64,000 bases of DNA from IMG/VR virus record IMGVR_UViG_2799113183_000001, positions 3,426 to 67,425 of that record; one strand, given 5' to 3'. The stretch comes from a virus. Its lineage: Duplodnaviria; Caudoviricetes. The notes under the pieces were generated by a model. It was not told the DNA's origin and made no database searches. It saw only the letters and a list, made by a program, of their open reading frames with translations. Shown here one piece after another: positions 1-64,000 of this stretch. The position numbers and the translations under genes were made by a program. Position 1 is the stretch's first letter; every line of letters starts with the position of its first letter.

Positions 1-14
1 GCAGCCTCGCAATC

Positions 15-1175
15 ATGGACGCGGTGCTGGCTGAGAAGCTGTTGGTCCACGTCCCCGAGTATGGGCGCTGGGATGACATCTTTTACGACGGCGCGAATGT
101 CACCGAGGGTATGGCTTACCTGATCGCGAATCAGCTTGAGGAAGATGCGGTAAACGCGAACGCTGGTAAGGCGATGTCGCTGCTCGCGAAGTGGCTTCCT
201 TCGGATTCGGTCAAGAGCGCGGAGCGCCGGAAGTTGCAGATCAATCTCCGGAAGCGTCTCGGCTTGGATCAGCGCACGTACCGAAAGCTGTTGTCCGCTC
301 TGCGTGACCGGCTTGGCCTGCTTGAGACTGACATGTCGCGGAAGCGTTGGGACAAGATCGACTTCTCCAAGCTGCCGGGGCAGGCGCACCGACGCCACGT
401 AAAGGCATTCTGGCGCAACACGGATGGCCGCTATGCGAAGTATCTGGAGTCTCTGGAGCGCGGCGAAGTCAAGGCCAACACGTCCACGCTGTACCCGTAC
501 GAGCTGTACGACATGGCGCAGCGGAGTGGCGAGGCTAGCGCGGCCAACGCGTTGTGGAAGAACCTGCCGGACTACACGCGCGGGAACGACGCCATCGTGA
601 TGGCTGACGTGTCCGGCTCGATGTGGGGACGACCGCTGTCGGTGGCGGTGTCGCTGGCACTGTATTTCGCGGAGCGCAACAAGGGTCCGTTCAAGGGCTA
701 CTTCATGACGTTCTCTGAGAAGCCGGAGCTTGTGACGGTCACGGGACGCAGCCTGGCCGACAAGCTGTCGAACATTCAGCGGTCGTCGTGGGGCTACAAC
801 ACGAACATCGTTGCGGCACTGGATGCAATCTTGCAGGCCGGTATCCGTTCGGGAAGCGTCCCCAAGACGCTCTATATCGTGTCCGACATGGAGTTTGATC
901 AGGCGGCACCGCTTGGTCGCAGCCACAGTTGGTCCACGGTGTTCGAGGCCGCGAAGGCAGAGTATGCCCGCCATGGGCTATATCTGCCGCATATCGTGTT
1001 CTGGAATGTCAACGGGCGCATTGGTAACCAGCCCGCGATTGCCCACGACGGCAATGTGACGTTGGTGTCGGGGTTCTCGCCTACGACGTTCAGCCAGGCC
1101 GTGGAGGGTAAGACTCCGCGCGAGCTGGTGGATTCGGTGGTGAACAGCCCTCGGTACGAGCGGATCGTTGTATGA
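15..1175 (+). CDS. DUF2828-family TROVE/Ro60-like vWA-domain protein (5' end lies upstream of window)
   Basis: Motifs PEYGRWDD, LLAKWLPS, YRKLLSAL, TLYPYEL, MIDAS-like DVSGSM, SDMEFD, IVFWNV, VSGFS; frame is open back to position 3, so the gene is truncated by the window edge. Confidence 0.85.
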   Translation: MDAVLAEKLLVHVPEYGRWDDIFYDGANVTEGMAYLIANQLEEDAVNANAGKAMSLLAKWLPSDSVKSAERRKLQINLRKRLGLDQRTYRKLLSALRDRLGLLETDMSRKRWDKIDFSKLPGQAHRRHVKAFWRNTDGRYAKYLESLERGEVKANTSTLYPYELYDMAQRSGEASAANALWKNLPDYTRGNDAIVMADVSGSMWGRPLSVAVSLALYFAERNKGPFKGYFMTFSEKPELVTVTGRSLADKLSNIQRSSWGYNTNIVAALDAILQAGIRSGSVPKTLYIVSDMEFDQAAPLGRSHSWSTVFEAAKAEYARHGLYLPHIVFWNVNGRIGNQPAIAHDGNVTLVSGFSPTTFSQAVEGKTPRELVDSVVNSPRYERIVV

Positions 1176-1309
1176 CGATCCTGGGACTGCTCGGGGCGCT
1201 TGGTCTCCTATGTGTAGGGGTCCTGGTGGTTTCCGTGTTGGGCTATTTCGTGATGGGGATAGCGGTCAAGATCATTGACTGGCTCGATGATCGACTGAAT
1301 TTGTTGTGA
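1172..1309 (+). CDS. small membrane protein (45 aa)
   Basis: ATGA overlap with the upstream stop; MTILGLLGALGLLCVGVLVVSVLGYFVMGIAVK is one long hydrophobic segment. Confidence 0.6.
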   Translation: MTILGLLGALGLLCVGVLVVSVLGYFVMGIAVKIIDWLDDRLNLL

Positions 1310-1316
1310 CAACTGG

Positions 1317-1346
1317 TTGGGACTGTCGTCCTACCAGTGTTACGGT
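1317..1346 (+). promoter_or_regulatory. possible SigA-type promoter for the ncRNA cluster
   Basis: TTGGGA-N18-TACGGT about 12 nt upstream of the first RNA unit. Confidence 0.3.
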
Positions 1347-1357
1347 AAAGATGGTTG

Positions 1358-1413
1358 TGGACGCATACAGCAACTAAACATACTTTCAATTTGGTGAAAA
1401 TATAATGCGTCCA
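1358..1413 (+). ncRNA. structured RNA unit 1 (GGAC stem + ACAGCAAC motif)
   Basis: TGGACGCAT(1358-66) pairs with ATGCGTCCA(1405-13); ACAGCAACTAAAC follows the 5' strand; inner TTTCA/TGAAA hairpin. Confidence 0.65.
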
Positions 1414-1416
1414 GTG

Positions 1417-1539
1417 TGGACCTTTACAGCAACTAAACGATTGCATAGTAAAGCCGGAGGTACGGGTTCGAGTCCCGTCGCCCGCCGTGAAGGCTGGCGT
1501 GGCTCAAGGGTAGAGCGCTGTTATCAAACCAAGGGTCCA
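1417..1539 (+). ncRNA. Y-RNA-like (YrlA-like architecture) RNA unit 2 with circularly permuted tRNA-like domain
   Basis: TGGACCTTT/AAGGGTCCA terminal stem; ACAGCAACTAAAC; T-arm ACGGG-TTCGAGT-CCCGT(1462-78); acceptor-like stem CGCCCGCC/GGCTGGCG closed by GTGAA; D-arm GCTC-AAGGGTA-GAGC(1502-16). Confidence 0.75.
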
Positions 1540-1554
1540 GTAAATATGCGGTTG

Positions 1555-1613
1555 AGGACATAAGCAGCAACCAAACACAATTGATTGCATTCAATGTCAA
1601 AAATGTGTGTCCT
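1555..1613 (+). ncRNA. structured RNA unit 3 (GGAC stem + GCAGCAAC motif)
   Basis: AGGACATA/TGTGTCCT terminal stem; GCAGCAACCAAAC; inner TTGA..TCAA hairpin. Confidence 0.6.
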
Positions 1614-1628
1614 GTTTAGCCGCGTTTG

Positions 1629-1664
1629 AGCCGACCAGCCTCGGGGGGTGCTGGTCGGCTTTTC
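1629..1664 (+). terminator. intrinsic terminator
   Basis: 11-bp stem AGCCGACCAGC/GCTGGTCGGCT followed by TTT. Confidence 0.8.
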
Positions 1665-1694
1665 TCGTATCTACTCACCTATCAGGGAGAAACA

Positions 1695-2135
1695 ATGACG
1701 TTGAACGTGGAGCGTTTGAAGGCGATCCGTGACCTAATCAAGATGGACCCCGAAAAGCACAATCAGCGGCTTTGGGCGGAGTTTACGGGCGCAGACCTGC
1801 CAAAAACTGCGCTCGGGACTCCGGTTGAGGTCTCATGTGGCACGGCGGCATGTGTTGCTGGATGGGCCTGCCAATTGGAGGGCGATAAATTCGTCATCTC
1901 CAGTTATGCGTTGCTCGGTAATCCGGATAAGGTATCTGCCGATCATGTTCGGACAGAAGACGGGGAAATCGAATACATCGGCACCCGCGCCACAGACATT
2001 CTCGGCATGGAGCCGGAGCAGACGGACATCCTCTTTTGGGAAGGCTGGACTACTAAGCAGGTTCTCAAGATTCTTAAGGGCTTGATTGAGTACGGCGAAA
2101 TCCCGCCCAAGTACATCAAGAAGTACGCGGGCTAA
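1695..2135 (+). CDS. hypothetical phage protein
   Basis: RBS GGGAGA before ATG 1695; coupled to next ORF by TAATG. Confidence 0.7.
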   Translation: MTLNVERLKAIRDLIKMDPEKHNQRLWAEFTGADLPKTALGTPVEVSCGTAACVAGWACQLEGDKFVISSYALLGNPDKVSADHVRTEDGEIEYIGTRATDILGMEPEQTDILFWEGWTTKQVLKILKGLIEYGEIPPKYIKKYAG

Positions 2136-2281
2136 TGATGGACAGCGACGACGAGAAGTGGTTCCCGGTTCCTGGCCGTGCAGAGCGACGCCGTATCGCG
2201 CGGCGCGTCGGCAAGGTCAAGCCGCAGCGGAGCCGCATTCGACGGAAAGCGCGCAAGCAGCGCACAGGGGGCGTGAAATGA
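2135..2281 (+). CDS. small basic hypothetical protein
   Basis: TAATG and ATGA coupling on both sides; Arg/Lys-rich 48 aa. Confidence 0.5.
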   Translation: MMDSDDEKWFPVPGRAERRRIARRVGKVKPQRSRIRRKARKQRTGGVK

Positions 2282-2676
2282 CGGTGCTGCTGGACCCTGC
2301 GGGCACGTCCCGTAAATCAACTGAGGGTGTGTACGCCGTCTGTGTCGCTGAGCCGCACAACGCGGTAACCGCGCGATGGATGCTGTCGAAACCCAATGGC
2401 GCAGTCTATTGGGCTATCGATGCTGACGTGGCTGACTGGAAAGTCGTCTACAAGCCGCCCGTGCCGGTCGGAAGGCTGTACTACCGCACCACTGTAGATG
2501 GCGATTTCGAGGTCGCGGTTCAAACCCGAAAGGGTCTGATGTGGGTTGAATCGAGCGGGCACTACTTCCAGGAAGAGCGGGACGACGACCCGCCGTACGA
2601 CGACGAAGACGGCAAGTGGACCATCGTCCAGCTCGGGGGAGTGGATGGCACAATCACAGATCCACGCGGAGGCTAG
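2278..2676 (+). CDS. hypothetical protein
   Basis: ATGA coupling, operon context. Confidence 0.6.
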   Translation: MTVLLDPAGTSRKSTEGVYAVCVAEPHNAVTARWMLSKPNGAVYWAIDADVADWKVVYKPPVPVGRLYYRTTVDGDFEVAVQTRKGLMWVESSGHYFQEERDDDPPYDDEDGKWTIVQLGGVDGTITDPRGG

Positions 2677-3043
2677 CGCACGCCACTTTGGCGGAAAGCC
2701 CGACGACTACATAGCGATCCACGAATGGATCGACCAATTCAAGAGCGTCGTGGGTGACGTGTCGCATCGCCAGTACCTCCACAACTCCAAAGGCCCGTGG
2801 ATGGCCCAGGAAGTGTTTGGCCGCTACATCGAAAATTCGGACGGCAAGAAGGTCCTTGTCCGAGAGATCGCGGAAAACCATGTTGTGGAGGATTTGGGCT
2901 GGATTCCTTCTCCGGCTGACTGGTCTGCCTGTCTGACTTGCAAGGTGTGGATGGGCGGTAAACGTAACAAATTCATTGGGCGAGAAGAGCTTTTGGAGCA
3001 GGCTTTGCCTCACCCGAACAAAAGCAGGGGGAATGATGACTGA
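2645..3043 (+). CDS. DUF6915-like protein
   Basis: HAEASARHFGGKPDDYIAIHEWID...HRQYLH...ENHVVEDLGWIPS pattern. Confidence 0.75.
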   Translation: MAQSQIHAEASARHFGGKPDDYIAIHEWIDQFKSVVGDVSHRQYLHNSKGPWMAQEVFGRYIENSDGKKVLVREIAENHVVEDLGWIPSPADWSACLTCKVWMGGKRNKFIGREELLEQALPHPNKSRGNDD

Positions 3044-3614
3044 TGGCTTTCTGGGCCATGGGATTACCGGCAACATCGCGTACTACGGACGGCGACAGAG
3101 CGAGCAGCACGACCCGGCAGAACTAGTCGCCGCACTCGATGCCCTGTTCGCCTTTCCGGAGGTGGTGTCGGTTCGGTGGACGCAGTACACGCCGTACTTC
3201 AATGACGGCGACGCCTGCACGTTCAGTGTTCACGAGGCCCGCACGAAGCTGGTTGATACCGATGAGGATGCGGGCGACTACGAGGATGGGTTCATTAGCT
3301 CGTCGGGCGACTGGCCTTCCGACTATTTCGAGACTCACTCGTACGGTGAGTGGTTCCGCGATCCAAGCACTGGACGGTCAGCGCGAGTGTATCCGGCTGG
3401 TAAGTCTCCGGTGGACTACGACGACCGTGAACTATTCGTCAATGGTGTTGTCCGCAAGGACATTCAGGCCGCGATGCACGCCGTCGAGTCGGCGGTTGAA
3501 GGCGGGCATCACGAAGCGATCCTGCATGAGAAGTTCGGCGACCCGGCAGAAGTGACCGTTGTCCGCGAGGGCGACAGCTACAAGTTCGATGTCGAGCACT
3601 ACGACCACGACTAA
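3033..3614 (+). CDS. conserved phage hypothetical protein
   Basis: RBS GGGGG; WTQYTPYFNDGDACTFSV motif recognised from actinophage proteins. Confidence 0.7.
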   Translation: MMTDGFLGHGITGNIAYYGRRQSEQHDPAELVAALDALFAFPEVVSVRWTQYTPYFNDGDACTFSVHEARTKLVDTDEDAGDYEDGFISSSGDWPSDYFETHSYGEWFRDPSTGRSARVYPAGKSPVDYDDRELFVNGVVRKDIQAAMHAVESAVEGGHHEAILHEKFGDPAEVTVVREGDSYKFDVEHYDHD

Positions 3615-3643
3615 CTGAAACTGCCGTGGGGGCGGCGTAACGA

Positions 3644-4615
3644 TTGACTGACTATCAAGTAAAACGAGACTATTGGGACAGGCCAATCGTTATGCCCCCC
3701 GACGCGGGACCGCTGACAGGGGAATGGCGAGAAGGCAAGGGGCGCGATGGAAAACACAAACGCTGGTGGTACTCCAAGGACGGCAAGGGCTACAGTCGCG
3801 CATCCGGCGCAGGTAAGGGACTCGACACCAAAGAGAACCTTATCGAGTGGGCGTGCTGTCAGGCTGCGGTCGGAATCCTTCTCGACAACGCGGCGCGTTC
3901 TGAGGTCGCAACCCTCATCAACGAGTATGACGCAGATCCTTGGTACAAGGGTGACGACGGCGGCACACGATCCGGCAAGGACCGACTCAAGTCGGCGGTC
4001 GAGCAGGCCCGGAACACTGCCGGTCAACACACTGCATCTTCTGCTGGCACTGAGTTTCATAAGTTGGGCGAGCTACACAATCAGGGCAAGGTCCCGCGCA
4101 TCGTCCAAGAGCAGTGGGTAGACAAGTTCGAGCAGTACAAGCAAGCGGTTGAACCTATCCGTTTCTTGGCGCAAGAGCTGTTGCTAGTCAACGACATTCT
4201 GGAACTCGCCGGTTCGGTCGATTACCTGATGGAGTTGCCTGCCGGTCTCACGACGCCAGACGGCACGTACCACCCGGAGAAATTCGTGTGTGTGGGCGAC
4301 CTCAAGACAGGTCGCTGGGACTCAAAACGTCCGATGAGTGTTACGTGCCAGTTGGCGGCTTACGGGACCGGGAAACGCTACGACCAAGAGACGAATACCC
4401 GCACCGAGTTGCATGAGCGCATCAACACGGATTGGGGTGTGATGGTGCACTTTCCGATCATGAACGATGCCGCAGAGGTGCGGTTCTACTGGATCGATCT
4501 GCAATTGGGATTGCGTGCCGCAAAGATCGGCAAACAAGTCGAAGATGTGCGTAAGTGGTTTTCGCGCAAGGAATCTGATCCGAAGGAATTGGTCTTACGT
4601 GACCATGCCTGGTGA
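3644..4615 (+). CDS. PD-(D/E)XK (Cas4/RecB-like) exonuclease
   Basis: AGSVDYL...VGDLKTG...QLAAY nuclease motifs; directly upstream of ERF. Confidence 0.75.
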   Translation: MTDYQVKRDYWDRPIVMPPDAGPLTGEWREGKGRDGKHKRWWYSKDGKGYSRASGAGKGLDTKENLIEWACCQAAVGILLDNAARSEVATLINEYDADPWYKGDDGGTRSGKDRLKSAVEQARNTAGQHTASSAGTEFHKLGELHNQGKVPRIVQEQWVDKFEQYKQAVEPIRFLAQELLLVNDILELAGSVDYLMELPAGLTTPDGTYHPEKFVCVGDLKTGRWDSKRPMSVTCQLAAYGTGKRYDQETNTRTELHERINTDWGVMVHFPIMNDAAEVRFYWIDLQLGLRAAKIGKQVEDVRKWFSRKESDPKELVLRDHAW

Positions 4616-4630
4616 TCCGAAGGGGAGAAA

Positions 4631-5419
4631 ATGACGACAGCGACGACGACGCGGCGTCGAACTGCGAAGAAGGCCGCTGATCCGGAGGACGATCTGTCCG
4701 AGCCGGAAGCCAAGGAGGCGGAAGCGCCACCACTCAATTGGCCGTTACCGACTGTGTTCCATGCCTGGAACGCGGTCATGAACGACGTGCAGTCCATCGG
4801 TAAGGAATCGCGCAACGCACAGCAGAACTTCAACTTCCGTGGCATTGACGCGGTGTTGGATGCTGTTGGCCCGGTACTGCGCAAGCACGGTGTGGCGGTG
4901 GTGCCTACCGCATTCGAGCACGAGGCAGAGCGGTACACCACGAAGAGTGGCGGGCAGATGCTTAACCGCGTAGTGCAGGTCACCTACACCGTGTACGGGC
5001 CGCGAGGGGATTCATTCACGGGCAGCGTGTTCGGTGAGGCGGCGGACTCCGGCGACAAGGCGATGTCCAAGGCGCATTCTGTTGCGCTGCGTACGTTCTT
5101 GTTGCAGGCGTTGACCATTCCGACGGGTGATCCTGAGCCGGATGCGAGTTCGCATGAGCGCGCGACTCCGGCGACGGCGGCACGCGCTGAGGGCAAGCCG
5201 GTCCAGCACCAGTTGCCTCCCGAGAACGCCGAGTCCAAGCAGGAGCGCGAGGACTTGAAGGCAGTCGCGACGGAGAACGGCTGGGATCTGGGTGCGGTCG
5301 CGAAGGCATTCGAGAAGGGCAGTGCGGGCAAGCAGTTGCGTGAGGCATCGCCCGACGAGGTGATCGCGTTCACGAACAGCCTTGTGGGCGGGCTTGTGTC
5401 TGGATTCAAGACGAAATGA
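4631..5419 (+). CDS. erf: ERF-family ssDNA annealing protein
   Basis: FNFRGIDAV, GEAADSGDKAMSKAHSVALRTFL, IPTGDPEPD motifs. Confidence 0.85.
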   Translation: MTTATTTRRRTAKKAADPEDDLSEPEAKEAEAPPLNWPLPTVFHAWNAVMNDVQSIGKESRNAQQNFNFRGIDAVLDAVGPVLRKHGVAVVPTAFEHEAERYTTKSGGQMLNRVVQVTYTVYGPRGDSFTGSVFGEAADSGDKAMSKAHSVALRTFLLQALTIPTGDPEPDASSHERATPATAARAEGKPVQHQLPPENAESKQEREDLKAVATENGWDLGAVAKAFEKGSAGKQLREASPDEVIAFTNSLVGGLVSGFKTK

Positions 5420-5607
5420 GCACGTTCGGTGCCCTGGTGGGGTCATTGGCCACCTCACCAGGGCTGACGCTGCCGTGCGAGGAATGCACTGACCGGACCG
5501 CAATGTTCGCGGTGGGCCATTTCGATCATTGGCTGGTGTGTGAGCCGTGCCTTGATTGGGGAGATAAGCGGCGCTGGTGGAATGCGCTGCCAGTACAGAG
5601 GATTTGA
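5416..5607 (+). CDS. small Cys-containing hypothetical protein
   Basis: ATGA coupling; two CxxC motifs. Confidence 0.5.
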   Translation: MSTFGALVGSLATSPGLTLPCEECTDRTAMFAVGHFDHWLVCEPCLDWGDKRRWWNALPVQRI

Positions 5608-5622
5608 GCGAGCGGGGGGACA

Positions 5623-5976
5623 TTGAGTGACTGGAATCCGGTCTCTGTAGAACAAACGATCAACGAAACGGTCAACGAGATTGCGCAGGGCGTCAACAAG
5701 GCGTCAAGCGCATACGACGACTACCTGACGGCAGATCGTGAGTTCGATTTGGCGTACGCGCGGGCATACATGCGGTGCGACGGCCCCGCGCACGCGAAGA
5801 AGTATCAGGCCGAGCTGGACACCGAAACCGAACGCATCGCACGCGACGCGGCAGATGTGGCCTACCGGCTGGCCGACAAGACGAACAAGGCGTTGGAACA
5901 GAAGCTAGACGCGATCCGGTCTATCGGCGTATCAGTACGCCAGGCGTACCAGGTTGCAGGAAGGGGAGAATGGTGA
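5623..5976 (+). CDS. hypothetical coiled-coil protein
   Basis: RBS GGGGG + TTG; operon context. Confidence 0.65.
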   Translation: MSDWNPVSVEQTINETVNEIAQGVNKASSAYDDYLTADREFDLAYARAYMRCDGPAHAKKYQAELDTETERIARDAADVAYRLADKTNKALEQKLDAIRSIGVSVRQAYQVAGRGEW

Positions 5977-6227
5977 GTTTGGAAATGCCCGCAGCCCCGG
6001 ATGGGCATCACTGGGCGGTTGTGCTGCACGACAAGGAAGTTGAAGTGCAGTTGATCCGGACCGAGGACATGACGCGGGCCGCGCACGAGTATGTGGAGTA
6101 CGCCGTCATGGGTCGAAACTACGATGCACCAACCGCAGTTGTCCGTGGCGCGAACATCATTGCGCACCGCGCAACCATGGCACAGCGGGTGTTCGATGAG
6201 TTGGGCGTCATCGCGACCATGCGTTGA
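5970..6227 (+). CDS. hypothetical protein
   Basis: RBS AAGGGGAG before ATG 5970. Confidence 0.6.
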   Translation: MVSLEMPAAPDGHHWAVVLHDKEVEVQLIRTEDMTRAAHEYVEYAVMGRNYDAPTAVVRGANIIAHRATMAQRVFDELGVIATMR

Positions 6228-6577
6228 ACGAGAAACAATGCCGTCGAACGGTATTTGACCGCTCGGAAGGCTTCTGTGAACGCTGCTGCCGTCCGCACAC
6301 GAGCTGGCGACCGCTCACCATGCACCACCGGCTGAAACGCGGACAGGGCGGTATCTGGAGCCCGGAGAACATCGTCGCGGTGTGTGGTGACGGCGTAACC
6401 GGATGTCACGGACTGTTCGAGCACTACCCCGACAAGGCGGCGTCGCTGGGCTGGCACGTCCGGCCATGGCTGAACCCTGCTGAGGTGCCGCTGCTATGGC
6501 GCGGCTCTACGTGGGTGCTTCTAACCCCGGAAGGAACCGTTACGAATGTGGAAGAAGGCGCTAGCGGTACTGGCTAG
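6224..6577 (+). CDS. HNH endonuclease
   Basis: CxxC...HHRLKRGQGG...NIVAVC...CHGLFE. Confidence 0.8.
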   Translation: MNEKQCRRTVFDRSEGFCERCCRPHTSWRPLTMHHRLKRGQGGIWSPENIVAVCGDGVTGCHGLFEHYPDKAASLGWHVRPWLNPAEVPLLWRGSTWVLLTPEGTVTNVEEGASGTG

Positions 6578-6836
6578 CTGCGCAGTCCTGGTTGGGTGCT
6601 CGCAAATCAAGTACGGCACCGTGACCGACAAGAGCTACCACCCGGCGTGGACTCAGTACAACACCACGACGCAATGCAGCGGGACTCCACCAAGCCGGGT
6701 TTGCGTACCGATTGTGACGCCGACGTACTGGCCGGAGTCCTATCAACTGCGGCTCAAGAATGACCGCGATGAGGGCTGGCGTTCTGTGACTCGCGAGGAG
6801 TACGACCGCTACAAGGTGGGTGCAAAGTACCCGTGA
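6546..6836 (+). CDS. putative lipoprotein
   Basis: Signal peptide with lipobox VLVG-C (Cys17). Confidence 0.65.
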   Translation: MWKKALAVLASCAVLVGCSQIKYGTVTDKSYHPAWTQYNTTTQCSGTPPSRVCVPIVTPTYWPESYQLRLKNDRDEGWRSVTREEYDRYKVGAKYP

Positions 6837-7486
6837 GTGACAACGGCAGAATCCATCGGAAGTTCTGGAATCACGACAAAGCGAAGGCTGCCGGGAACGC
6901 TGCGCTCGGACTGTGGGCGCGCGCGAACTCGTGGTGCCGTGATCACCGCAAGGCCGGGTATGTGCCCGCGCCGGACGCGTTAGAAATGGGCACACAGGAC
7001 GAAATTGACGCCCTGGTGAATGCCCGCCTCTGGGTTAAGACTCAGCATGGCTACAGGTTCCACGATTACGAGCATTGGAACGACGACGTGGAAGCGGACA
7101 GCATCGCGGGCGACATGGTGCGTGAGGTTGTACCGGCGTCTCACCCATCCGCAATCCGGAAGCAGCTCGTACGTCAGGCGACCACGCTGCTCGCTGAGGG
7201 CATCGACCGCGACATCGTGAAACGCGCCCTCGGGTTGTGGTGCGCCAAGGATCTATCGCCGTCGCTGCTGCCGAACCTTGCATCCGAGGCGATGAAGGAG
7301 GCGCAGCGGTCGCAGAACGTGATGAACGTGCTACGCGATTGCTGGCGGTCCGGAAAGGTCACTCCGCTCAAACAGTTTGGTTTCGTGTTCACGTTGCCAG
7401 ACATTCCCGATGACGTTGACCGCGATGCGTTCATTCACCAGGCAAAACGGGATTGGATGCTGGGCATTCGAGAGAGGATTAAGTGA
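6833..7486 (+). CDS. replication initiator-like / HTH DNA-binding protein
   Basis: N-terminal GLWARANSWC...GYVP motif typical of actinophage RepA-like proteins; immediately upstream of DnaB. Confidence 0.6.
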   Translation: MSDNGRIHRKFWNHDKAKAAGNAALGLWARANSWCRDHRKAGYVPAPDALEMGTQDEIDALVNARLWVKTQHGYRFHDYEHWNDDVEADSIAGDMVREVVPASHPSAIRKQLVRQATTLLAEGIDRDIVKRALGLWCAKDLSPSLLPNLASEAMKEAQRSQNVMNVLRDCWRSGKVTPLKQFGFVFTLPDIPDDVDRDAFIHQAKRDWMLGIRERIK

Positions 7487-8760
7487 CCGACGAATACGGT
7501 TCACAACCGCCAAGCGACATTCAGGCCGAACAATCGGTACTCGGCGGAATGCTGCTCTCCATGAAGGTCATTCCCGATGTGGTTGACCGCATGTCGGCGG
7601 AAGACTTCTACCGACCGAACCATGCGACGGTCTTCCGAACCATCGTTGATGTGTGGATGCGCGGCGATGAAGTTGATGCGGTTACGGTGGCCGCTGAGTT
7701 GGACAAGCAAGGGTTACTGCGCCAGGTTGGTGGTGCACCGTATCTGCATACCTTGATTTCGACTGTGCCGACTGCGGCGAATGCTGGACACTACGCGAAC
7801 ATCGTTGTGTCCAAAGCGAAGCTGCGGAAGATGGGGGAGCTTGGAGTCCGGCTGCGACAGTTGGCGGCAGACGACCTTGATCAGGGCGACGTGGAGGCCG
7901 TGCTTGCGCAGGGCGAGAAGTGGTTTCGGGAACTGCACAAGTCAGATGAACGGGCAATCGGCTTCGATGATCTGGTAGAGAACTTTCGGGAATCGCTGAC
8001 TTCCGACTCGGTTCCATCCATCCCCACACCTTGGGATGCCCTGAACGACAGGCTTATTGGTGGGTTGCAGCGCGGAAGGCTATACACCGTAGGGGCAAGG
8101 CCCGGAGTCGGTAAGAGCGTCGCCCTGTTGAACATGGCGGCGTTTGCCGCGCACTGGGATTACAAGACGGCGGTCTTCTCACTCGAAATGAGTGCCGCTG
8201 AGGTCACCACACGGTTGATTGCGCAGGGTGCGCGGGTCAATCAAACCCGGCTCATCAAGAAGCAGATCGACTTGGAGATGTCCGACAGGATCGAGCGGTA
8301 CGCCAAGGAGAACGAGGGCGTGGCCTTGCAGGTAATCGACAGGGAGACAATCACAGTCGAGCAGATCATTGCCCACTGTCGCGCTGCCGGACCGTTCGAC
8401 GTAATCGTGGTGGACTACTTGCAGCTCATTGAGCCATCGGACCGCAGGGCGGTGCGTGAACAGCAGGTAGCACACCTGAGCCGGTCATTGAAGATCGCGG
8501 CACGTGAGTTGAACGCGGCGGTAATCGTTGCGGCACAATTGAATCGTGGCCCGTTGAAGGACGGAAAGCCTCGTGCGCCGGTTGTTTCTGACCTACGCGA
8601 GAGCGGAGCCGTTGAGCAGGATAGTGATTGCGTTCTGCTTCTGCACCAGGACGAAGACGAGCCCGGTTACGTGACCATGATCGTCGGCAAGAATAGGCAG
8701 GGCAAGACGGGGGATATGTTGCTCAAATTTGAAGGGCAGTACGCGCGGATTTCCGAATGA
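7483..8760 (+). CDS. dnaB: DnaB-like replicative helicase
   Basis: AEQSVLG N-domain, Walker A GARPGVGKS, VVDYLQL, QLNR, DLRESGAVEQDSD, KNRQG. Confidence 0.95.
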   Translation: MTDEYGSQPPSDIQAEQSVLGGMLLSMKVIPDVVDRMSAEDFYRPNHATVFRTIVDVWMRGDEVDAVTVAAELDKQGLLRQVGGAPYLHTLISTVPTAANAGHYANIVVSKAKLRKMGELGVRLRQLAADDLDQGDVEAVLAQGEKWFRELHKSDERAIGFDDLVENFRESLTSDSVPSIPTPWDALNDRLIGGLQRGRLYTVGARPGVGKSVALLNMAAFAAHWDYKTAVFSLEMSAAEVTTRLIAQGARVNQTRLIKKQIDLEMSDRIERYAKENEGVALQVIDRETITVEQIIAHCRAAGPFDVIVVDYLQLIEPSDRRAVREQQVAHLSRSLKIAARELNAAVIVAAQLNRGPLKDGKPRAPVVSDLRESGAVEQDSDCVLLLHQDEDEPGYVTMIVGKNRQGKTGDMLLKFEGQYARISE

Positions 8761-9017
8761 CACGCGAGATTCGCGCGTTGATGTCGGTCAGTCCCGAACA
8801 TTGGACGAAGCAAGCCATCTGCAAAGGCGATGCCCGATTTACGGGCCGTAGAGAGTGGCTGTCCGATTCCGATGATGTGGACATGGCGAGCATCTGTGAG
8901 CGCTGCCCCGTAATCGATCAATGCCGTGATTGGGCCGATGCGTCCGATGCGGTCTCAGTATTCGTAGCTGGTTCTTGGAGGTATTCGGACGATGAACGGA
9001 ATTTTCAATCCCCTTGA
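8757..9017 (+). CDS. WhiB-like protein (degenerate C-terminus)
   Basis: W..QAIC...CERCPVIDQC four-Cys spacing; lacks canonical GVWGG. Confidence 0.65.
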   Translation: MTREIRALMSVSPEHWTKQAICKGDARFTGRREWLSDSDDVDMASICERCPVIDQCRDWADASDAVSVFVAGSWRYSDDERNFQSP

Positions 9018-9192
9018 CGGGGACGACGTTCCAGTGGGTGAAATGCCCGACTTGCCGACGCTCACTGAGCGGTCCGTCGAGGCTGTGCGCGCCCTCGCTG
9101 AGGGCCTTGTGGAGACGGCGACCGCGTTCTTCTTGGCGCTCGCTGAGGGGATCGCGGAGGGCTACGACGCAGCGGCAGGTGATGAGCAATGA
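8992..9192 (+). CDS. hypothetical protein
   Basis: Operon context, ATGA coupling to next gene. Confidence 0.5.
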   Translation: MNGIFNPLDGDDVPVGEMPDLPTLTERSVEAVRALAEGLVETATAFFLALAEGIAEGYDAAAGDEQ

Positions 9193-10034
9193 CCATTTCC
9201 TTGAAGGCTCTGGTTGGTGATCACGGCACCGTGTACGAGGTCGCTGACGTGTTTCAGTTCCCTGGCGGCGAGCTGCATTTGCGTGATGTTGAGCGTTTCG
9301 TGGGCGAGCCGGTGCAGTTGATCGCGGACATTCGTGGCGCGGAGCCGGAGGACTTGATCACGGCGGCGCTGTACGCGGACGTGGCGCAGGCGTACTGGTG
9401 GCCTCTCGTTGTGATGCTGCCTTACCTTCCGGCTGCGCGAGCGGATCGCGGTATCCCGCTGGGGGTTGCGGCATACGCAAAGCTGCTGAACAGCCTGGAG
9501 CCTGAGCAGGTTATCTGTGTGGACCCGCATTCCGAGGTAGCCGAGCGATGCTACGACGAACTGACGGTCCTTGACCCTGTGCCGCTGATGCAGCGCGCCA
9601 TCATGAACACGAAATATGACGCGGTGATCGCGCCGGACAAGGGTGCTGTGGAGCGGGCGATGAAGGCGGCGAAGGCGCTCGGGGTTGACCTGTACCGCGC
9701 CGATAAGGTCCGCGACTTTGAGACTGGCCGGATCGTTGACATTCACATGTCGGAGAAGTTGCCGTCATCGGGCAAGTACCTGGTGGTGGATGACATTTGT
9801 GACGGCGGTGGAACTTTCGCGGGGCTCGCTGAGGCGACTGGTCTGAGCCGGGATCACCTCGGGATCTGGATTACCCATGGGGTCTTCTCTGGCAAGGCGT
9901 CAGATCTGCACGCGAATTACGAGCGGATCTACACGACGGATTCACATCCCGGCGCAAGCCGGGGCACGGTGCGTCCGTGGGCGACTGTGCCGGTTTACGG
10001 CTACATGTTCCACAACATGAAGGACTTCCGATGA
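9189..10034 (+). CDS. Prs-like pyrophosphokinase (candidate NARP1 Adps)
   Basis: FPGGE, PYLPAARADR, VDPHS, APDKGA, VDDICDGGGT, THGVFS. Confidence 0.9.
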   Translation: MTISLKALVGDHGTVYEVADVFQFPGGELHLRDVERFVGEPVQLIADIRGAEPEDLITAALYADVAQAYWWPLVVMLPYLPAARADRGIPLGVAAYAKLLNSLEPEQVICVDPHSEVAERCYDELTVLDPVPLMQRAIMNTKYDAVIAPDKGAVERAMKAAKALGVDLYRADKVRDFETGRIVDIHMSEKLPSSGKYLVVDDICDGGGTFAGLAEATGLSRDHLGIWITHGVFSGKASDLHANYERIYTTDSHPGASRGTVRPWATVPVYGYMFHNMKDFR

Positions 10035-10447
10035 GCGAACTTGAGTACTGGCAACTTGAACGGATTGTCAACGCGCACGAGCTCTTGCAGCGTTACGACA
10101 TGACGGAAGCTGTAGCCCGTCAGAAGCTCGAAGAGTACCGAACCATTGAACGTTGGTTGGGTGCTGAACGGCTCTGGAAACAGAACGTCAAGGTGTGGTT
10201 GAAAGCCGAAACGCTGCACGCGTTGAAGCTAGAACGGCTCGACGGCGAATGTTATGCGGCAGCTTGCCGGGGTTGGACGCTGATGAAACAGTACGTCCCA
10301 TCCTTGGATGGCGTACCCACGTTCGACGCCCTGCCGGATTCCCTACAGTTCCGGTACGCATCGTTCGCCGCTGGCGTGCTCGGGAAGCTGCCACCCCCGG
10401 AAGTCAAATCAGCCAAGCAGCAAGTACGCGAGGCGTCCTATGCCTGA
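10031..10447 (+). CDS. hypothetical protein
   Basis: ATGA coupling. Confidence 0.6.
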   Translation: MSELEYWQLERIVNAHELLQRYDMTEAVARQKLEEYRTIERWLGAERLWKQNVKVWLKAETLHALKLERLDGECYAAACRGWTLMKQYVPSLDGVPTFDALPDSLQFRYASFAAGVLGKLPPPEVKSAKQQVREASYA

Positions 10448-10553
10448 GGTGTTGTTTGCAGGCGTCGCCGTCCTGATCCTCGGTTCTGCGCTGCTCGGGT
10501 TCGTGTGTGGATGGATCGCGACAACGAAATGGATTGAACGAAATGATGATTGA
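10440..10553 (+). CDS. small membrane protein
   Basis: One TM segment; overlaps both neighbours. Confidence 0.5.
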   Translation: MPEVLFAGVAVLILGSALLGFVCGWIATTKWIERNDD

Positions 10554-12033
10554 CTACTCACCCGTCGCGCCCTTGTTTCACACGGACGCGTACAAGCTGG
10601 ACCACAAGCGCCAGTACGACCTTGCAGGGAAGGTCACTCGCGTGTACTCGAACTACACGAACCGAAAGAGCCGGATTCCTGGTGTCGATAAGGTAGTGCA
10701 TTTCGGGTTGCAGGCTTACATTCAGCGGTACTTGATGGACGAGTTCGAGCCGTTCTTTAGCTCAGGAAAAGGCCACGCTTGTCGCCTGTACGAGACGCGC
10801 GTAGCGCAGGTTCTAGGGCCGGACGCTGCGAAAGCTATCGGTAGTGAGCACATTCGCGCTCTGCACAGTAAAGGCTATCTGCCTCTGCGGTTCTGCGCGG
10901 TACCCGAGGGGACACTAGTGCCTATCGGTGTTCCGTCTTTCACCGTGGAGAACACGCACCCGGATTTCTACTGGCTGACCAACTTTGTCGAAACCGGCCT
11001 GTCGGCAGGCATTTGGCAGGCATCTACCTCGGCAACGATCGCACGCGAGTATCGCAAGGTGCTCGAAGCGGCGGCGGAACGGTCGGGCAGTGACTTGGCT
11101 GCGGTTGACTGGCAGTGCCATGACTTCTCGTACCGGGGCATGTCCTCGCACGAGTCGGCAGCGGCTTCCGGTGCTGCGCACCTGCTGTCGTTTTCGGGCA
11201 CGGACTCGCTGGTCTCGCTGGACTGGATTGACCGCTACTACGGCGGTGCCTATGTGGCGGGCAGTGTTCCGGCGACTGAGCATTCGGTCATGTGTACCGG
11301 CATTGAGTCAGTGGGTGAACGGGAGACATTCTCGCGTCTACTGGATCTGTATCCGACTGGTGTTGTGTCTGTCGTTTCGGACACGTTCGATCTGTGGCGT
11401 GTACTCACCGAGTATCTTCCGGCGTTGCGAGACAAGATCGTTGCGCGTGACGGCAAGTTGGTGATTCGCCCTGACTCGGGTGACCCGGAGATGATTCTGT
11501 GCGGCGACCCGGAAGCGATGTCAGGAACGCCGGAGTGGTGGGGTGTCCTGCACCAGTTGTACGACGTGTTCGGCGGTGAAGTCAACGAAGCCGGATTCAT
11601 TGAGTTGAATCCGAAGGTCGGTGCAATCTACGGGGATTCGATCACGCTGGATCGCGCCCGGTCGATCACCGAGCACATGGCGCGGCTGCGCTGGGCGTCA
11701 ACGAATGTCGTGTTCGGTGTCGGCAGCTTCACTTATCAGTACAACACTCGGGACACGTTCGGGTCTGCGATGAAGGCTACGTGGGCTGAGGTTGACGGTG
11801 AGGGCGTGAATCTGCTCAAGGACCCGGTTACTGATGACGGGACGAAGAAGTCGGCAACGGGGCGTCTGGCAGTGCTGCACAAGGCCAAGGCATTCGGTGG
11901 GCAGATGTTCCTTGTCGAGCGAGCGGAGCAGTTCGCCGAAATGAACAGTCTGCTACAGCCAGTGTGGGAAGACGGCGAATTCATTAAGCGCCAGACCTTC
12001 TCGGATGTCCGGAACGTACTAGCGGGGCAGTGA
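10543..12033 (+). CDS. nicotinamide phosphoribosyltransferase-like protein (candidate NARP1 Namat)
   Basis: TDAYKLDH, HDFSYRG, PATEHS, VSDTFD, IRPDSGDP, IYGDSIT, FGVGS, DGTKKSATG. Confidence 0.92.
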   Translation: MMIDYSPVAPLFHTDAYKLDHKRQYDLAGKVTRVYSNYTNRKSRIPGVDKVVHFGLQAYIQRYLMDEFEPFFSSGKGHACRLYETRVAQVLGPDAAKAIGSEHIRALHSKGYLPLRFCAVPEGTLVPIGVPSFTVENTHPDFYWLTNFVETGLSAGIWQASTSATIAREYRKVLEAAAERSGSDLAAVDWQCHDFSYRGMSSHESAAASGAAHLLSFSGTDSLVSLDWIDRYYGGAYVAGSVPATEHSVMCTGIESVGERETFSRLLDLYPTGVVSVVSDTFDLWRVLTEYLPALRDKIVARDGKLVIRPDSGDPEMILCGDPEAMSGTPEWWGVLHQLYDVFGGEVNEAGFIELNPKVGAIYGDSITLDRARSITEHMARLRWASTNVVFGVGSFTYQYNTRDTFGSAMKATWAEVDGEGVNLLKDPVTDDGTKKSATGRLAVLHKAKAFGGQMFLVERAEQFAEMNSLLQPVWEDGEFIKRQTFSDVRNVLAGQ

Positions 12034-12341
12034 TGAGTGCCGACAACTGGACGACCTGTAAGGGCTGCGACATCGCCGCCGAGGCAGAGAGTGATGTGAC
12101 ACGTGCAGAGCTTGCTGTGGCATACGGCAGGGTCTCCCGCGAGGAATACGAACGCCTTCGCGCTGTCGCCGATGAAGCGATGGCGAAGACCCTGACTGCC
12201 CGTGAGCGCACGTTCCGTGAGGACTACGAAATCTACGGGGCGGAAACAGGAACCGTCACTGTGAGCTACAGCGGCAAGTGCACCGAATGTGGCTACGGAA
12301 CCTCATTCGAATCAGAGCATCCAATATGGAAGGGGAAATGA
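12030..12341 (+). CDS. hypothetical Zn-binding protein
   Basis: Two CxxC motifs; coupled overlaps. Confidence 0.6.
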   Translation: MMSADNWTTCKGCDIAAEAESDVTRAELAVAYGRVSREEYERLRAVADEAMAKTLTARERTFREDYEIYGAETGTVTVSYSGKCTECGYGTSFESEHPIWKGK

Positions 12342-13258
12342 TGGCGCTGAAACTTACGGCTATGCGCGGATACCCCGGCAGCGGAAAAACGACCAAGGCC
12401 AAGGAGATAGCGGCCCAGTCCGGAGCTGTCCGGGTCTGCCGCGATGACCTGCGGAAGATGCTGCACGACAACTACCACACCGGCAAGGCGGAGTGTGAGG
12501 ACCAGGTTACGACCGCCGAGCGGGCGCAAGTTCACGCGCTACTCCAGTCTGGTACGTCGGTGGTTGTGGACGCCACGCATCTGGAGCCGCGTTGGCTGCG
12601 TAAGTGGGCGAAGATGGCTGCCCAGTACGGGGCCAAGTTCGAGGTAGTGGACATCACCACCAGCGCGCTCAAGTCTGCGGCCAATGATGTGTTGCGCAAA
12701 GCTCGGGGTGAGCGTCACGTAGGCGGCGAAGTGATTGAGCGGATGGCCAAGCGCCACCCGATTCAAAACTGGCCCAAGGTGACTCAGCTCGAAACGTTCA
12801 CGCCAGAGCCGGTCGAGTGGGTCGAGGACCTGCCTACGGCCATCATCGTGGACATCGACGGCACTGTCGCCCACATGGATGGGCGCTCACCGTATGACTA
12901 CACGCAGGTGCACACCGACACCGTAGACGAGCAGGTGCGCTGGTTGGTCAACTCGATGTTCCGCAAGGGCGTCATGGTGCTGTTCGTGTCCGGCCGCGAC
13001 GACATTTGCCGGGACGAAACGGTGAAATGGCTGGAGTACCACGGGATTCTGTTTGATGAGCTGCACATGCGGCCTACCGGGGCCAAGGATGCGAACGGCA
13101 ACAAGCTGCCTGATTATCGGGTGAAGTACGACTTGTTCAACGCGAACATCCGGGGCAAGTACAACGTGCGGTTCGTGCTGGATGACCGTGACCAGGTTGT
13201 GAACCTTTGGCGGGCATTGGGTTTGAAGTGCTTGCAGGTACAGCCGGGGGACTTCTGA
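12338..13258 (+). CDS. pnk: polynucleotide 5'-kinase/3'-phosphatase (T4 PNK-like)
   Basis: GYPGSGKT P-loop, RDDLR, HAD motif DIDGT, SGR, DDR. Confidence 0.92.
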   Translation: MMALKLTAMRGYPGSGKTTKAKEIAAQSGAVRVCRDDLRKMLHDNYHTGKAECEDQVTTAERAQVHALLQSGTSVVVDATHLEPRWLRKWAKMAAQYGAKFEVVDITTSALKSAANDVLRKARGERHVGGEVIERMAKRHPIQNWPKVTQLETFTPEPVEWVEDLPTAIIVDIDGTVAHMDGRSPYDYTQVHTDTVDEQVRWLVNSMFRKGVMVLFVSGRDDICRDETVKWLEYHGILFDELHMRPTGAKDANGNKLPDYRVKYDLFNANIRGKYNVRFVLDDRDQVVNLWRALGLKCLQVQPGDF

Positions 13259-13446
13259 TGACGATAAGTATCACGGGCGACGGCATGGCCATACCTCTGG
13301 AGGGCGACGCCGGTCTCACATATGACCGCAAGACCAAGACGTTGACCGTCCACGGTCTCGGCGCGTCAGATCGGGTGATCACACGTTCGGACAATCGCGA
13401 TGACTCGCAAACGGTAATCATTGAATTGGGAAAGCGGGGGTTCTGA
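13258..13446 (+). CDS. hypothetical protein
   Basis: TGATG coupling. Confidence 0.55.
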   Translation: MTISITGDGMAIPLEGDAGLTYDRKTKTLTVHGLGASDRVITRSDNRDDSQTVIIELGKRGF

Positions 13447-13652
13447 TGGGTGACTATACGCCGGAAGAGTTCTATTCCAGGGTGGAATGGGAGGGCGGTA
13501 TCTCTGAGGCCATTCTTGAATACGGGTTGACCGAAGACGACCTGGACGACTCAGACCCCGAGCTAAAAGCGGCGGTCAAGGAATTTCGGAAGGCTGCTAC
13601 TGGTCCGGAAGAGCGGTTGCGCAAGCTGTTGTACGGCAAGTACGGAGAATGA
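13446..13652 (+). CDS. hypothetical acidic protein
   Basis: TGATG coupling. Confidence 0.6.
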   Translation: MGDYTPEEFYSRVEWEGGISEAILEYGLTEDDLDDSDPELKAAVKEFRKAATGPEERLRKLLYGKYGE

Positions 13653-13850
13653 TTCGTGGCTAAACACGAGCGAGCGTGCACGGTCCCCCGCCATGATCGG
13701 GAAATTCGCATGACGGAGGTATTGCAAGCATTTCGGGGCAATAGTCCGGCCAGGATCGTGTACTTCAAGCAATCGCACGGCCAGTTCGTGCGGTACACAG
13801 ACGATGAGAATGGCGCGAATCTGACTCTGCTTTAAGTAAATCGGGGGAAA

Positions 13851-14255
13851 TTGGAGCACCAAATCACGGTGCCCCTAAAACGACCACCCATGCTGGCCAA
13901 CGACCAGCGCAGGTGGACATGGCCGCAAGTCCGGGCAGCGAAACACCAAGTAGGAATACTGGTCGCGACGCTGGCCCGGACTGCGCGCATTCGGGGGTTA
14001 GGACCGTCAATCGTATCCGTCAAATGGTTCGTACCAGACAAACGGAAACGAGACGTTGATTCACTCGGGCCATTCACAAAAGCCGCACTCGACGGAATGG
14101 TCGATGCCGGTGTCTGGCCTGGCGACGATGCGAACTGGGTGACCGAAGTTCGCATGTCAATAGATAACACGCAACCAAAGCAACCGCGTATTGAGATAAA
14201 GGTAGTTGAAAATGCAACGGAACTGGCGCGACGACGCGATATGCCAGCAGATTGA
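13851..14255 (+). CDS. rusA: RusA-like Holliday junction resolvase
   Basis: RKRDVDSL...KAALDGMVDAGVWPGDD. Confidence 0.8.
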   Translation: MEHQITVPLKRPPMLANDQRRWTWPQVRAAKHQVGILVATLARTARIRGLGPSIVSVKWFVPDKRKRDVDSLGPFTKAALDGMVDAGVWPGDDANWVTEVRMSIDNTQPKQPRIEIKVVENATELARRRDMPAD

Positions 14256-14451
14256 CCAAGACGTGTTCTTTCCCGAACGCGGCCAAGGTCTCAATGAGGC
14301 CAAACGAATCTGCGCACTCTGCGAAGTGAGACGGGAATGCCTAGACGAGGCCCTTGAGGACGAACGCGGCATTAAGCGCGATTACCGGTTCGGTGTACGC
14401 GGCGGGATGTCGCCCCATGCGCGGGCGCTGATGGATAAGGCGGCTGCATAG
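14212..14451 (+). CDS. WhiB family transcription factor
   Basis: W...AIC...FFP...AKRICALCEVRRECL...GVRGG. Confidence 0.88.
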   Translation: MQRNWRDDAICQQIDQDVFFPERGQGLNEAKRICALCEVRRECLDEALEDERGIKRDYRFGVRGGMSPHARALMDKAAA

Positions 14452-14952
14452 ATGGTCATGTTCGATGCGCGCGAGAGTTTCTTTTCCGGCCTGGACGTAC
14501 TCGGCACCTCGGTATCGGGCATCAACCTCGGGCACCGGAAACGGACACTCCTTGAACTGGACATTCCAGAACTACCCCTAGCCGTATGCAAGGGGTATGA
14601 GCCGCTGTCCGACTTCCATCCGAAAGCGGGTTCAAGCGGGGCCAAGGCCAAGCTGATCTGTGCGGGCTGCCCGGAAAAGCAAGCGTGCCTAGACTATGCG
14701 ATGAACTGGGAGCGCCGACACAACGAACGAATGTCCGGTGTGTGGGGAGGATTCACCGAGCTTGAGCGCGAGCAGTTGCGGGCCGATGAGCGCGGCGGAG
14801 TGAAGCTGTGCCGCAACGGTGCTCACGAGATGACCGGCAACAACGTAGTCAAGCTGGCCACTGGTGGTGTTCGGTGCCGAGGCTGTTTCAACGAGGCCAC
14901 GAACCGGTCGAAACGTGCTGCGCGGGAAGCGAAAAGGGTTGCGAATGGATGA
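14452..14952 (+). CDS. WhiB family protein with extra C-terminal Cys/His module
   Basis: AVC...AKLICAGCPEKQACL...GVWGG, then CRNGAH...RCRGC; start uncertain. Confidence 0.8.
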   Translation: MVMFDARESFFSGLDVLGTSVSGINLGHRKRTLLELDIPELPLAVCKGYEPLSDFHPKAGSSGAKAKLICAGCPEKQACLDYAMNWERRHNERMSGVWGGFTELEREQLRADERGGVKLCRNGAHEMTGNNVVKLATGGVRCRGCFNEATNRSKRAAREAKRVANG

Positions 14953-15094
14953 ATTCAGAGTCATTTGGACTGATGGCCAGGCCGGATATGCCGCGTATGT
15001 GATCGACCGCCCAAAGCTGTTTTGGACTGATCACGACCCGGTGAAGGCGCTGGCTGGACTGGTGGGGATGTTGGAGTTCACGAAGGAGACATGA
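14945..15094 (+). CDS. small hypothetical protein
   Basis: Overlap-coupled 49-aa ORF. Confidence 0.5.
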   Translation: MDEFRVIWTDGQAGYAAYVIDRPKLFWTDHDPVKALAGLVGMLEFTKET

Positions 15095-15699
15095 CAGAGC
15101 ACTCTTGCCTGTCCCGTAAGCAGTGTGTATCGCGAACGAGTACCGGACCCGCCATCACGGCGAAGCCGGACACGTTGTGCACCGGCTGTATTCGGGACAT
15201 TCAGCGGTGCCTAGACGAGCTGCCAACCTATCGGGACGCGCTGCGCGTGTTCCTCGGGTCGTCGCCCAAGACTGCCTTGCAGTCGAAAGTGAGTATGACG
15301 GCTGAGCCGTCCACGCCGTACAACGTCAAGGTTGCGGATCTGATCGATTCGATTGATGAGGTTGTGTCGGTGGCCGGGGGCTACGGCGCGTTGGTCCGTG
15401 ACTTGGTGCAGCGTCCTGCTGACAAGTTCTTGGATGCCGCTTTCAAGGTGGTCTATTTGACGGGCGTGCAGCGGGCATTGGACATCCGGAGGGTTCATTC
15501 GAACGCGGATGGCGTTGTCGGTTTAGGCAAGGTCTGGGAGAGGCGGAAAGCGCCTTGCCCGGAATGCGATCTACCAACGTTGGGGACGTGGGTTGGGTCG
15601 GGAACGATTTATTGCACCAATTCTGAGTGTGCAACAACTTTGACGCAATCTGATTACGAGGGGTATTGCGTCATGAAAGCGGAAAGTGAGAAGAAGTAA
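15091..15699 (+). CDS. Zn-binding hypothetical protein
   Basis: Several CxxC motifs; RBS AAGGAG. Confidence 0.7.
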   Translation: MTEHSCLSRKQCVSRTSTGPAITAKPDTLCTGCIRDIQRCLDELPTYRDALRVFLGSSPKTALQSKVSMTAEPSTPYNVKVADLIDSIDEVVSVAGGYGALVRDLVQRPADKFLDAAFKVVYLTGVQRALDIRRVHSNADGVVGLGKVWERRKAPCPECDLPTLGTWVGSGTIYCTNSECATTLTQSDYEGYCVMKAESEKK

Positions 15700-16088
15700 T
15701 GCCTGACGCAACCATTTACCAGATCGGTAATTTGACTGCTGATCCGGAGCTGCGCCAGACACCTAACGGTGTATCGGTCGCACAGTTCTCTGTGGCTTCT
15801 ACGCCACGTATCTATGACAAGCAGGCGCAGGAGTGGAAGGACGGCGACACGACGTTCTTGCGGGCGCAGGTGTGGCGTGAGCTGGCCGAGGGTGCGGCGA
15901 ACGAGCTGCGCAAGGGCGACCAGGTGATCGTGGTCGGGAAGTTGAAGCAGCGCCAGTACGAGAAGGACGGCGTTCAGCGGACTGCGTACGAGGTCGAGGC
16001 GGATTTCGTGGGTAAGTCGGTACGTGCCCGTAAGCCACGCCAGGACGACGGTTGGGGTTCCGGCGCGTCGGATGCCGCGCCGTTCTAA
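15699..16088 (+). CDS. ssb: single-stranded DNA-binding protein
   Basis: GNLTADPELRQTPNG..VAQFSVA; acidic tail ending APF. Confidence 0.95.
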   Translation: MPDATIYQIGNLTADPELRQTPNGVSVAQFSVASTPRIYDKQAQEWKDGDTTFLRAQVWRELAEGAANELRKGDQVIVVGKLKQRQYEKDGVQRTAYEVEADFVGKSVRARKPRQDDGWGSGASDAAPF

Positions 16089-16246
16089 TGGCGCGGATTG
16101 TTGGGCATTTCAGCCTGGACAACGTTAAGCCGGAGTACATCGACCAGTTGCGTCGATATGAGTCCGAGGGCGACATGACGGCCATGCGTGAGTTCTTGGA
16201 CAATTTCTGTCACCGGGACTACTCGCTGACTGTGGAGTGGGACTGA
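16088..16246 (+). CDS. small hypothetical protein
   Basis: TAATG coupling. Confidence 0.5.
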   Translation: MARIVGHFSLDNVKPEYIDQLRRYESEGDMTAMREFLDNFCHRDYSLTVEWD

Positions 16247-16584
16247 TGAAAGAGCTACGAGTCTATGGATGCTCGGACGATCTGGTTGAGTTCGAGGGCG
16301 CGTTCGATGAAGAATATGGCGCCTATGGGGTCCGTGCACAGTTCTTGGTCATCGCGCGATCGGATTACTTGAACGCGCGCCAGCTTTGGATTACCGCCGA
16401 GTACGGAGAACGAGAGTGGGAGCTTTGCGCATCCGCATTCTCGGGGGAATGCGATCTGAAATGGAACATTCGACTTGATCGGCGTACTGGAACAGGCCGG
16501 GACACCGACCCATGCCTGTTCATTGAAATAGATGACGACGAAACTGTCACGGTAATGCGATTGGACAAAGATGGCGAGTATTGA
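16246..16584 (+). CDS. hypothetical protein
   Basis: TGATG coupling; YGCSDDLVEFEG motif seen in actinophages. Confidence 0.65.
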   Translation: MKELRVYGCSDDLVEFEGAFDEEYGAYGVRAQFLVIARSDYLNARQLWITAEYGEREWELCASAFSGECDLKWNIRLDRRTGTGRDTDPCLFIEIDDDETVTVMRLDKDGEY

Positions 16585-17887
16585 GCCACCAGTAAATGCA
16601 AACTATGCCGCGACCATTGTCCAGATTCCCGAACCGCTTTCCGTGGTCGGGCTGGACAACCTGGTAGCGGTACCACTGTTCGGATACCAGGCACTCACGC
16701 AGAAGACCGGGGCGACAGCCGGTGACCTCAAGGTGTTGTTCACTGCTGAAACGCAGCTCGACGCCGAGTATGCCCGCGAAAACAACCTGTTCCGTGAGGC
16801 AACTCTGAACCGGGATGCCAACGAGACTGGGTATCTCGAAACGAATGCTCGCGTCCGCGCGATCCGGCTACGCAAGAACACGTCGAACGCACTCCTGATG
16901 CCTCTTGAGTCGTTGGCGTACACCGGCATTGACGTTCGCACGCTCAAGGTAGGCGATACGTTCGATAAGCTGAACGGTCGCACGATCTGCCGCAAGTACG
17001 AGGTGCCAACCAAGCCGGGTGCAGGCCCGCGCACAACGCCGAAGATCCGGCAGCGCGTCGATCAGAAGCTGTTCCCGATGCATCTGGACACTGAGCACCT
17101 GTTCCGGAACCTACAGGCATTCCGTGAGCCGAAGCACGTCATCGTGACGCAGAAGTTGCACGGCACGAGTTGGCGCGGTGGCCGCGTCCCGGCGCTGCGC
17201 GAGAAGAGCTGGCTTGAACGGGTCGTGGTCAACAAGTGGCTGCGCATCCCGACGCCAGAGACCAAGTACGAGGACGTGTTTGGTTCACGGCGTGTGATCA
17301 AGGGACGCTCGGACAACAACCACTACTACGACAGCGACGTGTGGACGGAGTTCGGCAAGACGATTGAAGGCCGGATTCCGGAGAACTTCATGGTTTACGG
17401 CGAGCTGGTCGGTTGGACGGACACGCAGTCACCAATCCAGAAGGGCTACACGTACAACGTGAAGCCGGGAGACGTGGAACTGTACGTCTACCGGGTGGCA
17501 ACGGTGAACGGCCAGGGCGTCATCGCTGATCTGTCATGGCAGGGCGTCAAGGACTTCGCAGCCGCGATCGGCGTCAAGGTGGCCCCCACCCTGTGGGAGG
17601 GGCAGATCATTTCGCGCGACAAGGTGGACGACGAAGACCTGATCGAGATGTACACGGACATGTACCTGGATCAGAACTTCGCAGCGCTCCACACGTCTGC
17701 CGAATTCGGTTTGGCGTACCCGGATGCTCCTGTGCCGCTATCGAATCCAACGTCGGTGGATGAGGGCGTGTGTGTCCGTGTTGAGGGTCAGGTGCCGCGC
17801 ATCTACAAGGCGAAGTCTCCGCTGTTCTTGGAGCACGAGACTAAGGCGCTCGACAAGGGCGAGTTGGATATGGAGGCTGCGGCGTAG
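16571..17887 (+). CDS. ATP-dependent RNA ligase (Rnl2/DRB0094-like)
   Basis: Nucleotidyltransferase motifs TQKLHGTS, YGELVG, EGVCVR, KAKS. Confidence 0.85.
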   Translation: MASIEPPVNANYAATIVQIPEPLSVVGLDNLVAVPLFGYQALTQKTGATAGDLKVLFTAETQLDAEYARENNLFREATLNRDANETGYLETNARVRAIRLRKNTSNALLMPLESLAYTGIDVRTLKVGDTFDKLNGRTICRKYEVPTKPGAGPRTTPKIRQRVDQKLFPMHLDTEHLFRNLQAFREPKHVIVTQKLHGTSWRGGRVPALREKSWLERVVVNKWLRIPTPETKYEDVFGSRRVIKGRSDNNHYYDSDVWTEFGKTIEGRIPENFMVYGELVGWTDTQSPIQKGYTYNVKPGDVELYVYRVATVNGQGVIADLSWQGVKDFAAAIGVKVAPTLWEGQIISRDKVDDEDLIEMYTDMYLDQNFAALHTSAEFGLAYPDAPVPLSNPTSVDEGVCVRVEGQVPRIYKAKSPLFLEHETKALDKGELDMEAAA

Positions 17888-18036
17888 TGGGCTATCTGGC
17901 TTACGTGGCTGAGGTTTTGGGGTGGTATCGGGAGCTGTACCGGCGACGTGAGGTTGTCGGTCGGCCCCTGACCGCCGCAGAACTGTTGCAAGCGAAAGAC
18001 GTTGCGGCTGACGCGCGTCTAACTAAGGGGGAATGA

Positions 18037-18444
18037 ATGACGTATCGAGGCTACAACTATTCCGGTGGCCGCGTACTCGACGCGGTTGGCGCGTTGAAGA
18101 TGGCGACCGGCCCGGTTGCGAAGCTCGCGCCGGGTGCACTTTCTAAGGCGGTCGTGAAGCTGTCTGAGATCGAACGTAAGGCTGCGGAGAAGGCTGCGAG
18201 TGTGAGCCGTGGGCAGACGACGGCGGGGCTTGTGGCGGCGATTGTGGACGCTATCAACGCGGTTCGTCGGGGCAACCCGGTGGGCACGTTGCGCCAGTCG
18301 GGCACCAAGTTCGCGTTCGCGTACGCGCCGGGCAAGTGGCTGCTGATTGACACCGATGGCGCGGCACCGGCATACCGTTCCGTGACGGACGAGACGATGC
18401 CTGAGATTGGTTCGTGGACGCAGCGCTATGGGGGTGAGTCCTGA
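18037..18444 (+). CDS. hypothetical protein
   Basis: RBS AAGGGGG; 135-aa ORF. Confidence 0.65.
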   Translation: MTYRGYNYSGGRVLDAVGALKMATGPVAKLAPGALSKAVVKLSEIERKAAEKAASVSRGQTTAGLVAAIVDAINAVRRGNPVGTLRQSGTKFAFAYAPGKWLLIDTDGAAPAYRSVTDETMPEIGSWTQRYGGES

Positions 18445-18520
18445 TGGCGTGTGTGTTCGTGCTGATTCTGATTCTGGGCGCGTTGGCGTTCGTGTTGCTG
18501 ACTGCGGGCTAAGGGGAGTC

Positions 18521-18829
18521 ATGGCTGAGATTGATGACCTGAAAGCGATCCTGTCCGAGGACCATTGGGCGCTGTCGAGCACCGGGGACCAGTTTGACGG
18601 GTTCGAGGTGGTGCATGTCAGGCAGGGGGAGGACCGTCGTTGGTCGCGAACCAATCTGGTTGTCGCGCGCGGCCCCTCGGGGAAGCACTACGGATACGAC
18701 TACGAGCAGGGTTTGACCGAGTACCAGGACGTTGATGCGTTCGACGATGGCGAACCTATGCCGTATGAGGTGATGCCCGTTGAGAAGACGGTCACGATCA
18801 CCAACTACGTCAAGGTCGATGGCGGGTAA
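18521..18829 (+). CDS. hypothetical protein
   Basis: RBS AAGGGGAG before ATG 18521. Confidence 0.65.
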   Translation: MAEIDDLKAILSEDHWALSSTGDQFDGFEVVHVRQGEDRRWSRTNLVVARGPSGKHYGYDYEQGLTEYQDVDAFDDGEPMPYEVMPVEKTVTITNYVKVDGG

Positions 18830-19166
18830 GTGGCCATGGCCGAACGACTCCAAGGATGACCGATACCGACGCATAATCGACCACTACCGAAACGCTCTAG
18901 CAGACGCAGACCTAGACCAGTGCTTGTCACTCGACAAATTGATGGCCGACTACGGGCAACCGTGGATTTCGGACAACTCGATTGTCGATGTCAATGCCAT
19001 GATGTCTGCCGGTGATATTGCGGAGCGTTTCGGTATTTCGGTGTGGAATGTGCGCGATTGGTCGCGTCGTCATCCGGAGATGATTCGACGGCATAAGGCT
19101 GCGAATGGCCGGACGTTGTTCCGGTTGGGCGATGTGCTTACCTTCAATGCAAGTAGGAATGGATAG
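18819..19166 (+). CDS. HTH DNA-binding protein
   Basis: C-terminal MSAGDIAERFGISVWNVRDW...LFRLGDV (MerR/excisionase-like HTH). Confidence 0.7.
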   Translation: MAGKWPWPNDSKDDRYRRIIDHYRNALADADLDQCLSLDKLMADYGQPWISDNSIVDVNAMMSAGDIAERFGISVWNVRDWSRRHPEMIRRHKAANGRTLFRLGDVLTFNASRNG

Positions 19167-19369
19167 TGGTGGGCGAAAAATTTCGGGTAGGCCAGGACAA
19201 TAGTGACGTGCACCGCAACAATACTGCATTGGTGAATCAGCAGTTGAGTGCGGAGGCCCAGAAGGTGGTTCTTCTGATGGAGATCGCGCGTTCGCTTGAT
19301 CTGATTGTGGAGCATCTTAAAGGGAACTTGTAAGCGCGCTAACATAAAAGAGGGGAAAATTCTATCCAA

Positions 19370-19783
19370 ATGTGGGCAGACATTCCTATTGCCGAATTGA
19401 CCGGGTATCAATGCCACGATCAGGGCAAGGTGCGGGGTCCACGTAGGGAACTTTCCGAGTGGACGGACGAGCGGGGCTGTAAGCGTGTGAAAGCCGCTGG
19501 ACGCCCGTACGCGGTGCATCTGTTGGTGTTGGCGACGTTCGTCGGCCCACGGCCCGATGGGGCGGTGCCTCGGTGGCTGAATGGTGATCCTGCGGATAAC
19601 CGGCTGGTGAATCTCAAATGGTGGACCGGCGATGAGCAGGAAGTGTTGACGCGGGTTAACCGCTGCCGGAACGGGCATCTCTATACGCCGGAGAACACGG
19701 AGACGTGGGGGACGGGTAACCGGGTGTGCGTGTCGTGCCGGACGGGTATCGCTGCGGTGACTGAGTTGCCGGAGGTGTTGTGA
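19370..19783 (+). CDS. NUMOD4-like/HNH endonuclease (possibly degenerate)
   Basis: VHLLVLATFVGPRP...NGDPADNRLVNLKW; His of the HNH motif appears replaced (PRWLNG); C-terminal CRNGH...CVSC. Confidence 0.75.
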   Translation: MWADIPIAELTGYQCHDQGKVRGPRRELSEWTDERGCKRVKAAGRPYAVHLLVLATFVGPRPDGAVPRWLNGDPADNRLVNLKWWTGDEQEVLTRVNRCRNGHLYTPENTETWGTGNRVCVSCRTGIAAVTELPEVL

Positions 19784-19821
19784 GGTTTGGCGCGCCCGCG
19801 TGAGCGGATCTGGCTGCGCCT

Positions 19822-19868
19822 CGCTGGCGTCCCGATGTTCCCGCGCGCGCCGGGACGCCAGCGGTTAA
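19822..19868 (+). terminator. strong hairpin, possible terminator
   Basis: Perfect 13-bp stem CGCTGGCGTCCCG/CGGGACGCCAGCG, weak U tract. Confidence 0.4.
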
Positions 19869-19881
19869 CTTCGGGGGGATT

Positions 19882-20136
19882 GTGAAGCCAGCAGACAGTG
19901 CATGGCTGGCGCTGCTCGGGGCGATTGTCGCCTATGAGGTGGCCGCGCCGGATAACGAACTTCTTAGTGAGGGCTGGGACCGCTATCTATTGCGGAGTCC
20001 GGTCACTGCTCGTGTGGTGCCCATTGTGTTGGCGCTGCACCTAATTAACGCCTTGCCGCGTTCCATCGACCCGGTTTCCCGGTTGTGCGATGTGTTGCGC
20101 TGGGTCGGGGGAATTTTGCATGTCAGACGCGATTAA
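19882..20136 (+). CDS. hypothetical membrane-associated protein
   Basis: RBS GGGGGG + GTG; hydrophobic segments. Confidence 0.6.
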   Translation: MKPADSAWLALLGAIVAYEVAAPDNELLSEGWDRYLLRSPVTARVVPIVLALHLINALPRSIDPVSRLCDVLRWVGGILHVRRD

Positions 20137-20443
20137 TCCGTCGCACTACAAGGATGGCTTCTCGAACGGTGCCGAGGTTATCGACATCACAGAGAATCTG
20201 AATTTCAATCGCGGGAACGCGGTGAAGTACATTGCGCGCGCCGGTAAGAAGGACCCTAAGGCTGAGATTCAGGACCTTCGCAAGGCGAAGTGGTACGTGG
20301 ATCGCGAGATTGCTCTAGTTGAACGCAAGCAGGGGATAGTGACCCACGAACTCAACGTGCACTTCTTCAATAATGCCCAGAAGTCGGAAGCGGTGGTCCT
20401 TGCCCCGCATGACTCCCAGAAGGTGGCCGCTTATGGCCGCTAA
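20120..20443 (+). CDS. DUF3310 (SaV-like) protein
   Basis: INPSHY...EVIDI...FNRGNAVKYIARAGKK...DLRKAKWY. Confidence 0.85.
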   Translation: MSDAINPSHYKDGFSNGAEVIDITENLNFNRGNAVKYIARAGKKDPKAEIQDLRKAKWYVDREIALVERKQGIVTHELNVHFFNNAQKSEAVVLAPHDSQKVAAYGR

Positions 20444-21212
20444 GATTCTGGTACTCGATATTGAGACGCAGCGCGCCATTGTCGAGACTTTCAGCTTGTT
20501 TCGCCCGTTCATCCACATTGACAGGGTGCTGACACCTACCCGCGTGCTCTGCTTCGCGGCGAAGTGGCGCGGCGACGACAAGGTGATCTTCAAAGCCGCT
20601 TGGCGGGACAACGACCCGGACGCGTACTTGCGCATGATGCGCGCGGCCTGGGACCTGTTGAACAAGGCTGACATTGTTGTGACGTGGAACGGTGACCGTT
20701 TCGACGTGCAGTGGTTCGAGGCCGAGTTTGTGCGTCTCGGCTTGGGCCGTCCGACGCCGTACAAGTCTGTGGACTTGATCAAGACGGTCAAGCGGTGGTT
20801 CAAGGGCGGCTTGATGTCCATGAAGCTCGATTGGTCGTCGCGGATGATTCTCAAGGATCGCAAAGTGCCGCACGGCGGAACCGATCTATGGCATGACATT
20901 CGGCACGGTACGCGACCAGAGCAGCGCGCGGCTGAGAAGCTGATGGCGGAATACAACATCCACGATGTGGAGTTGACGGAGCATCTGTTTGATGTCCAGT
21001 TGCCGTACTTGAACGTGAATCTCGCGCTGTACGAGCGCAACGAGGACGGGCTGATGCACTGCACGAAGTGCAACGGTACGGACTTGAAGCGTGACGGTGT
21101 GAAGTTCCGTGCGACGAACGCTGGGTTGTTTCAGATGTGGCGTTGCAAGGATTGTAATTCTACTTCAACTGGTGCTAAGCGGGTTTCGACTACTGAGCTG
21201 AGGCCGGTGTGA
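20433..21212 (+). CDS. DEDD/RNase H-like 3'-5' exonuclease with C-terminal Zn ribbon
   Basis: LDIET, NGDRFD, YNIHDV; CTKC...CKDC. Confidence 0.85.
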   Translation: MAAKILVLDIETQRAIVETFSLFRPFIHIDRVLTPTRVLCFAAKWRGDDKVIFKAAWRDNDPDAYLRMMRAAWDLLNKADIVVTWNGDRFDVQWFEAEFVRLGLGRPTPYKSVDLIKTVKRWFKGGLMSMKLDWSSRMILKDRKVPHGGTDLWHDIRHGTRPEQRAAEKLMAEYNIHDVELTEHLFDVQLPYLNVNLALYERNEDGLMHCTKCNGTDLKRDGVKFRATNAGLFQMWRCKDCNSTSTGAKRVSTTELRPV

Positions 21213-21213
21213 G

Positions 21214-21426
21214 ATGGCGGGTCCACCTATTGCGGGTCCAGTGCCCGAGAAGCTAGTCGAGTTGACAACCGGCGTAACGGAATACCTGTTGAACGTCGGG
21301 GTTGACCCGCTTAGGGCGGGGCTGGACGGGTACAACATTGTGCGCGGTGTCTTGGAGGGCATCGGCGATATGCCGGTGGCTGATCTACTCAAATGGGGAA
21401 TCGATGACTACGAATCGTCCGGGTAG
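21214..21426 (+). CDS. hypothetical protein
   Basis: Operon context. Confidence 0.55.
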   Translation: MAGPPIAGPVPEKLVELTTGVTEYLLNVGVDPLRAGLDGYNIVRGVLEGIGDMPVADLLKWGIDDYESSG

Positions 21427-21559
21427 CGTGTGGGTTTACCCGCGTGTGAGCTATCTGCCTTTTGATCCTATGACGGCGTTGATGCTGCGGGTGATGGGTG
21501 ACTATTCAAGGGCACGTGCCGATTTGGATGCTTTGATGGTGAAGCACCGTGGACATTGA
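21404..21559 (+). CDS. small hypothetical protein
   Basis: RBS GGGGA; operon context. Confidence 0.45.
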   Translation: MTTNRPGSVWVYPRVSYLPFDPMTALMLRVMGDYSRARADLDALMVKHRGH

Positions 21560-21791
21560 GCGGGCGAAGCGGTGGCGAGTTGGCTTGATGGTTGGCGGGC
21601 CGGTCTTGGTGTGCGGGCATAAGCCGATCACTCGCGAGCAGGCCGTCGCCTACCTCGCGTGGACGCAACCGGGAACCGCTGTTGTGAGCTGCCTTCCCGA
21701 AGCTGAGCCAGCGAAGTCGGTCTGGTCTGGCCGGAATGCCTACCGGGACAATAACCCTGATTGGTGGAGGCGGCTTTATGGCGGGGGCTAG
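21549..21791 (+). CDS. hypothetical protein
   Basis: Operon context. Confidence 0.5.
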   Translation: MDIERAKRWRVGLMVGGPVLVCGHKPITREQAVAYLAWTQPGTAVVSCLPEAEPAKSVWSGRNAYRDNNPDWWRRLYGGG

Positions 21792-21930
21792 GCCGAAGGC
21801 TATTCCGGAGCGTCAGATTCTTGTGGCACTGCCGGAGGACAAGATGATGCGGCTTGTGAAGCGCGCGAGTGAGTCTGACATGTCGGCGCATGACTATGCA
21901 GCGTGCAAGCTGCTGGAGGCAATCAAATGA
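21778..21930 (+). CDS. small ribbon-helix-helix-like protein
   Basis: QILVALPEDKMMRLVKRASESDMSAHDY resembles RHH spacing; RBS GGAGG. Confidence 0.45.
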   Translation: MAGARPKAIPERQILVALPEDKMMRLVKRASESDMSAHDYAACKLLEAIK

Positions 21931-22028
21931 TTGGGTTCGTTACGGGTTTCGTTCTGGGCGGATTGCTCGGTCTGGCCGTTGTTGTTGGCGCTGTGTACAT
22001 TTGGTCAAAGATTGTGAACTTCTTCTGA
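21927..22028 (+). CDS. small membrane protein
   Basis: 33 aa, one TM segment, coupled on both sides. Confidence 0.5.
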   Translation: MIGFVTGFVLGGLLGLAVVVGAVYIWSKIVNFF

Positions 22029-22210
22029 TGGGCGCGGATACGCGAGTCCTGGATATTCTTGAATCGCTCATTGATGACGACCCATGTAGTTGGGACCACA
22101 ACCACAGTTGCCAGACCCACGGATACTTCTACGTGGACCAAGGCGAGCTTTGTCCGCAGGAAGACGCGAAACGCTATGTGCGCGCAGCTAGACGTGAGCT
22201 GAATGCGTGA
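22028..22210 (+). CDS. hypothetical protein
   Basis: TGATG coupling; Cys/His cluster. Confidence 0.55.
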   Translation: MGADTRVLDILESLIDDDPCSWDHNHSCQTHGYFYVDQGELCPQEDAKRYVRAARRELNA

Positions 22211-22395
22211 TGGCTAGCGACAGTATGTGCGCCAGGCTTGAGCTACGCCGATCAAATGCGGCGGTTCCACACCGCAATAGGCATCGTGAACGTAAGTCCG
22301 GCAAGGGGTTGCATCGCGACGCCGTAGCGGAATGGGGGGACGATGCCGGGGAATCTCCGGAAGAACGCTGGGAAGCGTGGGAGTGGCCGCACTGA
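22207..22395 (+). CDS. small actinophage hypothetical protein
   Basis: LELRRSNAAVPHRN motif recognised from mycobacteriophage proteins. Confidence 0.55.
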   Translation: MMASDSMCARLELRRSNAAVPHRNRHRERKSGKGLHRDAVAEWGDDAGESPEERWEAWEWPH

Positions 22396-22762
22396 GGCTG
22401 ACTACCTGAAAGCCCGGAAACGGGCTCTACGGGCGTCTCAGGTATGCGCGGGATGCCACCAGGCGATCGACCTGACGCTGAAACCAATCTGCCAGTTCGT
22501 CAAGACGGACGGGTACACGGTGGAGACAGCTCATCTGATTCCCCGTACGTGTGGGGATGAGTGCAAAGGTCATGCGCGGAAGGCGAATCCGTGGTCTGCG
22601 TCTGCGAACCACAAGATTCCCGTGTCGAAGCTACAGCCGGACTCAAAGTTGTTGACAGATCACCGGAACCTTGAGCCGATGCATTTGAAGTGCAATCAGA
22701 CGCTCGGTGATCGTGTGGTTGTTAAGGCGAGACACAAGGTGTCTCGGGATTGGTTTGCATAG
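22343..22762 (+). CDS. HNH endonuclease
   Basis: CAGCH...HKIPVS...NLEPMHLKCNQ. Confidence 0.8.
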   Translation: MPGNLRKNAGKRGSGRTEADYLKARKRALRASQVCAGCHQAIDLTLKPICQFVKTDGYTVETAHLIPRTCGDECKGHARKANPWSASANHKIPVSKLQPDSKLLTDHRNLEPMHLKCNQTLGDRVVVKARHKVSRDWFA

Positions 22763-22995
22763 TGTCTGAATTTGACGACGAATCGAACATCATGGTTTCC
22801 GAGCTTCGGATTATCAAGTACATCGACGGCGACGGCGATTTGCATGTGGTCGATTTGTCGCAGGCTGCCGGTGGTGACGAGCTGGAGGAACCGGAGTATC
22901 TGAGTCTTATCGAGTGGGCTCGCGCATACATCCTTGCGGATAACGTGATGTCGATTATCGCTTCCCGCACTGAGGGTTACGGGGATGATGAGTGA
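22750..22995 (+). CDS. hypothetical protein
   Basis: Acidic 81-aa ORF in operon. Confidence 0.55.
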   Translation: MVCIVSEFDDESNIMVSELRIIKYIDGDGDLHVVDLSQAAGGDELEEPEYLSLIEWARAYILADNVMSIIASRTEGYGDDE

Positions 22996-23058
22996 ACCGT
23001 AGCGAGTATACCTCTGATGTCGAGTGCCGCTGCGATGTGTGTGACGACATGATTCGAC

Positions 23059-23250
23059 TTGGTGATGTTGTGTTGGAGCGTGCGGGGGAGTTGTTTCATG
23101 CCGAATGCGGCTGAGTGGTGCTATGCGCCGAGTTGCGAGTGTGATCGGTGCGAGGACTACAAGCTGGCCAACGGGATGACGATGAGGTACCCGCTGGCTA
23201 GCACGCGGCCCGCTGCCGACGAGCGACCACATCGGGGGTTCCTGAGATGA
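23059..23250 (+). CDS. Cys-rich hypothetical protein
   Basis: ATGA coupling to next gene; true start may lie upstream. Confidence 0.4.
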   Translation: MVMLCWSVRGSCFMPNAAEWCYAPSCECDRCEDYKLANGMTMRYPLASTRPAADERPHRGFLR

Positions 23251-23432
23251 CATTGCCGACTCTCGAACAGATTGACGACGTAATGCAGGTGACTGGCTAC
23301 GCCTACCAGGCCGGCGGATACCCGGACGAAATGTCTGACTTCGCGCGGAACTACACAGATGGTGACGGCGGATTGTTGAATGCGTTGCGGGACTTGCGGT
23401 ATGCGCGCGCATTGCTTTCTGGAGCTGACTAG
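23247..23432 (+). CDS. hypothetical protein
   Basis: ATGA coupling. Confidence 0.55.
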   Translation: MTLPTLEQIDDVMQVTGYAYQAGGYPDEMSDFARNYTDGDGGLLNALRDLRYARALLSGAD

Positions 23433-23438
23433 CTCCTT

Positions 23439-23512
23439 GGTCCGGTAGGCAAAATGGCAAAGCCGCCACACTCAAAATGTGGTGCGTGTGCGTTCGACTC
23501 GCACCCGGACTA
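23439..23512 (+). tRNA. tRNA-Leu(CAA), short variable loop
   Basis: Cloverleaf; anticodon arm CCACA-CTCAAAA-TGTGG; T loop TTCGACT. Confidence 0.9.
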
Positions 23513-23517
23513 CTTTC

Positions 23518-23591
23518 GCTGCCTTAGCTCCAATTGGTAGAGCGCCGCTTTCGTAATGCGGATGTTGGCGGTTCGAGTCCGCCAGGCAGCT
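23518..23591 (+). tRNA. tRNA-Thr(CGT)
   Basis: GCTGCCT/AGGCAGC acceptor; loop TTCGTAA. Confidence 0.9.
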
Positions 23592-23637
23592 CGGGAAGGG
23601 TTTGACAGTAGACATGCGTCAATTGGAACTGTTTCAT

Positions 23638-23711
23638 TGCGCGGTGGTAGCAGTTGGTAGCTTCGCGGCCTCATAAGCCGAGGGTCGCCGGTTCGAGTCC
23701 GGCCCGCGCAA
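23638..23711 (+). tRNA. tRNA-Met/Ile2 (CAT)
   Basis: TGCGCGG/CCGCGCA acceptor; loop CTCATAA; fMet-like D/T arms but paired 1:72 and no GGG/CCC. Confidence 0.85.
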
Positions 23712-23833
23712 CGTATTCCCCCCAACATTGGTCACCCGTTGAAGCGGTTTCGCCGTTGGGGGGTTTGAACGGTAGTCCCCACGTGTCGCCTCTCCCGTCT
23801 TTGAGCGGTGAAGCGTGTGGGGTAGGTAGTAAT

Positions 23834-23907
23834 CGCATTGTGGCGCAGTTGGTTAGCGCGCCGACCTGATAAGTCGGAGGCCGCAGGTTCAATCCCTGCC
23901 GATGCGA
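23834..23907 (+). tRNA. tRNA-Ile(GAT)
   Basis: CCGAC-CTGATAA-GTCGG; T loop TTCAATC. Confidence 0.9.
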
Positions 23908-24035
23908 CGTTTAGCGCTAAGGTTCGCACGTCGGGAGACAATCATGATTAGGGTGACCACCAGACCGATCAACAGGGCAACACCACCAAACGGTATCGCC
24001 ACAAAGATAACGGTCTGTACGTCTTGAGCTGACAT
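23889..24035 (-). CDS. small single-TM membrane protein (48 aa)
   Basis: TAATG-coupled to the upstream gene; MSAQDVQTVIFVAIPFGGVALLIGLVVTLIMIVSRR. Confidence 0.6.
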   Translation of the reverse strand: MSAQDVQTVIFVAIPFGGVALLIGLVVTLIMIVSRRANLSAKRRIGRD

Positions 24036-24814
24036 TACTGTTGAGTCTCAGTGCAAACCGTGAACCGACGTACGGGATGGTCGAATCCGCCAGCGGGGCA
24101 ATCGGAAATGCTGGTGCTGTTCTGGGCGAGTCGCACGGGCTTTTCTCGCGCAGGTTTGGTGCTGTCATCGCATTTAACTCGCTTGATGTCGAAGCCGTTC
24201 ATGCTCAGACAGCTGCCCTGGACCCAGTAGTAGTCCATGCATACTGTCCACTCGCCGCGACCGGCAGTATTGGTATAGTACTTCTGGTCTACGTCACCAA
24301 CACATTCGGTTGGTTTTTGGACCTGCTGTACAACTATAAAGTTGTTCTCTGGTGAACCGCATCCCGCTTTGTCGATTTGTGCGCTGGTGCGGGACCCGTG
24401 AAGATTTACGCACGTTCCGGCAGGGAAGTCGGGATTGATCGTTTTCGTATCAGACGGGAATTGTCCAGGGATAGATGAGAAGGATGTTTTCGCTGTCTCC
24501 TGCGAATCAACGTGGCTAGTCTGCCCACCAGCGAAGATATTCCTTATCAAGAAGTATCCTGCGCCCCATGCAACCGCCAGGCATACTATTAGCGTAACTA
24601 CTATCATCCCCATCCGGGAGTAGGCTTGCTTTTTACTTTCGGCGGTGACAATGGCATCTGCTATCGCCCATAAGAGGAATGCGGCTATCAGGTACTGCAA
24701 GACGTGGGATACCGGCAGGTCGGTAAAAAACTTCATCGCCAGTAGAACTAAGCCGCAACTAAATAGGACTATCTTGACGATACGTAGAATCTTTTTAATA
24801 GAGTCTTTATTCAT
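24035..24814 (-). CDS. multi-TM membrane protein with LppU-like Cys-rich extracellular domain
   Basis: Three N-terminal TM segments; C-terminal CVNL...AGCGS...ECV...TVCMDYYWVQGSCL...RVKC pattern; RBS GGAGA before MNKDS. Confidence 0.7.
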   Translation of the reverse strand: MNKDSIKKILRIVKIVLFSCGLVLLAMKFFTDLPVSHVLQYLIAAFLLWAIADAIVTAESKKQAYSRMGMIVVTLIVCLAVAWGAGYFLIRNIFAGGQTSHVDSQETAKTSFSSIPGQFPSDTKTINPDFPAGTCVNLHGSRTSAQIDKAGCGSPENNFIVVQQVQKPTECVGDVDQKYYTNTAGRGEWTVCMDYYWVQGSCLSMNGFDIKRVKCDDSTKPAREKPVRLAQNSTSISDCPAGGFDHPVRRFTVCTETQQ

Positions 24815-24834
24815 AATGTAAGAGTCTCCACCGG

Positions 24835-26076
24835 TCAGAATAGGCATCGTTGGGGAGTGAATTTGAACCACATATTGTAGTGAAAATCCATCGTCCCGCA
24901 CATTTTGTCTTCGTATGCCCTGGATATGGCTGTCTTCATATTGTCAAGCGTATTATTGTACGAACCGCAGGCCCATGAAAGGGCTCCAAGAGCAAGTTTC
25001 CCTGGCCAGGTTACTTTGCCCGCAAATCCCCCGATGAACAAGTACTGGCAATACTCTGCGGCCTCAGATTTTGCGTCTTCAAGGTCTCGTGCGACTCTCT
25101 TCATGTCATCAAGCGAGTTTATTTGTGACCTGAATCCACCTGTGTAGTCGGTGCGGATAACGCCCCACTGGGCCTTTACCTCGGGTGGCGGGCACTGCCC
25201 ATTGCATCCACCGCTAGGGACAGGCACAGGGAAGGGCTCTTTGCTCCACGACCGCGACGGCTCACCCTGCCGACGTGGCCCCCCGCTGGGGAGCATGCTG
25301 CTAAGAACATCGGGAATTTCACTTACTACCTCGTTCAGCACTTCGTCGGCAGGATTCCCGAAGGACTGAGCAACGGCCTGACACTGCTGCTGACGGTCAT
25401 CCAATTGCTGCGTGGTGTCGTCTTGCTTGTTCTGCGGCTGCTCGGGCTGCTGAGTCTGCGTCGGGGCCTGACTCGGCTGCTGCTGTTGCGGCTGCTGGGG
25501 TTGTTGTCCCTGTTGCGGTGATTGTTGTTGCGGCGCTTGGAAATCCGGATTGGGTTTACCGGGGCCTTGGGTGTATCCGGGAGCGGTCGAGTAGTTGGGG
25601 GGCTGGGTACCGTGGGCTGGCTGGTCCCATCCCTGTTGCGGCTGCTGCTGACCGCCAGACTGGCTGCCTTGCTGGGGCGCTCCCTGTGCGCCGGTTTGGT
25701 AGATTGATATGCCGTTGTCTTGATTCATCGGGGGCTGATTGCCGCCCTGATATTCAGGCATTGAGCTGGGCATTTGAGGTGGCTGGAATTGCTGGCCCCC
25801 GTCCATACCCGGCCCGCCAGTTGGGCCGGGAGCGCCTGTGGGGTCGGCGGCAGCGGTCTGGACGGTCGAAAATCCGCTACCCGGCATAGTCTGGTCGCTG
25901 GCAATCTTCGCGCCACCGATCACGAGGGCTGCAATGGCTATGGCCGCGAGCGTTCGACGGGTGGCGGGGGAGACGCGTCGTTGGGCCTTCTGAACATCAG
26001 GCCAGCGTTGCAGAGTGCGGCACCAGTACGTCTTGTACTGGTTGCGAAGGTTATCGTCGCGCGACATAGGGAACAC
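24835..26076 (-). CDS. secreted Gln/Pro/Gly-rich protein with Cys-containing C-terminal domain
   Basis: Hydrophobic RRTLAAIAIAALVIGGA segment, long Q/P-rich linker, globular C-terminus; start uncertain. Confidence 0.75.
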   Translation of the reverse strand: MFPMSRDDNLRNQYKTYWCRTLQRWPDVQKAQRRVSPATRRTLAAIAIAALVIGGAKIASDQTMPGSGFSTVQTAAADPTGAPGPTGGPGMDGGQQFQPPQMPSSMPEYQGGNQPPMNQDNGISIYQTGAQGAPQQGSQSGGQQQPQQGWDQPAHGTQPPNYSTAPGYTQGPGKPNPDFQAPQQQSPQQGQQPQQPQQQQPSQAPTQTQQPEQPQNKQDDTTQQLDDRQQQCQAVAQSFGNPADEVLNEVVSEIPDVLSSMLPSGGPRRQGEPSRSWSKEPFPVPVPSGGCNGQCPPPEVKAQWGVIRTDYTGGFRSQINSLDDMKRVARDLEDAKSEAAEYCQYLFIGGFAGKVTWPGKLALGALSWACGSYNNTLDNMKTAISRAYEDKMCGTMDFHYNMWFKFTPQRCLF

Positions 26077-26174
26077 CGTAAGGCATGACGACCTGCACGT
26101 AAATCCGAATCAGAAAACTTGGGGCCGGTTTGCGGCCCGGATGGTCCGCGACCTGCAGAAAGGTTGCGACATGA

Positions 26175-26251
26175 CTGACTGTAGCTCAATTTGGTAGAGC
26201 GCTGGCTTTGGGAGCCAGGGGTTCGGGGTTCAAATCCCTGTAGTCAGACCA
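26175..26251 (+). tRNA. tRNA-Pro(TGG)
   Basis: CTGGC-TTTGGGA-GCCAG; encoded CCA. Confidence 0.92.
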
Positions 26252-26252
26252 C

Positions 26253-26336
26253 GCGTAGGTTGGGCTTGTTGGGCAAGGCCCTCCAGACTGTAAATCTGGC
26301 GCTTCGGCTACGGCGGTTCGATTCCGTCCCTGCGTA
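26253..26336 (+). tRNA. tRNA-Tyr(GTA)
   Basis: CCAGA-CTGTAAA-TCTGG; long variable arm. Confidence 0.88.
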
Positions 26337-26392
26337 CAACGATGCCCGCTAAGGCTAGAGCTGTGAGGCTTCCTTACTTCGGCGGGATTCGA

Positions 26393-26465
26393 CGGCATGT
26401 AGCTCAGTTGGTAGAGCACCGGAGTGAAGTCCCGGAGCGCGCAGGTTCGAATCCTGCTGTGTCGG
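26393..26465 (+). tRNA. tRNA-Phe(GAA), atypical anticodon loop
   Basis: Canonical D/T arms; CCGGA-GTGAAGT-CCCGG. Confidence 0.75.
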
Positions 26466-26553
26466 CCCGGTTAGAAGCATAAGCGCTCGACCTGTTGACC
26501 TGCTATTTTGCCGGAAAAGCTCAGGTCGTGTAGCGGCATCTTCTCGACTGCAT

Positions 26554-26624
26554 ATCGCGCTGGTGTAGTGGTAGCACAACGGCTTCCAAACCCGTTGGTG
26601 TGGGTTCGATTCCTACGTGCGGTG
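26554..26624 (+). tRNA. tRNA-Trp(CCA) (alternative reading Gly TCC)
   Basis: Canonical spacing gives ACGGC-TTCCAAA-CCCGT with G73 discriminator. Confidence 0.7.
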
Positions 26625-26700
26625 CAATGGGCCATGGTTCCGCGAGGAGCGGGTAGACCTGGATGCCTGATCACCGATTGTCGGCGGTATATCCGGCTTT

Positions 26701-26774
26701 GGTTCCGTATCCCAATTGGCAGAGGATTCCGGCTTAGACCCGGTTTAGTGTGCGTTCGAGTCGCACCGGAACTA
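26701..26774 (+). tRNA. tRNA-Leu(TAG), short variable loop
   Basis: GGTTCCG/CGGAACT acceptor; loop CTTAGAC. Confidence 0.88.
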
Positions 26775-26849
26775 CGCGTAGTAGCTCAGTGGTAGAGCGT
26801 CCGGTTGTGGCCCGGATTACTTGGGTTCGATTCCCGGCTATCGCCACCA
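26775..26849 (+). tRNA. tRNA-His(GTG), irregular acceptor stem
   Basis: TCCGG-TTGTGGC-CCGGA; encoded CCA; bulged acceptor. Confidence 0.8.
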
Positions 26850-26889
26850 ACTTTAGGGGACTTGGCTAAACCTGCCTAAATGCCCTAAT

Positions 26890-26964
26890 TGCCCGGTAGC
26901 ACAATTTGGCAGTTGCGCCCCGCTCTGGACGGGGAGGTTGTTGGTTCGATTCCAGCTCGGGCAG
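26890..26964 (+). tRNA. tRNA-Gln(CTG)
   Basis: CCCCG-CTCTGGA-CGGGG. Confidence 0.9.
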
Positions 26965-27091
26965 CATGTGGAAATATGATGAGTTGAGGCATTTATCGTC
27001 TGGCTGTATTTGTACGGTGAATACCCTTGGTCCGGGTCCAAGGTTGGTGTTGGACGCGGATTGTGAGCGTGCTATTGCGCGTGGTGAAGAT

Positions 27092-27164
27092 GTCGCGGTG
27101 GAGTAATTGGTATCTCGCTAGGCTCTCAACCTAGAGATTGCGGGTTCGACCCCCGTCCGTGATA
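27092..27164 (+). tRNA. tRNA-Glu(CTC)
   Basis: CTAGG-CTCTCAA-CCTAG. Confidence 0.9.
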
Positions 27165-27185
27165 CGCGTCAGTTATGATGATCGC

Positions 27186-27557
27186 ATGGCCATTCCATTG
27201 CTGTGGTATCCGAGTGAGTTACGTGAAGCTGCTGAGAGCTTGCTTAGCCTTGAAAGGCGTTTAGTAAATTTCGAGTCAATGCGTAGAACTCTGACTGAGG
27301 AGCGTGAGCGGAATGAACACGCTCAGATACTAAAGAGATTCAACGAAATTATCGCACCGTACGAATTTAGCCGGATAAGTTCGGATTCACCGCTAGGTCT
27401 GCTGAGTAACATAGTTATACAGTCGGGAGACGGGGATATGAATCCGCGCACGATCCGCGTTGTGGCTGATCTGTTGTCCGATATCGCTCGAAGCTTGGAG
27501 TACTGCCATGCGGCTGCGGCGCACACCGTTTACAGGCTTTTGAATGGTGTCTCGTGA
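27186..27557 (+). CDS. hypothetical protein inside the tRNA array
   Basis: 123-aa helical ORF filling the Glu-Gly spacer, AT-richer than flanks. Confidence 0.55.
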   Translation: MAIPLLWYPSELREAAESLLSLERRLVNFESMRRTLTEERERNEHAQILKRFNEIIAPYEFSRISSDSPLGLLSNIVIQSGDGDMNPRTIRVVADLLSDIARSLEYCHAAAAHTVYRLLNGVS

Positions 27558-27564
27558 TTCATTT

Positions 27565-27637
27565 GTGGTAGTCGTATAGCGGCCTAGTACCCCTGCCTTC
27601 CAAGCAGGTGACGCGAGTTCAAATCTCGCTTACCACA
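27565..27637 (+). tRNA. tRNA-Gly(TCC)
   Basis: CCTGC-CTTCCAA-GCAGG. Confidence 0.9.
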
Positions 27638-27642
27638 CTTCG

Positions 27643-27831
27643 TTATTTTAATTGCTCGACTTGTACCGCAGCCATAGAACATGCGATTGATGTCAGCGCA
27701 TTGGCTAGGGCGAATAGGCAGCGCTCTTGTACGGTCTGCACAGCCTGCGGCGCTGTGCTATTGAGAATGTCTTTGGCCTCGGTCGCGCGCGAAACCGCAT
27801 TGACCGTGAGGTCATGATGGTCCAGGTTCAT
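27643..27831 (-). CDS. hypothetical protein inside the tRNA array
   Basis: 62-aa ORF exactly filling the Gly-Lys spacer. Confidence 0.45.
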   Translation of the reverse strand: MNLDHHDLTVNAVSRATEAKDILNSTAPQAVQTVQERCLFALANALTSIACSMAAVQVEQLK

Positions 27832-27847
27832 GCAGATCAGCGTACAG

Positions 27848-27919
27848 CCCTCGCTAGCTCAGTGGTAGAGCTGCTGGCTCTTAACCAGTAGGTCCGGGGT
27901 TCGATTCCCTGGCGGGGGA
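27848..27919 (+). tRNA. tRNA-Lys(CTT)
   Basis: GCTGG-CTCTTAA-CCAGT. Confidence 0.9.
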
Positions 27920-28001
27920 CGTTAGGAACGGCTGCGTGTCGTAGAACGCCATGCCTCGAAATTCTATGCACACATATTCAGTGCTGACCTCGAATATTTG
28001 G

Positions 28002-28090
28002 GGAAAGTAATGCAGCGGGGAGTCCTGCGACCAGTCTTGAAAACTGGGTAGCGCGTAATGGCGCTTGGGGTGCGAGTCCTCTGCTTTCCA
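28002..28090 (+). tRNA. tRNA-Ser(TGA)
   Basis: CCAGT-CTTGAAA-ACTGG; long variable arm; T loop TGCGAGT. Confidence 0.82.
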
Positions 28091-28094
28091 CTCA

Positions 28095-28166
28095 GGGCCG
28101 TTAGTTTAGTCGGTAAAATTCCTGTTTTGCACGCAGGAGTCCGGGGTTCGATTCCCCGATGGTCCA
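28095..28166 (+). tRNA. tRNA-Ala(TGC)
   Basis: CCTGT-TTTGCAC-GCAGG; G3:U70 pair in GGGCCGT/ATGGTCC. Confidence 0.9.
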
Positions 28167-28172
28167 CTTTGT

Positions 28173-28246
28173 GCCGTTGTGTCCGATTGGTTAGGTGCTG
28201 GCCTGCAAAGCCGGTTAGTCCGGTTCGATTCCGGGGGACGGCTCCA
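28173..28246 (+). tRNA. tRNA-Cys(GCA)
   Basis: CTGGC-CTGCAAA-GCCGG; U73 followed by CCA. Confidence 0.88.
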
Positions 28247-28405
28247 CCCTGGTTTCTTGTAGTAGCTTTGCAAGATGTTCCGCCAGATTCTTGGCGCGGC
28301 GGCGCACTGAGGTTTCACGCGCCATAGCGGCTAGTAAATAGAGGTCGGCACACATTAGTGATGCCTTATCCCTATCTAGGCGGATGGCGTCGGCCATTTG
28401 TTTAT

Positions 28406-28477
28406 TCCTCCGTAGCTCAATGGCAGAGCTGCGCCCTGTTAAGGCGTAGGTTGGTGGTTCGAGTCCATCCGGGGGAG
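28406..28477 (+). tRNA. tRNA-Asn(GTT)
   Basis: GCGCC-CTGTTAA-GGCGT. Confidence 0.9.
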
Positions 28478-28490
28478 CTTTTAGTTGGAT

Positions 28491-28531
28491 TCGTCCAGCT
28501 TGGGGATTTAAAGCTGTGCACAGTGGAGCGC
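28491..28531. repeat. 41-bp direct repeat copy 1
   Basis: 36/41 identical to 29048-29088; contains CAGCTT/AAGCTG inverted repeat. Confidence 0.85.
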
Positions 28532-28558
28532 TCCTGCCGGTTACCGGACCTGCCGGGC

Positions 28559-28777
28559 TTAGTGTATGTCGCGTCGGCGTTCGACGTGCCAGCCAGCACG
28601 CCACGCGCGGGCATCGTCTAGGTCTCCGGGTGGTGCGGGGATGTGTGGGTTGCCCAGTGCTGGCGTGCCTGCCTTGTAGGCCTCCTTGCCGTCTTGGTAG
28701 ACGGTCGCGCGGTGTTCGGCGTCTGCCGGGGGTTCTGGCGCGGTCATGGTGTGAGTGTATGTCGTGCGTGCGGTCAT
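28559..28777 (-). CDS. Rmf/CrpP-like small protein
   Basis: YQDGKEAYKAG...NPH...AWRAGW motif; RBS GAAGGAA. Confidence 0.6.
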   Translation of the reverse strand: MTARTTYTHTMTAPEPPADAEHRATVYQDGKEAYKAGTPALGNPHIPAPPGDLDDARAWRAGWHVERRRDIH

Positions 28778-28887
28778 GGGTGGTTCCTTCTATGCTTGGG
28801 GTGCCGACCAGGCGGGAGCAACTTTTCTATTCATCGGAAACTGTTGGTCCAACTCCTTTGCCTGGTCGGTTTCATTGTTTGACGTGG

Positions 28888-29031
28888 CTAGTCTTCCTCG
28901 GTCCAGAATTGGCCGTCTGGGTAGATGTTTGACAGGTTGGTGACGATTCGTTCGCCGATGCTCGCCGATACTTCGGTGATCACGATGCGGTCCTGGTCGA
29001 TTGCGTCTTTGGCCCATACGGTTACTGACAT
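28888..29031 (-). CDS. small hypothetical protein (47 aa)
   Basis: Strong RBS GAAAGGAA before MSVTVWAKDAID. Confidence 0.6.
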   Translation of the reverse strand: MSVTVWAKDAIDQDRIVITEVSASIGERIVTNLSNIYPDGQFWTEED

Positions 29032-29047
29032 TTGGTTCCTTTCGTTT

Positions 29048-29088
29048 TCGTCCAGCTTGGCGATTAAAAGCTGTGCATAGTAGGGCGC
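29048..29088. repeat. 41-bp direct repeat copy 2
   Basis: Matches 28491-28531. Confidence 0.85.
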
Positions 29089-29097
29089 CAGTCGCGG

Positions 29098-29238
29098 CTA
29101 ACGCGGTACCGGCCATGTTTTGGATGGGCACGCTTCGGCGTCATCGGCGCTGATGTGTCCCCATTGGAGATGGTTCGGAGCGTCGGGGTACAGCTTTTGG
29201 AGTGATCTACCGCAGTCGCGGCATGCGTCATTCGCCAT
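29098..29238 (-). CDS. small Cys/His protein
   Basis: MANDACRDCGR...HISADDAEAC; overlap-coupled. Confidence 0.4.
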   Translation of the reverse strand: MANDACRDCGRSLQKLYPDAPNHLQWGHISADDAEACPSKTWPVPR

Positions 29239-29401
29239 CGCTTGACTCGCATGCCGGGTCGTGTGGTTCGGATATGTGCGCGTCGCACGCTGTGCAGCGA
29301 TCGGACGTAGATTCACAGGTGCACGGTTCCGGGTATCCGCAGTACGAGCATTTCGCGAGCCCGTCCCAGATGGCATCAAAGTCATATACCTCAGTACTCA
29401 T
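29228..29401 (-). CDS. small Cys-rich protein
   Basis: ATGA coupling; CSYC, CTC, CTAC motifs. Confidence 0.5.
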   Translation of the reverse strand: MSTEVYDFDAIWDGLAKCSYCGYPEPCTCESTSDRCTACDAHISEPHDPACESSDGE

Positions 29402-29562
29402 GGTCTAGTGACCTCTCCGTCGTGGATCTTCTGCGCAAGCTCACCTAACCGCCATTGCATAGCCTGCTCAATTTGGTACATCTCTAGGATTGCTGCGGCA
29501 CCCCATAGCGCTCCTGCGGCTGCATTTCGACGTTTCTGTTCGGCTGCGCTGACCTTGTCCAT
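29398..29562 (-). CDS. small hypothetical protein
   Basis: RBS GGGAG; ATGA coupling. Confidence 0.55.
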   Translation of the reverse strand: MDKVSAAEQKRRNAAAGALWGAAAILEMYQIEQAMQWRLGELAQKIHDGEVTRP

Positions 29563-29570
29563 TGGTCTCC

Positions 29571-30140
29571 CTATCGGTTATTGATGTAGCCGGAACCGGC
29601 GTAGTGCTGGCCGCTGTCCATCTGGTCACGCAACATGCGGTACGTGACACGCCCGTGCGTATCGAACCACGTCAGCATTTCGTCGCTGGCGTACTTGCGC
29701 AGCTCGCGCAGGTTGCAGAACCACAGATTGCGCGCGTTGTACTTACCCGCGTGCTCACGCTTAGTCATGTGTCCGCGTGTATCCGCTTCCGCGCGTAGGT
29801 ATTCCATCTCGGCTACGTCGCGATGGTACAGCCTCACCAACTGGTCATAGCCCGGTGCAACGTATCCGAGCGAGCGCAGATCAGCGATTGCCTTCTGCCG
29901 GTTGGTCAGCTCGGGTTCGGGTGCGGGCGGTTCGTCTGCCTCGGCGGTATCAACGACGGTGTTTGCATCGATGATGTCGATTGCCTGATACAGGCAGTCC
30001 AGTACGTCGCCGGTTGCGCCCGCTTTGTGCAGCGCGTCTAGTGCGTCGGCAAGTATGTCTAGTTGGTGCTGACGGTTGGCGAGTTCGGCGGCGATAGCAT
30101 TTTGCACCGCTTGCAACTCGTCAGTCGGGTAGTCGCGCAT
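29571..30140 (-). CDS. conserved actinophage hypothetical protein
   Basis: C-terminal RKYASDEMLTWFDTHGRVT motif; RBS AAAGGA; promoter upstream. Confidence 0.7.
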   Translation of the reverse strand: MRDYPTDELQAVQNAIAAELANRQHQLDILADALDALHKAGATGDVLDCLYQAIDIIDANTVVDTAEADEPPAPEPELTNRQKAIADLRSLGYVAPGYDQLVRLYHRDVAEMEYLRAEADTRGHMTKREHAGKYNARNLWFCNLRELRKYASDEMLTWFDTHGRVTYRMLRDQMDSGQHYAGSGYINNR

Positions 30141-30188
30141 GTTCACGAATTGATCCTTTGGGAGGGTACGTGTTGGCCTTACTAACGT

Positions 30189-30217
30189 AGCGTACCAAGT
30201 ACGTACGTTAAACGCAA
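30189..30217 (-). promoter_or_regulatory. leftward SigA-type promoter with operator
   Basis: Minus strand TTGCGT-N17-TACGCT; spacer holds a 17-bp motif shared with 31776-31792. Confidence 0.65.
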
Positions 30218-30225
30218 TCAGAAAC

Positions 30226-30423
30226 TTATTTGACGCGGATATGCGGATTCTCACCCGCGACGATGCGTTGCAGACTGCCACGCGATAGGCCGGTGTGCTG
30301 TTCTAGCTCGCTGAATGCGTACCCGTTGGCTTTAGCCGCGCGTATGTCGTTGTAGAACTTGTGCGCGAGCGCGAGGATTGCCGCGTGCTGTTCACGCATA
30401 GCGGCCAGTACCTCGTCTGCCAT
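30226..30423 (-). CDS. small HTH DNA-binding protein (Cro-like)
   Basis: FSELEQHTGLSRGSLQRIV helix-turn-helix. Confidence 0.75.
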   Translation of the reverse strand: MADEVLAAMREQHAAILALAHKFYNDIRAAKANGYAFSELEQHTGLSRGSLQRIVAGENPHIRVK

Positions 30424-30604
30424 GGTTGGACAGTACACGCTCACCTTGCGATATCTCGTGTAGCCGCTGGTCAAGCTGGTCTAGGCGTGTCTGCATGACG
30501 CGCATTTCGGCTAGCAAGTCTTGGCGCTGGCGTTCTACCTTGACGCGTTCGGCGGTAAGCATGGCTGCGGCTGTCTCGTCTGACATGCCGGGGATGATGG
30601 GCAA
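30392..30604 (-). CDS. coiled-coil hypothetical protein
   Basis: Heptad-like QDLLAEMRVMQTRLDQLDQRL; operon context. Confidence 0.5.
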   Translation of the reverse strand: MPIIPGMSDETAAAMLTAERVKVERQRQDLLAEMRVMQTRLDQLDQRLHEISQGERVLSNHGRRGTGRYA

Positions 30605-30615
30605 CTGAATGGTCC

Positions 30616-30888
30616 TTAGATCAGGGTGAGTTGTTCGGCCTGGCTACGTGTCTTGCATGGCGCGTTGTACAACAACCCGTGCTCAACGTACTCGCTGAAT
30701 GGTCGATAGTCGCAACGGCGCTCTATGACGACGTATCGCGCTTCGGGGTGGTCAATTATCCAGTCGTAGCAGCGCTGCCAATCTTGGCTTACGGCGTGCA
30801 CGGTCGCGGTGACGGGGTTACGGACAACCCAAGGGTTATCTTCCGGGCCGAGGGTGACGGATACGAGGGCGAGCATGTCGAATTGCAT
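30616..30888 (-). CDS. hypothetical protein
   Basis: Leftward operon context. Confidence 0.55.
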   Translation of the reverse strand: MQFDMLALVSVTLGPEDNPWVVRNPVTATVHAVSQDWQRCYDWIIDHPEARYVVIERRCDYRPFSEYVEHGLLYNAPCKTRSQAEQLTLI

Positions 30889-30892
30889 CGGG

Positions 30893-31117
30893 CTATGCCT
30901 CTCTGCTGTGTCTGGCTATGTATGGCTGTTGAGTCACGATGTCAATGCTTGTGTCGCGAGTGAGCTGCTTCGCGTCGTAGTGCGGCCAATGCGCTGGCGC
31001 GGCGTGGCGTCCTTCATTCCATTTCGTCGGGCGCGGGACGATTCCCTTGCGTAGCCGGACCATTAAGCGTCGGGTGACGAGTTCGTGGTAAGTCTTGGGC
31101 GGGGTAATGGTGGTCAT
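30893..31117 (-). CDS. hypothetical protein
   Basis: RBS AGGA before MTTITPP. Confidence 0.5.
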   Translation of the reverse strand: MTTITPPKTYHELVTRRLMVRLRKGIVPRPTKWNEGRHAAPAHWPHYDAKQLTRDTSIDIVTQQPYIARHSREA

Positions 31118-31145
31118 TTGTGTGAGTCCTATTCTGCTGATGGGG

Positions 31146-31688
31146 TTAGAGGGCACGCATTGCGGCTAGACGGTCAAGCGCTGCGGTTTCCCTGCGCTCT
31201 GCCTCTACACGTTCCTTGATGGCGCTATCCGCATCGTCCAGTGCGTCGGCAATCAGCGCATCCTTGGCCGCTTCAATGGTGAGGTATTTTTCAGCGGCCA
31301 ATTGAACAGCCTGCTTAACTTTGTCGCGTGCGCTGTCCGTCAGATGGGTGTAGGACATCGTTGCGCGGTAACCAATGCGCTGTACGCCGGTATCGGTCAG
31401 CATGTCGCGAATCTCCTCATGCCAGCATGCCAGACGCGCGGGTTCAAAGGCGGCGTGCTCGTAGTTGTCGTACTTCTTGCCGTTGACGGTCAATTCATCA
31501 GGGGCGAATGACAGGGTGAGCCGAACTGTTGTGAATGCGGGCTGCTCGACACGCTTGTCCCCATCCCAATATGAATCTGCTTTGACTTTGTGGGCACGAA
31601 TGCCGACCTTGGCGATACCGTCAATACCACGCCCCTTGACGTGGATGCGGATCACATTGTCATTGTTCTCAAGTTCGGTGATGTTCAT
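31146..31688 (-). CDS. hypothetical protein (first gene of leftward operon)
   Basis: 180-aa ORF downstream of a clear promoter. Confidence 0.75.
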   Translation of the reverse strand: MNITELENNDNVIRIHVKGRGIDGIAKVGIRAHKVKADSYWDGDKRVEQPAFTTVRLTLSFAPDELTVNGKKYDNYEHAAFEPARLACWHEEIRDMLTDTGVQRIGYRATMSYTHLTDSARDKVKQAVQLAAEKYLTIEAAKDALIADALDDADSAIKERVEAERRETAALDRLAAMRAL

Positions 31689-31773
31689 TGGGAGGGTCCT
31701 ATACTAGTGGGAGGGTATTTAGCGGGTCGCTAGCGTCTGTCTGTCGCTGTCCTAGCCTGGCCTGCTGATCAAT

Positions 31774-31803
31774 ACCGTACCAACTACGTACGCAATACGT
31801 CAA
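31774..31803 (-). promoter_or_regulatory. leftward SigA-type promoter with operator
   Basis: Minus strand TTGACG-N18-TACGGT; operator CGTACCAACTACGTACG (31776-31792 on +). Confidence 0.75.
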
Positions 31804-31809
31804 CCCCAA

Positions 31810-32400
31810 TTCTGAAACGGCGCACAACCAGCATGTTCACCACGTACGCCGCACATTTACTACTGCATACCAACTACGCATTTACTGCGCATCCACACGC
31901 ATGGCTAGGCGCCACCCATAGGCACTAGCGCGCACAGGTAGGCGCATTCACCCACGCCCTACCCATTCAACCCATGTAGGGCCATTCAGCCCCTAAACAT
32001 TCACACCCTCACCTTTAAGCGTTACCCACCCACACACATACACGTGAGCTATGTGTAACCGCACCAATGAGCAACCACCCCGATATGTGTAACCCACCCC
32101 AAAACACCAATGTTTGCACGCTAACTTTGCATAAACACAGGTCAAGCCAAGAATCACCCAAGATTTTATATCGGATTCTTGACCCAATGAGCTAACACCT
32201 GGTGCGGCAATACTTCGTGGATGTCTGAGTTATTAGCGCTGGTCAGGGCATGAATTAAGTAGGTATGCACCCCCTGGGGGGTGGCTCAAAATTCCTGCTC
32301 AGCACACGCCTACCTCGGCCAGCGTTTCCTCTCTCTCTGGACTTTTAGGCCGAAGAAAACTGAATAACGACTGTCAATCAATACCGAACCTTGGGGGGGT
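31810..32400. other. non-coding gap, probable packaging/genome-end region
   Basis: About 600 bp without a credible ORF, between divergent operons, just upstream of HNH and terminase genes; short direct repeats. Confidence 0.55.
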
Positions 32401-32403
32401 TTC

Positions 32404-33129
32404 GTGGGGGATTCTCGCTGCTCAGAAGTGGAATGCGATAGAAAAGTCATTGCAAGGGGATTCTGCAACTCTCACTATCGTTCGTGGCACCGCTCACGGA
32501 ATAGCTTCGATATCGATTGCCTGTCTTGCGGTGCGCAGGCTGTCGTCAACCGGGCGGGCCAGAAATTCTGCTCGGTTGAATGTGCGGGTCGCCACAACGG
32601 TGCGAAGGCTCGGGAAGTCGCAGCATTGGTTCATCAGAGGAGGCGGAAGGCTGCGCTCGCGCAGCGTTCAATGGTGGTGTTGTATACGGGGCCGCGCACG
32701 ATGCACGGTCCTGTAATACACGTCCGCACCGAACGACGACTAACCAGTGGGCAATGCCGGGTATGTCGCGAGTGGTTCGTTGATCTGCATATGGGCATTA
32801 CCTGCTCAGACGACTGTCGCGAGATTCATCGAGCGTCGGTGAAGCGAGTTCAGAAGTCGCGGCGCAGGGCAGTGAAGCGCAACGCGTATGTCGAGGACGT
32901 TTCGCCCAAGCGTGTTTTTGAACGAGATGGCTATCGCTGCCATATATGCCGCAAGAAAGTTCGGACTGATGTGGTGGTTCCTCACCCTCGTGCGGCAACT
33001 GTGGATCATTTGATCCCCTTGGCTTGCGGCGGAACACATGAAATGGCGAATTGCCGAACTGCCTGCTTTCTCTGCAACGCGGTCAAAGGTGATCGGGGCG
33101 GTGGGGAGCAACTGATGCTTGTCGGATAG
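32404..33129 (+). CDS. HNH endonuclease with Zn-finger N-terminal repeats
   Basis: VFERDGYRCHIC...ATVDHLIPLACGGTHEMANCRTACFLCNAVKG. Confidence 0.9.
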   Translation: MGDSRCSEVECDRKVIARGFCNSHYRSWHRSRNSFDIDCLSCGAQAVVNRAGQKFCSVECAGRHNGAKAREVAALVHQRRRKAALAQRSMVVLYTGPRTMHGPVIHVRTERRLTSGQCRVCREWFVDLHMGITCSDDCREIHRASVKRVQKSRRRAVKRNAYVEDVSPKRVFERDGYRCHICRKKVRTDVVVPHPRAATVDHLIPLACGGTHEMANCRTACFLCNAVKGDRGGGEQLMLVG

Positions 33130-33137
33130 GGGTATTT

Positions 33138-33524
33138 GTGGTCATCGAGGGTGAGTTCGGCGATAACGCGTTGCCGTTTGGGCTTTCTGACGCGGGAACT
33201 GAGTTGTGGACTGGGGTTACGTCGGGCCGGGAGCTTGATGCGCCGTCCAAGGTGTTGCTTTTGAACGCGTGCCGTATCGCTGATCGGCTTGATGATTTGG
33301 TGGAGACGATTGGTTCCCGGTTGACGGTGGTCAATGATCAGGGGACGGAGACGATTAACCCGCTTATCTCTGAGCATCGTCAGCAGTATGCGACTTTGGC
33401 TGCGATTTTGTCGAAAATGGGTCTTGGGGAACTTCCTAAGTCGAAGTCCGGGCCGTCTAAGTGGGATGAGTTGGCGATGCGTCGCCAGAATCGGAATGCG
33501 CCGCCGAAATTGAAGGCTGCTTAG
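33138..33524 (+). CDS. terS: terminase small subunit
   Basis: Position; LLLNACRIADRLD...INPLISEHRQQ pattern of actinophage TerS. Confidence 0.75.
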   Translation: MVIEGEFGDNALPFGLSDAGTELWTGVTSGRELDAPSKVLLLNACRIADRLDDLVETIGSRLTVVNDQGTETINPLISEHRQQYATLAAILSKMGLGELPKSKSGPSKWDELAMRRQNRNAPPKLKAA

Positions 33525-33715
33525 TGCCGGGAATGATGCGTTGGACGTGCAGCCGGGGTTGTTGCACGCGGGGGAGTCGTCGTAGGGAACTTCGCCAATG
33601 GCGTCGTGATGTGTTTGACGAGATTCAGCCGGATTACGGCGTGGAGTACGAGTTTTTCAGGCAACGGGCTGATGCCGGTTTGCCTTTATTGGGGGGCGCT
33701 TCCCTCCAGTTGTAG
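33524..33715 (+). CDS. small hypothetical protein
   Basis: Fills the TerS-TerL gap. Confidence 0.35.
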   Translation: MPGMMRWTCSRGCCTRGSRRRELRQWRRDVFDEIQPDYGVEYEFFRQRADAGLPLLGGASLQL

Positions 33716-33723
33716 GGGGGATT

Positions 33724-35232
33724 TTGACGACGGCGGAAGTGGATGTTTGGGAGCCGCTTACTGACACGACGAGTGTCTATCCGAATCTGATTGGCTCGCA
33801 GGAGCCGCGTCTGTCGAATTACCCGACGTTCTTTACGTCGATGGCCGATGACGGCATGGATTTCATTGAGACGTTCGGGTATCGGCTGTTGCCGTGGCAA
33901 GAGGCGTTGTTTCGGGCGTCGCTCGGTCAAACAAAAGAGAACCTATGGTCGGCGCGCCAGGTAGCTCTCATTGTGACCAGGCAGCAGGGGAAAACTGAGC
34001 TGCTTGAGGCGCGGGAAATGTTCGGCTTGTTCGAGCTGAATGAGCGCATTTTCCATACCTCGCAGCAGGCCAAGACTAATACGCAGGCGTGGCAAGCGCT
34101 CACGTCCAAGATTGATTCGTATCCCGACCTTGAGGAAATGTGTCTGCCGCACAAGAACGGCGGCGAGGAAGTTTCCATTCGTCGGCGCGGGCGCGGTAAC
34201 GGGTTTATTCGCTATATCGCGCGGTCACCGAACTCGGGCCGTGGATTCCGTGACATCGATTTGGTGATGTGTGACGAGGCGTATGCCTTGTCGCCTGCCG
34301 AGTGGGCCGCTTTGGGGCCGACGCAGCGTGCGAATGCGAATCCGCAGACGTGGTTCACGTCGTCGGCGGGCACTGATCAGTCGGAGATGTTGTCCAAGGT
34401 CCGTGACGCGGGTGTGGCGCAGGTCGATCCGGCCTTGTTGTTCGCGGAATGGTCGCTGGCTGAGGGTTCGGACCCGTCTGACCGGTCGTTGTGGCCGATT
34501 GCGCAGCCGTCTCTTGGTGCGCCGTTCTGCACGGTCCGGAACTTGGAGTCTGAGTTCACGACGATGACGTTCGCGGAGTTTGCGCGCGAGCACATGGGCA
34601 TGTGGGATGACCCGCGCGTCAACTCGGTGATCCCGATGGATTCCTGGGATGAGTGCAAGGTCCCTGATTTGCCGGATGGTTCGCAGCCGGTCGTGGATAT
34701 GGACTGGACTGTCGCGTCGGTTGATGTGGCCCCAGATCGCGCCTGGGCGTCTATTGCGGTTGCGGGTAAGCGTCCGGATGGTAGGGCGCATATCGAGGTT
34801 GTGCGGGCCGATCAGGGCGTGAATTGGATTGTGCCGACGATGCAGCGGTTGATTGCGTCATCGACTCCGCCGCGCGCTGTGGCGGTTCAGGCTGGTGCGC
34901 AGGCTGGCGCGTTCGGCGCGGAGCTTGAGCAGGTCGGTTTCAAGGTCTACATGCTCTCACCGCAGGAGGTTGCGGCGGCTACGGCGAAGTTCCATGACGA
35001 CATTGTGTCTGGGCAGTTGACGCATTTGGACGACGAGGCACTTATTCGGGGTTTGTCCGGGGCGACGAAATACCCAATCGGAAAGATTGAGCACGGCGGT
35101 TGGGGCTGGCTGCGTAAAGGAACGTCAGTCGATATTACGGGGATTGTCGCATGTTCATATGCGAACAGGATTTTGACTTTGGAATCGGCAGAGGAAACTT
35201 TGACGAAGAAGAAGCGGTACAGGATGGCGTAA
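33724..35232 (+). CDS. terL: terminase large subunit
   Basis: LLPWQ, RQQGKT Walker A, MCDEA Walker B, C-terminal nuclease (VDVAPDR...DITGIVA). Confidence 0.95.
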   Translation: MTTAEVDVWEPLTDTTSVYPNLIGSQEPRLSNYPTFFTSMADDGMDFIETFGYRLLPWQEALFRASLGQTKENLWSARQVALIVTRQQGKTELLEAREMFGLFELNERIFHTSQQAKTNTQAWQALTSKIDSYPDLEEMCLPHKNGGEEVSIRRRGRGNGFIRYIARSPNSGRGFRDIDLVMCDEAYALSPAEWAALGPTQRANANPQTWFTSSAGTDQSEMLSKVRDAGVAQVDPALLFAEWSLAEGSDPSDRSLWPIAQPSLGAPFCTVRNLESEFTTMTFAEFAREHMGMWDDPRVNSVIPMDSWDECKVPDLPDGSQPVVDMDWTVASVDVAPDRAWASIAVAGKRPDGRAHIEVVRADQGVNWIVPTMQRLIASSTPPRAVAVQAGAQAGAFGAELEQVGFKVYMLSPQEVAAATAKFHDDIVSGQLTHLDDEALIRGLSGATKYPIGKIEHGGWGWLRKGTSVDITGIVACSYANRILTLESAEETLTKKKRYRMA

Positions 35233-36657
35233 ATGGCGATTGAACTGCCTTCTGCGATTTCACACAATGAGGTCCGGAAGTACGTTTCTGATGTCGTGTG
35301 GCCGGAGTTCATTCACCGGCGTATGAAGTTGGACAAGATTGCGAACTGGGCTCGTGGCGCGCAGCCGGATTATCTGATTGCGCCTGCGAACAAGGAGAAG
35401 CGCGCGCTGTTGAAGCTCGCGAAGACGCCGTGGCTCGGGCTGGTGGTGACGACGTTCACCCAGTGCTTGTTCGTGGATGGCTACCGGGCCGAGGGCGAGA
35501 AGTTGAACGCGCCGGGGCAGTGGCAGACGTGGAACGCCAACAACATGGCGAAGCAGCAGATCGGTATCCACCGTGCGGCGTTGACGTACGGGTATTCGTA
35601 CGCGCGTGCGCTGCCGGGTGTGGCGTTGGACGGCGCGAATCAGGCGACGTTGGCGGGGCTGTCGCCGCGATCCTTGTTGGCGCTCTACGAGAATCCGGTG
35701 TCGGATGAGTATCCGCGCTATGCGCTGGAGTTGATGCACAACGGGTCGGCGGTGCGGTTCTACACGGACCACTACTACTACGACCTTCCGATGCCTACCA
35801 GCGGTGAGTTTCCGGTTGATCCGGAGCCGGTCTATCACGGCGTCGGGGTGTGTCCGTTCGTGCGGTACGTGAATATGATGGATCTCGACGGCTTCACGAT
35901 GGGTGAGGTCGAGTATCTGATTCCGGCTGCGGCGAAGATCGACAAGACGGACTTTGACCGGCTGCTCGCACAGCATTACAACTCGTGGAAGGTCAAGGTA
36001 GCCACGGGTATTGACGAGCTGGATGCGGAGTCAACGCCGGAAGAGGCGCAGCAGGCCAAGTTCAAGCTGGCTCAGGACGACATTCTCATGCACGGTAATC
36101 ATGAGGCGAAGTTCTACACGCTTCCGGAGACCGCGTTGGACGGCTTCATTGCGTCTCATGAGCAGGACGTGGAATCGCTCGCAAGCAATGCGCAGCTTCC
36201 GTCCTACCTACTTACCGGCAAGCTCGCGAATCTGTCCGCAGATGCGCTTACGGCGGCAACGAAGGGCACCACACAGAAGCTCTATGAGCGTCAGGTGACC
36301 TTCGGGTCTGCGCACAACCAGTTGATGCGGTTGGCTGCGCACGTCGAGGGCGACGCGGCGGCGGCTCGGGACTTCACGGCGTCAGTGTCGTGGCAGGACA
36401 CGCAGATTCGTTCGTTGGCGCAGGCTGTTGATGCGTACGGCAAGGCCGCGCAGATGCTTGGTATGCCCAAGCAGTTCTTGTGGTCTCTCATTCCGGGTAT
36501 CACGCAGTCGGACGTTGAGGCGATGGAGAAGCATTTCCACGACGACGATCCGGTGACTAAGACATTGCTGTATTGGAACAACGGTCCGGGCCAGGACCCC
36601 AATCAGCAGAAGCAGCAAGGGGTTCCGGGTAACGACGGGCTCCGCGCTGCGGCATAA
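35233..36657 (+). CDS. portal protein (SPP1 gp6-like)
   Basis: Position after TerL; WNANNM, CPFVRYVN, ANLSADAL motifs. Confidence 0.92.
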   Translation: MAIELPSAISHNEVRKYVSDVVWPEFIHRRMKLDKIANWARGAQPDYLIAPANKEKRALLKLAKTPWLGLVVTTFTQCLFVDGYRAEGEKLNAPGQWQTWNANNMAKQQIGIHRAALTYGYSYARALPGVALDGANQATLAGLSPRSLLALYENPVSDEYPRYALELMHNGSAVRFYTDHYYYDLPMPTSGEFPVDPEPVYHGVGVCPFVRYVNMMDLDGFTMGEVEYLIPAAAKIDKTDFDRLLAQHYNSWKVKVATGIDELDAESTPEEAQQAKFKLAQDDILMHGNHEAKFYTLPETALDGFIASHEQDVESLASNAQLPSYLLTGKLANLSADALTAATKGTTQKLYERQVTFGSAHNQLMRLAAHVEGDAAAARDFTASVSWQDTQIRSLAQAVDAYGKAAQMLGMPKQFLWSLIPGITQSDVEAMEKHFHDDDPVTKTLLYWNNGPGQDPNQQKQQGVPGNDGLRAAA

Positions 36658-36679
36658 CTAAACATGGGGGGTTCTGTGA

Positions 36680-37954
36680 GTGGCAACCGAGCAGAAGCCT
36701 AAGGAACCGAAAGCGATTCCGGCTCTTGCGGAATGGTATGCGTCACAGCATGCCGACGAGCAGGATTCTATCGCTGATCAGGTCGCGGCCGGGTTGGGAA
36801 TCCTTTGGGCCATCCTGCAATTCAATGATCTGGACAAGACCACGGCATCGTGGCTGCACGCTACCACGCTTGAAATTGAGAAGGGCTACGAAGCAAGTAG
36901 TCAGGCGGCGTTCGAGTACGTGCAAGCTGCGAAGTGGTCTGTCCAGCCAGAGGCGCCACCGCTGGAGAAGCTGAATGTTTCTCTGCCGGTGGCGGATACG
37001 CAGTTGAAGATGCGGGTCACTGGTCCAATTGAGGTGAAACGCAAGATGCCTGCGCCGGAGCCGGACGCGATGGCTGCGGGCGAGAAGGCATCTACGGGTG
37101 CTGGTGTCACTGCGGCTGTGGACGGTGCGCGTGAGCAGGTCCTTGCGCAGGTGCAGGCCGAGTATCAGCGGGCCGTCAAGAATGAGGCGAAAGCCTTGGC
37201 GCAGAACCCAGTTCGTGACCGGCAGTGGGCGACTCTCCAGAAGTGGGAGGCCGAGCTTGCCGAGCTGCGGGCCAAGGGTGTGCCGGAGACTTCCGGGCGT
37301 GTGCGTCGGCTCAATGAGCTGATTGCGCCGGTCAAGGAATCTCTGGGGGACTACACGCCGTCCGGCACTGCGGCGGCGGAGGTCCCGAAGTCGTCCAAGC
37401 GGGCGAAACAGGAGAAGCGTCCGGAGTCGCCACAGGGTCGCAAGGCGGCTATCGGGTATGCGCGGGTCACGGATAACGATCCGTGTTACTTCTGCGCTGT
37501 GTTGGCCTCGCAAGGGGCCGTCTATTACAGCGAGGACTCGTTTGACCGCTCGAATTCGTTGATTCGCGAGGTTAAGTGGACAAGTAATAGCGATAAGGGT
37601 ACGCGGCGCGCGTTCCTTGGTGATGGACCGGCGAAGGTGCACGACAATTGTCGTTGCACGTTGCGTCCTGTTTACCGGGAAGCGGATAAGTACGACAAGC
37701 GTGCTAAGTACTTCTTGGATCAGTGGGACAAGATCACGGACGGTTTGAGTGGCAAGGAAGCCATGAATCGATTCCGTGCCGAGTATGTTCCACCTCCACC
37801 TTACAGCGCAGATGTGCTGGATTTGAAAGAGCGCAAGCGCATTGTCGCTGACGTTCGTCATAACCGTGAGGCTTTGATGTCGCGCGGGTTTGCGGCCAGT
37901 TCGCCGCAGGTCAAGTTTCTTGACCGTTCTATTCGGAAACTAGAAGCAATCTAG
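36680..37954 (+). CDS. MuF-like / capsid maturation protein
   Basis: RVTDNDPCYFCAVLASQG...HDNCRC motif; between portal and scaffold. Confidence 0.8.
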   Translation: MATEQKPKEPKAIPALAEWYASQHADEQDSIADQVAAGLGILWAILQFNDLDKTTASWLHATTLEIEKGYEASSQAAFEYVQAAKWSVQPEAPPLEKLNVSLPVADTQLKMRVTGPIEVKRKMPAPEPDAMAAGEKASTGAGVTAAVDGAREQVLAQVQAEYQRAVKNEAKALAQNPVRDRQWATLQKWEAELAELRAKGVPETSGRVRRLNELIAPVKESLGDYTPSGTAAAEVPKSSKRAKQEKRPESPQGRKAAIGYARVTDNDPCYFCAVLASQGAVYYSEDSFDRSNSLIREVKWTSNSDKGTRRAFLGDGPAKVHDNCRCTLRPVYREADKYDKRAKYFLDQWDKITDGLSGKEAMNRFRAEYVPPPPYSADVLDLKERKRIVADVRHNREALMSRGFAASSPQVKFLDRSIRKLEAI

Positions 37955-38013
37955 GTGCGCGGGACAGTCAACGCGCGATTTATTGGCTGGTTAGATAAGG
38001 AAGATAGTAGTAA

Positions 38014-38646
38014 ATGCCTGAAATTGTGACTCCAGAAGTTGATTCCAACACGTCGGTTGATAATCCGGGTAACGGCGGTCCGGTGGATACGAACGATTCG
38101 CTAAAGGATGACGAGGATAGTTTCAAGCCTATTGTGCTTGATTCGCAGGATGCTGTGAATGCATTCATGCAGAAGCGTATTTCTCGTGTTGAGAAGAAGT
38201 ACGAGGGATTCGAGGACTTCAAGGCTAAGGCTTCCCAGTTCGATCAACTGGAGGCTGAAAAGGGTTCTGACATCGAGAAGTTGACCCGGCGTGCCGATAA
38301 GGCTGAGAAGGAGCGTGATGCGCTCCAGGACAAGGTTACGAAGGCTGAGCGTGCGGAACTTGTGCGCGATATCGCTGACGAGCTTGGTCTGCCTAAGAAG
38401 TTGATTGGCCGTGTGCGCGGTGATTCCGAGGACGATATTCGGGCGGATATTGCAGATCTTCTTGAAAGTGTGCCGTCGCCAAAGACGGACAGTGATTCAA
38501 AGGATAAGAAGGATGCCGGTGACGGCCCGCCTTCTGGTGCTCCAAAGTCGAAGTTGAAGTTCGCCGCTACGGGGGATGAGACGGATGCTTTGAATGTGAG
38601 CGCCGATGACGTTTTGAAGCGTGTTCCACGCGGCGGCGGCGTCTAA
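38014..38646 (+). CDS. capsid scaffolding protein
   Basis: Acidic coiled coil (QDAVNAFMQKRISR) preceding the capsid gene. Confidence 0.85.
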   Translation: MPEIVTPEVDSNTSVDNPGNGGPVDTNDSLKDDEDSFKPIVLDSQDAVNAFMQKRISRVEKKYEGFEDFKAKASQFDQLEAEKGSDIEKLTRRADKAEKERDALQDKVTKAERAELVRDIADELGLPKKLIGRVRGDSEDDIRADIADLLESVPSPKTDSDSKDKKDAGDGPPSGAPKSKLKFAATGDETDALNVSADDVLKRVPRGGGV

Positions 38647-38691
38647 CAATACAGCCGCTGTTTAACAACTAAATATTGAAAGTGGGGGGTT

Positions 38692-39840
38692 TTGTCTCAC
38701 ATTTTTGTGAAGCCCGAGCTTGTTGCCGAGATTGGTATCAAGCAGCTCCAGCGTGAAATTGTTTTGCCTGGACTTGTTTGGACGAATCCGCTGACGAATT
38801 TCGGTGGTTCTAAGAACGACACGATTACGGTCCGCATTCAGGCCATCACGACCGCTAATCGTCGTGATCTGCGCTCGACTGATCGTTCGGTGGTCGCGTC
38901 GGATCTGGTCGAGCATTCAATTGCCGTGACGCTGGATAAGCACATTTACGCGGCATTGAAGTTCACGGATGAGCAGCGCACGTTGGACATCTATGACTAC
39001 ACCGAGCAGGTTATTAAGCCGCAGGTTTCTGCTGTTGCTTACGAGCTTGAGGACTACATCGCTGAGTTGATTGAGAGCGCTCCTTACGAGGAGACGTTGC
39101 TGATTGACCCTGCGGATACGGTTCCGGCGTTCATTTCTGCCGACCAGCGGTTGGGCGAGAATTTCGTTCCGCAGAACGACCGCGTGTTGGTGGTTGGTTC
39201 GTCTGTGGCCGCTGCTTTGGCGAAGGATCACCAGTTCCGTCACGCCGATTGGTCCGGAGACCAGGCGAACACGGCTCTGCGTGACGCTCACGTGGGCCGC
39301 TTGGCCGGTATGGACGTGATCAAGTCGTTGGCCATCGCTCCTGACAAGGCGTATGTGTGGCATCGCACGGCATTCATCTTGGCGACTCGTGCGCCTGTGG
39401 TGCCTGAGGGTGCTCGCGCGGGTGCGTCTTACGCGGTCGGTGGTACGGCTCTGCGCTGGCTTGCCGATTACGACTACTCGCAGTTGGGTGACCGTACGTT
39501 GCTCGATGTGTTCGCGGGTCGTCAGCACGTTTTGGACCCGAACCGTGGATTCATTCGTGCCGTGGAGCTACAGCTTACGACGGACGGAATCAAGGTTGCC
39601 GGTGGCGATTTCGCGCTGTTGACCACCACGGGTACGCGTCAGTTGAAGGTCCGTGACAACAACGGCACCGACGTTACGGCGCGTTCTACGTTCACCTCTG
39701 CCACTCCTGCCAAGGCCACGGTTTCTGCCGGAGGCTTGGTGACGGGTGTGTCTGCGGGTACGTCTGTGATCACGGCGTCTTACGTTCCACCGCAGGGTGG
39801 CGCAGCCAAGACGGCAACCGTGACGGTGTCGGTGCCGTAG
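38692..39840 (+). CDS. major capsid protein with C-terminal Ig-like (Big_2) domain
   Basis: P22-coat-like N-terminal part; C-terminal ATVSAGGLVTGVSAGTSVITASY. Confidence 0.9.
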   Translation: MSHIFVKPELVAEIGIKQLQREIVLPGLVWTNPLTNFGGSKNDTITVRIQAITTANRRDLRSTDRSVVASDLVEHSIAVTLDKHIYAALKFTDEQRTLDIYDYTEQVIKPQVSAVAYELEDYIAELIESAPYEETLLIDPADTVPAFISADQRLGENFVPQNDRVLVVGSSVAAALAKDHQFRHADWSGDQANTALRDAHVGRLAGMDVIKSLAIAPDKAYVWHRTAFILATRAPVVPEGARAGASYAVGGTALRWLADYDYSQLGDRTLLDVFAGRQHVLDPNRGFIRAVELQLTTDGIKVAGGDFALLTTTGTRQLKVRDNNGTDVTARSTFTSATPAKATVSAGGLVTGVSAGTSVITASYVPPQGGAAKTATVTVSVP

Positions 39841-39851
39841 GCGGTGCTCTG

Positions 39852-40322
39852 ATGGCGGGTTTGTTGGCGTCTATTGACGATCTACAGACCCTCATGCAGA
39901 CGGAGTTCTCCGGTGAGGCTCGGGAGCAAGCTGAGCTTGTTCTGAGCATTGTGTCCAGTTGGGCACGGGTGGTGTCCGGTCAGTCTTGGCCGGACGCCCC
40001 CACCGGGGTTCCGGATGATGTGAGGGCGGTCGTGCTGGCCGCGTCCCGCCGTGAGTTGCGGAATCCGGACCGGGTGATTACCCGGCAGATGGGTCCGTTC
40101 AATGTCACCTACAGCGCGCCTCCGGACGGGTTCTTTTACCCGGCTGAGTTGGCAATCCTTAAGCGTTTCAAGCGTAGTGGGGGATTGCGCACGGTGGCCA
40201 CGACTCGCGGCGATATGCCATGCATTGGCACGGCGTTTCTCCAGTACGGCAATGGTGACGTGTTGTTCCCGGCGTTCAGCGCGTTTGAGCCTGGGTATGA
40301 CGAAGCGATCCACGTATGTTGA
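39852..40322 (+). CDS. head-to-tail adaptor
   Basis: LASIDDL...VPDDVRAVVL...NPD...QMGPF motifs; synteny. Confidence 0.8.
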   Translation: MAGLLASIDDLQTLMQTEFSGEAREQAELVLSIVSSWARVVSGQSWPDAPTGVPDDVRAVVLAASRRELRNPDRVITRQMGPFNVTYSAPPDGFFYPAELAILKRFKRSGGLRTVATTRGDMPCIGTAFLQYGNGDVLFPAFSAFEPGYDEAIHVC

Positions 40323-40654
40323 CGGAGAAGGTAACCGTATTCCGGGGTGGTACAGACAAATACGGGAATCCGAATAAGACGGCGCATGGGATTGTGGACG
40401 GGGTTTTCGCGTGGGGTGGCTCGCGCGGTAACGGTGCACGGTTCACGCAGTCGAATGACCGGCGTGAGGCGGCTGCGATCAACGCGGACTTCTATGTTGC
40501 GCGGGGATCTGATTTGCGTGCGCGTGATCGGTTGAAGCGTGCGAACGGCGAGGAGTACGCCGTTGTGGGACATGCCTTGTGGGACCAGCAGCATCCGATG
40601 GACGGGTTTGATTTCGGGTGGATGGTGTTCAATTTGGAGTCGCTCAATGGTTGA
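40316..40654 (+). CDS. head-to-tail stopper
   Basis: DKYGNP...DLRARDRL motifs; synteny. Confidence 0.75.
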   Translation: MLTEKVTVFRGGTDKYGNPNKTAHGIVDGVFAWGGSRGNGARFTQSNDRREAAAINADFYVARGSDLRARDRLKRANGEEYAVVGHALWDQQHPMDGFDFGWMVFNLESLNG

Positions 40655-41036
40655 CAAGTTTCCATTGTTCGATATCGATGTTCCGCGTCCGAATAAGGCT
40701 TTGGCACAGATACTTTCGTCTGCGCCGGGTTTGAACGCTGTCTTGATGAAGACTGGCCAAGAGGTTGTGACGCGCTATCAGGCTCACGTTGCGAAGAAGA
40801 CCGGAAGGTTGGCGGGGTCCGCTCTGACGCATGTCGTCATGGGCGGGAACAAGAAGCGTGACCGCATGGTCGGCAAGGTGACCGTGGGTGGTCAGGCCGC
40901 GTTGTCTGATTGGAAGGGCCAGCCGTTCTCGTACGGTCCGATGCATGAGTTTGGCTCTCGTACAAGGAAGATCGAGTTTCCGGCTGCGGATGACCTTGCG
41001 GAGGTTATGAAGTCGATGTACGAGGGGGTGCGGTAG
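40647..41036 (+). CDS. tail completion / HK97 gp10-like protein
   Basis: KKTGRLAGS, MHEFGS motifs; synteny. Confidence 0.65.
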   Translation: MVDKFPLFDIDVPRPNKALAQILSSAPGLNAVLMKTGQEVVTRYQAHVAKKTGRLAGSALTHVVMGGNKKRDRMVGKVTVGGQAALSDWKGQPFSYGPMHEFGSRTRKIEFPAADDLAEVMKSMYEGVR

Positions 41037-41524
41037 TGGCTATTGCATTGCCGCAGTGGTTCCAGCACAACTTTGTGAACGTCGAGAACTTGATGATCGA
41101 CATTTTCACGAAGGTGTTGCCGGACGTTGAGTCCGGGTGCTGGACGCCTGATGGCTGGCTGGATGAGCAGCTACCCAACGAGGTCGATCCGATGTTGTGG
41201 TTCGTGCGTCTGCCTGGCGGGCATGTGGATTGGGACCGTCACCGGGACCAGAGCCTCGTGCAGGTAAGTGCTGTCACGGGCAGCCGTGATGACTCGTGGG
41301 ATGTGATGTCGGTTGTGCGTTCGGTGCTTCTGCCGATGCAGGGCTTCAAGTTCACGATGGCTGACGGGTTCACTGCGCAGATTCACTGCGCGGGGGAGAA
41401 GTCGGGGCCGAATCTGCTGACGCCGGGTCAACAGCTCGATACGCGCGTGGTTACCGCCGTATTCGACGTGGGGGTTGGTTTGCGTTATCGCAACAACTAT
41501 TTGAAAGAAGTCGCCTTGCTTTAG
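41036..41524 (+). CDS. tail terminator
   Basis: VRLPGG motif; immediately upstream of the major tail gene. Confidence 0.75.
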   Translation: MAIALPQWFQHNFVNVENLMIDIFTKVLPDVESGCWTPDGWLDEQLPNEVDPMLWFVRLPGGHVDWDRHRDQSLVQVSAVTGSRDDSWDVMSVVRSVLLPMQGFKFTMADGFTAQIHCAGEKSGPNLLTPGQQLDTRVVTAVFDVGVGLRYRNNYLKEVALL

Positions 41525-41563
41525 GCGGCAATTAATAACTTAATACAGGAAGCACAACTAAAT

Positions 41564-42466
41564 ATGGTGGATTTTTACACGTTGAAGGATGCGCAGGCCG
41601 ATCTTGCTATTGCGCCTCTCAACTTGACGGTGCTGCTTGCGCCCTATTCTGTTGCTCCAGCATTGACGTTGGAATCGCCTACGGATGGATCTCTGGCTGT
41701 GCCTGCGGGCTACAAGTCGGTTGGCCATTTCGAGAAGAAGGCCGGTCTTACGCTCGGCAATGAGTTCGATTCCAAGGACATTGAGGCATACGGCGAGCCC
41801 GAGCCGATTCGTACCATTATCAATAAGCGTACGACGACGTTCGAGTTCTCGATGTTCCAGAACCAGCGCAATGTGCTGGAGCTGATCTGGACGCAGGACT
41901 TCTCGGATATCCAGCCATCTGAGTTCGGTGGTGTCGTTCTTGAGGCCCCCAAGGTGCCTAAGAACATCTACTACCGCGCAATTCTGGTCGGTTTGGATGA
42001 TCGTAACGACCGTGAGGTCTGGACGTACTGGCTGATGCCCAAGGTGAAGCTGGACAAGATCGATAACCAGACGCTCAATGACGACAACGTGATTGAGTAC
42101 AAGCCAACGATGAAGGCTTTCCGTGATGATACGGTGGGCTATTCGGTGGCGCAGGGATTCGCCGGTCCGGGTTGGCGCGACATTGTTGCGACGGCTGGTT
42201 TCGGTACGGCCTTGACGGCGATCGATGCTACTCCGGCTACGGCCTCGTTGACTGTTGCCTCTGGTGCTTCGCACACGGTGCAGTTGCTTGTGGAGGGCGA
42301 CAACGGAATCAATTACACGCCGGACGTTACGTTTACGTCGTCTGCGCCTGCGATTGCTTCTGTTTCGGCTTCTGGCTTGGTGACGGGTGTGGCTGCCGGT
42401 TCGGCGACGATTACGGCGAAGAAGGGTGCGACGTTGACGGATACGGTCAGCGTCACCGTTACTTAG
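41564..42466 (+). CDS. major tail protein with C-terminal Ig-like domain
   Basis: IEAYGEPEPIRT motif; C-terminal ASVSASGLVTGVAAGSATIT. Confidence 0.92.
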   Translation: MVDFYTLKDAQADLAIAPLNLTVLLAPYSVAPALTLESPTDGSLAVPAGYKSVGHFEKKAGLTLGNEFDSKDIEAYGEPEPIRTIINKRTTTFEFSMFQNQRNVLELIWTQDFSDIQPSEFGGVVLEAPKVPKNIYYRAILVGLDDRNDREVWTYWLMPKVKLDKIDNQTLNDDNVIEYKPTMKAFRDDTVGYSVAQGFAGPGWRDIVATAGFGTALTAIDATPATASLTVASGASHTVQLLVEGDNGINYTPDVTFTSSAPAIASVSASGLVTGVAAGSATITAKKGATLTDTVSVTVT

Positions 42467-42483
42467 TAACGAATTTGGGGAAT

Positions 42484-42522
42484 GAGGGGGGTAACTTTCG
42501 GGTTACTCCCCTCTCCCTTTCG
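42484..42522 (+). terminator. intrinsic terminator/attenuator after the major tail gene
   Basis: GAGGGGGGTAAC...GTTACTCCCCTC hairpin followed by a pyrimidine tract. Confidence 0.65.
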
Positions 42523-42553
42523 TATTTAAATCTTGAAATAGGGGGAAACACTT

Positions 42554-42865
42554 ATGGCACGTGTCAGTGCTGCTACGAAGGTTATCGAGGACGCTGTTAG
42601 CGATTTCTTCGCCGAGCTTGTTGGTGAGGTGCGCGTCCCAGAACCGTTGGAGGTCGCTCCGGGCATTGTCTTGACTTGCCCAACTAAGGCGCAGGTGAGC
42701 GCGTTGACGAAGGTTTCGACGGAGGAAGAGGCTCAGAAGCTCATCTTCGGGGATGCCTACGAGGACGCTATGAAGCTGTTTGATCCGCATCCGGTTCAGG
42801 TGTGGAACAAGTTCATGGAGAAGTACAACGAGCATTTCTTCGGGGATAAGTCCTCGGGAAAATAA
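42554..42865 (+). CDS. tail assembly chaperone (G)
   Basis: Between major tail and tape measure genes; ends G GGA AAA TAA. Confidence 0.88.
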   Translation: MARVSAATKVIEDAVSDFFAELVGEVRVPEPLEVAPGIVLTCPTKAQVSALTKVSTEEEAQKLIFGDAYEDAMKLFDPHPVQVWNKFMEKYNEHFFGDKSSGK

Positions 42866-43401
42866 GGCAGGTCGCAGAACTGGTCGGACGGTATTGGCGC
42901 GCGATTGAATGGGATTTCCAAACAATCGGCGTCAATGCCTTGGACTATTTTGCGGCTCCTTGTCGATGTGCACAGTGCCGTGGCTCGAATGAGTTTCATT
43001 CGAGGTTTGCGTCTCGTCGCGACTGGGGGCAGTTCCTACGTTATTACGAAACGTTTGCGTCTATTCGTGGATCGTTTATTCAGTCGGAGATTCTGAATGA
43101 TCCTGATGTTATTGAGGTGCAGGTGAATGCTCCGGATGATGAGTGGACGCCGGGATTGCCGCCGTTGTTTGGTTGGTCTCAATTGGTTGATGCGGTGACT
43201 AATGTTGCTGATCAGTTGATTGCGTCGCGGGCTACGTCGGACAAGATCAAGTTTTATCCGCGCCCGGAGATTCCGGCAGAGCGTGAACGTAAGAAGCGGA
43301 AGGCTAAGAAGCAGGAAAGCGGCCTTGAGGCTGCTCTTGCGCGCGGTATGGATTTGGCGCGCGAACAGGGTATTGACACGGGTCAGTGGACGTACCTCTA
43401 A
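42850..43401 (+). CDS. tail assembly chaperone frameshift extension (T of GT)
   Basis: -1 frame ORF KIRQVAELVGRYWRAIEWDF... Confidence 0.85.
   Translation, partial: VLGKIRQVAELVGRYWRAIEWDFQTIGVNALDYFAAPCRCAQCRGSNEFHSRFASRRDWGQFLRYYETFASIRGSFIQSEILNDPDVIEVQVNAPDDEWTPGLPPLFGWSQLVDAVTNVADQLIASRATSDKIKFYPRPEIPAERERKKRKAKKQESGLEAALARGMDLAREQGIDTGQWTYL
42856..42862 (+). promoter_or_regulatory. -1 programmed ribosomal frameshift site GGGAAAA
   Basis: XXXYYYZ heptamer in phase; the -1 frame is open from 42850 to 43401. Confidence 0.88.
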
Positions 43402-43424
43402 CAACTTAATATTGAGGGGGCACG

Positions 43425-46400
43425 GTGGCTAGCGAATTTATTGCCGCCCAGGCATCGGTGCTTTTGGTTCCGAGCGTTAAGGGCTTCCGGAACCGTTTGA
43501 AGGCACAGCTAGCGACGGTGAATGAGTCCGTCAAGATCGAGGTCGAGGCTCAGACTTCCAAGGCTCTTGCGGAAATTGCGGCGGCTAAGGAATTGGCCGA
43601 GCGTGATCCTATCCGGCTGAATGTCGATACCAAGGGTATTACCGAGATTCGCCATAAGTACGAGGATCTGCGCGGGAAGTTCCGCAAGGGCTTGGTTGTC
43701 AATATCGCTGTTGTCGGCGCGGCGCAGCTCACGCAGCTCGGGCCAGCGTTGGCGGCTCTCAATCAGTCGGTTGTGGCGTTGTCGCAGTCGTCTGCATTGT
43801 TGCCGGGAATCTTGTCCGGCGTTGCGTCGAGTTTCGGGACGTTGGCTGTCGGGTCGCGTGGCGTCAAGGATGCGTTCAAAGCTGTTGCGGCAGCGCAGAA
43901 GGACTCTGCCGATGCTGCCCGTAGGCAGCGTGACGCGAACCGCGCGGTGACTGATGCTACGCGGGACCTGAGTCGTGCGACGAAGGATGCGAAGCGGAAC
44001 CTTGAGGATCTGAACGACCAGTTGCGTTCTGCGCCTTTGGATGAGGCCGAGGCTGTCCTGAATTTGCAGGAGGCTCGGAATGAGGCTGCGCAGGCGTTCG
44101 GTAAGACGGCGTTGCAGCAGCAGCGTGACGCGCTGAATGTACAGAAGGCTGAGGAAGCTCTTGCGTCTACTCGCCGTCGCGGTGCTCGTCTCGTTGATGA
44201 TGTTGCAGAGGCGAACCGAAAGGGCGTGCAGGGCGCTGATGCGGTTGTAGCGGCTACTGAGCGTCTTGCGAAGGCGCAGGAGGACGCGGCGCGGGGTTCG
44301 TCGGCTATGGCCGATCTTGCGCAGGCGATGGCCAAGCTATCGCCCCACGCGCAGGATTTCGTGCAGCGTGTCACGTCGCTCCAGGGCGCGTGGGACGGGT
44401 TGCGCGGGGCCGTGCAGGATCGCCTATTCGCGAATCTTGGTGCGGACATTCAGGGGTTGGCCGGTACTAGCCTGCCGATGCTTGAGCGCGGGATGACCGG
44501 TATCGCAGGCGCGATCAACGGGAACCTGCGGACGGCCATTGCCGAGCTTGGTAGCGGCGGCAATCAGTCGATGATCGAGCACATTTTCGGCAATACCGCT
44601 GATGCGCAGGCGATGCTTGACCGCGCTATCGGGCCGATGCTGGATGCGTTCTTGCGTCTGTCATCGGTGGGTAGCAACTACCTGCCACGTATGGCCGATG
44701 GGTTCGGCGATGTCATACGCCGGTTCGACACGTTCATCTCCAAGGCTGAGGCCGATGGCTCGTTGGACAAGTGGATCAACGCCGGTATCGATGCGCTCAA
44801 GAATCTTGGCAATTCGCTGATCAACATCGGGTCGATTCTGAACAGCATTTCCGAGGCGTTCACCGGCAGCGGCGGTAAGGGCTTCTTGCAGGTCTTGGCC
44901 GAGGGCACGAAGCGTCTGGCTGATTTCTTGAAGGGTGCTGAGGGGCAACAGAAGTTGCGCCAGTTCTTCTATGAGGCGCGAGCCGAGTTGTCGAACTGGA
45001 AGCCGATGCTGCGGGAGCTTCCGGGCATCATCCGTAACGTAGCGAACGCCGGTCAGGCGTGGGCGAATATGTTGCTTCCATTCTTGCGTACTACTGCTGA
45101 GTTGTTGCGGGCGCATCCGGGCTTGGTGCAAACGATTCTGTTTGCGTACCTGGGATGGCGCACGATCAGTCCGATTGTCAAGGGAATTGGGGCTGCGCTC
45201 GACGGAATGAAGGTCGCGCTGGGCGGCGTGTCCGCAGCCTTTGGTGGCGGCAACACAGGAGTCAACGGCAAGGCGAGTGCTTTCAGTTCGTTGATGGGTG
45301 TTGGTGGACCTATCGCTGTGGGTGTGGCTGCGGTCGCGTCGCTGCTGGCTTACCAGTATGTGAATGCGCAGCAAGAAGCTGCCGAGGCTACGCAGTATCA
45401 CGCCAACATGGTTGCGCAGTTGCGCAACGAAATGGACGGTCTGTCAGGGTCATTGACGCAGAAGGGCTTGCTTGACAAGCTGAATCGTGCTGCCGGTTTC
45501 GTTGACAACAACGAGACGAACGCGAAGCCGCGCGATCTGCCGGGGCTGGCGGAGTCGCAGTTCGGTGTCTCGCGCGATCAGTTCGGTCAGGCTTTGGTGC
45601 CGTCGAATCAGGCTGCGCGCGACGAGGTTGTCAGCAAGGCGCGTGAGGCGATCCTTGCCGAGCTGAACTCGAAGTCCACGAAGGAACTTGTTGGCGAGTT
45701 CGATGCGAGCTTCCTCGACACTAACCGTACGCTGCCAGATGGCGATCCGCGAAAGATCACGAATGAGGTGCTAGCGCGGGCACTTACGGGTGATTCCAAG
45801 GCGCGTGAGCAGTTTGAGAATGCGCGCATGCCGTTCTCGCTTAGTGATGTGCTTTACGGGTACAACAATCCGCTGGATTGGGTTCCGTTTGCCGAGGGCG
45901 ATACGCCTGGCCTGTCCGAGAAGGCTCGGGCCGGTGCGAATATCAGCCGATTCATTACGGACGACACGAATCACGCCAATCAGGTTGGCGCTGAGACGCG
46001 TGCCAATAATCAGGCTGTCGCCGGTCGTGCTCGGTTCAAGCCTGGTGTGGGTAATCCGTTTGCGGCGCTGGGTAATCCGCAGCCGTACTGGGAGCCTGGT
46101 GGCCAGGGCAAGGCCGGTATCCGCGTTAACGCGCTGCTGCGCGATATGCAGAAGGACCAGCCTGGTCTAGTTGAGGCTATCCGTAAGAACGGTGGCCAGT
46201 TTGAGGAACTGGTGGACGGCACGGTCATCCATCTTGATCCTGACCGGGCCAAGCTCTATCTGGATTCATACGCAGACGGCGGCATGTTCAGCGGTGCTGG
46301 TACTGGCCGCTCAGATTCGATGATTGCGCGAGTTTCTAACGGAGAGTTCATTACTCGCGCGTCGTCTGTTGCTAAGTATGGCTCAGCGTTCATGCATGCG

Positions 46401-48341
46401 GTCAATGAGGGCAAGATCGATCGTGATCAACTGCCCGGCTTTGACAAGGGCGGCGAGGTTGGGCCACAGCTGATTACGGCTCCGGTTAAGCCTCGTACGG
46501 ATTACAAGGTTGTTCCGAACATGCCTCCGGTCGCGCCGCCTGCTCCGGCACCGGCTCCAGCCGCTCCGGCAGCTCCGGCGTTTCCGGATATGCCCGACAC
46601 GTCGAATCCTGGTCTCTATGACCCGGCGACGGGCAATTACTCGAAGCTACCAAGCGATTTGGGTAACGCTGGCGACACCTCGGGGCAGAACGTTCCGCAG
46701 GCGCCAACGGTTGTGCAGACTCCGCAGGGGCCGCAGATTGCGTCTCCTGGCGGCATTAACCCGTTGCAACTTGGTGGCGGGTTGAAGTCGTTGCCGGAGA
46801 ATTTGAATCCGGTAAGCATCCTGGAGGATATCGGCCAGATCATCTTGCAGGCGATTGCCGGTTTCTTCGGTATCGATCTGTCGTACTTGAACGCTGGCCG
46901 TCAGCTCCTTAGCGGGGTCACTGGCCAGTTTGGGGCAGCCGCGAATCCGGAAGCGCAGCAGTTGATGGACCAGGTTCTGTCGCCGCTACCGAACAGCCAG
47001 TCAGCTTTCGTTCCGCAAAGTGGGGCGGGTGCAACGGCTTTCGAGCGTGCTTCTGCGATGGCCGATTCGATGCGCGGCAAGCCGTATGTGTGGGGTGGTG
47101 GATCACTAGACGGTACGGACTGTTCCGGACTGGTGATGTACGTCGCTGATGCATACGCGGGTCGCCCGTTCTCGGGTCGATCAGGTGGCACGGGCACCGA
47201 GGGTGAAACCTTGCGGGCCAAGGGTGCTGTTCTGATTAGCGATCCGTCGCAGGCTCCACCTGGAACGCTGCGCATCGGTTGGAATGCCTCGCATACCGCT
47301 GGAACGCTGCCGGATGGGCGCAACTTTGAGGCGTCGAACGAGAACACGCCGATCACGATTGGTTCGGGTGCGGCTGGCTATAGCAGTGGGCAGTTCACGA
47401 ACTGGGCGTACTTCCCGGTTCCGGCGTACGCGAATGGCGGCTTCTTGTCGGGCGCTGGTACTGGCTCATCGGATTCGATGCTTGCCCGTGTCTCGAATGG
47501 TGAGTTCATCACGCGCGCTTCGTCTGTGGCGAAGTACGGGTCGGGGTTCTTCCATGCGCTGAACGAGGGCAAGATTGATCGGGGTTCGCTTCCGGGCTTC
47601 GCTGAGGGTGACTTGGTGGGGGTTCCGGTTGCTCCGCCTCCGGCTCCGACGCCTCCGGCTGGGCCTAATCCGGCTCCGGCTCCTGCGGCTCAGTCTGTGG
47701 GACCGTTGCCTGCTCCGGCTGAGGCCACGCAGGCTCCGCAGTCGCAGGGCCTACCGACTGACACGGCGACTCAGGCTGTCGGTGACGCGATGTCGAGCAT
47801 TGGTTCGGCGCTTGGCGGCGGCAGTGCTGGCGGTGGCGCTTCTCCGGGTGCTGAGGCTCCAGAGGGTGCTACGCCTGAGCAGGACCCGCGTTCAATCCTT
47901 GGTGCGGCTCCGAAGAATCAGGATCACAATGCGCCTTGGTTGTCGAAGGGCATTCAGGGTGCGGCGTCAACGATTGGGTCTGCTATCGGTTCGGCGATTG
48001 GTGCTGCCGGTGCCGCTGGCGGGGCGTTCGCTCCGGGTAGTGGTGCGGCGGCGAGTGCGGCTGCGTCTATGGCGCAGGGTGGCGCTCAGATCGCGGGCCA
48101 GGCTGTCAGCGGTGTTGTGAATGTCTTGTCGAGCTTGCTTGTGGGTACGGCTTCTGGGGGTACGACGCAGGGCGCTTATGGCGCTCCTGTGCTGCCGCAG
48201 GGTCCTCCGCAGTCGCAGGGTCGCGGGCCGGGAATTGTTAACAACTACGGCGACATTCACACCGCGAACTATGACGAGTTCTACAAGGGACAGCAGCGTC
48301 GTGAAGCGCAGCAGCAGGCACCAATCCTGCCGATGCGATAA
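43425..48341 (+). CDS. tape measure protein with C-terminal NlpC/P60-like domain
   Basis: 1638 aa, Ala-rich and helical; GKPYVWGG...DCSGLV...H motif near the C-terminus. Confidence 0.95.
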   Translation: MASEFIAAQASVLLVPSVKGFRNRLKAQLATVNESVKIEVEAQTSKALAEIAAAKELAERDPIRLNVDTKGITEIRHKYEDLRGKFRKGLVVNIAVVGAAQLTQLGPALAALNQSVVALSQSSALLPGILSGVASSFGTLAVGSRGVKDAFKAVAAAQKDSADAARRQRDANRAVTDATRDLSRATKDAKRNLEDLNDQLRSAPLDEAEAVLNLQEARNEAAQAFGKTALQQQRDALNVQKAEEALASTRRRGARLVDDVAEANRKGVQGADAVVAATERLAKAQEDAARGSSAMADLAQAMAKLSPHAQDFVQRVTSLQGAWDGLRGAVQDRLFANLGADIQGLAGTSLPMLERGMTGIAGAINGNLRTAIAELGSGGNQSMIEHIFGNTADAQAMLDRAIGPMLDAFLRLSSVGSNYLPRMADGFGDVIRRFDTFISKAEADGSLDKWINAGIDALKNLGNSLINIGSILNSISEAFTGSGGKGFLQVLAEGTKRLADFLKGAEGQQKLRQFFYEARAELSNWKPMLRELPGIIRNVANAGQAWANMLLPFLRTTAELLRAHPGLVQTILFAYLGWRTISPIVKGIGAALDGMKVALGGVSAAFGGGNTGVNGKASAFSSLMGVGGPIAVGVAAVASLLAYQYVNAQQEAAEATQYHANMVAQLRNEMDGLSGSLTQKGLLDKLNRAAGFVDNNETNAKPRDLPGLAESQFGVSRDQFGQALVPSNQAARDEVVSKAREAILAELNSKSTKELVGEFDASFLDTNRTLPDGDPRKITNEVLARALTGDSKAREQFENARMPFSLSDVLYGYNNPLDWVPFAEGDTPGLSEKARAGANISRFITDDTNHANQVGAETRANNQAVAGRARFKPGVGNPFAALGNPQPYWEPGGQGKAGIRVNALLRDMQKDQPGLVEAIRKNGGQFEELVDGTVIHLDPDRAKLYLDSYADGGMFSGAGTGRSDSMIARVSNGEFITRASSVAKYGSAFMHAVNEGKIDRDQLPGFDKGGEVGPQLITAPVKPRTDYKVVPNMPPVAPPAPAPAPAAPAAPAFPDMPDTSNPGLYDPATGNYSKLPSDLGNAGDTSGQNVPQAPTVVQTPQGPQIASPGGINPLQLGGGLKSLPENLNPVSILEDIGQIILQAIAGFFGIDLSYLNAGRQLLSGVTGQFGAAANPEAQQLMDQVLSPLPNSQSAFVPQSGAGATAFERASAMADSMRGKPYVWGGGSLDGTDCSGLVMYVADAYAGRPFSGRSGGTGTEGETLRAKGAVLISDPSQAPPGTLRIGWNASHTAGTLPDGRNFEASNENTPITIGSGAAGYSSGQFTNWAYFPVPAYANGGFLSGAGTGSSDSMLARVSNGEFITRASSVAKYGSGFFHALNEGKIDRGSLPGFAEGDLVGVPVAPPPAPTPPAGPNPAPAPAAQSVGPLPAPAEATQAPQSQGLPTDTATQAVGDAMSSIGSALGGGSAGGGASPGAEAPEGATPEQDPRSILGAAPKNQDHNAPWLSKGIQGAASTIGSAIGSAIGAAGAAGGAFAPGSGAAASAAASMAQGGAQIAGQAVSGVVNVLSSLLVGTASGGTTQGAYGAPVLPQGPPQSQGRGPGIVNNYGDIHTANYDEFYKGQQRREAQQQAPILPMR

Positions 48342-48360
48342 CTAAATACGGATACAGGTA

Positions 48361-48410
48361 ACCCCCTGTTCGGCGTTCGGTTCTGACCGATCACCGGACG
48401 GGGGTTTCTT
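48361..48410 (+). terminator. hairpin/terminator after the tape measure gene
   Basis: ACCCCCTGTTCGG...CCGGACGGGGGT followed by TTCTT. Confidence 0.55.
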
Positions 48411-48431
48411 GTAGGAAAGACAACTGAATAA

Positions 48432-49313
48432 GTGACCGATTACCTGAAAATTGAATTGACGGGTCGGGATGGTTCGCACTGGGTTCTTTCAGGTCCAGGC
48501 ATGGGGCAGCAAGGGGTAACTCTTAATCCCAACTTGCAGCAGTTCTATGACGCTCCTGTAAAGACGTTGTACGTACCGGGTCCGTTTGGTGAGGAATATG
48601 CCGGAAAGCGTGTTCAGCGTCGCGAGATTGTGTTTTCTGTTCAGGCTTGGGACGACGATCCGGATACGTGGCGCACGATTGATTCGGCGTGGCGTTGGGC
48701 GTGGGATTACGACGAGGAATCCACGCTCAAGGTAACCACAAACGACGGTACCCGTTTTCTGAATGTGCGGCTTATGGAGGAACCAAAGCCGTATTACGAG
48801 AAAGATCCGCATATCACGCGGGACAACCCGATCGTGATGACTGCAACGGCAACGTTCCCGTATTGGCAAGAGGAATCTTCCGAAAGCGTTTGGGACACGC
48901 TCCAGACCGCTGATCGCACGGTGTTCCCGGTTCGCAATGACGGCGATGTGCCGGTGTGGCTTCGGTGGGCGTTCACCGCGCCGGGGCTGTGGATCGTGCC
49001 GGATTTTTCGTGGGGCAACGATCTGTACTCGCGCGGCCAGGAGGACTTGGGCCGCACGCTCCCTCTGCCTGAGCTACGGGAGAACGAGCACGTATCGGTC
49101 GATTCCGATCCGCGCGTACAGACGATTATCGCCGTCAACGGCGCTCCTGTGCAGCATCGCTGGAAGGGCAACGATCTGCTCTACCCGCTGATGCCGGGTA
49201 AGGGTGCTGACCTGCCGGTGCAGTTGAAGAACGCTCCGCAGGGCGGGGCGTGCAAGCTCACTGTTCCGCGTTGGTTTTCGCGTCCGTGGTCACGTCCGGG
49301 GGCGCGGCTATGA
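48432..49313 (+). CDS. minor tail protein (distal tail, Dit-like)
   Basis: First gene after the tape measure; GSHWVLSG, NDGDVPVW motifs. Confidence 0.85.
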   Translation: MTDYLKIELTGRDGSHWVLSGPGMGQQGVTLNPNLQQFYDAPVKTLYVPGPFGEEYAGKRVQRREIVFSVQAWDDDPDTWRTIDSAWRWAWDYDEESTLKVTTNDGTRFLNVRLMEEPKPYYEKDPHITRDNPIVMTATATFPYWQEESSESVWDTLQTADRTVFPVRNDGDVPVWLRWAFTAPGLWIVPDFSWGNDLYSRGQEDLGRTLPLPELRENEHVSVDSDPRVQTIIAVNGAPVQHRWKGNDLLYPLMPGKGADLPVQLKNAPQGGACKLTVPRWFSRPWSRPGARL

Positions 49314-51073
49314 CGGCGTGGGCGGACATTCTGGCAGCCAACACGGGTGATCCGTGGAAGGCATTTAAGACTCTTGAGCGCGAGGCCGACGAGGTTCGCG
49401 CGCAGCATCACGCATTCCGGCGCGCTAAGCCGCTGATCCGGTTGTGGATGAACGATCCAGACGGCGATGCCGGTCTGGTTTATGTGGGGCGCGTCGATTA
49501 CGACGACACCATTCGGGGAGCGTTCCCATTCAAGAACAACACGGTTAGTCAGGGTGTTCTTGAGTTGCGTGACGATCATTACCTTGCGGTGTGGTTGAAG
49601 CAGTTGCCAAACAATCCGGAACTAAAGAAGAACGTTGTTATCACCGTTGATTTCTACGGTGGTCAGAAACGTTGGTCCGGCTTGTTGGATAAGTGGACGA
49701 TTAAGTCGAAGGATCATGTCAAGTATTTGGAGGTCACCTTTAATGATGACCTTGCGTTTTTGCAATATTTGCTCTGCCCGCCAAATCCAGCATTGCCAAT
49801 CCCGGTCCTGCAATTTCCACGCATTTTTGCGCTGGCTGGCCCCGCGAAATGGTGTATCTCTGCTCTAATTTTCATCAATCTATGGCGGGTCCAATCGTCA
49901 ATTTGGTCACTTCCTGATGATCCGTTCAATTTGGAATCATGGGATGACGCGATTGATTGGTCTGATTGGCAGTGCCATGTGAAGGCATCGCCTTGGTTGT
50001 TGGATGATTCGTCGCTGTGGACGTTCCTGTCCTCGCGAATGAATCCGGTCGATTCGGTCATCGCGGATTCGCTTGACGACGCGCAGCTCACACTGACGTA
50101 CCGGCGCATCCTGACCGATGACGGCGAGACGGCAGACGGGCTGATTGGTGTTCCGGGCGGCAACGTCAAGAACGGTGCGTTGGTGTTCGAGGTCGTTGAC
50201 AACTCGAATGCGACCGCTCTTGGGGGCACGTTCTTTGAGGGCACGATTCTGGACGGCTTTGTCCGGTCGGTGATGGTGTACGGCGGCGGGTTCGTGGAGG
50301 ACTCGTTGAACGTCATCAATGACGACCAGACGTTGCAGCCGGACGAGTACTACCGATCTGGCTGGTTGGCGACGATGGCGAAGCAGCCGTGGCTTGTGAT
50401 CCGTGACAACGAATGGACTCCTATTGAGTCATCGGATTTGTCGTGGGGTCCGGCCAAGAACGTTGCGGTTGTGGTCGGTGGCGACAACCCAGCTGCGGAT
50501 GCTATCGCGAAGTTGATCATTGAGACAACGGGAAACCTGTTGGGCTGGTTGCTTCTTGGTGGATTCTCTGGTGCGGGTGGTATCGCGGCTGACGTGATCA
50601 TGCCGTTCATCGTCGGCACTATCGCGGCGTGGCTGCACTGGAAGAACACCGGCAGGGCAACGCAACTCGGTTGGGTTCACTACTGGGAGCTGTATCAGCA
50701 GGGCGCTGAGAACAACTCGTGGTCGTTGGCGGCTCTGTCGGCGCTACGAGGCGGGTTCCTTGTTGGTCGCGCTGAGACGGTGCACCTGATGGCGTTGCAC
50801 GACTCGTGGATCATTCCGGGGCTGCATATCGACATTGGTCAGCGTCTTGGTTCCACGGTTCTGTCCAAGGGTGTCGAGCACATCATCTGGGTTAACCAGT
50901 TGGAGGAAATGACGTGCGCTTGGGACAACACGTCGAGCCCCGCGCCTATGTCGTGGGTGTTGAAGGCCGGTAAGTCCGAGCGCGCGCAGTCGATCGGTGA
51001 GCGCATGGCTCGCTTGGCGAAAAAGATGAGTGAAGCACTGAACAACGTTGGTGTGCAACTGATTCAGAGCTAA
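49310..51073 (+). CDS. minor tail protein (baseplate hub)
   Basis: Synteny; PLIRLW, RMNP, HIDIGQRLG motifs of mycobacteriophage hubs. Confidence 0.85.
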   Translation: MTAWADILAANTGDPWKAFKTLEREADEVRAQHHAFRRAKPLIRLWMNDPDGDAGLVYVGRVDYDDTIRGAFPFKNNTVSQGVLELRDDHYLAVWLKQLPNNPELKKNVVITVDFYGGQKRWSGLLDKWTIKSKDHVKYLEVTFNDDLAFLQYLLCPPNPALPIPVLQFPRIFALAGPAKWCISALIFINLWRVQSSIWSLPDDPFNLESWDDAIDWSDWQCHVKASPWLLDDSSLWTFLSSRMNPVDSVIADSLDDAQLTLTYRRILTDDGETADGLIGVPGGNVKNGALVFEVVDNSNATALGGTFFEGTILDGFVRSVMVYGGGFVEDSLNVINDDQTLQPDEYYRSGWLATMAKQPWLVIRDNEWTPIESSDLSWGPAKNVAVVVGGDNPAADAIAKLIIETTGNLLGWLLLGGFSGAGGIAADVIMPFIVGTIAAWLHWKNTGRATQLGWVHYWELYQQGAENNSWSLAALSALRGGFLVGRAETVHLMALHDSWIIPGLHIDIGQRLGSTVLSKGVEHIIWVNQLEEMTCAWDNTSSPAPMSWVLKAGKSERAQSIGERMARLAKKMSEALNNVGVQLIQS

Positions 51074-51084
51074 TAGGGGGAAAA

Positions 51085-51537
51085 GTGGCAAAGACTCAGG
51101 CTGAGTCGAACATGGAAGATCCTGCGGAGGTTTTCGCGTGGATGTTCACGGCTGGGGTTCCGGACCCTCGCGATAGCGGGGAGGGCAAGTTCCGGAATCA
51201 GCCTCTCATTCCACCGGCATGCTTCCCGGCGTTGTCAAAAATGCTGTGGGACTTCGGATGCCGGTTCCATCCGGAATTGCAGACAAAGTGGATCAAGCCG
51301 AGCGATGGCGCGTTCCGCAACTTTGAGGTGTGGGAGACCGTTGGGGTCAAGCCGGAGGAAGTGATGCCGGAGGTCGCGGCGATGGCTGCCGATCAGTATC
51401 CGGAAATGGCTGCGGGGATTGCGGATATGGACCCGGCTGACCATGAGGCGGCATTGCGTGAGGTTGAGGACAAGTTGCTCTCTGGCCTGTCGCGGCTGAT
51501 GAAGGCGCGTGAACAGATGGAGAAGTCGGGGGGCTGA
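51085..51537 (+). CDS. minor tail protein (DUF2744-like)
   Basis: DPAEVFAW...LWDFGCRFHPELQTK. Confidence 0.75.
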   Translation: MAKTQAESNMEDPAEVFAWMFTAGVPDPRDSGEGKFRNQPLIPPACFPALSKMLWDFGCRFHPELQTKWIKPSDGAFRNFEVWETVGVKPEEVMPEVAAMAADQYPEMAAGIADMDPADHEAALREVEDKLLSGLSRLMKAREQMEKSGG

Positions 51538-51540
51538 TAG

Positions 51541-52995
51541 ATGACGATGCCAGATGGGGGGACCGGCCTGACGCCTGGCGCGGGCTGGCTGCACCCCTTC
51601 ACGGTGAAGAAGGGCATGTCTCAGTTCGAGGGGCGTACGCGACCTTTCGTTGATGACTATTACAAGACGCAGATCCAGGGCTCCGATCCGTGGAAAGCGG
51701 CTGCTAACACGTTCTTTCAGAACATTCTCAAGGGGTTCGGTGATCTACAGAACTTCTTGACCCTCGTGGTTAAGGCAGCGACGGGTGCGCCTGGTGGCCT
51801 GTTGGAGCTGACGCAGTTCTTCGCAGCTCGTTGGAATGACTTGGCGGATGCGTTCGAGCAGGCTATCGAGTCGATTGCCGGGTTGAAGTGGCTGCGGGAC
51901 ATCCTGACTGGGATCACCGGGGCTTCGGATTCCCAGGTGCAGAGCTGGGTGACGCAGCTATTGACGGCGGCGTCAAATCTGGATGCGGGCAAGGTAATTG
52001 GCTTGCTGGCGGCTGCGGTAATCCCAGGCTTGGACGCTTCAAAGATCACCTCGGGGCAGTTCGCGCAGTCGATGGTTGCCGGTCTGACGGGCGTGTTGGC
52101 CAACTTAGTAGATGGCCTGACGAAGGTTGGCAATGACCTCGGTTCGGTCATCAAGGGTTTGTTCGATGGCTGGTTTGGCGGTGGTGGTACCGGCAGTCCG
52201 CAGGAGGTCCAGTACACCATTCAGGCGATCAAAGATGCTGTCGTCAATGGTTACACCGTTACGACATTCGTCTCATCGCAGGTGAATTGGGCCAAGCCGC
52301 AGTGTACCGAGATGGTGGCTGTTCTGATTGGCGGCGGTCAAAATGGTGCGGAAGGGGTGGACGGGCCTCAGGGGCCGGGGGCTCTAGGGGGCTCGCACGG
52401 CTCGTACATCGTGCAGCAGCTAGTGGTCGCTGATCTTCCATCGGCACTGGATATCCAAGTCGGCACGGCGGGCAATAGGTCGTACGTGCGGTCCGCGAAT
52501 GGATCTCACACGGGCACGATCATTGTCGAGTCTGGCCCTCATGGCTCGTTGGGTGGCACGGCCACCACGTTCGGCTATGCGGGAACTGCGTCTCAGCCAG
52601 GCAGCGGCGGTTTCGGCGCGGCTGGCGGGAACACCATTGGAGGTCGCGAACCGACGCCTGGTGGTCCCGGTGTGCCAAGTACTGCCGCTGTTGGCGGAAG
52701 CGCTGGCACCGCTGGCGTCAATGCTGGTGATGGCGGGGACGGAGGCGCTGGCGGCAATGTCTCTGCTGGCGCGTTGACCAAGTGCGGCGGTGGCGGCGGT
52801 GGCGGCGGCGGTCGTGGTGGCGGCGGCGCAGCGTTCCAGAGCGCCGGTAACGGTGGCCGTGGCGGGCCTGGTGGCTATCCGGGCGGCGGTGGCGGTGCCG
52901 GTGGCGGTCGTGGTCTGAATGCGACGTACGGCAACGGAAACCAGGGGCCTGGCGGGCCTGGCGCTACGGGTGTCGTGTGGTTGTTCTACAGGTAA
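51541..52995 (+). CDS. minor tail protein with glycine-rich C-terminus
   Basis: LDASKITSGQF motif; long Gly-rich domain. Confidence 0.85.
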   Translation: MTMPDGGTGLTPGAGWLHPFTVKKGMSQFEGRTRPFVDDYYKTQIQGSDPWKAAANTFFQNILKGFGDLQNFLTLVVKAATGAPGGLLELTQFFAARWNDLADAFEQAIESIAGLKWLRDILTGITGASDSQVQSWVTQLLTAASNLDAGKVIGLLAAAVIPGLDASKITSGQFAQSMVAGLTGVLANLVDGLTKVGNDLGSVIKGLFDGWFGGGGTGSPQEVQYTIQAIKDAVVNGYTVTTFVSSQVNWAKPQCTEMVAVLIGGGQNGAEGVDGPQGPGALGGSHGSYIVQQLVVADLPSALDIQVGTAGNRSYVRSANGSHTGTIIVESGPHGSLGGTATTFGYAGTASQPGSGGFGAAGGNTIGGREPTPGGPGVPSTAAVGGSAGTAGVNAGDGGDGGAGGNVSAGALTKCGGGGGGGGGRGGGGAAFQSAGNGGRGGPGGYPGGGGGAGGGRGLNATYGNGNQGPGGPGATGVVWLFYR

Positions 52996-53009
52996 TCGAG
53001 GGGGGATTG

Positions 53010-53336
53010 ATGATTACGGCTGAATTGGTGGCAGAAATGCTGCCGAACTATTGCCCGACGACGAACCACTACAAGTGTTCAGACGGCAAGTATCTGTTGG
53101 TCACTAAGCCAACACTCGATTCTGTTGGGACACTGAATAAGACGTTGGGGATGACGGTTCCGGTGGCGGCCTCGCACCTGCCGATAAGCGTAGATGTGTT
53201 CGCGTCCAATGCGAATGCGGAGGTTCTGGACAGCGATGGCGATCCGTCCAACGGATTGACGCCGATCGCGCGCCTGGCTGCCGAGAGCCATGAGGCCGCG
53301 TTGAAGGAACTCGGATACATGCTGGCGGTGGAGTAG
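53010..53336 (+). CDS. tail-region hypothetical protein
   Basis: RBS GAGGGGGG. Confidence 0.7.
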   Translation: MITAELVAEMLPNYCPTTNHYKCSDGKYLLVTKPTLDSVGTLNKTLGMTVPVAASHLPISVDVFASNANAEVLDSDGDPSNGLTPIARLAAESHEAALKELGYMLAVE

Positions 53337-53501
53337 ATGGCAGAAGACGTGTACAAGCGGGGCGCGGTCAAGGCTTGCGAGTCAGCGGTTGCGATCAAGC
53401 GCGAAGACGGTTCGGGACCTACGTCGTGGGCGGTGATGACCATCGAAAATGGTGGCCATTATGGCTCTTTCGATGAAGTGGCCGAGTGGGGGGATAGGTG
53501 A
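53337..53501 (+). CDS. small hypothetical protein
   Basis: Abuts the upstream stop; 54 aa. Confidence 0.55.
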   Translation: MAEDVYKRGAVKACESAVAIKREDGSGPTSWAVMTIENGGHYGSFDEVAEWGDR

Positions 53502-53505
53502 ATGA

Positions 53506-53781
53506 ATGGCGTTGAAGAAGTTCGTCAAGGACCCTAACGCGGTACTTGACTACACGCTTGATTGGAGTGCGTGGCTTGCCCCTGGCGACACATTGGTGTC
53601 TGCGGTGGCGTCGGCGACGACGGGGTTGATGGTCGATCAGACCGCGAATACCACTGCCGAGGCGACGGTTTGGTTGTCGGGTGGTACTGCGGGGACGACC
53701 TATGACGTGACGGTTCATGTGACGACCGCTGGCGGTCGCCAGGATGACCGGACGATTCAGATTCAGTGCAAGGAGTTGTAG
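53506..53781 (+). CDS. tail fibre adaptor-like protein
   Basis: KDPNAVLDYTLDWSAWL...VWLSGGT motif. Confidence 0.7.
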   Translation: MALKKFVKDPNAVLDYTLDWSAWLAPGDTLVSAVASATTGLMVDQTANTTAEATVWLSGGTAGTTYDVTVHVTTAGGRQDDRTIQIQCKEL

Positions 53782-53911
53782 TGGAGAACGAGGACAATGT
53801 GCAGCTCTTGGTAATTCGGACTTGGGCCGATGCTGAGGTAACGCGCGGCGGGCAGCCGGAGGACTAGCTAGCTCGCCTGCGCTTCTAACAATTGAATAGG
53901 GAAAACTGAAT

Positions 53912-54301
53912 ATGGCTATTGGAATTTCTGTATCTGGGCTAGCCAACCGAATTCTGGACCATTTGCGTGGTGGTACTGCGTGGACGCAGCCAGCGACCTT
54001 GCGTGTGCAGTTGCATACGGGCGATCCTGGCGCGAGCGGAACGGCGAATGTTTCTGCGGTGACGACTCGTTCGCAGGCGACGTATGGGCCTGCCGCTGGC
54101 GGTGCTATCGCGTTGACGGGCACGAATCCGTCTTGGTCGATGACCGCGACGGAGGACATCAAGTACATCTCTGTTTGGGATGCGGCTTCGGCGGGTGTGT
54201 TCTTGTGGTCGGCACAGTTGGCTGTCGTGAAGAGTGTGCAGGCTGGCGACTCGTTGACGTTGACGAGCTGTGGTCTGTCGCTTGGGCCTTTGGCGGCGTA
54301 A
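53912..54301 (+). CDS. tail fibre-associated protein
   Basis: LANRILD...VQLHTGDPGASGTAN motif. Confidence 0.75.
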   Translation: MAIGISVSGLANRILDHLRGGTAWTQPATLRVQLHTGDPGASGTANVSAVTTRSQATYGPAAGGAIALTGTNPSWSMTATEDIKYISVWDAASAGVFLWSAQLAVVKSVQAGDSLTLTSCGLSLGPLAA

Positions 54302-55888
54302 ATGGCGTTGGGGCTGACGACGATTACGGCGGTCGGCTCTTACACCTACACGTTGCCTCCGGAAGCTAACCGCGTCGATGTGATTGTCATCGGCGGCGGT
54401 GGCGGTGGTGGTGGCGGCGATGGTGGTCTGAACACGACCGGCGAGGGCGGCAAAAAGGGGACCTGGCAGACATTGCAGCTTGTTAGGCCCGATGGTGGCG
54501 CGTGGGCTGCGGCGACGGTGACGGGCTCGAATGGCGCGGGTGGTAGTGCGGGGCCTAAGGAATCCAGCGGCGGTGCAGGTGGTAACACGACCGCAGTCTT
54601 CAACGGATCTACGACGACCGCTGCTGGCGGCGCTGGTGGCGCGGGCGCGTACTCGGGCAACGGTAAGAACACTCCTGGCGAGAGTCCTGGGAATACGACC
54701 TTCAACGGTCGCACCTACACGGGCGGTATTGGCGGGTCTACGAACAACGCTGGCACTGCGCCTGGTGGTGGCGGCGGTCCGGGCTCTGGTGGGTTCTTCG
54801 GTGGCGGCAATCCGGGTAAGGCTGGTGGCGAAGGCCGCGTGTGGTTCTACGCCTGGTACGAGCCGGTCGCTTGGACGGCTGACACTTCGCTCGCCGTCAG
54901 TGTTGGTGCGAATGCTGCGGTGCGTTCAAGTTTCGCGGCTGCGGCGGCGCTGGCCGTTGTGGCAGCGGCGAATGTTGTCGGTTCGCGCGGAATGTCAGCG
55001 AGCGCGAATCTGGGCGTGGCCGCGACGCCTTCAACGGGACCGAAGTATCTGGCGAATGCGCAGAGCAATCTAGTGGTAAACGGCGTCTTCACGGGCGCGG
55101 TGACGAAGGTACTTAATGGCGTTGTGAGCCTGGCTATTGCGGCTCAAACGTCCGCCGCGGCGACCGAGCACGATGTTGCGGATTCAGCCCTGGATGTGAT
55201 CATTTCCCCGTCTGCGGGCATGGCGTCGGATCAGGGCTTTGAAGGCTCCTTGGCTGTTGCGGCTGCTATGGCTGCTGCGGCGTCGCTTGGGCAGAACCTT
55301 GCTGCGGCGCTGAGTCTTTCGGTGACTCCGAGTGCATCCGTGACATATAGGGGTGGCGTTGATTCCAGCCTGGCCGTGAATGTGTTTCCCGAGGCATCGG
55401 CGGCGCGTGATGCTCGCGGGGGAGCGAACCTTGGCTTGTCGGTGGCGACGAGTGTTGACGGTGTTGGTGGTGATACCGGCGATGTCGCACTGGAGGTGTT
55501 GGCGCAACTGACGGCCTCTGCGATGGTTGCGCGGCGTGGACGGGCTGACCTGGGGGCGTTATTCACGACGGGCGCGGTACTGGCGGCACTCTGGGAAGCG
55601 ACAGCCGATCTGGAAGTTGTTGCGGCAACGTATGTCCGCTTTGACAGTCCGCGTGAGATTGTCGATGTTCCATTCGATGACCGCGCGGTGTTTGTGCTGG
55701 CGGAAGACCGCTACTTGGTGGTCGGTCCGGATGGCAGGGCAGTGATGGTCCAGTTTCAGGAGCGGGCTGCGCTTGTTGACGGCGAAGTGTTCCGTGTCGA
55801 GGTTGCGGGGGAATCTCGTCGTGTTGTCGCCGCTGGAGAGTCGCGTGTATGTGCCGTGCCTCCGGAGATGACTAATAGCACCGTTTAG
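54302..55888 (+). CDS. minor tail/fibre protein (Gly-rich N-terminus, Ala-rich repeats)
   Basis: VIVIGGGGGG motif; repeated A..L.V...A units. Confidence 0.8.
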   Translation: MALGLTTITAVGSYTYTLPPEANRVDVIVIGGGGGGGGGDGGLNTTGEGGKKGTWQTLQLVRPDGGAWAAATVTGSNGAGGSAGPKESSGGAGGNTTAVFNGSTTTAAGGAGGAGAYSGNGKNTPGESPGNTTFNGRTYTGGIGGSTNNAGTAPGGGGGPGSGGFFGGGNPGKAGGEGRVWFYAWYEPVAWTADTSLAVSVGANAAVRSSFAAAAALAVVAAANVVGSRGMSASANLGVAATPSTGPKYLANAQSNLVVNGVFTGAVTKVLNGVVSLAIAAQTSAAATEHDVADSALDVIISPSAGMASDQGFEGSLAVAAAMAAAASLGQNLAAALSLSVTPSASVTYRGGVDSSLAVNVFPEASAARDARGGANLGLSVATSVDGVGGDTGDVALEVLAQLTASAMVARRGRADLGALFTTGAVLAALWEATADLEVVAATYVRFDSPREIVDVPFDDRAVFVLAEDRYLVVGPDGRAVMVQFQERAALVDGEVFRVEVAGESRRVVAAGESRVCAVPPEMTNSTV

Positions 55889-55902
55889 GGGGGTGTGTTG
55901 AA

Positions 55903-56841
55903 TTGTTGAGTATCAATCCGATTATGGACTCTTTGAGTTTGTCAAAGGGTGCGAGTTTGGATATTCCGTCCCATCGGTTGCGTGGTGATTTCCCTGCGGG
56001 CACCGAGGCTTCGCTTGTTTTCACTGATTCTGCTGGCGCGGAGTTGGGCAAGTTTGATGGTTCCGTGGATAAGGTTGGTGTCTCATTTCTGGAGGAACCG
56101 GCCACAGTCAAGGACATTCGGCATGGTGACAATTTCCAAGTATTTCTGACGTTGCCTGATGGGCGCGTGGAGCTGTATCGGTATGGGACGGTTGTTCGGG
56201 ATGAGCCGAAGTATCCGCTTGAACGGATTATCGACCCGGAGGATACGGCGAAGCAGTACAAGGCGAATTTCCGTGGTAAGTACATCGGCCCGATGTGGCG
56301 TCCAATGGGCGGCACGGGTTCGTTGGAGATTCACGAGCATTCGTTGATTTCGCAGGACCCGTCTATGGGTCCGAAGTATCCGCTGTTCACGTCTGCGGCT
56401 GCTCGTTGGTTGTGGCCGATGAATATGGATTCGGTGACCATTGTGGTCAAGGTTCTGAATGTAGGTGCAGGAAAGTTCAACGTTGTTGTCTGCTCGGACT
56501 ATGCGATGCAAACCTATATGGGCATCCAGTTCGAGACCGGCATTGTAAATAACAAGGTTCACGTTATCACTGGTAAGGGGCCGGTTGCTTGGGATTACCA
56601 GGGTTCGCCGGTCGATAACACGACGGCTAATGGTGACGTGTACACGATTAAGTACAACTACCTTGCCAACAAGCTGGCTTGCTATAAGGGCACTTCTCTG
56701 TCGCCGCTTATTGAGTGGGCTGATACGGGGAATTTGATTCCTCATGGTGAGGGGTTCCGTTATACGGGTGTGTCGTGGAATACGGCTTTGTTGTCGCCTG
56801 GTGTCGAGCCGACTGCCTGGGAAGCCAAGGACGGTGTGTAG
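55903..56841 (+). CDS. minor tail protein (two-domain, lectin-like C-terminus)
   Basis: LSLSKGASL N-domain; beta-rich C-domain ending GEGFRYTG. Confidence 0.7.
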   Translation: MLSINPIMDSLSLSKGASLDIPSHRLRGDFPAGTEASLVFTDSAGAELGKFDGSVDKVGVSFLEEPATVKDIRHGDNFQVFLTLPDGRVELYRYGTVVRDEPKYPLERIIDPEDTAKQYKANFRGKYIGPMWRPMGGTGSLEIHEHSLISQDPSMGPKYPLFTSAAARWLWPMNMDSVTIVVKVLNVGAGKFNVVVCSDYAMQTYMGIQFETGIVNNKVHVITGKGPVAWDYQGSPVDNTTANGDVYTIKYNYLANKLACYKGTSLSPLIEWADTGNLIPHGEGFRYTGVSWNTALLSPGVEPTAWEAKDGV

Positions 56842-57068
56842 TGGGCATATCTGAGCGTATTGACAGGTTCCAGGATGCTATTGCGGACAAGATCGCGGAG
56901 AAGGTTGCGGAGCGCATTCCTGGTATCGCGAATCATATTTCAGATTCGATCATTGATGAGTTGGGTGATCTCGCCGAGGGTATTTCCAAGGGGATCATTT
57001 CGCAGGTGTCGGGGTCGATTAAGGATTTCATCGATAAGTTGAATCCGTTTAAGCGTATTGGGGGGTAA
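56841..57068 (+). CDS. small helical protein upstream of lysin A
   Basis: TAGTG and TAATG coupling. Confidence 0.6.
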   Translation: MGISERIDRFQDAIADKIAEKVAERIPGIANHISDSIIDELGDLAEGISKGIISQVSGSIKDFIDKLNPFKRIGG

Positions 57069-58222
57069 TGGGTTCAAAGGATGACTATGCGCGTGCGATT
57101 ATCGCGGAAGGTAAGCGCAGGGGGATTTCCCCACTCGGCATTCAGATCGGATTGGCGACTGTTTATGTGGAGTCGGATTTCATCATGTATGCCAATGAAG
57201 ATGATCCGGAATCGTTGAATTATCCGCATGAGGCGTTGTCTGAGGATGCGAACTCGACTGGATTGTTTCAGCAGCGTGCCCCGTGGTGGGGAACTGTAGC
57301 CGACCGCATGGACGCTACTCGCTCTGCCGGTTTGTTCTTTGCGGCACTAGCCAAGCTCGACTACAACAACCCGGCTCGCAGTCCCGGTTCATATGCGCAG
57401 GCCGTGCAGAAGTCGGCGTTTCCAGACCGGTATGACAAGCGCTTCAACGACGCCGTTGTTTTGTACAACAGGCTGGAGGCGAGTGTTGTGGTTGATCGGC
57501 CAGATTTCAATGAGTATCCGATCTGGTCGGACAACAACCAGAGCCGTGGCGGCGCGAAGGTTGACCTGTTCCTGCTTCATACGCAAGAAGGGGACAGCAA
57601 TGCCGACCAGTTGGCCCGCTACTGCGGAAACCCGGCTCCAGGCGGCGATCCGAAAAAGGCTGTTTCGTACCACTACACAGTGAGTGAGGACGCCAACGAT
57701 CACGGGGTAACGGTTGTCGATGTCGTTGACACGGACTACGCGTCGTGGTCGGTAGGGAACGCGAACAACCGGTCAATCAACCTGTGTTTCGCGGGATCTA
57801 GGGCTGCGTGGACGCGTCAGGACTGGTTGGCTAAGGCGCCCAAGGCTATTGCGGCTGCGGCGTATCTGGCTGCTCAGGACTGCAAGAAGTATGGAATCAA
57901 GCCGTTCGTGATCGTTCCGCCGTATGACGCTGATCCTCCGGGGATTTCAGATCACCGCTACGTGACTGAGCACTTGGGGTGGGGCACGCACACTGACGTT
58001 GGAGACGGGTTTCCTTGGGATGTCTTTATCGCTGCCGTGAACAAGTACTCCGGAAACGAGACTGTGACACCAGGATTCATGTACCCATCGACTGAGGTCA
58101 TGATCCGTGAGATTTGGGAGCAGCTTCGTGGTCCCGAGGCGAAGGGTTGGCCGCAGCTCGGCAGGAACGCCAAGGGGGAGAACCTGTCCTTGGTGGACGC
58201 TATCGCAAAGTTGGTGGCGTAA
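57068..58222 (+). CDS. lysA: lysin A (N-terminal muralytic domain + Zn amidase)
   Basis: STGLFQQR..WWG domain; LLHTQEG, SYHY, NNRSINLC, HTDVG amidase motifs; C-terminal EIWEQLRGP..KGWPQLG. Confidence 0.92.
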   Translation: MGSKDDYARAIIAEGKRRGISPLGIQIGLATVYVESDFIMYANEDDPESLNYPHEALSEDANSTGLFQQRAPWWGTVADRMDATRSAGLFFAALAKLDYNNPARSPGSYAQAVQKSAFPDRYDKRFNDAVVLYNRLEASVVVDRPDFNEYPIWSDNNQSRGGAKVDLFLLHTQEGDSNADQLARYCGNPAPGGDPKKAVSYHYTVSEDANDHGVTVVDVVDTDYASWSVGNANNRSINLCFAGSRAAWTRQDWLAKAPKAIAAAAYLAAQDCKKYGIKPFVIVPPYDADPPGISDHRYVTEHLGWGTHTDVGDGFPWDVFIAAVNKYSGNETVTPGFMYPSTEVMIREIWEQLRGPEAKGWPQLGRNAKGENLSLVDAIAKLVA

Positions 58223-59307
58223 TGGCTTGGCGTGGCTACGAATTGGGCATGACTGATCCGAAAGACGTTGACGGGAAAATTGTTCCGGGCGGCATGATCT
58301 GGCAGCTTCAGGACAAGCTAAAGCGGAAGTATGCGAGCTACACGGGTGCCGTGGTGGTGTCGGGACGATATGACGGCGCGACGTTTACGGCTGTCGGTGA
58401 GTTCCAGAAGCGGGCCGGACTGATCGGCAACGGCGTGAAGCCGGACGAGGTTGGTATCGCGAACTACGCGACGCTGGTTCGGATGGGTGTTGTCACGACG
58501 ACGCCACCTCGCGCACCGCTGACGATATTCACGGCTGCCGGTACCTGGTCGGATATGTGGACGGGTTTTCAGGCCGATGTTGCGCGGGACCTTGACCGGC
58601 GCTACTTCTTCTGGCAGCCCATCTGGTACCCGGCCTCATTTGGTCCGGTTGGTGGTGGGCCTGCCCCGAGCTACGAGGAGTCGGTAGCGCTCGGTGTCGA
58701 GGAAGGCATTCGCCTTATCAAGGCGACACCTGGCGAGTTCGCGTTGTGCGGGTACAGCCAGGGTGCTGAGGTAGTTGCCCGGATTCTGATCGAACTGGTC
58801 TCAGGGCGGCTCAGGGATCGGCTAAATGACTGCCTGTGGTTCGTTGCGTTCGGTAACCCGGCGCGGCAACCCGGCGTGTGTGTGGGTCGTGATCCTGGCG
58901 GCTCGGGTATCTCGGGTATCCGGTTCGCGGTTCCGGCGTCGGTGACGGTGCTGGATTACGCGATTGACGGCGACATGTACTGCACCACTCCGGATGGCAC
59001 GGAGGGCGGTACGAACATGCGTGCCGTGTACAAGGCGTTGACGAAGATGCAGATCCATGATCCTGGCCGGGACATCATTTCGGCCCTGACGGGCGATCCG
59101 TCGCTGATGCGCCAGTTGATCAAGCTGTTCGGCGATCCGATCAAGGGTGGGATCGGTCTGGTTGATGCATTGTTCCGGCTTGCGAAGTTCGCGATCACTG
59201 GGGCGCATGGCCGCTACTGGGAGTACGAGGTGTTTCCGGGGGTCACTCCGGTTCGGCACGCGATTGAAACATTGAATGCGGATGCCGCTCGATTGTTGGC
59301 GGCGTAG
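58222..59307 (+). CDS. lysB: lysin B (cutinase-like esterase with peptidoglycan-binding N-terminus)
   Basis: GYSQGA nucleophile elbow, FGNP, DGDMY. Confidence 0.92.
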   Translation: MAWRGYELGMTDPKDVDGKIVPGGMIWQLQDKLKRKYASYTGAVVVSGRYDGATFTAVGEFQKRAGLIGNGVKPDEVGIANYATLVRMGVVTTTPPRAPLTIFTAAGTWSDMWTGFQADVARDLDRRYFFWQPIWYPASFGPVGGGPAPSYEESVALGVEEGIRLIKATPGEFALCGYSQGAEVVARILIELVSGRLRDRLNDCLWFVAFGNPARQPGVCVGRDPGGSGISGIRFAVPASVTVLDYAIDGDMYCTTPDGTEGGTNMRAVYKALTKMQIHDPGRDIISALTGDPSLMRQLIKLFGDPIKGGIGLVDALFRLAKFAITGAHGRYWEYEVFPGVTPVRHAIETLNADAARLLAA

Positions 59308-59322
59308 ATAAGGGGGCCAGCG

Positions 59323-59772
59323 TTGTTGGTTTTTGATGAACAGGTTCCGGCCTTGGGCGATGAGTTCGAGGGCGAGGAGGTAACGCTATTGGCGGTCCGT
59401 GGCGGGCGTGTCGATAAGCATTTCCGCCGCAACTATTCGTGGGTTAAGCACGCGGCGGATTGCGGGAAGCTCAAGAAGATTCGTGTCGTGGTGGAGATTA
59501 CGGCGGATTCTTGGGTGCATACCGTTGGCGCTGTTACGTCGGCCTTGTCGGGTCAGCGCCTCCATTCGAGTGGTGAGTTCCGCGTGTTTTCGCCGATGAG
59601 CATGTCTGTTTCGGGTACTGCCGAGAAGGTGAATGAGGCGTTGAAGGAATTGGCGCCGGTTCGACAGTCGGTTGCCGAGGTGAAGCCTGCTCCGCGTGCG
59701 AATGAGCCGCGCGCGAAGGTTGCATCTGAGAAGAATAAGGAGGGGGCACGTAATGAAGGTGTTCGGGCGTAA
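59323..59772 (+). CDS. hypothetical protein
   Basis: 149-aa ORF in the lysis operon. Confidence 0.6.
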   Translation: MLVFDEQVPALGDEFEGEEVTLLAVRGGRVDKHFRRNYSWVKHAADCGKLKKIRVVVEITADSWVHTVGAVTSALSGQRLHSSGEFRVFSPMSMSVSGTAEKVNEALKELAPVRQSVAEVKPAPRANEPRAKVASEKNKEGARNEGVRA

Positions 59773-59968
59773 GCCGTCAGAGCTACGCAAGACTGCGGTA
59801 GTCGTTCTAGGAGCTCTGTTGGTGCTTGTTGCGGCTGTCCCGGTGGGCCTGCCAGCGCAGTTGGCGGGTGTTATCGGCGCGGTTGGTTTGGCCGCTAAGG
59901 CGCTGCATTTGTATTTGACGACTCCAAGTGTCGCTGACTTGATCGACTCTACGGACAATTTGGAGTAG
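59753..59968 (+). CDS. holin
   Basis: Two TM segments, basic N-terminus, within the lysis cassette. Confidence 0.7.
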   Translation: MKVFGRKPSELRKTAVVVLGALLVLVAAVPVGLPAQLAGVIGAVGLAAKALHLYLTTPSVADLIDSTDNLE

Positions 59969-59974
59969 GGGCGA

Positions 59975-60394
59975 TTGGTGGAAGCGGGTTGGGCGAACCT
60001 CCTGGCAGAGCATTGGCCGTCAATGACTTTGGTGGCTGTGCTGCTATTCGGGGTGTATATCTGTGTCCGCTTTCTGGCGTTGACTTCCGAGTCTTTTAGC
60101 AGGGCGCTGGGTCCGATTGGGAAATTCATTCGGACCCGGCGCGCGCTATCTAAGGCTGAGGCCGACCTCTTGCGGGGGCAAGTGCTTGCGTTGGATGGCC
60201 GAGTCAGGTCGTTGTTGTATCGAGATGAATGTTATTTCGCGTACATGCTGGCCGACCAGGAATGGCACCATCGGCAGGAATTGCTTGCCGCTGCTCAGGG
60301 CTGGGCGCTTGAGCGTCATATGCCTTTCCTTGAGTTCCGCGATAAGTGGATGCGCGAACGCGGACTAGAGAAGGAAATTGAGCTTTGGAGGTAA
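59975..60394 (+). CDS. membrane protein (lysis-associated)
   Basis: N-terminal TM segment and coiled coil, downstream of the holin. Confidence 0.7.
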   Translation: MVEAGWANLLAEHWPSMTLVAVLLFGVYICVRFLALTSESFSRALGPIGKFIRTRRALSKAEADLLRGQVLALDGRVRSLLYRDECYFAYMLADQEWHHRQELLAAAQGWALERHMPFLEFRDKWMRERGLEKEIELWR

Positions 60395-60651
60395 CTATCT
60401 ATTCACCGGATGCCGCATGTCAGGCGTGCCGGATGACGAAGAATCGGCTGGACAAGAACGGCGTTCAATATTCGAGCGTTGTTGCTAGTGCTGGGCAGAT
60501 TGCGTCGTTTAAGGCTGACGGGCATTTGAGCTTCCCGGTGGTGGTGGTGGATTGTGGCGATGGCGCTACGTGGACGTGGGCTGGTTTTCGGCCTGACCAT
60601 ATGGCGCGGCTGTCGGAATTGGTACGGAAGGATTCGCCGGTAGCGGCGTAG
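60385..60651 (+). CDS. NrdH-like glutaredoxin
   Basis: TIYS...CQACRMTK..L...FPVV...WAGFRPD. Confidence 0.85.
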   Translation: MEVTIYSPDAACQACRMTKNRLDKNGVQYSSVVASAGQIASFKADGHLSFPVVVVDCGDGATWTWAGFRPDHMARLSELVRKDSPVAA

Positions 60652-60666
60652 TGAGTTTCATTGACT

Positions 60667-60729
60667 AGAAGGGCACCGTGTGCTCCCCCTTGTTTCCCCT
60701 GGGGGTTGAGCGCGCGGTGCCCTTCTTTT
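60667..60729 (+). terminator. intrinsic terminator ending the late operon
   Basis: 12-bp stem AGAAGGGCACCG/CGGTGCCCTTCT plus T tract. Confidence 0.85.
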
Positions 60730-60837
60730 GTTGTCTGGAGGACGCCTTGTCAGAGGTGGCAGGTTTGCTACTGCTGTTGTAGTGTGTCGCTGGTCACTCG
60801 TGGATGTGCGGGGGCGGTTGAAACCGAGGAGGTGGGG

Positions 60838-61155
60838 ATGGGTGGCGGCGTGATTAAGGCCGATCTTGAGGCGCTAGACAGGCTGGGTAAGCAGATCGAC
60901 GCCCTGCGGACCGAGATGCGTGGCGATATCGCTGGTGCTGCGGCTTCACCGGGGGCGAGTCCTGCGCTGGTGGCGTTGCAGCAATTGGCGACCGAGACGC
61001 TGCCGAACGTGGGGCGCGCCTTCGTGGGGTGGATGGGGGCGTTCAACGATGTGCGGGGCGCGTTCTTGTCGGGTGTGATCGAAACCGAGGAACACGGCGT
61101 CGCGGTGATGCGCTCGATTGGCAATATGTCCCGCAACCCGACTCCGTACAGCTAA
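60838..61155 (+). CDS. WXG100-like (ESX substrate partner) protein
   Basis: 105 aa helical hairpin (IKADLEALDRLGKQ), central W-x-G; RBS GAGGAGG; precedes the toxin. Confidence 0.7.
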   Translation: MGGGVIKADLEALDRLGKQIDALRTEMRGDIAGAAASPGASPALVALQQLATETLPNVGRAFVGWMGAFNDVRGAFLSGVIETEEHGVAVMRSIGNMSRNPTPYS

Positions 61156-61167
61156 AGGGGTTTGGGG

Positions 61168-63063
61168 ATGTCGGGGCCAACGAGGTCGATGATCCTTGGG
61201 ATCGATAAGAACTCCTACCGGCCTCTTTTGGATGCTGTGCACGCGATGGCCACCAAGTACGAGCAGCGGGTCTCCACGTTCAAGGGTTATGTCGATAAGC
61301 CTGGTGGCACCGCGTGGGAGGGTCAGACCGCCGAGGCGGGGCAACACAATGTCAACGACGGCTGGAAAGTCACGGCGCGGATTCAGGACATAGACACCAA
61401 GTTCCAAACGGTTGCTGGTCTGGCGGTAGATCATACGATTGTGCCCGAGTTGGGTAACTGTCAGACCATGATCGAAAACATTGAAGCTCAACGCAATAAG
61501 GGTCTGACCCTCACCGAGGATTTGGAGGTGGGTTATGACCCTCCACCTGGGGTGAGCGAGAAGCAGGCTGCCGAGAACGCGAAGGTCGCGGAGGCCAGGG
61601 GCAAGGAGCTTAAGGAGTCGGCGCGCAAATGGTGGGAGGCCGAACAAGAGGTCAAGCGCCTGGCCGAAGGTGCCGCCCGTGACATGGAGAACGAAGTCAA
61701 CAGTGCCGCAGGCACATTCGACATCGGTAAAGCCGTCAAAGACACCGCACCCGGCAAGCCCGACACCGCGCAGGACTCCAATTACTACAAGGAGCTGTAC
61801 CCGAAGAAGACCGCTCCGGCCTCGGTTGATCCTGGTGCCGGGACGCTCGGTGACAAGCTGGAACACATCAACAACCCCGGTCTCACCAAACCGGTTGCTG
61901 CGCCGGTAGACCCGAATGCTCCGGTCTACGGGCCGCCATCGGTGCAGAAGCTCGATCCAAACAGCCCCGAGGGCAAAGCCGCGATCGACAAGATGCGTGT
62001 CATCTTGTCTCCGGGCCGTACGCCAGCCGAAGTCGAAGACATCATCAATCGGGCCAAGAACTATGACCCCAACAAGCAGCTACCACCACCGAAGGCGCCA
62101 GAGGGCAACCCAACGCCGCATCGGCAATCCGGTGGCGAAGCGTTCGCCGAGTCGTGGGATCAAGCTGGCCGCGCCAAGGATGACCTGTTGGGCATTAACG
62201 GTGGCGACCACGCGAAAGAGGCGTGGAAGGGCGTCGCTAAAGGGCTATGGGATGTCGTCAACCCCGATCCCGTCCACCAAGTTGAACGCGGCATCGACCA
62301 GGCTAAAGGCGCTATCGATGAAGTCAAATCCGGCATCGACAACCCCAAAGCCTTCATCGGCAAACACGGCATAGAAATCGCCGCAGGCATCGCCACCGCA
62401 CCCCTGGGTGGCGAAGGCGCACTACTGGGCACCGAAGGCCGCGCCCTCACCCACGGACTCGAAGACGCTGCGCCAGGGCACCCACCCACCCCGCACAGCG
62501 TTGAATCCCCAAGCAGCGCAACCCACACCCCCATTTCGGATCATCCTGCACCGGCAAGTGCCGACCACTCGCAGCCACCGGACCACCCAAAGGGGCCTTT
62601 CCCGCTTCACGGCGAGCCGGGTTCTTACGGATATGACGCAGACGGTAACCGACTTCCATACGCAAACGGGGGCAGACCAGGCTATGCGGCAGACCAAGAG
62701 GCTACGACTTTCGACATCACACGCCAGGAGCAGCTTGCAGACATTGCAAACGGCGTGACCAAATTACCCCCGCCCGGACCAAGCGAGGTTTGGGTGCGGC
62801 TAATGGATGACGCGGAAGGCCCAGGTGTACGCGTGACAGAGACCGGCGAGCGGTACGGTTTAGTTCAATGGGAACCGGGTATGCCCAGAAAAGAAGTGTG
62901 GGACATGGGGCATGTACCTGGCTCCGAGTATCGGTACCTCAAAGAACTGTATATGAGCGGACAAATCACGCACGACCAATTCATGGCCGAGGTTAAGAAT
63001 CCAAACAACTATCGAGTTGAAGACTGGCTAAGAAATAGATCCCACGTGGACGAAGGCCCGTGA
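61168..63063 (+). CDS. polymorphic toxin: WXG-like N-terminus, Pro-rich linker, GH-E-type HNH/EndoVII nuclease C-terminus
   Basis: N-terminal WEG motif; C-terminal WDMGH..G.EY...F...NP.NYRVE...NRSH.DE. Confidence 0.85.
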   Translation: MSGPTRSMILGIDKNSYRPLLDAVHAMATKYEQRVSTFKGYVDKPGGTAWEGQTAEAGQHNVNDGWKVTARIQDIDTKFQTVAGLAVDHTIVPELGNCQTMIENIEAQRNKGLTLTEDLEVGYDPPPGVSEKQAAENAKVAEARGKELKESARKWWEAEQEVKRLAEGAARDMENEVNSAAGTFDIGKAVKDTAPGKPDTAQDSNYYKELYPKKTAPASVDPGAGTLGDKLEHINNPGLTKPVAAPVDPNAPVYGPPSVQKLDPNSPEGKAAIDKMRVILSPGRTPAEVEDIINRAKNYDPNKQLPPPKAPEGNPTPHRQSGGEAFAESWDQAGRAKDDLLGINGGDHAKEAWKGVAKGLWDVVNPDPVHQVERGIDQAKGAIDEVKSGIDNPKAFIGKHGIEIAAGIATAPLGGEGALLGTEGRALTHGLEDAAPGHPPTPHSVESPSSATHTPISDHPAPASADHSQPPDHPKGPFPLHGEPGSYGYDADGNRLPYANGGRPGYAADQEATTFDITRQEQLADIANGVTKLPPPGPSEVWVRLMDDAEGPGVRVTETGERYGLVQWEPGMPRKEVWDMGHVPGSEYRYLKELYMSGQITHDQFMAEVKNPNNYRVEDWLRNRSHVDEGP

Positions 63064-63094
63064 TTATGAGCGCTTCACACGGTAAGGTGAGATC

Positions 63095-63631
63095 GTGAGC
63101 TTGATCTACACGGCACAGACGGGCACCTTTGAGGACTTCCTCAAGGTGTACGGCCCAGCTGATGCAACACTGCTGGGCGCGGGAGGTAGGTCGCTGCTTT
63201 TCTACTCTGTTATGAATCGGGACGTGGATGCGCGGGTAGCCATCACGACGCGCCTTCTTGACGATGGGGCGGATGCATCTATTGTCTCGGGGGGTATCAA
63301 CGTGCTTCATGTGCTGTTCGGTCGCCGTGGCCATGATGCCGAGTTGGAGGCCCCAGTGCTGCGCCGCTTGATTGAGCGTGGGGCTGACATCAACCTTGTG
63401 TCGAAAAGATCGGGACCTCCACTGGTCGGACTCATGGAACACGGGCCGCTGCCGGAAAGCGCGCGGGTACCGTTCTATAGCGTCTTTTTTGAGCGATCTG
63501 ACCTCGACTTAGGTGTCCCGGCAATGCGCGCTGGCAAGTCGCTTAAAGAATTCATTCTCGCCCATTCCGGCATGCCGCTCCTTCGTGACTATGTTCTTGA
63601 ATACGAGTCGGCTAAGAGTGGCGGGGTATGA
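63095..63631 (+). CDS. ankyrin-repeat-like candidate immunity protein
   Basis: LLDDGADAS, LIERGADINL ankyrin-like repeats; directly after the toxin. Confidence 0.75.
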   Translation: MSLIYTAQTGTFEDFLKVYGPADATLLGAGGRSLLFYSVMNRDVDARVAITTRLLDDGADASIVSGGINVLHVLFGRRGHDAELEAPVLRRLIERGADINLVSKRSGPPLVGLMEHGPLPESARVPFYSVFFERSDLDLGVPAMRAGKSLKEFILAHSGMPLLRDYVLEYESAKSGGV

Positions 63632-63634
63632 GCA

Positions 63635-64000
63635 ATGGCCGAGTACATGGAGCTCATTCCTAAAGCTGGCGTATGCCTTGCCACAAAGAATGTCACCGAG
63701 CGTCGCGGTCTTGTGCGCTGGATGTGGCGGAGACCATCACAAGGTGTCGCGGACAATGGATGGCGCGTTATGAGCCATCTTGACACAACCGAATACCTGA
63801 ACGACCGCACAAACTGGCAGATGGTTTCATTCAACGACTTATGTAATGTCGAGCCTGCGCTTATCGGTGTTTACGACTTCCCGGTGGGGGCTGACCTTCA
63901 GATCGTTCGAGATGAGCGCGGTATCTCTATTTATGACAATACTACGGGCACGCAGATTCCCGAGGAGAATTTCTACGTACCGCCCCAGTTTAGGGCATAG
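63635..64000 (+). CDS. DUF2185-like candidate immunity protein
   Basis: WMWRRPSQGVADNGWRVMS...EYLND..N...PVGADL. Confidence 0.75.
   Translation: MAEYMELIPKAGVCLATKNVTERRGLVRWMWRRPSQGVADNGWRVMSHLDTTEYLNDRTNWQMVSFNDLCNVEPALIGVYDFPVGADLQIVRDERGISIYDNTTGTQIPEENFYVPPQFRA

What the first reader, a model, noticed from the sequence alone, without database searches (positions are those of the whole stretch)
1358..1664. Three tandem GGAC-stem/ACAGCAAC RNAs downstream of a DUF2828 (TROVE/Ro60-like) gene: a candidate divergent Ro60-Y RNA-type RNP system
Seen: three units (1358-1413, 1417-1539, 1555-1613) share one architecture. Each has an 8-9 bp terminal helix opening with GGAC/GUCC, then an unpaired (A/G)CAGCAAC(T/C)AAAC, then a variable internal domain. 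Stem sequences differ while pairing is kept (GCAT/ATGC, CTTT/AGGG, ATA/TGT), which is covariation. A strong terminator follows. Established: Ro60/TROVE-vWA ring proteins bind the terminal stem of Y RNAs encoded beside their gene. Inference: DUF2828, which shares the helical + vWA layout, binds these RNAs through ACAGCAAC rather than the classical Y-RNA bulged helix, making this a distinct phage RNP family with several cargo RNAs.
Basis: partly seen in the sequence, partly recalled or inferred. Interest (0 to 1): 0.9.

Follow-up and report, generated by a model that had tools for sequence, protein, structure and literature searches.

The report
Y-RNA-like trio beside Ro60-like gene
A mycobacterial prophage carries, just after a gene for a Ro60-shaped protein (DUF2828), three small structured RNA genes that share one conserved "handle"; the same protein-RNA pairing recurs in very different phages and appears to be an undescribed cousin of the Ro60/Y-RNA particle.

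Summary
The three units are 1358-1413, 1417-1539 and 1555-1613. Each is closed by a 7-9 bp helix, followed by unpaired (A/G)CAGCAAC, and a strong terminator follows the array.

- **Conservation:** the same three-unit array follows the homologous "Ro-like RNA binding protein" gene in every cluster L-type mycobacteriophage or prophage locus I read. The helix covaries: 100% of cells are paired, and 27 cells carry a change on both sides against 6 in shuffles.
- **Reach beyond mycobacteria:** a covariance model built only from mycobacterial units found 78 further units beside DUF2828 genes in unrelated phage and bacterial contigs. All 78 lie on the gene's strand.
- **Negative control:** phage Bxz1, which has a canonical TROVE Ro60, carries GNCGAA-type Y RNAs and none of these units.
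- **Protein:** the DUF2828 model (pLDDT 93) matches Ro60 over its full length (Z 23) but has no TROVE sequence match.
- **Unit 2:** it carries a YrlA-like permuted tRNA module (T arm, closed acceptor-like hairpin, D arm).

Binding and expression are untested. I found no publication of this RNA class. The handle equals that of the Dictyostelium Class I RNAs. This scan has already noted the same system on other DNA (381 notes).

The parts
1..1175 (+). 3' 390 codons of the DUF2828/DUF7788-vWA gene. The full gene is 478 aa at L002 3164-4600. It is a Ro60-fold protein.
   Evidence: Pfam DUF7788 at 2e-39 and DUF2828 at 2.8e-26, with no TROVE hit. PHROG 850 'RNA-binding protein'. AF2 model pLDDT 93.3; Ro60 Z 23.1.
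1172..1309 (+). 45-codon hydrophobic ORF whose start overlaps the DUF2828 stop codon. Whether it is coding is uncertain.
   Evidence: Listed as an ORF. No Pfam or PHROG hit. Present in L004-L007 but absent in L008.
1312..1338 (+). Hairpin between the coding region and the RNA array.
   Evidence: Folds at -15.5 kcal/mol. A hairpin at the same place occurs in other loci.
1339..1344 (+). TACGGT, a candidate -10 (TANNNT) hexamer for the array. This is an inference.
   Evidence: A TANNNT hexamer ends 7 nt before unit 1 in the L010, L012, L017, L019 and L020 groups, and 12 nt before it here (sequences). The sigma-70 consensus scan found none.
1358..1413 (+). Unit 1: clamp helix 1358-1366/1405-1413, unpaired ACAGCAAC at 1367-1374, and a small internal hairpin.
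   Evidence: Model R1 scores 60.9 bits. Covariation.
1417..1539 (+). Unit 2: clamp helix 1417-1425/1531-1539, ACAGCAAC at 1426-1433, and a permuted tRNA-like core. The core comprises the T arm (1462-1478), a closed acceptor-like hairpin (1479-1499) and the D arm (1502-1516).
   Evidence: Rfam YrlA local match at 1461-1516, 25.5 bits, E 0.018. Homologues in L025 and L027 score 38-40 bits over the full model. The arms covary.
1555..1613 (+). Unit 3: clamp helix 1555-1562/1606-1613, GCAGCAAC at 1564-1571, and an internal hairpin with a UUGCAU loop. An outer helix, about 1546-1554 with 1614-1625, extends it.
   Evidence: Model R1 scores 54 bits. GCGG/CCGC flank unit 3 in all mycobacterial loci read.
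1628..1667 (+). Intrinsic terminator: a GC-rich hairpin (1628-1661) followed by a U tract.
   Evidence: -25.7 kcal/mol, z = -2.95. An equivalent hairpin and U tract follow the array in the other loci.

Best explanation
The three units are genes for small non-coding RNAs that are the dedicated partners of the neighbouring DUF2828 protein. Together they would form a Ro60/Y-RNA-type particle built from a different protein family and a different RNA handle.

**Proposed mechanism**
- The array is transcribed from its own promoter-like element, or by read-through from the gene, up to the terminator at 1628-1667.
- The transcript is either used as one three-domain RNA or cut into three RNAs of about 56, 123 and 59 nt.
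- Each RNA presents the same handle: a 7-bp clamp helix made by its 5' and 3' ends (UGGNC.../...GNCCA), followed by single-stranded ACAGCAAY.
- The ring-shaped HEAT-repeat plus vWA protein would recognise this handle, as Ro60 recognises the terminal helix of Y RNAs.
- The variable inner part would be the working module. In unit 2 it is a YrlA-like tRNA mimic (T arm, closed acceptor-like stem, D arm) that could engage tRNA-binding enzymes. In units 1 and 3 it is a small hairpin.

**Likely role**
The same genome arm encodes polynucleotide kinase-phosphatase, an RNA ligase and 16 tRNAs. The particle therefore most likely acts in the phage-host conflict over tRNA and RNA damage. The RNAs would both tether the protein to targets and gate it.

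**Status of each step**
- Shown: the RNAs' conserved structure, their strict association with the gene, and the Ro60 fold.
- Inferred: binding, processing and biological role.
For: **Structure and conservation**
- All mycobacterial loci read carry three units after the gene: 17 distinct ones, plus Archie and LeBron.
- In 25 units the 7-bp clamp is 100% paired. Four of 7 pairs change on both sides, and 27 cells carry double changes against 6.1 in shuffles. Register-shifted controls collapse to 23-46% paired.

**Association with the gene beyond mycobacteria**
- In 76 non-identical IMG/VR DUF2828 loci, stem+CAGCRA units number 290 on the gene strand, 66 on the opposite strand and 55-74 in shuffles. 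They peak in the 750 nt before the gene and just after it, and 74 of 76 loci have at least one.
- Eighty genome contigs gave 274 on the gene strand against 96 on the opposite strand.
- Model R1, trained only on mycobacterial units, found 49 + 29 hits at E <= 0.1 in these two sets. All 78 are on the gene strand. All 7 pairs covary in the first set.

**Whole-genome specificity**
- The only R1 hits in LeBron (73 kb) and Listeria phage LMTA-34 (138 kb), and the single hit at E <= 0.01 in a 5.8-Mb Mycolicibacterium genome, lie in the flanks of the DUF2828 gene: beside it in the two phages, about 1.1 kb downstream in the Mycolicibacterium genome.
- In 151 genomes of that bacterial family, the protein domain was found only in that one genome and the RNA in none at E <= 0.001.

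**Handle-protein specificity**
- Bxz1, with a TROVE Ro60, has RNAs containing GCCGAAGG or GCCGAGAG and no R1 hit.

**Protein**
- Ro60 is the top structural match at Z 23.1 with 408 residues aligned, well above the vWA-only matches at Z about 10.
- MIDAS residues D290, S292, S294, T355 and D383 are invariant.

**Unit 2**
- It carries the tRNA-like module that defines YrlA Y RNAs.

**Context**
- Pnkp at 12278-13258, RNA ligase at 16571-17887, and 16 tRNAs.
- LeBron gp53, the homologue, is toxic when expressed without the RNAs (PMC13148394).
Against: - No direct evidence of transcription, RNA ends or binding.
- Adjacency and co-inheritance do not prove a physical complex.
- In Dictyostelium, the RNAs with the same handle were reported to bind an RRM protein, Rnp1A (PMC7919456). 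A different partner is therefore conceivable.
- The promoter is inferred only from a TANNNT hexamer. The consensus scan found no sigma-70-type promoter.
- Units 1 and 2 are only 3 nt apart, so separate mature RNAs would need processing that has not been shown.
- The stem+motif scan requires a stem by construction. Its strength rests on the strand, position and shuffle controls, and on the CM search.
Confidence: 0.72

Rival explanations
1. The RNAs are real and structured, but their partner is another protein. Candidates are the host Rsr/Ro60, an RRM-type protein, or the phage RNA-repair enzymes. On this view the DUF2828 gene is only a co-regulated neighbour.
For: The Dictyostelium Class I RNAs carry the same handle and were reported to bind the RRM protein Rnp1A. 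Unit 2 carries a YrlA-type tRNA module, and YrlA in M. smegmatis binds the host Rsr (PMC4201824).
Against: The one thing common to loci from actinobacterial, firmicute, proteobacterial and uncultured phages is the DUF2828 gene on the same strand. The handle lacks the GNCGAA Rsr site. A TROVE-Ro60 phage has no such units.
Confidence: 0.12
2. The RNAs act mainly as inhibitors of a harmful protein, in the manner of a type III antitoxin or a pure 'gate'. They would not be targeting or effector modules.
For: LeBron gp53 alone inhibits growth of M. smegmatis (toxicity score 2). Y RNAs are known to block the Ro60 cavity (PMC4201824). The units are tandemly repeated next to the gene.
Against: The units are not identical repeats. 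They carry elaborate and differing inner modules, including a conserved tRNA mimic. The protein has no nuclease domain. The arrays lie upstream or downstream of the gene in varying numbers. This rival still requires binding, so it refines the main explanation rather than replacing it.
Confidence: 0.08
3. The stem-loops are cis-acting parts of the DUF2828 mRNA or of neighbouring mRNAs, such as 3' UTR stabilisers, attenuators or processing sites. They would not be independent RNA genes.
For: They lie between a gene and a terminator and may be co-transcribed with the gene. No consensus promoter was found.
Against: In most other phages the same units lie upstream of the gene, or are interleaved with tRNA genes as in Felixounavirus (L028). 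The conserved single-stranded heptamer and the 7-bp clamp, kept by compensatory change across phyla, are not expected of terminators. Unit 2 is a tRNA mimic. A conserved TANNNT hexamer precedes unit 1.
Confidence: 0.05
4. The units are decayed or permuted tRNA genes, or tRNA-derived repeats, with no function of their own.
For: Unit 2 has T and D arms. In other phages the units sit in tRNA arrays.
Against: ARAGORN calls no tRNA here. Units 1 and 3 have no tRNA features. The non-tRNA handle is the most conserved part. Covariation shows selection on structure.
Confidence: 0.03

Closest known systems
Bacterial and phage Ro60 (Rsr, TROVE + vWA) with YrlA/YrlB-type Y RNAs. Sources: Rfam RF02553; Chen et al. 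2014, PMC4201824; Thermus phage phiLo Ro60 with Yrl1/Yrl2, PMC12135203.
   Same: - A ring-type HEAT-repeat + vWA/MIDAS protein gene sits beside several small RNA genes on the same strand.
- The RNAs are closed by a helix formed by their 5' and 3' ends, with a conserved element at the 5' strand.
- One RNA carries a permuted tRNA-like module (T arm, closed acceptor-like stem, D arm).
- The system occurs in phages alongside RNA-repair genes.
   Different: - The protein belongs to Pfam DUF2828/DUF7788, with no TROVE match and no sequence match to any solved Ro60.
- The handle is a 7-bp clamp plus unpaired ACAGCAAY, not GNCGAA(N)G or the bulged GGUCCGA helix.
- Units 1 and 3 have no Rfam match.
- Unit 2 scores 25.5 bits against the gathering score of 69. 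The published cluster C phage YrlA region also scores only 32.5 bits.
Class I RNAs of dictyostelid social amoebae (Aspegren 2004; Avesson 2011; Kjellin 2021, PMC7919456). Published search pattern GTTGRCCTTACAGCAA ... GTCAACTG (PMC5054030).
   Same: - Length of about 42-65 nt.
- A short covarying stem joins the 5' and 3' ends.
- The conserved motif next to the 5' stem ends in ACAGCAA.
- The inner part is variable.
- A conserved G stands at the 5' end, and the 3' end reads (C)UGU. Unit 3 here ends CCUGU.
- The genes are clustered.
   Different: - Class I RNAs are eukaryotic nuclear genes with a DUSE promoter.
- They were reported as unique to Dictyostelia and as binding the RRM protein Rnp1A.
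- No link to a DUF2828 protein has been published.
- I did not test whether dictyostelids encode DUF2828.
Cluster L mycobacteriophage 'Ro-like RNA binding protein' (for example LeBron gp53, Archie gp55).
   Same: Homologous protein, 57-65% identical, at the same genome position and followed by the same three-unit array.
   Different: The public records annotate only the protein. Among the 12 rows listed for the 87 matching records, the RNA region carries no feature in 10 and a small hypothetical CDS in 2; Aegeus and Samty also place a small CDS there.

Membership tests
Y RNA / YrlA (Rfam RF00019, RF02553) | Encoded within a few kb of, and on the same strand as, a Ro60-type protein gene | tested here: met
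   The array starts 183 nt after a gene whose model matches Ro60 at Z 23.1. By sequence the gene is DUF2828, not TROVE.
Y RNA / YrlA (Rfam RF00019, RF02553) | Terminal helix formed by the 5' and 3' ends of the RNA | tested here: met
   Helices of 8-9 bp in all three units. The 7-bp core covaries.
Y RNA / YrlA (Rfam RF00019, RF02553) | Ro60-binding element: GNCGAA(N)G in the 5' strand (bacterial), or the bulged GGUCCGA helix (metazoan) | tested here: not met
   No such element is present. The conserved element is unpaired (A/G)CAGCAAY. The outer stems of the YrlA model align with non-canonical pairs. Bxz1's TROVE-linked RNAs do carry GCCGAAGG.
Y RNA / YrlA (Rfam RF00019, RF02553) | tRNA-like module (T arm, acceptor-like stem-loop, D arm) in at least one RNA of the locus | tested here: met
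   Unit 2 region 1461-1516 matches YrlA model positions 30-81. The arms covary in 10 homologues.
Y RNA / YrlA (Rfam RF00019, RF02553) | Score at or above the Rfam gathering threshold (69 bits) | tested here: not met
   The window scores 25.5 bits and the best homologues 38-40 bits. The accepted cluster C phage YrlA locus also scores only 32.5 bits, so this criterion is weak for phage members.
Y RNA / YrlA (Rfam RF00019, RF02553) | Bound by the Ro60-type protein in vivo or in vitro | not testable with these tools
   Needs RIP or EMSA. The complex predictor takes proteins only.
Ro60 / TROVE protein family | HEAT-repeat ring followed by a vWA domain with a MIDAS site | tested here: met
   The AF2 model (pLDDT 93.3, pTM 0.92) aligns to 1yvr, 2i91 and 1yvp over about 400 residues. 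DxSxS...T...D is invariant.
Ro60 / TROVE protein family | Sequence membership (Pfam PF05731 TROVE) | tested here: not met
   No TROVE hit at E <= 10. No PDB Ro60 sequence hit with either the single sequence or the profile.
ACAGCAA-handle RNAs linked to DUF2828 (unpublished; seen repeatedly in this scan) | 7-bp clamp helix of the 5' and 3' ends, then unpaired ACAGCAA within 1-3 nt | tested here: met
   Model R1 gives 60.9 and 54 bits for units 1 and 3.
ACAGCAA-handle RNAs linked to DUF2828 (unpublished; seen repeatedly in this scan) | Located beside a DUF2828 gene, on the same strand, usually in arrays | tested here: met
Dictyostelid Class I RNAs | Short terminal stem plus an 11-nt motif ending in ACAGCAA next to the 5' stem; about 60 nt long | tested here: met
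   Units 1 and 3 are 56 and 59 nt with the handle. Compared with the published pattern in PMC5054030. Only the last 7 of the 11 nt are shared.
Dictyostelid Class I RNAs | DUSE promoter about 60 nt upstream; dictyostelid nuclear genes | tested here: not met
   This is a bacterial prophage. It is therefore not a member, only a look-alike or a distant relative.

The most novel reading that the evidence does not exclude
The clamp-plus-ACAGCAA RNAs and DUF2828 proteins form one ancient ribonucleoprotein family. It would span phages of many bacterial phyla, prophages and, according to other notes of this scan, giant viruses. The long-unexplained Class I RNAs of Dictyostelium would be its eukaryotic branch, which implies an unrecognised DUF2828-type partner in amoebae.

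In this mycobacterial branch the family has captured the YrlA tRNA-mimic module. That shows handles and effector modules are exchangeable between the two Ro60-like systems.
Probability: 0.3. Interest if true: 0.9.

Novelty: new variant of a known kind. Interest (0 to 1): 0.8.

Why it matters
Ro60/Y-RNA particles are a classic but still poorly understood RNA-surveillance system. A second, far more widespread phage version would have a different protein family and a different RNA handle. The protein family has 6,236 clusters at 50% identity and occurs in 706 phage records, including Felix O1-like, Listeria P100-like, staphylococcal, campylobacter and vibrio phages. Such a version would open that biology to phage genetics.

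This locus is a good entry point for four reasons:
- Cluster L mycobacteriophages grow on M. smegmatis mc2155.
- The protein already has a phenotype: LeBron gp53 is toxic.
- The array has only three RNAs.
- One RNA links the new handle to the known YrlA tRNA mimic.

The finding also corrects annotation. In the public cluster L records I looked at the array is unannotated, and in four of them a small hypothetical CDS is placed over it. It may also explain the orphan Class I RNAs of social amoebae.

Tried and rejected
- **Expression evidence.** No reads could be laid, so expression remains untested.
- **Promoter scan.** The sigma-70 consensus scan of 1000-1800 found no promoter. It also missed the terminator because of an internal mismatch in the stem. 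The promoter proposal rests only on a conserved TANNNT hexamer.
- **Sequence link to Ro60.** phmmer and a 69-sequence profile against all PDB chains gave no Ro60 hit. Only the fold comparison links the families.
- **First pair count.** My first pair count was out of register by one column and gave 33% pairing. I corrected it.
- **First helix finder.** My first helix finder chose spurious longer helices in some loci and was replaced.
- **Late-gene motif.** AACTAAAYAT is enriched at late-gene boundaries (9 matches against 2.2 expected) and overlaps the tail of unit 1's motif. However, the boundary copies lack the CAGC and clamp, and mostly flank stop and start codons. The tail after CAGCAAY is also not conserved in other loci. 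I therefore do not count it as part of the RNA family.
- **Family-wide RNA search.** The search of 151 genomes used stricter filters and missed even the known weak hit in G001. It is only a soft negative control.
- **Complex prediction.** Not used, because the tool takes proteins only.
- **Literature.** Searches for DUF2828, Ro-like with mycobacteriophage, YrlA with phage, and TROVE/vWA/RtcB found no description of these RNAs. The library does not cover most subscription journals.
Full report
**1. What is in the window**

The window is bases 3426-67425 of a 67.4-kb IMG/VR provirus record. Its closest named relatives are temperate cluster L mycobacteriophages (Lclasvirinae).

The finding lies just after a 478-aa gene (L002 3164-4600; window ..1175). 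This gene matches Pfam DUF7788 and DUF2828 with weak vWA hits and PHROG 850 'RNA-binding protein'.

A blind scan of both strands of all 64 kb looked for CAGC(A/G)A preceded by a helix arm that pairs with a downstream arm. Its other 23 hits are weak CAGCGA-type matches without the GGAC/GUCC helix, and model R1 matched none of them.

The 12-mer CAGCAACYAAAC occurs only at these three places. The 1345-1668 stretch folds into three stem-closed domains followed by a -25.7 kcal/mol hairpin and a U tract. ARAGORN finds 16 tRNAs elsewhere in the window but none here.

**2. Conservation among mycobacterial phages**

Twenty IMG/VR proviruses or phages encode a 59-99% identical protein. So do the GenBank phages Archie, Aegeus, DirkDirk, DyoEdafos, Samty and LeBron. 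All of them carry three units in the 250-400 nt after the gene, followed by a terminator.

The common design is G-UGGNC-NN(N), then 1-3 nt, then CAGC(A/G)A(C/U), then a variable inner part, then the complementary arm ending GNCCA-G.

On an alignment of 25 distinct short units, the 7-bp clamp gave these results:
- It is paired in 100% of cells.
- Four of 7 pairs change on both sides: U-A/A-U; A-U/U-A/G-C; A-U/G-C/C-G; C-G/G-C.
- There are 27 double-change cells against 6.1 +/- 3.1 in shuffles (0 of 500 reach it).
- Sliding the register by 1-3 columns drops pairing to 18-46%.

blastn finds the array in 87 of the 95 mycobacteriophage records that hold the gene, always at the gene's position. Of the 12 rows listed, 10 have no annotated feature under the match and 2 have a small 'hypothetical protein'; Aegeus and Samty also annotate a small CDS over the RNA region.

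**3. Reach beyond mycobacteria**

The protein family is large. It has 6,236 clusters at 50% identity. It occurs in 706 phage records, including Felixounavirus, Listeria Pecentumvirus, and staphylococcal, enterococcal, campylobacter, vibrio and aeromonas phages.

In 76 non-identical IMG/VR loci (35-65% identical proteins) the stem+motif scan gave the following:
- 290 units on the gene strand, 66 on the other strand, and 55-74 in shuffled sequence.
- A sharp peak in the 750 nt upstream of the gene and a second just after it.
- At least one unit in 74 of 76 loci.

Eighty bacterial and archaeal genome contigs gave 274 against 96.

A covariance model (R1) built only from the mycobacterial units found 49 hits at E <= 0.1 in the first set and 29 in the second. 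All 78 are on the gene strand. In the first set all seven clamp pairs covary, with 81 double-change cells against 24 in shuffles.

Named examples:
- Listeria phage LMTA-34 has three units just upstream of the gene.
- Felixounavirus bumzen has four units interleaved with the tRNA array that follows the gene.
- Cronobacter phage S13 has a long unit with a T arm after two over-long tRNA genes.

Whole-record and whole-genome searches show specificity:
- The only R1 hits in LeBron and LMTA-34 are those beside the gene.
- The single hit at E <= 0.01 in a 5.8-Mb Mycolicibacterium genome lies about 1.1 kb downstream of its DUF2828 gene, where three units sit in a row.
- In 151 genomes of that family, the protein domain occurs only in that genome and no RNA hit was reported. 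This is a soft control because stricter filters were used.

**4. The protein**

With a 69-sequence alignment, AlphaFold2 gives pLDDT 93.3 and pTM 0.92.

Foldseek's first 12 matches are Ro60 chains, the best at E 2.5e-9. VIA-align gives Z 23.1 to Xenopus Ro60 (408 residues aligned, rmsd 4.0) and Z 15.7 to the Thermus phage phiLo Ro60. vWA-only matches reach about Z 10.

The MIDAS residues and a strongly conserved RD(I/V)RGGxGER segment are invariant or nearly so.

There is no sequence-level link to Ro60. No TROVE hit appears at E <= 10, and neither phmmer nor the profile hits any solved Ro60. The protein therefore works like Ro60 in shape but is not a TROVE family member by sequence.

**5. Unit 2 is a YrlA-like tRNA mimic on the new handle**

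Rfam matches 1461-1516 to the core of YrlA (25.5 bits, E 0.018). The homologous units of DirkDirk and Samty match the whole model at 38-40 bits.

The alignment shows a T arm with the GGUUCGA loop, then a closed hairpin in the place of the acceptor stem, then a D arm (GCUCAAGGGUAGAGC). All have compensatory changes.

The outer YrlA stems and its GNCGAA Ro60 site do not fit.

In the Aegeus-like group (L010-L016, L024) unit 2 is a 50-nt RNA without this module. The module is therefore an exchangeable cargo.

For calibration, the accepted YrlA region next to the TROVE Ro60 of phage Bxz1 scores only 32.5 bits. Its two RNAs carry GCCGAGAG and GCCGAAGG and no ACAGCAA, and R1 finds nothing in that 156-kb genome. 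Two Ro60-shaped protein families in phages of one host genus thus go with two different handles.

**6. Transcription unit (inferred)**

A hairpin (1312-1338) follows the coding region. A TANNNT hexamer ends 7 nt before the conserved G of unit 1 in five sequence groups, and 12 nt before it here (TACGGT, 1339-1344).

The units are 3 and 15 nt apart. Unit 3 is wrapped by an extra GCGG/CCGC helix that is conserved in all loci read. One terminator closes the array.

I therefore expect a single primary transcript of about 300 nt, possibly processed into three RNAs. The small ORFs that overlap the array are unlikely to be coding, because the homologues differ by indels that are not multiples of three and by compensatory changes.

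**7. Context**

The same arm encodes the following:
- an ERF recombinase and a DnaB helicase;
- a PRTase and a Nampt-like pair;
- polynucleotide kinase-phosphatase at 12278-13258;
- an RNA ligase at 16571-17887;
- 16 tRNAs at 23.4-28.5 kb.

In LeBron, the Ro-like protein, the kinase and the ligase are each growth-inhibitory when expressed alone (PMC13148394).

**8. What is known**

- Chen et al. 2014 searched only genomes annotated with a TROVE protein and defined the GNCGAA(N)G site and the tRNA-like module.
- The phiLo study shows a phage TROVE-type Ro60 binding two CGAA-containing RNAs and host PNPase.
- I found no paper that links DUF2828 to RNAs or describes this handle in phages.
- The handle does match the Class I RNAs of Dictyostelium. 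Those have a short terminal stem and an adjacent 11-nt motif, and the published search pattern is GTTGRCCTTACAGCAA ... GTCAACTG. I took that lead from earlier notes of this scan and checked it against the papers.
- This scan has noted the same DUF2828-RNA pairing many times on other DNA (381 notes). I treated those notes as leads only.

**9. Most likely mechanism and limits**

By analogy with Ro60, the clamp helix plus the single-stranded ACAGCAAY would be the protein-binding handle, and the inner part the effector. In unit 2 the effector is a tRNA mimic able to attract tRNA-binding enzymes.

The RNAs may also gate a protein that is harmful when free.

The following are not shown: transcription, RNA ends, binding, and any role in tRNA repair or counter-defence. 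The rivals are another protein partner, a pure antitoxin role, cis-acting mRNA structures, and decayed tRNAs. They are weighed in the rival section, and none explains the strand-specific, position-specific, cross-phylum linkage to DUF2828 as well.

Noticed in passing
window 1172-1309 (+): A 45-codon, strongly hydrophobic ORF starts inside the DUF2828 stop codon (ATGA overlap) and sits between the gene and the RNA array. It is present in L004-L007, but L008 and the cluster L phages lack it.
   Followed up: partly
window 36656, 38667, 41556, 43403, 48340, 53904 (+): AACTAAAYAT-like motif at late structural gene boundaries: 9 matches against 2.2 expected. It mostly spans a stop codon or ends at the start ATG. 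It resembles the tail of unit 1's motif but lacks the CAGC and clamp. It may be a late-gene leader or translational coupling signal.
   Followed up: partly
L030 4372-4614 and about 4625-4766 (Cronobacter phage S13): Two annotated 'tRNAs' of 121 and 113 nt share an insert of about 28 nt (ACGCAAACTGA.AAGTTTGTATTCAGCA) in the anticodon region, which looks intron-like. Directly after them lies an ACAGCAAT unit with a T arm.
   Followed up: no
L028 about 1945-2660 (Escherichia phage bumzen, Felixounavirus): Four AGAAGACC...CAGCAA units are interleaved with the tRNA genes that follow the DUF2828 ('vWFA protein') gene. One has the internal loop UGCGGAU, which also appears in unit 1 of cluster L phages (L017 3971-4022).
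   Followed up: partly
L024 2984-3127 (Aegeus gp61); L027 3083-3277 (Samty gp55); MsGreen gene 55; MiniMac gene 58: Small 'hypothetical protein' CDSs in GenBank lie over the RNA array. They are probably mis-annotations.
   Followed up: partly
window 1442-1447 and 1586-1591; L010/L012 unit 2; L027 unit 1: A UUGCAU(A) sequence recurs in hairpin loops of several units. Other units show 5-bp stems with 7-nt loops of the CU-NNN-AA type, for example CUGCUAA in L026 unit 1 and L027 unit 3, and CUUCUAA in L010 unit 1. These look like anticodon arms.
   Followed up: partly
window 9189-12033 (+): A PRTase-like gene and a Nampt-like gene lie close together.
   Followed up: no
window 61162-63063 (+): A 633-aa protein with a C-terminal GH-E HNH/EndoVII nuclease domain (polymorphic-toxin type) lies at the prophage end.
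   Followed up: no

What the first reader, a model, noticed from the sequence alone, without database searches (positions are those of the whole stretch)
1441..1530. Circularly permuted tRNA mimic inside RNA unit 2
Seen: the order is variable-loop-like AGGT, then a canonical T-arm (ACGGG-TTCGAGT-CCCGT), then an acceptor-like stem CGCCCGCC/GGCTGGCG sealed by a GTGAA loop, then TG and a D-arm (GCTC-AAGGGTA-GAGC). The acceptor end is closed and the anticodon arm is replaced by the outer RNA; a vestigial GTAAAGCCGG resembles the 3' half of a Tyr anticodon arm. Established: YrlA Y RNAs carry this D/T/closed-acceptor tRNA-like module. Inference: it may be an elbow decoy or tether for tRNA-directed enzymes such as anticodon nucleases, PNPase or RNase P, which fits a phage that also carries PNK, RNA ligase and 18 tRNAs.
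Basis: partly seen in the sequence, partly recalled or inferred. Interest (0 to 1): 0.8.

Follow-up and report, generated by a model that had tools for sequence, protein, structure and literature searches.

The report
tRNA-shaped domain in phage Y-like RNA
A mycobacterial prophage makes a small RNA whose middle part copies the upper body of a tRNA with its acceptor end sealed, attached to a conserved "handle" that probably binds the phage's Ro60-like ring protein; this resembles bacterial YrlA Y RNAs but belongs to a phage-wide variant that I found in no RNA catalogue or paper.

Summary
Window 1458-1516 reads variable loop, T arm, 8-bp acceptor-like stem closed by GUGAA, U8-G9, then D arm. This is a tRNA body in the permuted order of YrlA Y RNAs.

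Rfam YrlA matches only this core: 25.5 bits against a threshold of 69. A covariance model of the whole unit finds 33 strong copies beside homologous genes in very different phages. All 118 matches lie on the gene strand.

Pairing is 91% against 32-44% in slid controls, and 29 of 31 pairs change on both sides. The elbow nucleotides are kept, and the tertiary 15:48 pair covaries as A:U or G:C.

The neighbouring DUF2828/vWA protein has no sequence match to solved structures but is predicted to fold like Ro60.

The RNA lacks the YrlA Ro-binding motif GNCGAA. All three tandem units instead carry a stem plus (A/G)CAGCAA.

I read it as the effector domain of a Y-RNA-like particle. Its function as a tether or decoy for tRNA-recognising enzymes is untested. 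The proposed tRNA-Tyr remnant is not supported.

This scan has already noted the same protein-RNA system in at least 243 other genomes. Verdict: a new variant of a known kind.

The parts
3..1175 (+). 3' 390 codons of the DUF2828 + DUF7788/vWA protein gene. The full 478-codon gene is G000:C1:3164-4600, so it starts upstream of the window. Its product is the probable protein partner of the RNAs and has a predicted Ro60 fold.
   Evidence: Pfam DUF7788 1e-39 and DUF2828. AlphaFold model pLDDT 89.7. Best PDB fold matches over the whole length are all Ro60: 1YVR at E 1.3e-8 and TM 0.57, phage phiLo 9KOP, and Rsr 2NVO. No sequence-level PDB match.
1172..1309 (+). 45-codon hydrophobic small ORF between the protein gene and the RNA array. 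Its status is uncertain.
   Evidence: ORF list. Present in L011, L014 and L016 but absent in L015.
1312..1338 (+). Conserved hairpin just upstream of the RNA array, possibly a processing or start signal.
   Evidence: Fold. In L015 the stem changes ACTGG/CCAGT to ACCGG/CCGGT, a change on both sides.
1358..1413 (+). RNA unit 1: closing stem TGGACGCAT/ATGCGTCCA, ACAGCAA at 1367-1373, and a small apical hairpin.
   Evidence: Sequence, fold, and the same layout in relatives.
1417..1539 (+). RNA unit 2, whole. The handle stem is 1417-1425 paired with 1531-1539. ACAGCAA lies at 1426-1432. The tRNA-like domain lies inside.
   Evidence: Model R1 scores 141 bits. Handle stem paired in 88% of cells, with all 9 pairs changing on both sides.
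1453..1457 (+). 5' strand (GCCGG) of a short anticodon-stem-like helix. It pairs with 1518-1522 (CTGTT). This is the weakest helix.
   Evidence: 79.6% paired, with many gaps. Within the window clade a U-to-C change keeps the pair, G.U becoming G-C.
1458..1461 (+). Variable-loop equivalent AGGT. Its last U is the partner of A15 in the Levitt pair.
   Evidence: The 15:48 pair is A:U in 17 sequences and G:C in 12, so 29 of 33 are compatible. Shuffles give a mean of 15, and 0 of 20000 reach 29.
1462..1478 (+). T arm: 5-bp stem and loop UUCGAGU.
   Evidence: 100% paired, with 4 of 5 pairs changing on both sides. UUCRA is present in 33 of 33 and G53:C61 in 33 of 33.
1479..1499 (+). Acceptor-like stem of 8 pairs (one C.U mismatch) closed by the GUGAA loop. 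There is no free 5' or 3' end and no CCA.
   Evidence: 90.9% paired, with all 8 pairs changing on both sides. Loop sequences are listed.
1500..1501 (+). U8 and G9 equivalents.
   Evidence: U at position 8 in 31 of 33 homologues.
1502..1516 (+). D arm: 4-bp stem and loop AAGGGUA with A14, G18, G19 and A21.
   Evidence: 97.7% paired. A14 in 32 of 33 and GG in the loop in 32 of 33.
1555..1613 (+). RNA unit 3: stem AGGACA/TGTCCT, GCAGCAA at 1564-1570, and a small apical hairpin. An extra outer helix pairs GCGG (1548-1551) with CCGC (1619-1622).
   Evidence: Sequence, fold, and relatives.
1630..1665 (+). GC-rich hairpin followed by a U run. Probable intrinsic terminator of the protein-RNA operon, just before the next gene's ribosome-binding site.
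   Evidence: Fold. An equivalent hairpin plus T run follows unit 3 in all mycobacterial relatives. The consensus scan missed it because its loop is longer than 8 nt.

Best explanation
Window 1453-1522 is the tRNA-like effector domain of a Y-RNA-like small RNA. That RNA is unit 2 (1417-1539), the middle one of three tandem units transcribed downstream of a Ro60-fold DUF2828/vWA protein gene and ended by a terminator at 1630-1665.

Each unit carries the same handle: a closing stem followed on the 5' side by (A/G)CAGCAA. I infer that the handle is the binding site of the DUF2828 ring protein, by analogy with Ro60 binding the conserved helix of Y RNAs.

In unit 2 the handle carries a tRNA upper body in permuted order: variable loop, T arm, acceptor stem sealed by a loop, U8, D arm. 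This body should fold into the tRNA L-shape with a D-loop/T-loop elbow. It cannot be charged while the acceptor end stays sealed.

The most likely role is a docking surface that brings or holds a tRNA-recognising factor at the phage ribonucleoprotein. I put this at roughly 45% among functional readings. Candidates are RNase P, the CCA-adding enzyme, TruB or Dus, PNPase, a tRNA-targeting toxin or defence nuclease, or the phage's own PNK and ligase. The domain could act as a tether, or as a decoy in the phage-host contest over tRNA.

Shown: the sequence anatomy, conservation, covariation, gene linkage and the predicted protein fold. Inferred: transcription, protein binding, the 3D fold and the partner.
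For: Anatomy.

Link to YrlA: Rfam YrlA aligns model positions 30-81 (T arm, closed stem, D arm) to window 1461-1516, at 25.5 bits and E=0.0039.

Recurrence: model R1 finds 33 matches at E<2e-5 in 24 loci, and 118 of 118 matches at E<=1 lie on the strand of the DUF2828 gene. These include a Felix-O1-like phage (L042:3662-3793), a Cellvibrionaceae contig (L032) and cluster L mycobacteriophages. Cronobacter phage S13 (L037) matches more weakly: 22.6 bits, E = 0.03.

Covariation: 91.3% of cells paired against 32-44% when partners are slid. The covariation score is 0.695 against at most 0.139, and 29 of 31 pairs change on both sides. An unfitted alignment gives 92.3% against 36-47%.

Elbow and core nucleotides: U8 in 31 of 33, A14 in 32 of 33, GG in the D loop in 32 of 33, UUCRA in 33 of 33, G53:C61 in 33 of 33. 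The tertiary 15:48 pair covaries, with 29 of 33 compatible and 0 of 20000 shuffles reaching that.

In-clade change: the T-stem pair G-C becomes A-U on both sides in relatives whose proteins are 89-90% identical.

Protein: Ro60 is the best fold match over the whole length.

Published support. YrlA is a crystallographically proven tRNA mimic modified by TruB and DusA (PMC4201824; bioRxiv 10.1101/312249). In a Listeria phage with a homologous gene, three very abundant unannotated RNAs lie upstream of the Rsr-like gene (PMC12282133), at a position consistent with where I find three handle hairpins in the related phage WIL-1. In Bas63 a Ro60-like protein that lies just upstream of the tRNA array counters the Ppl defence (PMC11482910).
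Against: There are no expression, end-mapping or binding data for this phage.

The Rfam YrlA threshold is not met (25.5 against 69 bits). The Rsr-binding motif GNCGAA is absent from 1300-1680. So binding to the DUF2828 protein rests only on gene linkage and a shared motif.

A sister group of mycobacterial prophages (L017-L023, proteins 61-64% identical) has three units and no tRNA-like domain. The domain is therefore dispensable for the particle as such.

The helix joining the domain to the handle is weak: 79.6% paired, with a mismatch and two G.U pairs in the window. It is built differently in other lineages.

The fold energy of the unit alone is not exceptional (z = -1.36). RNAalifold on six close relatives prefers another pairing for the D region.

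Part of the covariation across distant phages could reflect repeated capture of different tRNA genes rather than compensation in place.
Confidence: 0.8

Rival explanations
1. The sealed acceptor is only a precursor form. RNase P cuts 5' of the +1 G in the loop, the 3' side is trimmed, and CCA is added. This gives a two-piece RNA with a free tRNA-like 3' end. That end could be a substrate or mimic for enzymes acting on CCA ends, and perhaps even be aminoacylated. This reading is compatible with the main one but changes how the domain works.
For: M. smegmatis YrlA has a 7-bp acceptor stem, is cut by RNase P in vitro, and is cleaved and CCA-tailed in vivo (PMC4201824, read). The window's stem has 7 + 1 pairs and the likely host is a mycobacterium. 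In 5 of 33 homologues, and also in phage S13, the loop begins with NCCA directly after the 7-nt 3' strand. That is about ten times the 1-in-64 chance expectation.
Against: The window's loop is a tight GUGAA with no CCA. The stem has a C.U mismatch at position 3:70. S. Typhimurium YrlA and D. radiodurans Yrn1 are not cleaved. Several homologues have loops of 0-2 nt. The NCCA cases may be inherited from source tRNA genes and are partly related to each other.
Confidence: 0.2
2. The domain is a cis-acting processing or stability element. It would be a tRNA-like 'punctuation' or a nuclease-resistant plug that helps mature or protect the three-unit transcript, with no trans-acting partner.
For: tRNA-like structures guide RNase P and RNase Z processing in polycistronic transcripts (established knowledge). 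The unit lies in a tandem array that must be cut into separate RNAs.
Against: The domain sits inside a unit, enclosed by the handle stem, not between units. Cutting at it would split the unit rather than release it. In other phages units with and without the domain stand in any order. Conservation of elbow nucleotides and of the 15:48 tertiary pair is more than a plug would need.
Confidence: 0.07
3. It is a decayed remnant of tRNA genes with no function of its own: the T arm of one tRNA followed by the D arm of the next.
For: Tandem tRNAs are the known false positives of YrlA models. In this genome the best RF02553 and some R1 matches are such tRNA dimers in the tRNA array. The phage carries 17 tRNA genes.
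Against: The two arms are joined by a perfectly placed 8-bp stem with a 5-nt loop, not by two acceptor halves and a spacer. No anticodon arms flank it. It lies 22 kb from the tRNA array, inside a handle stem. The same architecture recurs with compensatory changes in phages of different bacterial phyla.
Confidence: 0.03
4. It is a permuted tRNA gene, as in the red alga Cyanidioschyzon. The transcript would be circularised and re-opened to make a working tRNA, perhaps using the phage's PNK and RNA ligase.
For: The order is 3' half before 5' half. The phage encodes PNK and an RNA ligase.
Against: There is no anticodon stem-loop that could be re-formed. The flanks are the conserved handle with ACAGCAA, not anticodon-arm halves. 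There is no bulge-helix-bulge motif, and bacteria have no splicing endonuclease. ARAGORN and the Rfam tRNA model find nothing.
Confidence: 0.02
5. The stretch is protein-coding: ORF 1405-1563, like the 'hypothetical protein' gene 55 annotated over the same RNA in phage Finnry.
For: A 52-codon ATG ORF exists. Finnry's record annotates a CDS over units 2-3.
Against: Relatives L014-L016 have a 1-nt deletion inside the ORF with no compensating indel, so the frame is not kept. The substitutions preserve base pairs rather than codons. There is no Pfam match.
Confidence: 0.01

Closest known systems
YrlA Y RNAs of bacteria and cluster C mycobacteriophages (Rfam RF02553; Chen et al. 2014, PMC4201824; crystal structure by Wang et al. 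2018, bioRxiv 10.1101/312249)
   Same: Same topology: T arm, then an acceptor-like stem closed by a loop, then U8 and the D arm, with the domain held on a stem formed by the 5' and 3' parts of the RNA. The same conserved elbow and core nucleotides are present. It is encoded next to, and on the strand of, a Ro60-fold protein with a vWA domain. It occurs together with further Y-like RNAs that lack the domain, as YrlB does.
   Different: The Rfam model matches only the core (25.5 bits; threshold 69). The presumed Ro-binding motif GNCGAAN0-1G is absent and is replaced by a stem plus (A/G)CAGCAA. The partner protein is Pfam DUF2828/DUF7788, not TROVE, with 11-17% identity to solved Ro60 structures. 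The units stand in tandem arrays.
Thermus phage phiLo Ro60 with Yrl1 and Yrl2 (PMC12135203; PDB 9KOP, 9L5Y)
   Same: A phage-encoded Ro60-fold protein with adjacent Y-like RNAs on the same strand. 9KOP is among the top fold matches of the window's protein.
   Different: The phiLo RNAs were picked by their CGAA motif, and no tRNA-like domain is described for them (term search of the paper). The protein was found there as a Ro60 homologue in UniProt.
Deinococcus Yrn1 and metazoan Y RNAs with Ro60
   Same: A modular design: a protein-binding closing stem plus a distal effector module. In Deinococcus that module tethers PNPase.
   Different: Their Ro-binding helix has the GGUCCGA type of sequence. 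Yrn1's tRNA-like features stand in another order (PMC4201824).
tRNA-like domain of tmRNA, including two-piece permuted tmRNAs
   Same: A T arm and acceptor stem mimic tRNA inside a larger RNA, and permuted gene order exists.
   Different: tmRNA has a free, chargeable CCA end, a reduced D region and a tag reading frame. ARAGORN finds no tmRNA here.
Permuted tRNA genes of Cyanidioschyzon merolae (from my own knowledge)
   Same: The 3' half is encoded before the 5' half, and the acceptor ends are joined by a short linker.
   Different: Those genes yield real tRNAs with anticodon arms after circularisation. Here the anticodon arm is replaced by the handle.

Membership tests
YrlA (Rfam RF02553) | Score at or above the family's gathering threshold (69 bits) over the whole model | tested here: not met
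   25.5 bits, with only model positions 30-81 of 114 aligned.
YrlA (Rfam RF02553) | tRNA-like domain in the order T arm, closed acceptor-like stem-loop, D arm | tested here: met
YrlA (Rfam RF02553) | Nucleotides for tRNA tertiary contacts (U8, A14, G18-G19, U54-U55-C56, A58, G53:C61, 15:48) | tested here: met
   All are present in the window. They are conserved in 29-33 of 33 homologues, and 15:48 covaries. This is sequence-level evidence only.
YrlA (Rfam RF02553) | 5' motif GNCGAAN0-1G, thought to bind Rsr (PMC4201824) | tested here: not met
   No GNCGAA in 1300-1680. The conserved motif is CAGCAA, present in 32 of 33.
YrlA (Rfam RF02553) | Encoded within 4 kb of, and on the same strand as, a Ro60 (TROVE) orthologue | tested here: inconclusive
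   It lies about 240 nt downstream on the same strand of a protein with a predicted Ro60 fold. That protein matches Pfam DUF2828/DUF7788, not TROVE, and has no sequence match to solved Ro60 structures.
YrlA (Rfam RF02553) | Bound by the Ro protein and modified by TruB and DusA in vivo | not testable with these tools
   Needs immunoprecipitation and modification mapping.
Canonical tRNA | Cloverleaf with open acceptor ends and an anticodon arm | tested here: not met
   ARAGORN finds none. Rfam tRNA scores 14.6 bits on the T arm only, against a threshold of 29.
DUF2828-linked 'handle' RNAs (uncatalogued; noted repeatedly by this scan) | Closing stem of 5-9 bp followed on the 5' side by N2-5 and (A/G)CAGCAA, on the strand of an adjacent DUF2828 gene | tested here: met
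   Units at 1358-1413, 1417-1539 and 1555-1613. A regex survey and model R1 find such units almost only on the gene strand, next to the gene, in most of 67 further loci.
Permuted tRNA gene | The flanks re-form an anticodon stem-loop after processing | tested here: not met
   The flanks are the handle, and no anticodon arm is present.
tmRNA | Free acceptor end plus a tag reading frame | tested here: not met
   ARAGORN finds no tmRNA in the window.

The most novel reading that the evidence does not exclude
DUF2828 proteins and their handle-tagged RNAs form a second, largely phage-borne Ro/Y-type particle that displays pieces of tRNA as cargo. Here unit 2 carries the elbow and acceptor body, and units 1 and 3 carry small hairpins resembling anticodon arms. 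The tRNA body would work as a decoy or capture platform against host systems that recognise or damage tRNA (anticodon nucleases, or toxins that modify the acceptor end). Alternatively it hands damaged tRNA to the phage's PNK and RNA ligase.
Probability: 0.3. Interest if true: 0.85.

Novelty: new variant of a known kind. Interest (0 to 1): 0.6.

Why it matters
Ro60 and Y RNAs are a long-studied but functionally opaque pair, and the partner of the tRNA-like domain of YrlA is still unknown. This element shows that the same sealed tRNA body has been joined to a different handle and a different, very divergent Ro-fold protein. That protein occurs in at least 705 phage records. They include well-studied laboratory phages of the Felix O1, Listeria P100/A511 and Staphylococcus groups, and cluster L mycobacteriophages.

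That offers tractable systems in which to find what the tRNA mimic binds. It would also explain RNA-coding regions annotated as 'hypothetical protein' and the very abundant unannotated phage RNAs seen in Listeria. It may connect to the report that a Ro60-like phage protein counters a defence system.

Presence or absence of the domain between closely related mycobacterial prophages provides a natural comparison.

Tried and rejected
1. ARAGORN and the Rfam gathering scan gave no tRNA, tmRNA or other family at this site.
2. The sequence search of the protein against PDB gave nothing. Only the fold search was informative.
3. The promoter scan found none. The terminator scan missed the obvious hairpin at 1630-1665 because its loop exceeds 8 nt.
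4. The minimum-free-energy pairing of ACAGC (1426-1430) with GCUGU (1517-1521) is rejected. Relatives L014-L016 break it, while the alternative GCCGG/CYG pairing is kept.
5. RNAalifold on six near-identical relatives gave a non-tRNA pairing around the D arm. There is too little variation for it to decide, so I set it aside in favour of the broad alignment.
6. The 'Tyr anticodon remnant' is not supported. The 10-mer matches the phage tRNA-Tyr at 8 of 10 positions, but GUA is not conserved in relatives. What is semi-conserved is UAA at the end of a 7-nt loop of an extra hairpin that many homologues have there. Overall, tRNA-Tyr is among the least similar of the phage's tRNAs.
7. No recent origin from any of the phage's own tRNAs is evident. 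The best match is tRNA-Pro, and it is weak.
8. The protein-coding reading is rejected because of a frame-breaking 1-nt indel in relatives.
9. I could not check whether cluster L phages were among the 22 phages of Chen et al. 2014, because the supplementary tables are not held. The 2020 Annual Review (PMC10870794) is not held either.
10. Paper searches for DUF2828, YrlA since 2019, and 'Ro-like RNA binding protein' found no description of these RNAs. A 2026 preprint on bacterial tRNA mimics concerns other families.
11. I did not verify that Bas63 gp130 is a DUF2828 homologue. That is inferred from its Ro60-like fold and its position before the tRNA array.

Full report
**1. What is in the sequence**

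The window starts inside a gene that ends at 1175. Then come a 45-codon hydrophobic ORF, a hairpin at 1312-1338, and three tandem hairpin units at 1358-1413, 1417-1539 and 1555-1613. A GC-rich hairpin with a U run follows at 1630-1665, and the next gene starts at 1695.

Each unit begins with a stem strand of the type UGGAC, followed after a few bases by ACAGCAA (GCAGCAA in unit 3). Each ends with the complementary GUCCA.

- AGGU at 1458-1461
- T arm at 1462-1478
- an 8-pair stem at 1479-1486/1492-1499, with one C.U mismatch, closed by GUGAA
- UG at 1500-1501
- D arm at 1502-1516

The minimum-free-energy and centroid folds of the unit and of the whole 361-nt region return these three hairpins. 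ARAGORN calls no tRNA here, and Rfam tRNA matches only the T arm.

**2. Relation to YrlA**

A sensitive Rfam scan of 1100-1750 gives one meaningful match. YrlA (RF02553) model positions 30-81 align to 1461-1516 at 25.5 bits and E = 0.0039. Those positions are exactly its T arm, closed stem and D arm.

The score is far below the family threshold of 69 bits because the rest of the model does not align. That rest includes the part thought to bind Rsr. The YrlA motif GNCGAAN0-1G (PMC4201824) does not occur anywhere in 1300-1680.

In the whole 67-kb virus record, the other YrlA matches are adjacent tRNA pairs in the tRNA array. These are the known false-positive class.

**3. The neighbouring protein**

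The upstream gene (full length 478 codons, G000:C1:3164-4600) matches Pfam DUF2828 and DUF7788 with a vWA domain. It has no sequence match to any solved structure.

An AlphaFold model built from 40 homologues has mean pLDDT 89.7. Its best PDB fold matches over the whole length are all Ro60:
- Xenopus Ro60 1YVR, E 1.3e-8, TM 0.57
- 2I91 and 1YVP
- Thermus phage phiLo Ro60, 9KOP and 9L5Y
- Deinococcus Rsr, 2NVO

Sequence identity to these is 11-17%. In cluster L mycobacteriophage records the homologue is annotated 'Ro-like RNA binding protein'. tblastn finds homologues in 705 phage records of many host genera.

**4. Homologues keep the permuted arms**

Cluster L phages Finnry and CELFI have the same three-unit layout downstream of the gene. 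The middle unit holds a T arm, a closed stem of different sequence, and a D arm. Prophage relatives whose proteins are 89-99% identical have the same layout, with changes on both sides of T-stem and acceptor pairs.

I built a covariance model of the whole unit from six sequences. I searched 85 sources: the window plus 84 homologous loci. There were 118 matches at E <= 1, all on the strand of the gene, and 33 at E < 2e-5 in 24 loci. These include a Cellvibrionaceae contig and the Felix-O1-like phage UAB_Phi87. In UAB_Phi87 the element lies inside the tRNA array under a minus-strand 'hypothetical' CDS. Cronobacter phage S13 has one with a long variable arm, which scores poorly for that reason.

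**5. Covariation**

On the 33 strong matches, 91.3% of cells form standard pairs. That compares with 32-44% when the 3' partners are slid by 1-3 columns. The covariation score is 0.695 against at most 0.139, and 29 of 31 pairs show changes on both sides.

| Helix | Cells paired |
|---|---|
| T arm | 100% |
| D arm | 97.7% |
| Acceptor | 90.9% |
| Handle | 88.4% |
| Junction helix | 79.6% |

(All.) Because that alignment was fitted to the model, I repeated the count on the unfitted MAFFT alignment of six sequences. It gave 92.3% against 36-47%.

The nucleotides that build the tRNA core and elbow are kept:
- U8 in 31 of 33
- A14 in 32 of 33
- GG in the D loop in 32 of 33
- UUCRA in the T loop in 33 of 33
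- G53:C61 in 33 of 33

The tertiary Levitt pair 15:48, which was not part of the model's structure, is A:U in 17 sequences and G:C in 12. That makes 29 of 33 compatible. Shuffles give a mean of 15, and 0 of 20000 reach 29.

One caveat applies. Related sequences inflate such counts, and some diversity may come from separate captures of different tRNAs. The in-clade compensations argue for maintenance in place.

**6. What varies**

A sister group of mycobacterial prophages (L017-L023, proteins 61-64% identical) has three units, but its unit 2 is a plain small hairpin. Staphylococcus 6ec, Listeria WIL-1 and Bacillus Tsamsa have handle hairpins without a tRNA body in the flanks I read. So the tRNA body is an exchangeable cargo, and it is not required for the particle.

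The junction between body and handle also differs between lineages. In the window clade a 3-4-pair helix, GCCGG with CYGNU, takes the place of the anticodon stem. Many other lineages have an additional hairpin just 5' of the T arm, with a 7-nt loop ending in UAA, comparable to the 'V' arm of YrlA, plus a helix made from the flanks.

GUA is not conserved, and the body as a whole is not close to the phage's tRNA-Tyr or to any other of its tRNAs. I do not accept that detail.

**7. Is the acceptor really closed?**

In the window it is closed: a 5-nt loop with no CCA. However, M. smegmatis YrlA, which has a 7-pair stem, is cut by RNase P and receives CCA in vivo (PMC4201824). In addition, 5 of 33 homologues and S13 encode NCCA directly after the 7-nt 3' strand. 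Opening of the loop in vivo is therefore a live alternative, which I put at about 0.2.

**8. Mechanism**

I commit to the following reading. The handle binds the Ro-fold protein. The tRNA body folds into an L-shape. It then serves as a docking surface for a factor that recognises the tRNA elbow and acceptor.

The RNP context is supported indirectly by three papers:
- In Listeria phage CKA15, three extremely abundant unannotated RNAs lie just upstream of the Rsr-like gene, and the protein is found in virions (PMC12282133).
- Thermus phage Ro60 binds adjacent Y-like RNAs and host PNPase (PMC12135203).
- A Ro60-like protein placed before the tRNA array of Bas63 counters the Ppl defence (PMC11482910).

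The window also encodes a PNK/phosphatase and an RNA ligase and 17 tRNAs. This fits a role in the contest over tRNA but does not prove one. Which partner is bound, and whether the RNA acts as tether, decoy or repair platform, is inference.

**9. Novelty**

The tRNA-like domain as such is known from YrlA. What I found in no Rfam family and in none of the paper searches is this variant. It combines the (A/G)CAGCAA handle, the DUF2828 partner, tandem arrays and a wide spread in phages.

This scan has noted the same protein-RNA system in at least 243 other genomes, and earlier follow-ups reached the same general reading. My tests here were made independently and agree with them. I therefore rate it a new variant of a known kind.

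Noticed in passing
window 1384-1399 and 1580-1595: The apical parts of units 1 and 3 are 5-bp stems with 6-nt loops: TTTCA-ATTTGG-TGAAA and ATTGA-TTGCAT-TCAAT. In relatives the equivalent hairpins have 7-nt loops that look like anticodon loops, for example CTTCTAA, CTGCTAA and CTGTTAA. So the other units may mimic anticodon arms.
   Followed up: partly
L017-L023 (for example L017:2754-2809): Mycobacterial prophages with a DUF2828 protein 61-64% identical have the three-unit array, but their unit 2 lacks the T, acceptor and D body. Its small hairpin shares TTGCATA with the window's unit 2. This is a natural presence/absence comparison.
   Followed up: partly
L037:3144-3264 and 3274-3386 (Cronobacter phage S13): Two annotated 'tRNAs' of 121 and 113 nt have normal acceptor, D and T arms. 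Each has a shared insert of about 45 nt (…AACGCAAACTGA[CT]AAGTTTGTATTCAGCA…) where the anticodon arm should be. They lie directly upstream of a handle RNA that carries a tRNA body (3398-3538).
   Followed up: no
L001:2500-2715 (Finnry gene 55); L042:3633-3890 (UAB_Phi87_08); L038:917-1189 (WIL-1 gp032-034): Annotated 'hypothetical protein' CDSs lie over handle RNA units. These are probably mis-annotations of RNA genes.
   Followed up: partly
L032:2749-2760, L052:3059-3246, L053:2904-3012, L093:630-756, L048:2920-3019, L037:3398-3538: The acceptor loops of several homologues start with NCCA right after the 7-nt 3' strand, as if a tRNA 3' end with encoded CCA had been sealed to its 5' end. One of them (L052:3059-3246) carries an insert of about 70 nt in the loop.
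   Followed up: partly
window 1312-1338: A hairpin precedes the RNA array and is conserved with a change on both sides in L015. Cluster L phages have a different GC-rich hairpin at the same place. It may be a processing or transcription signal.
   Followed up: no
window 1172-1309: A 45-codon ORF for a very hydrophobic peptide lies between the DUF2828 gene and the RNAs. It is present in some close relatives and absent in L015.
   Followed up: no
window 1548-1551 with 1619-1622: Unit 3 is enclosed by an additional outer helix GCGG/CCGC. Cluster L phages and the L017 group keep it too.
   Followed up: no
phage records; PMC12282133: DUF2828 homologues are annotated 'structural protein' in phages CBB and 7t3. 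The Listeria CKA15 homologue was detected in purified virions. The protein, perhaps with its RNA, may therefore be packaged and injected.
   Followed up: no
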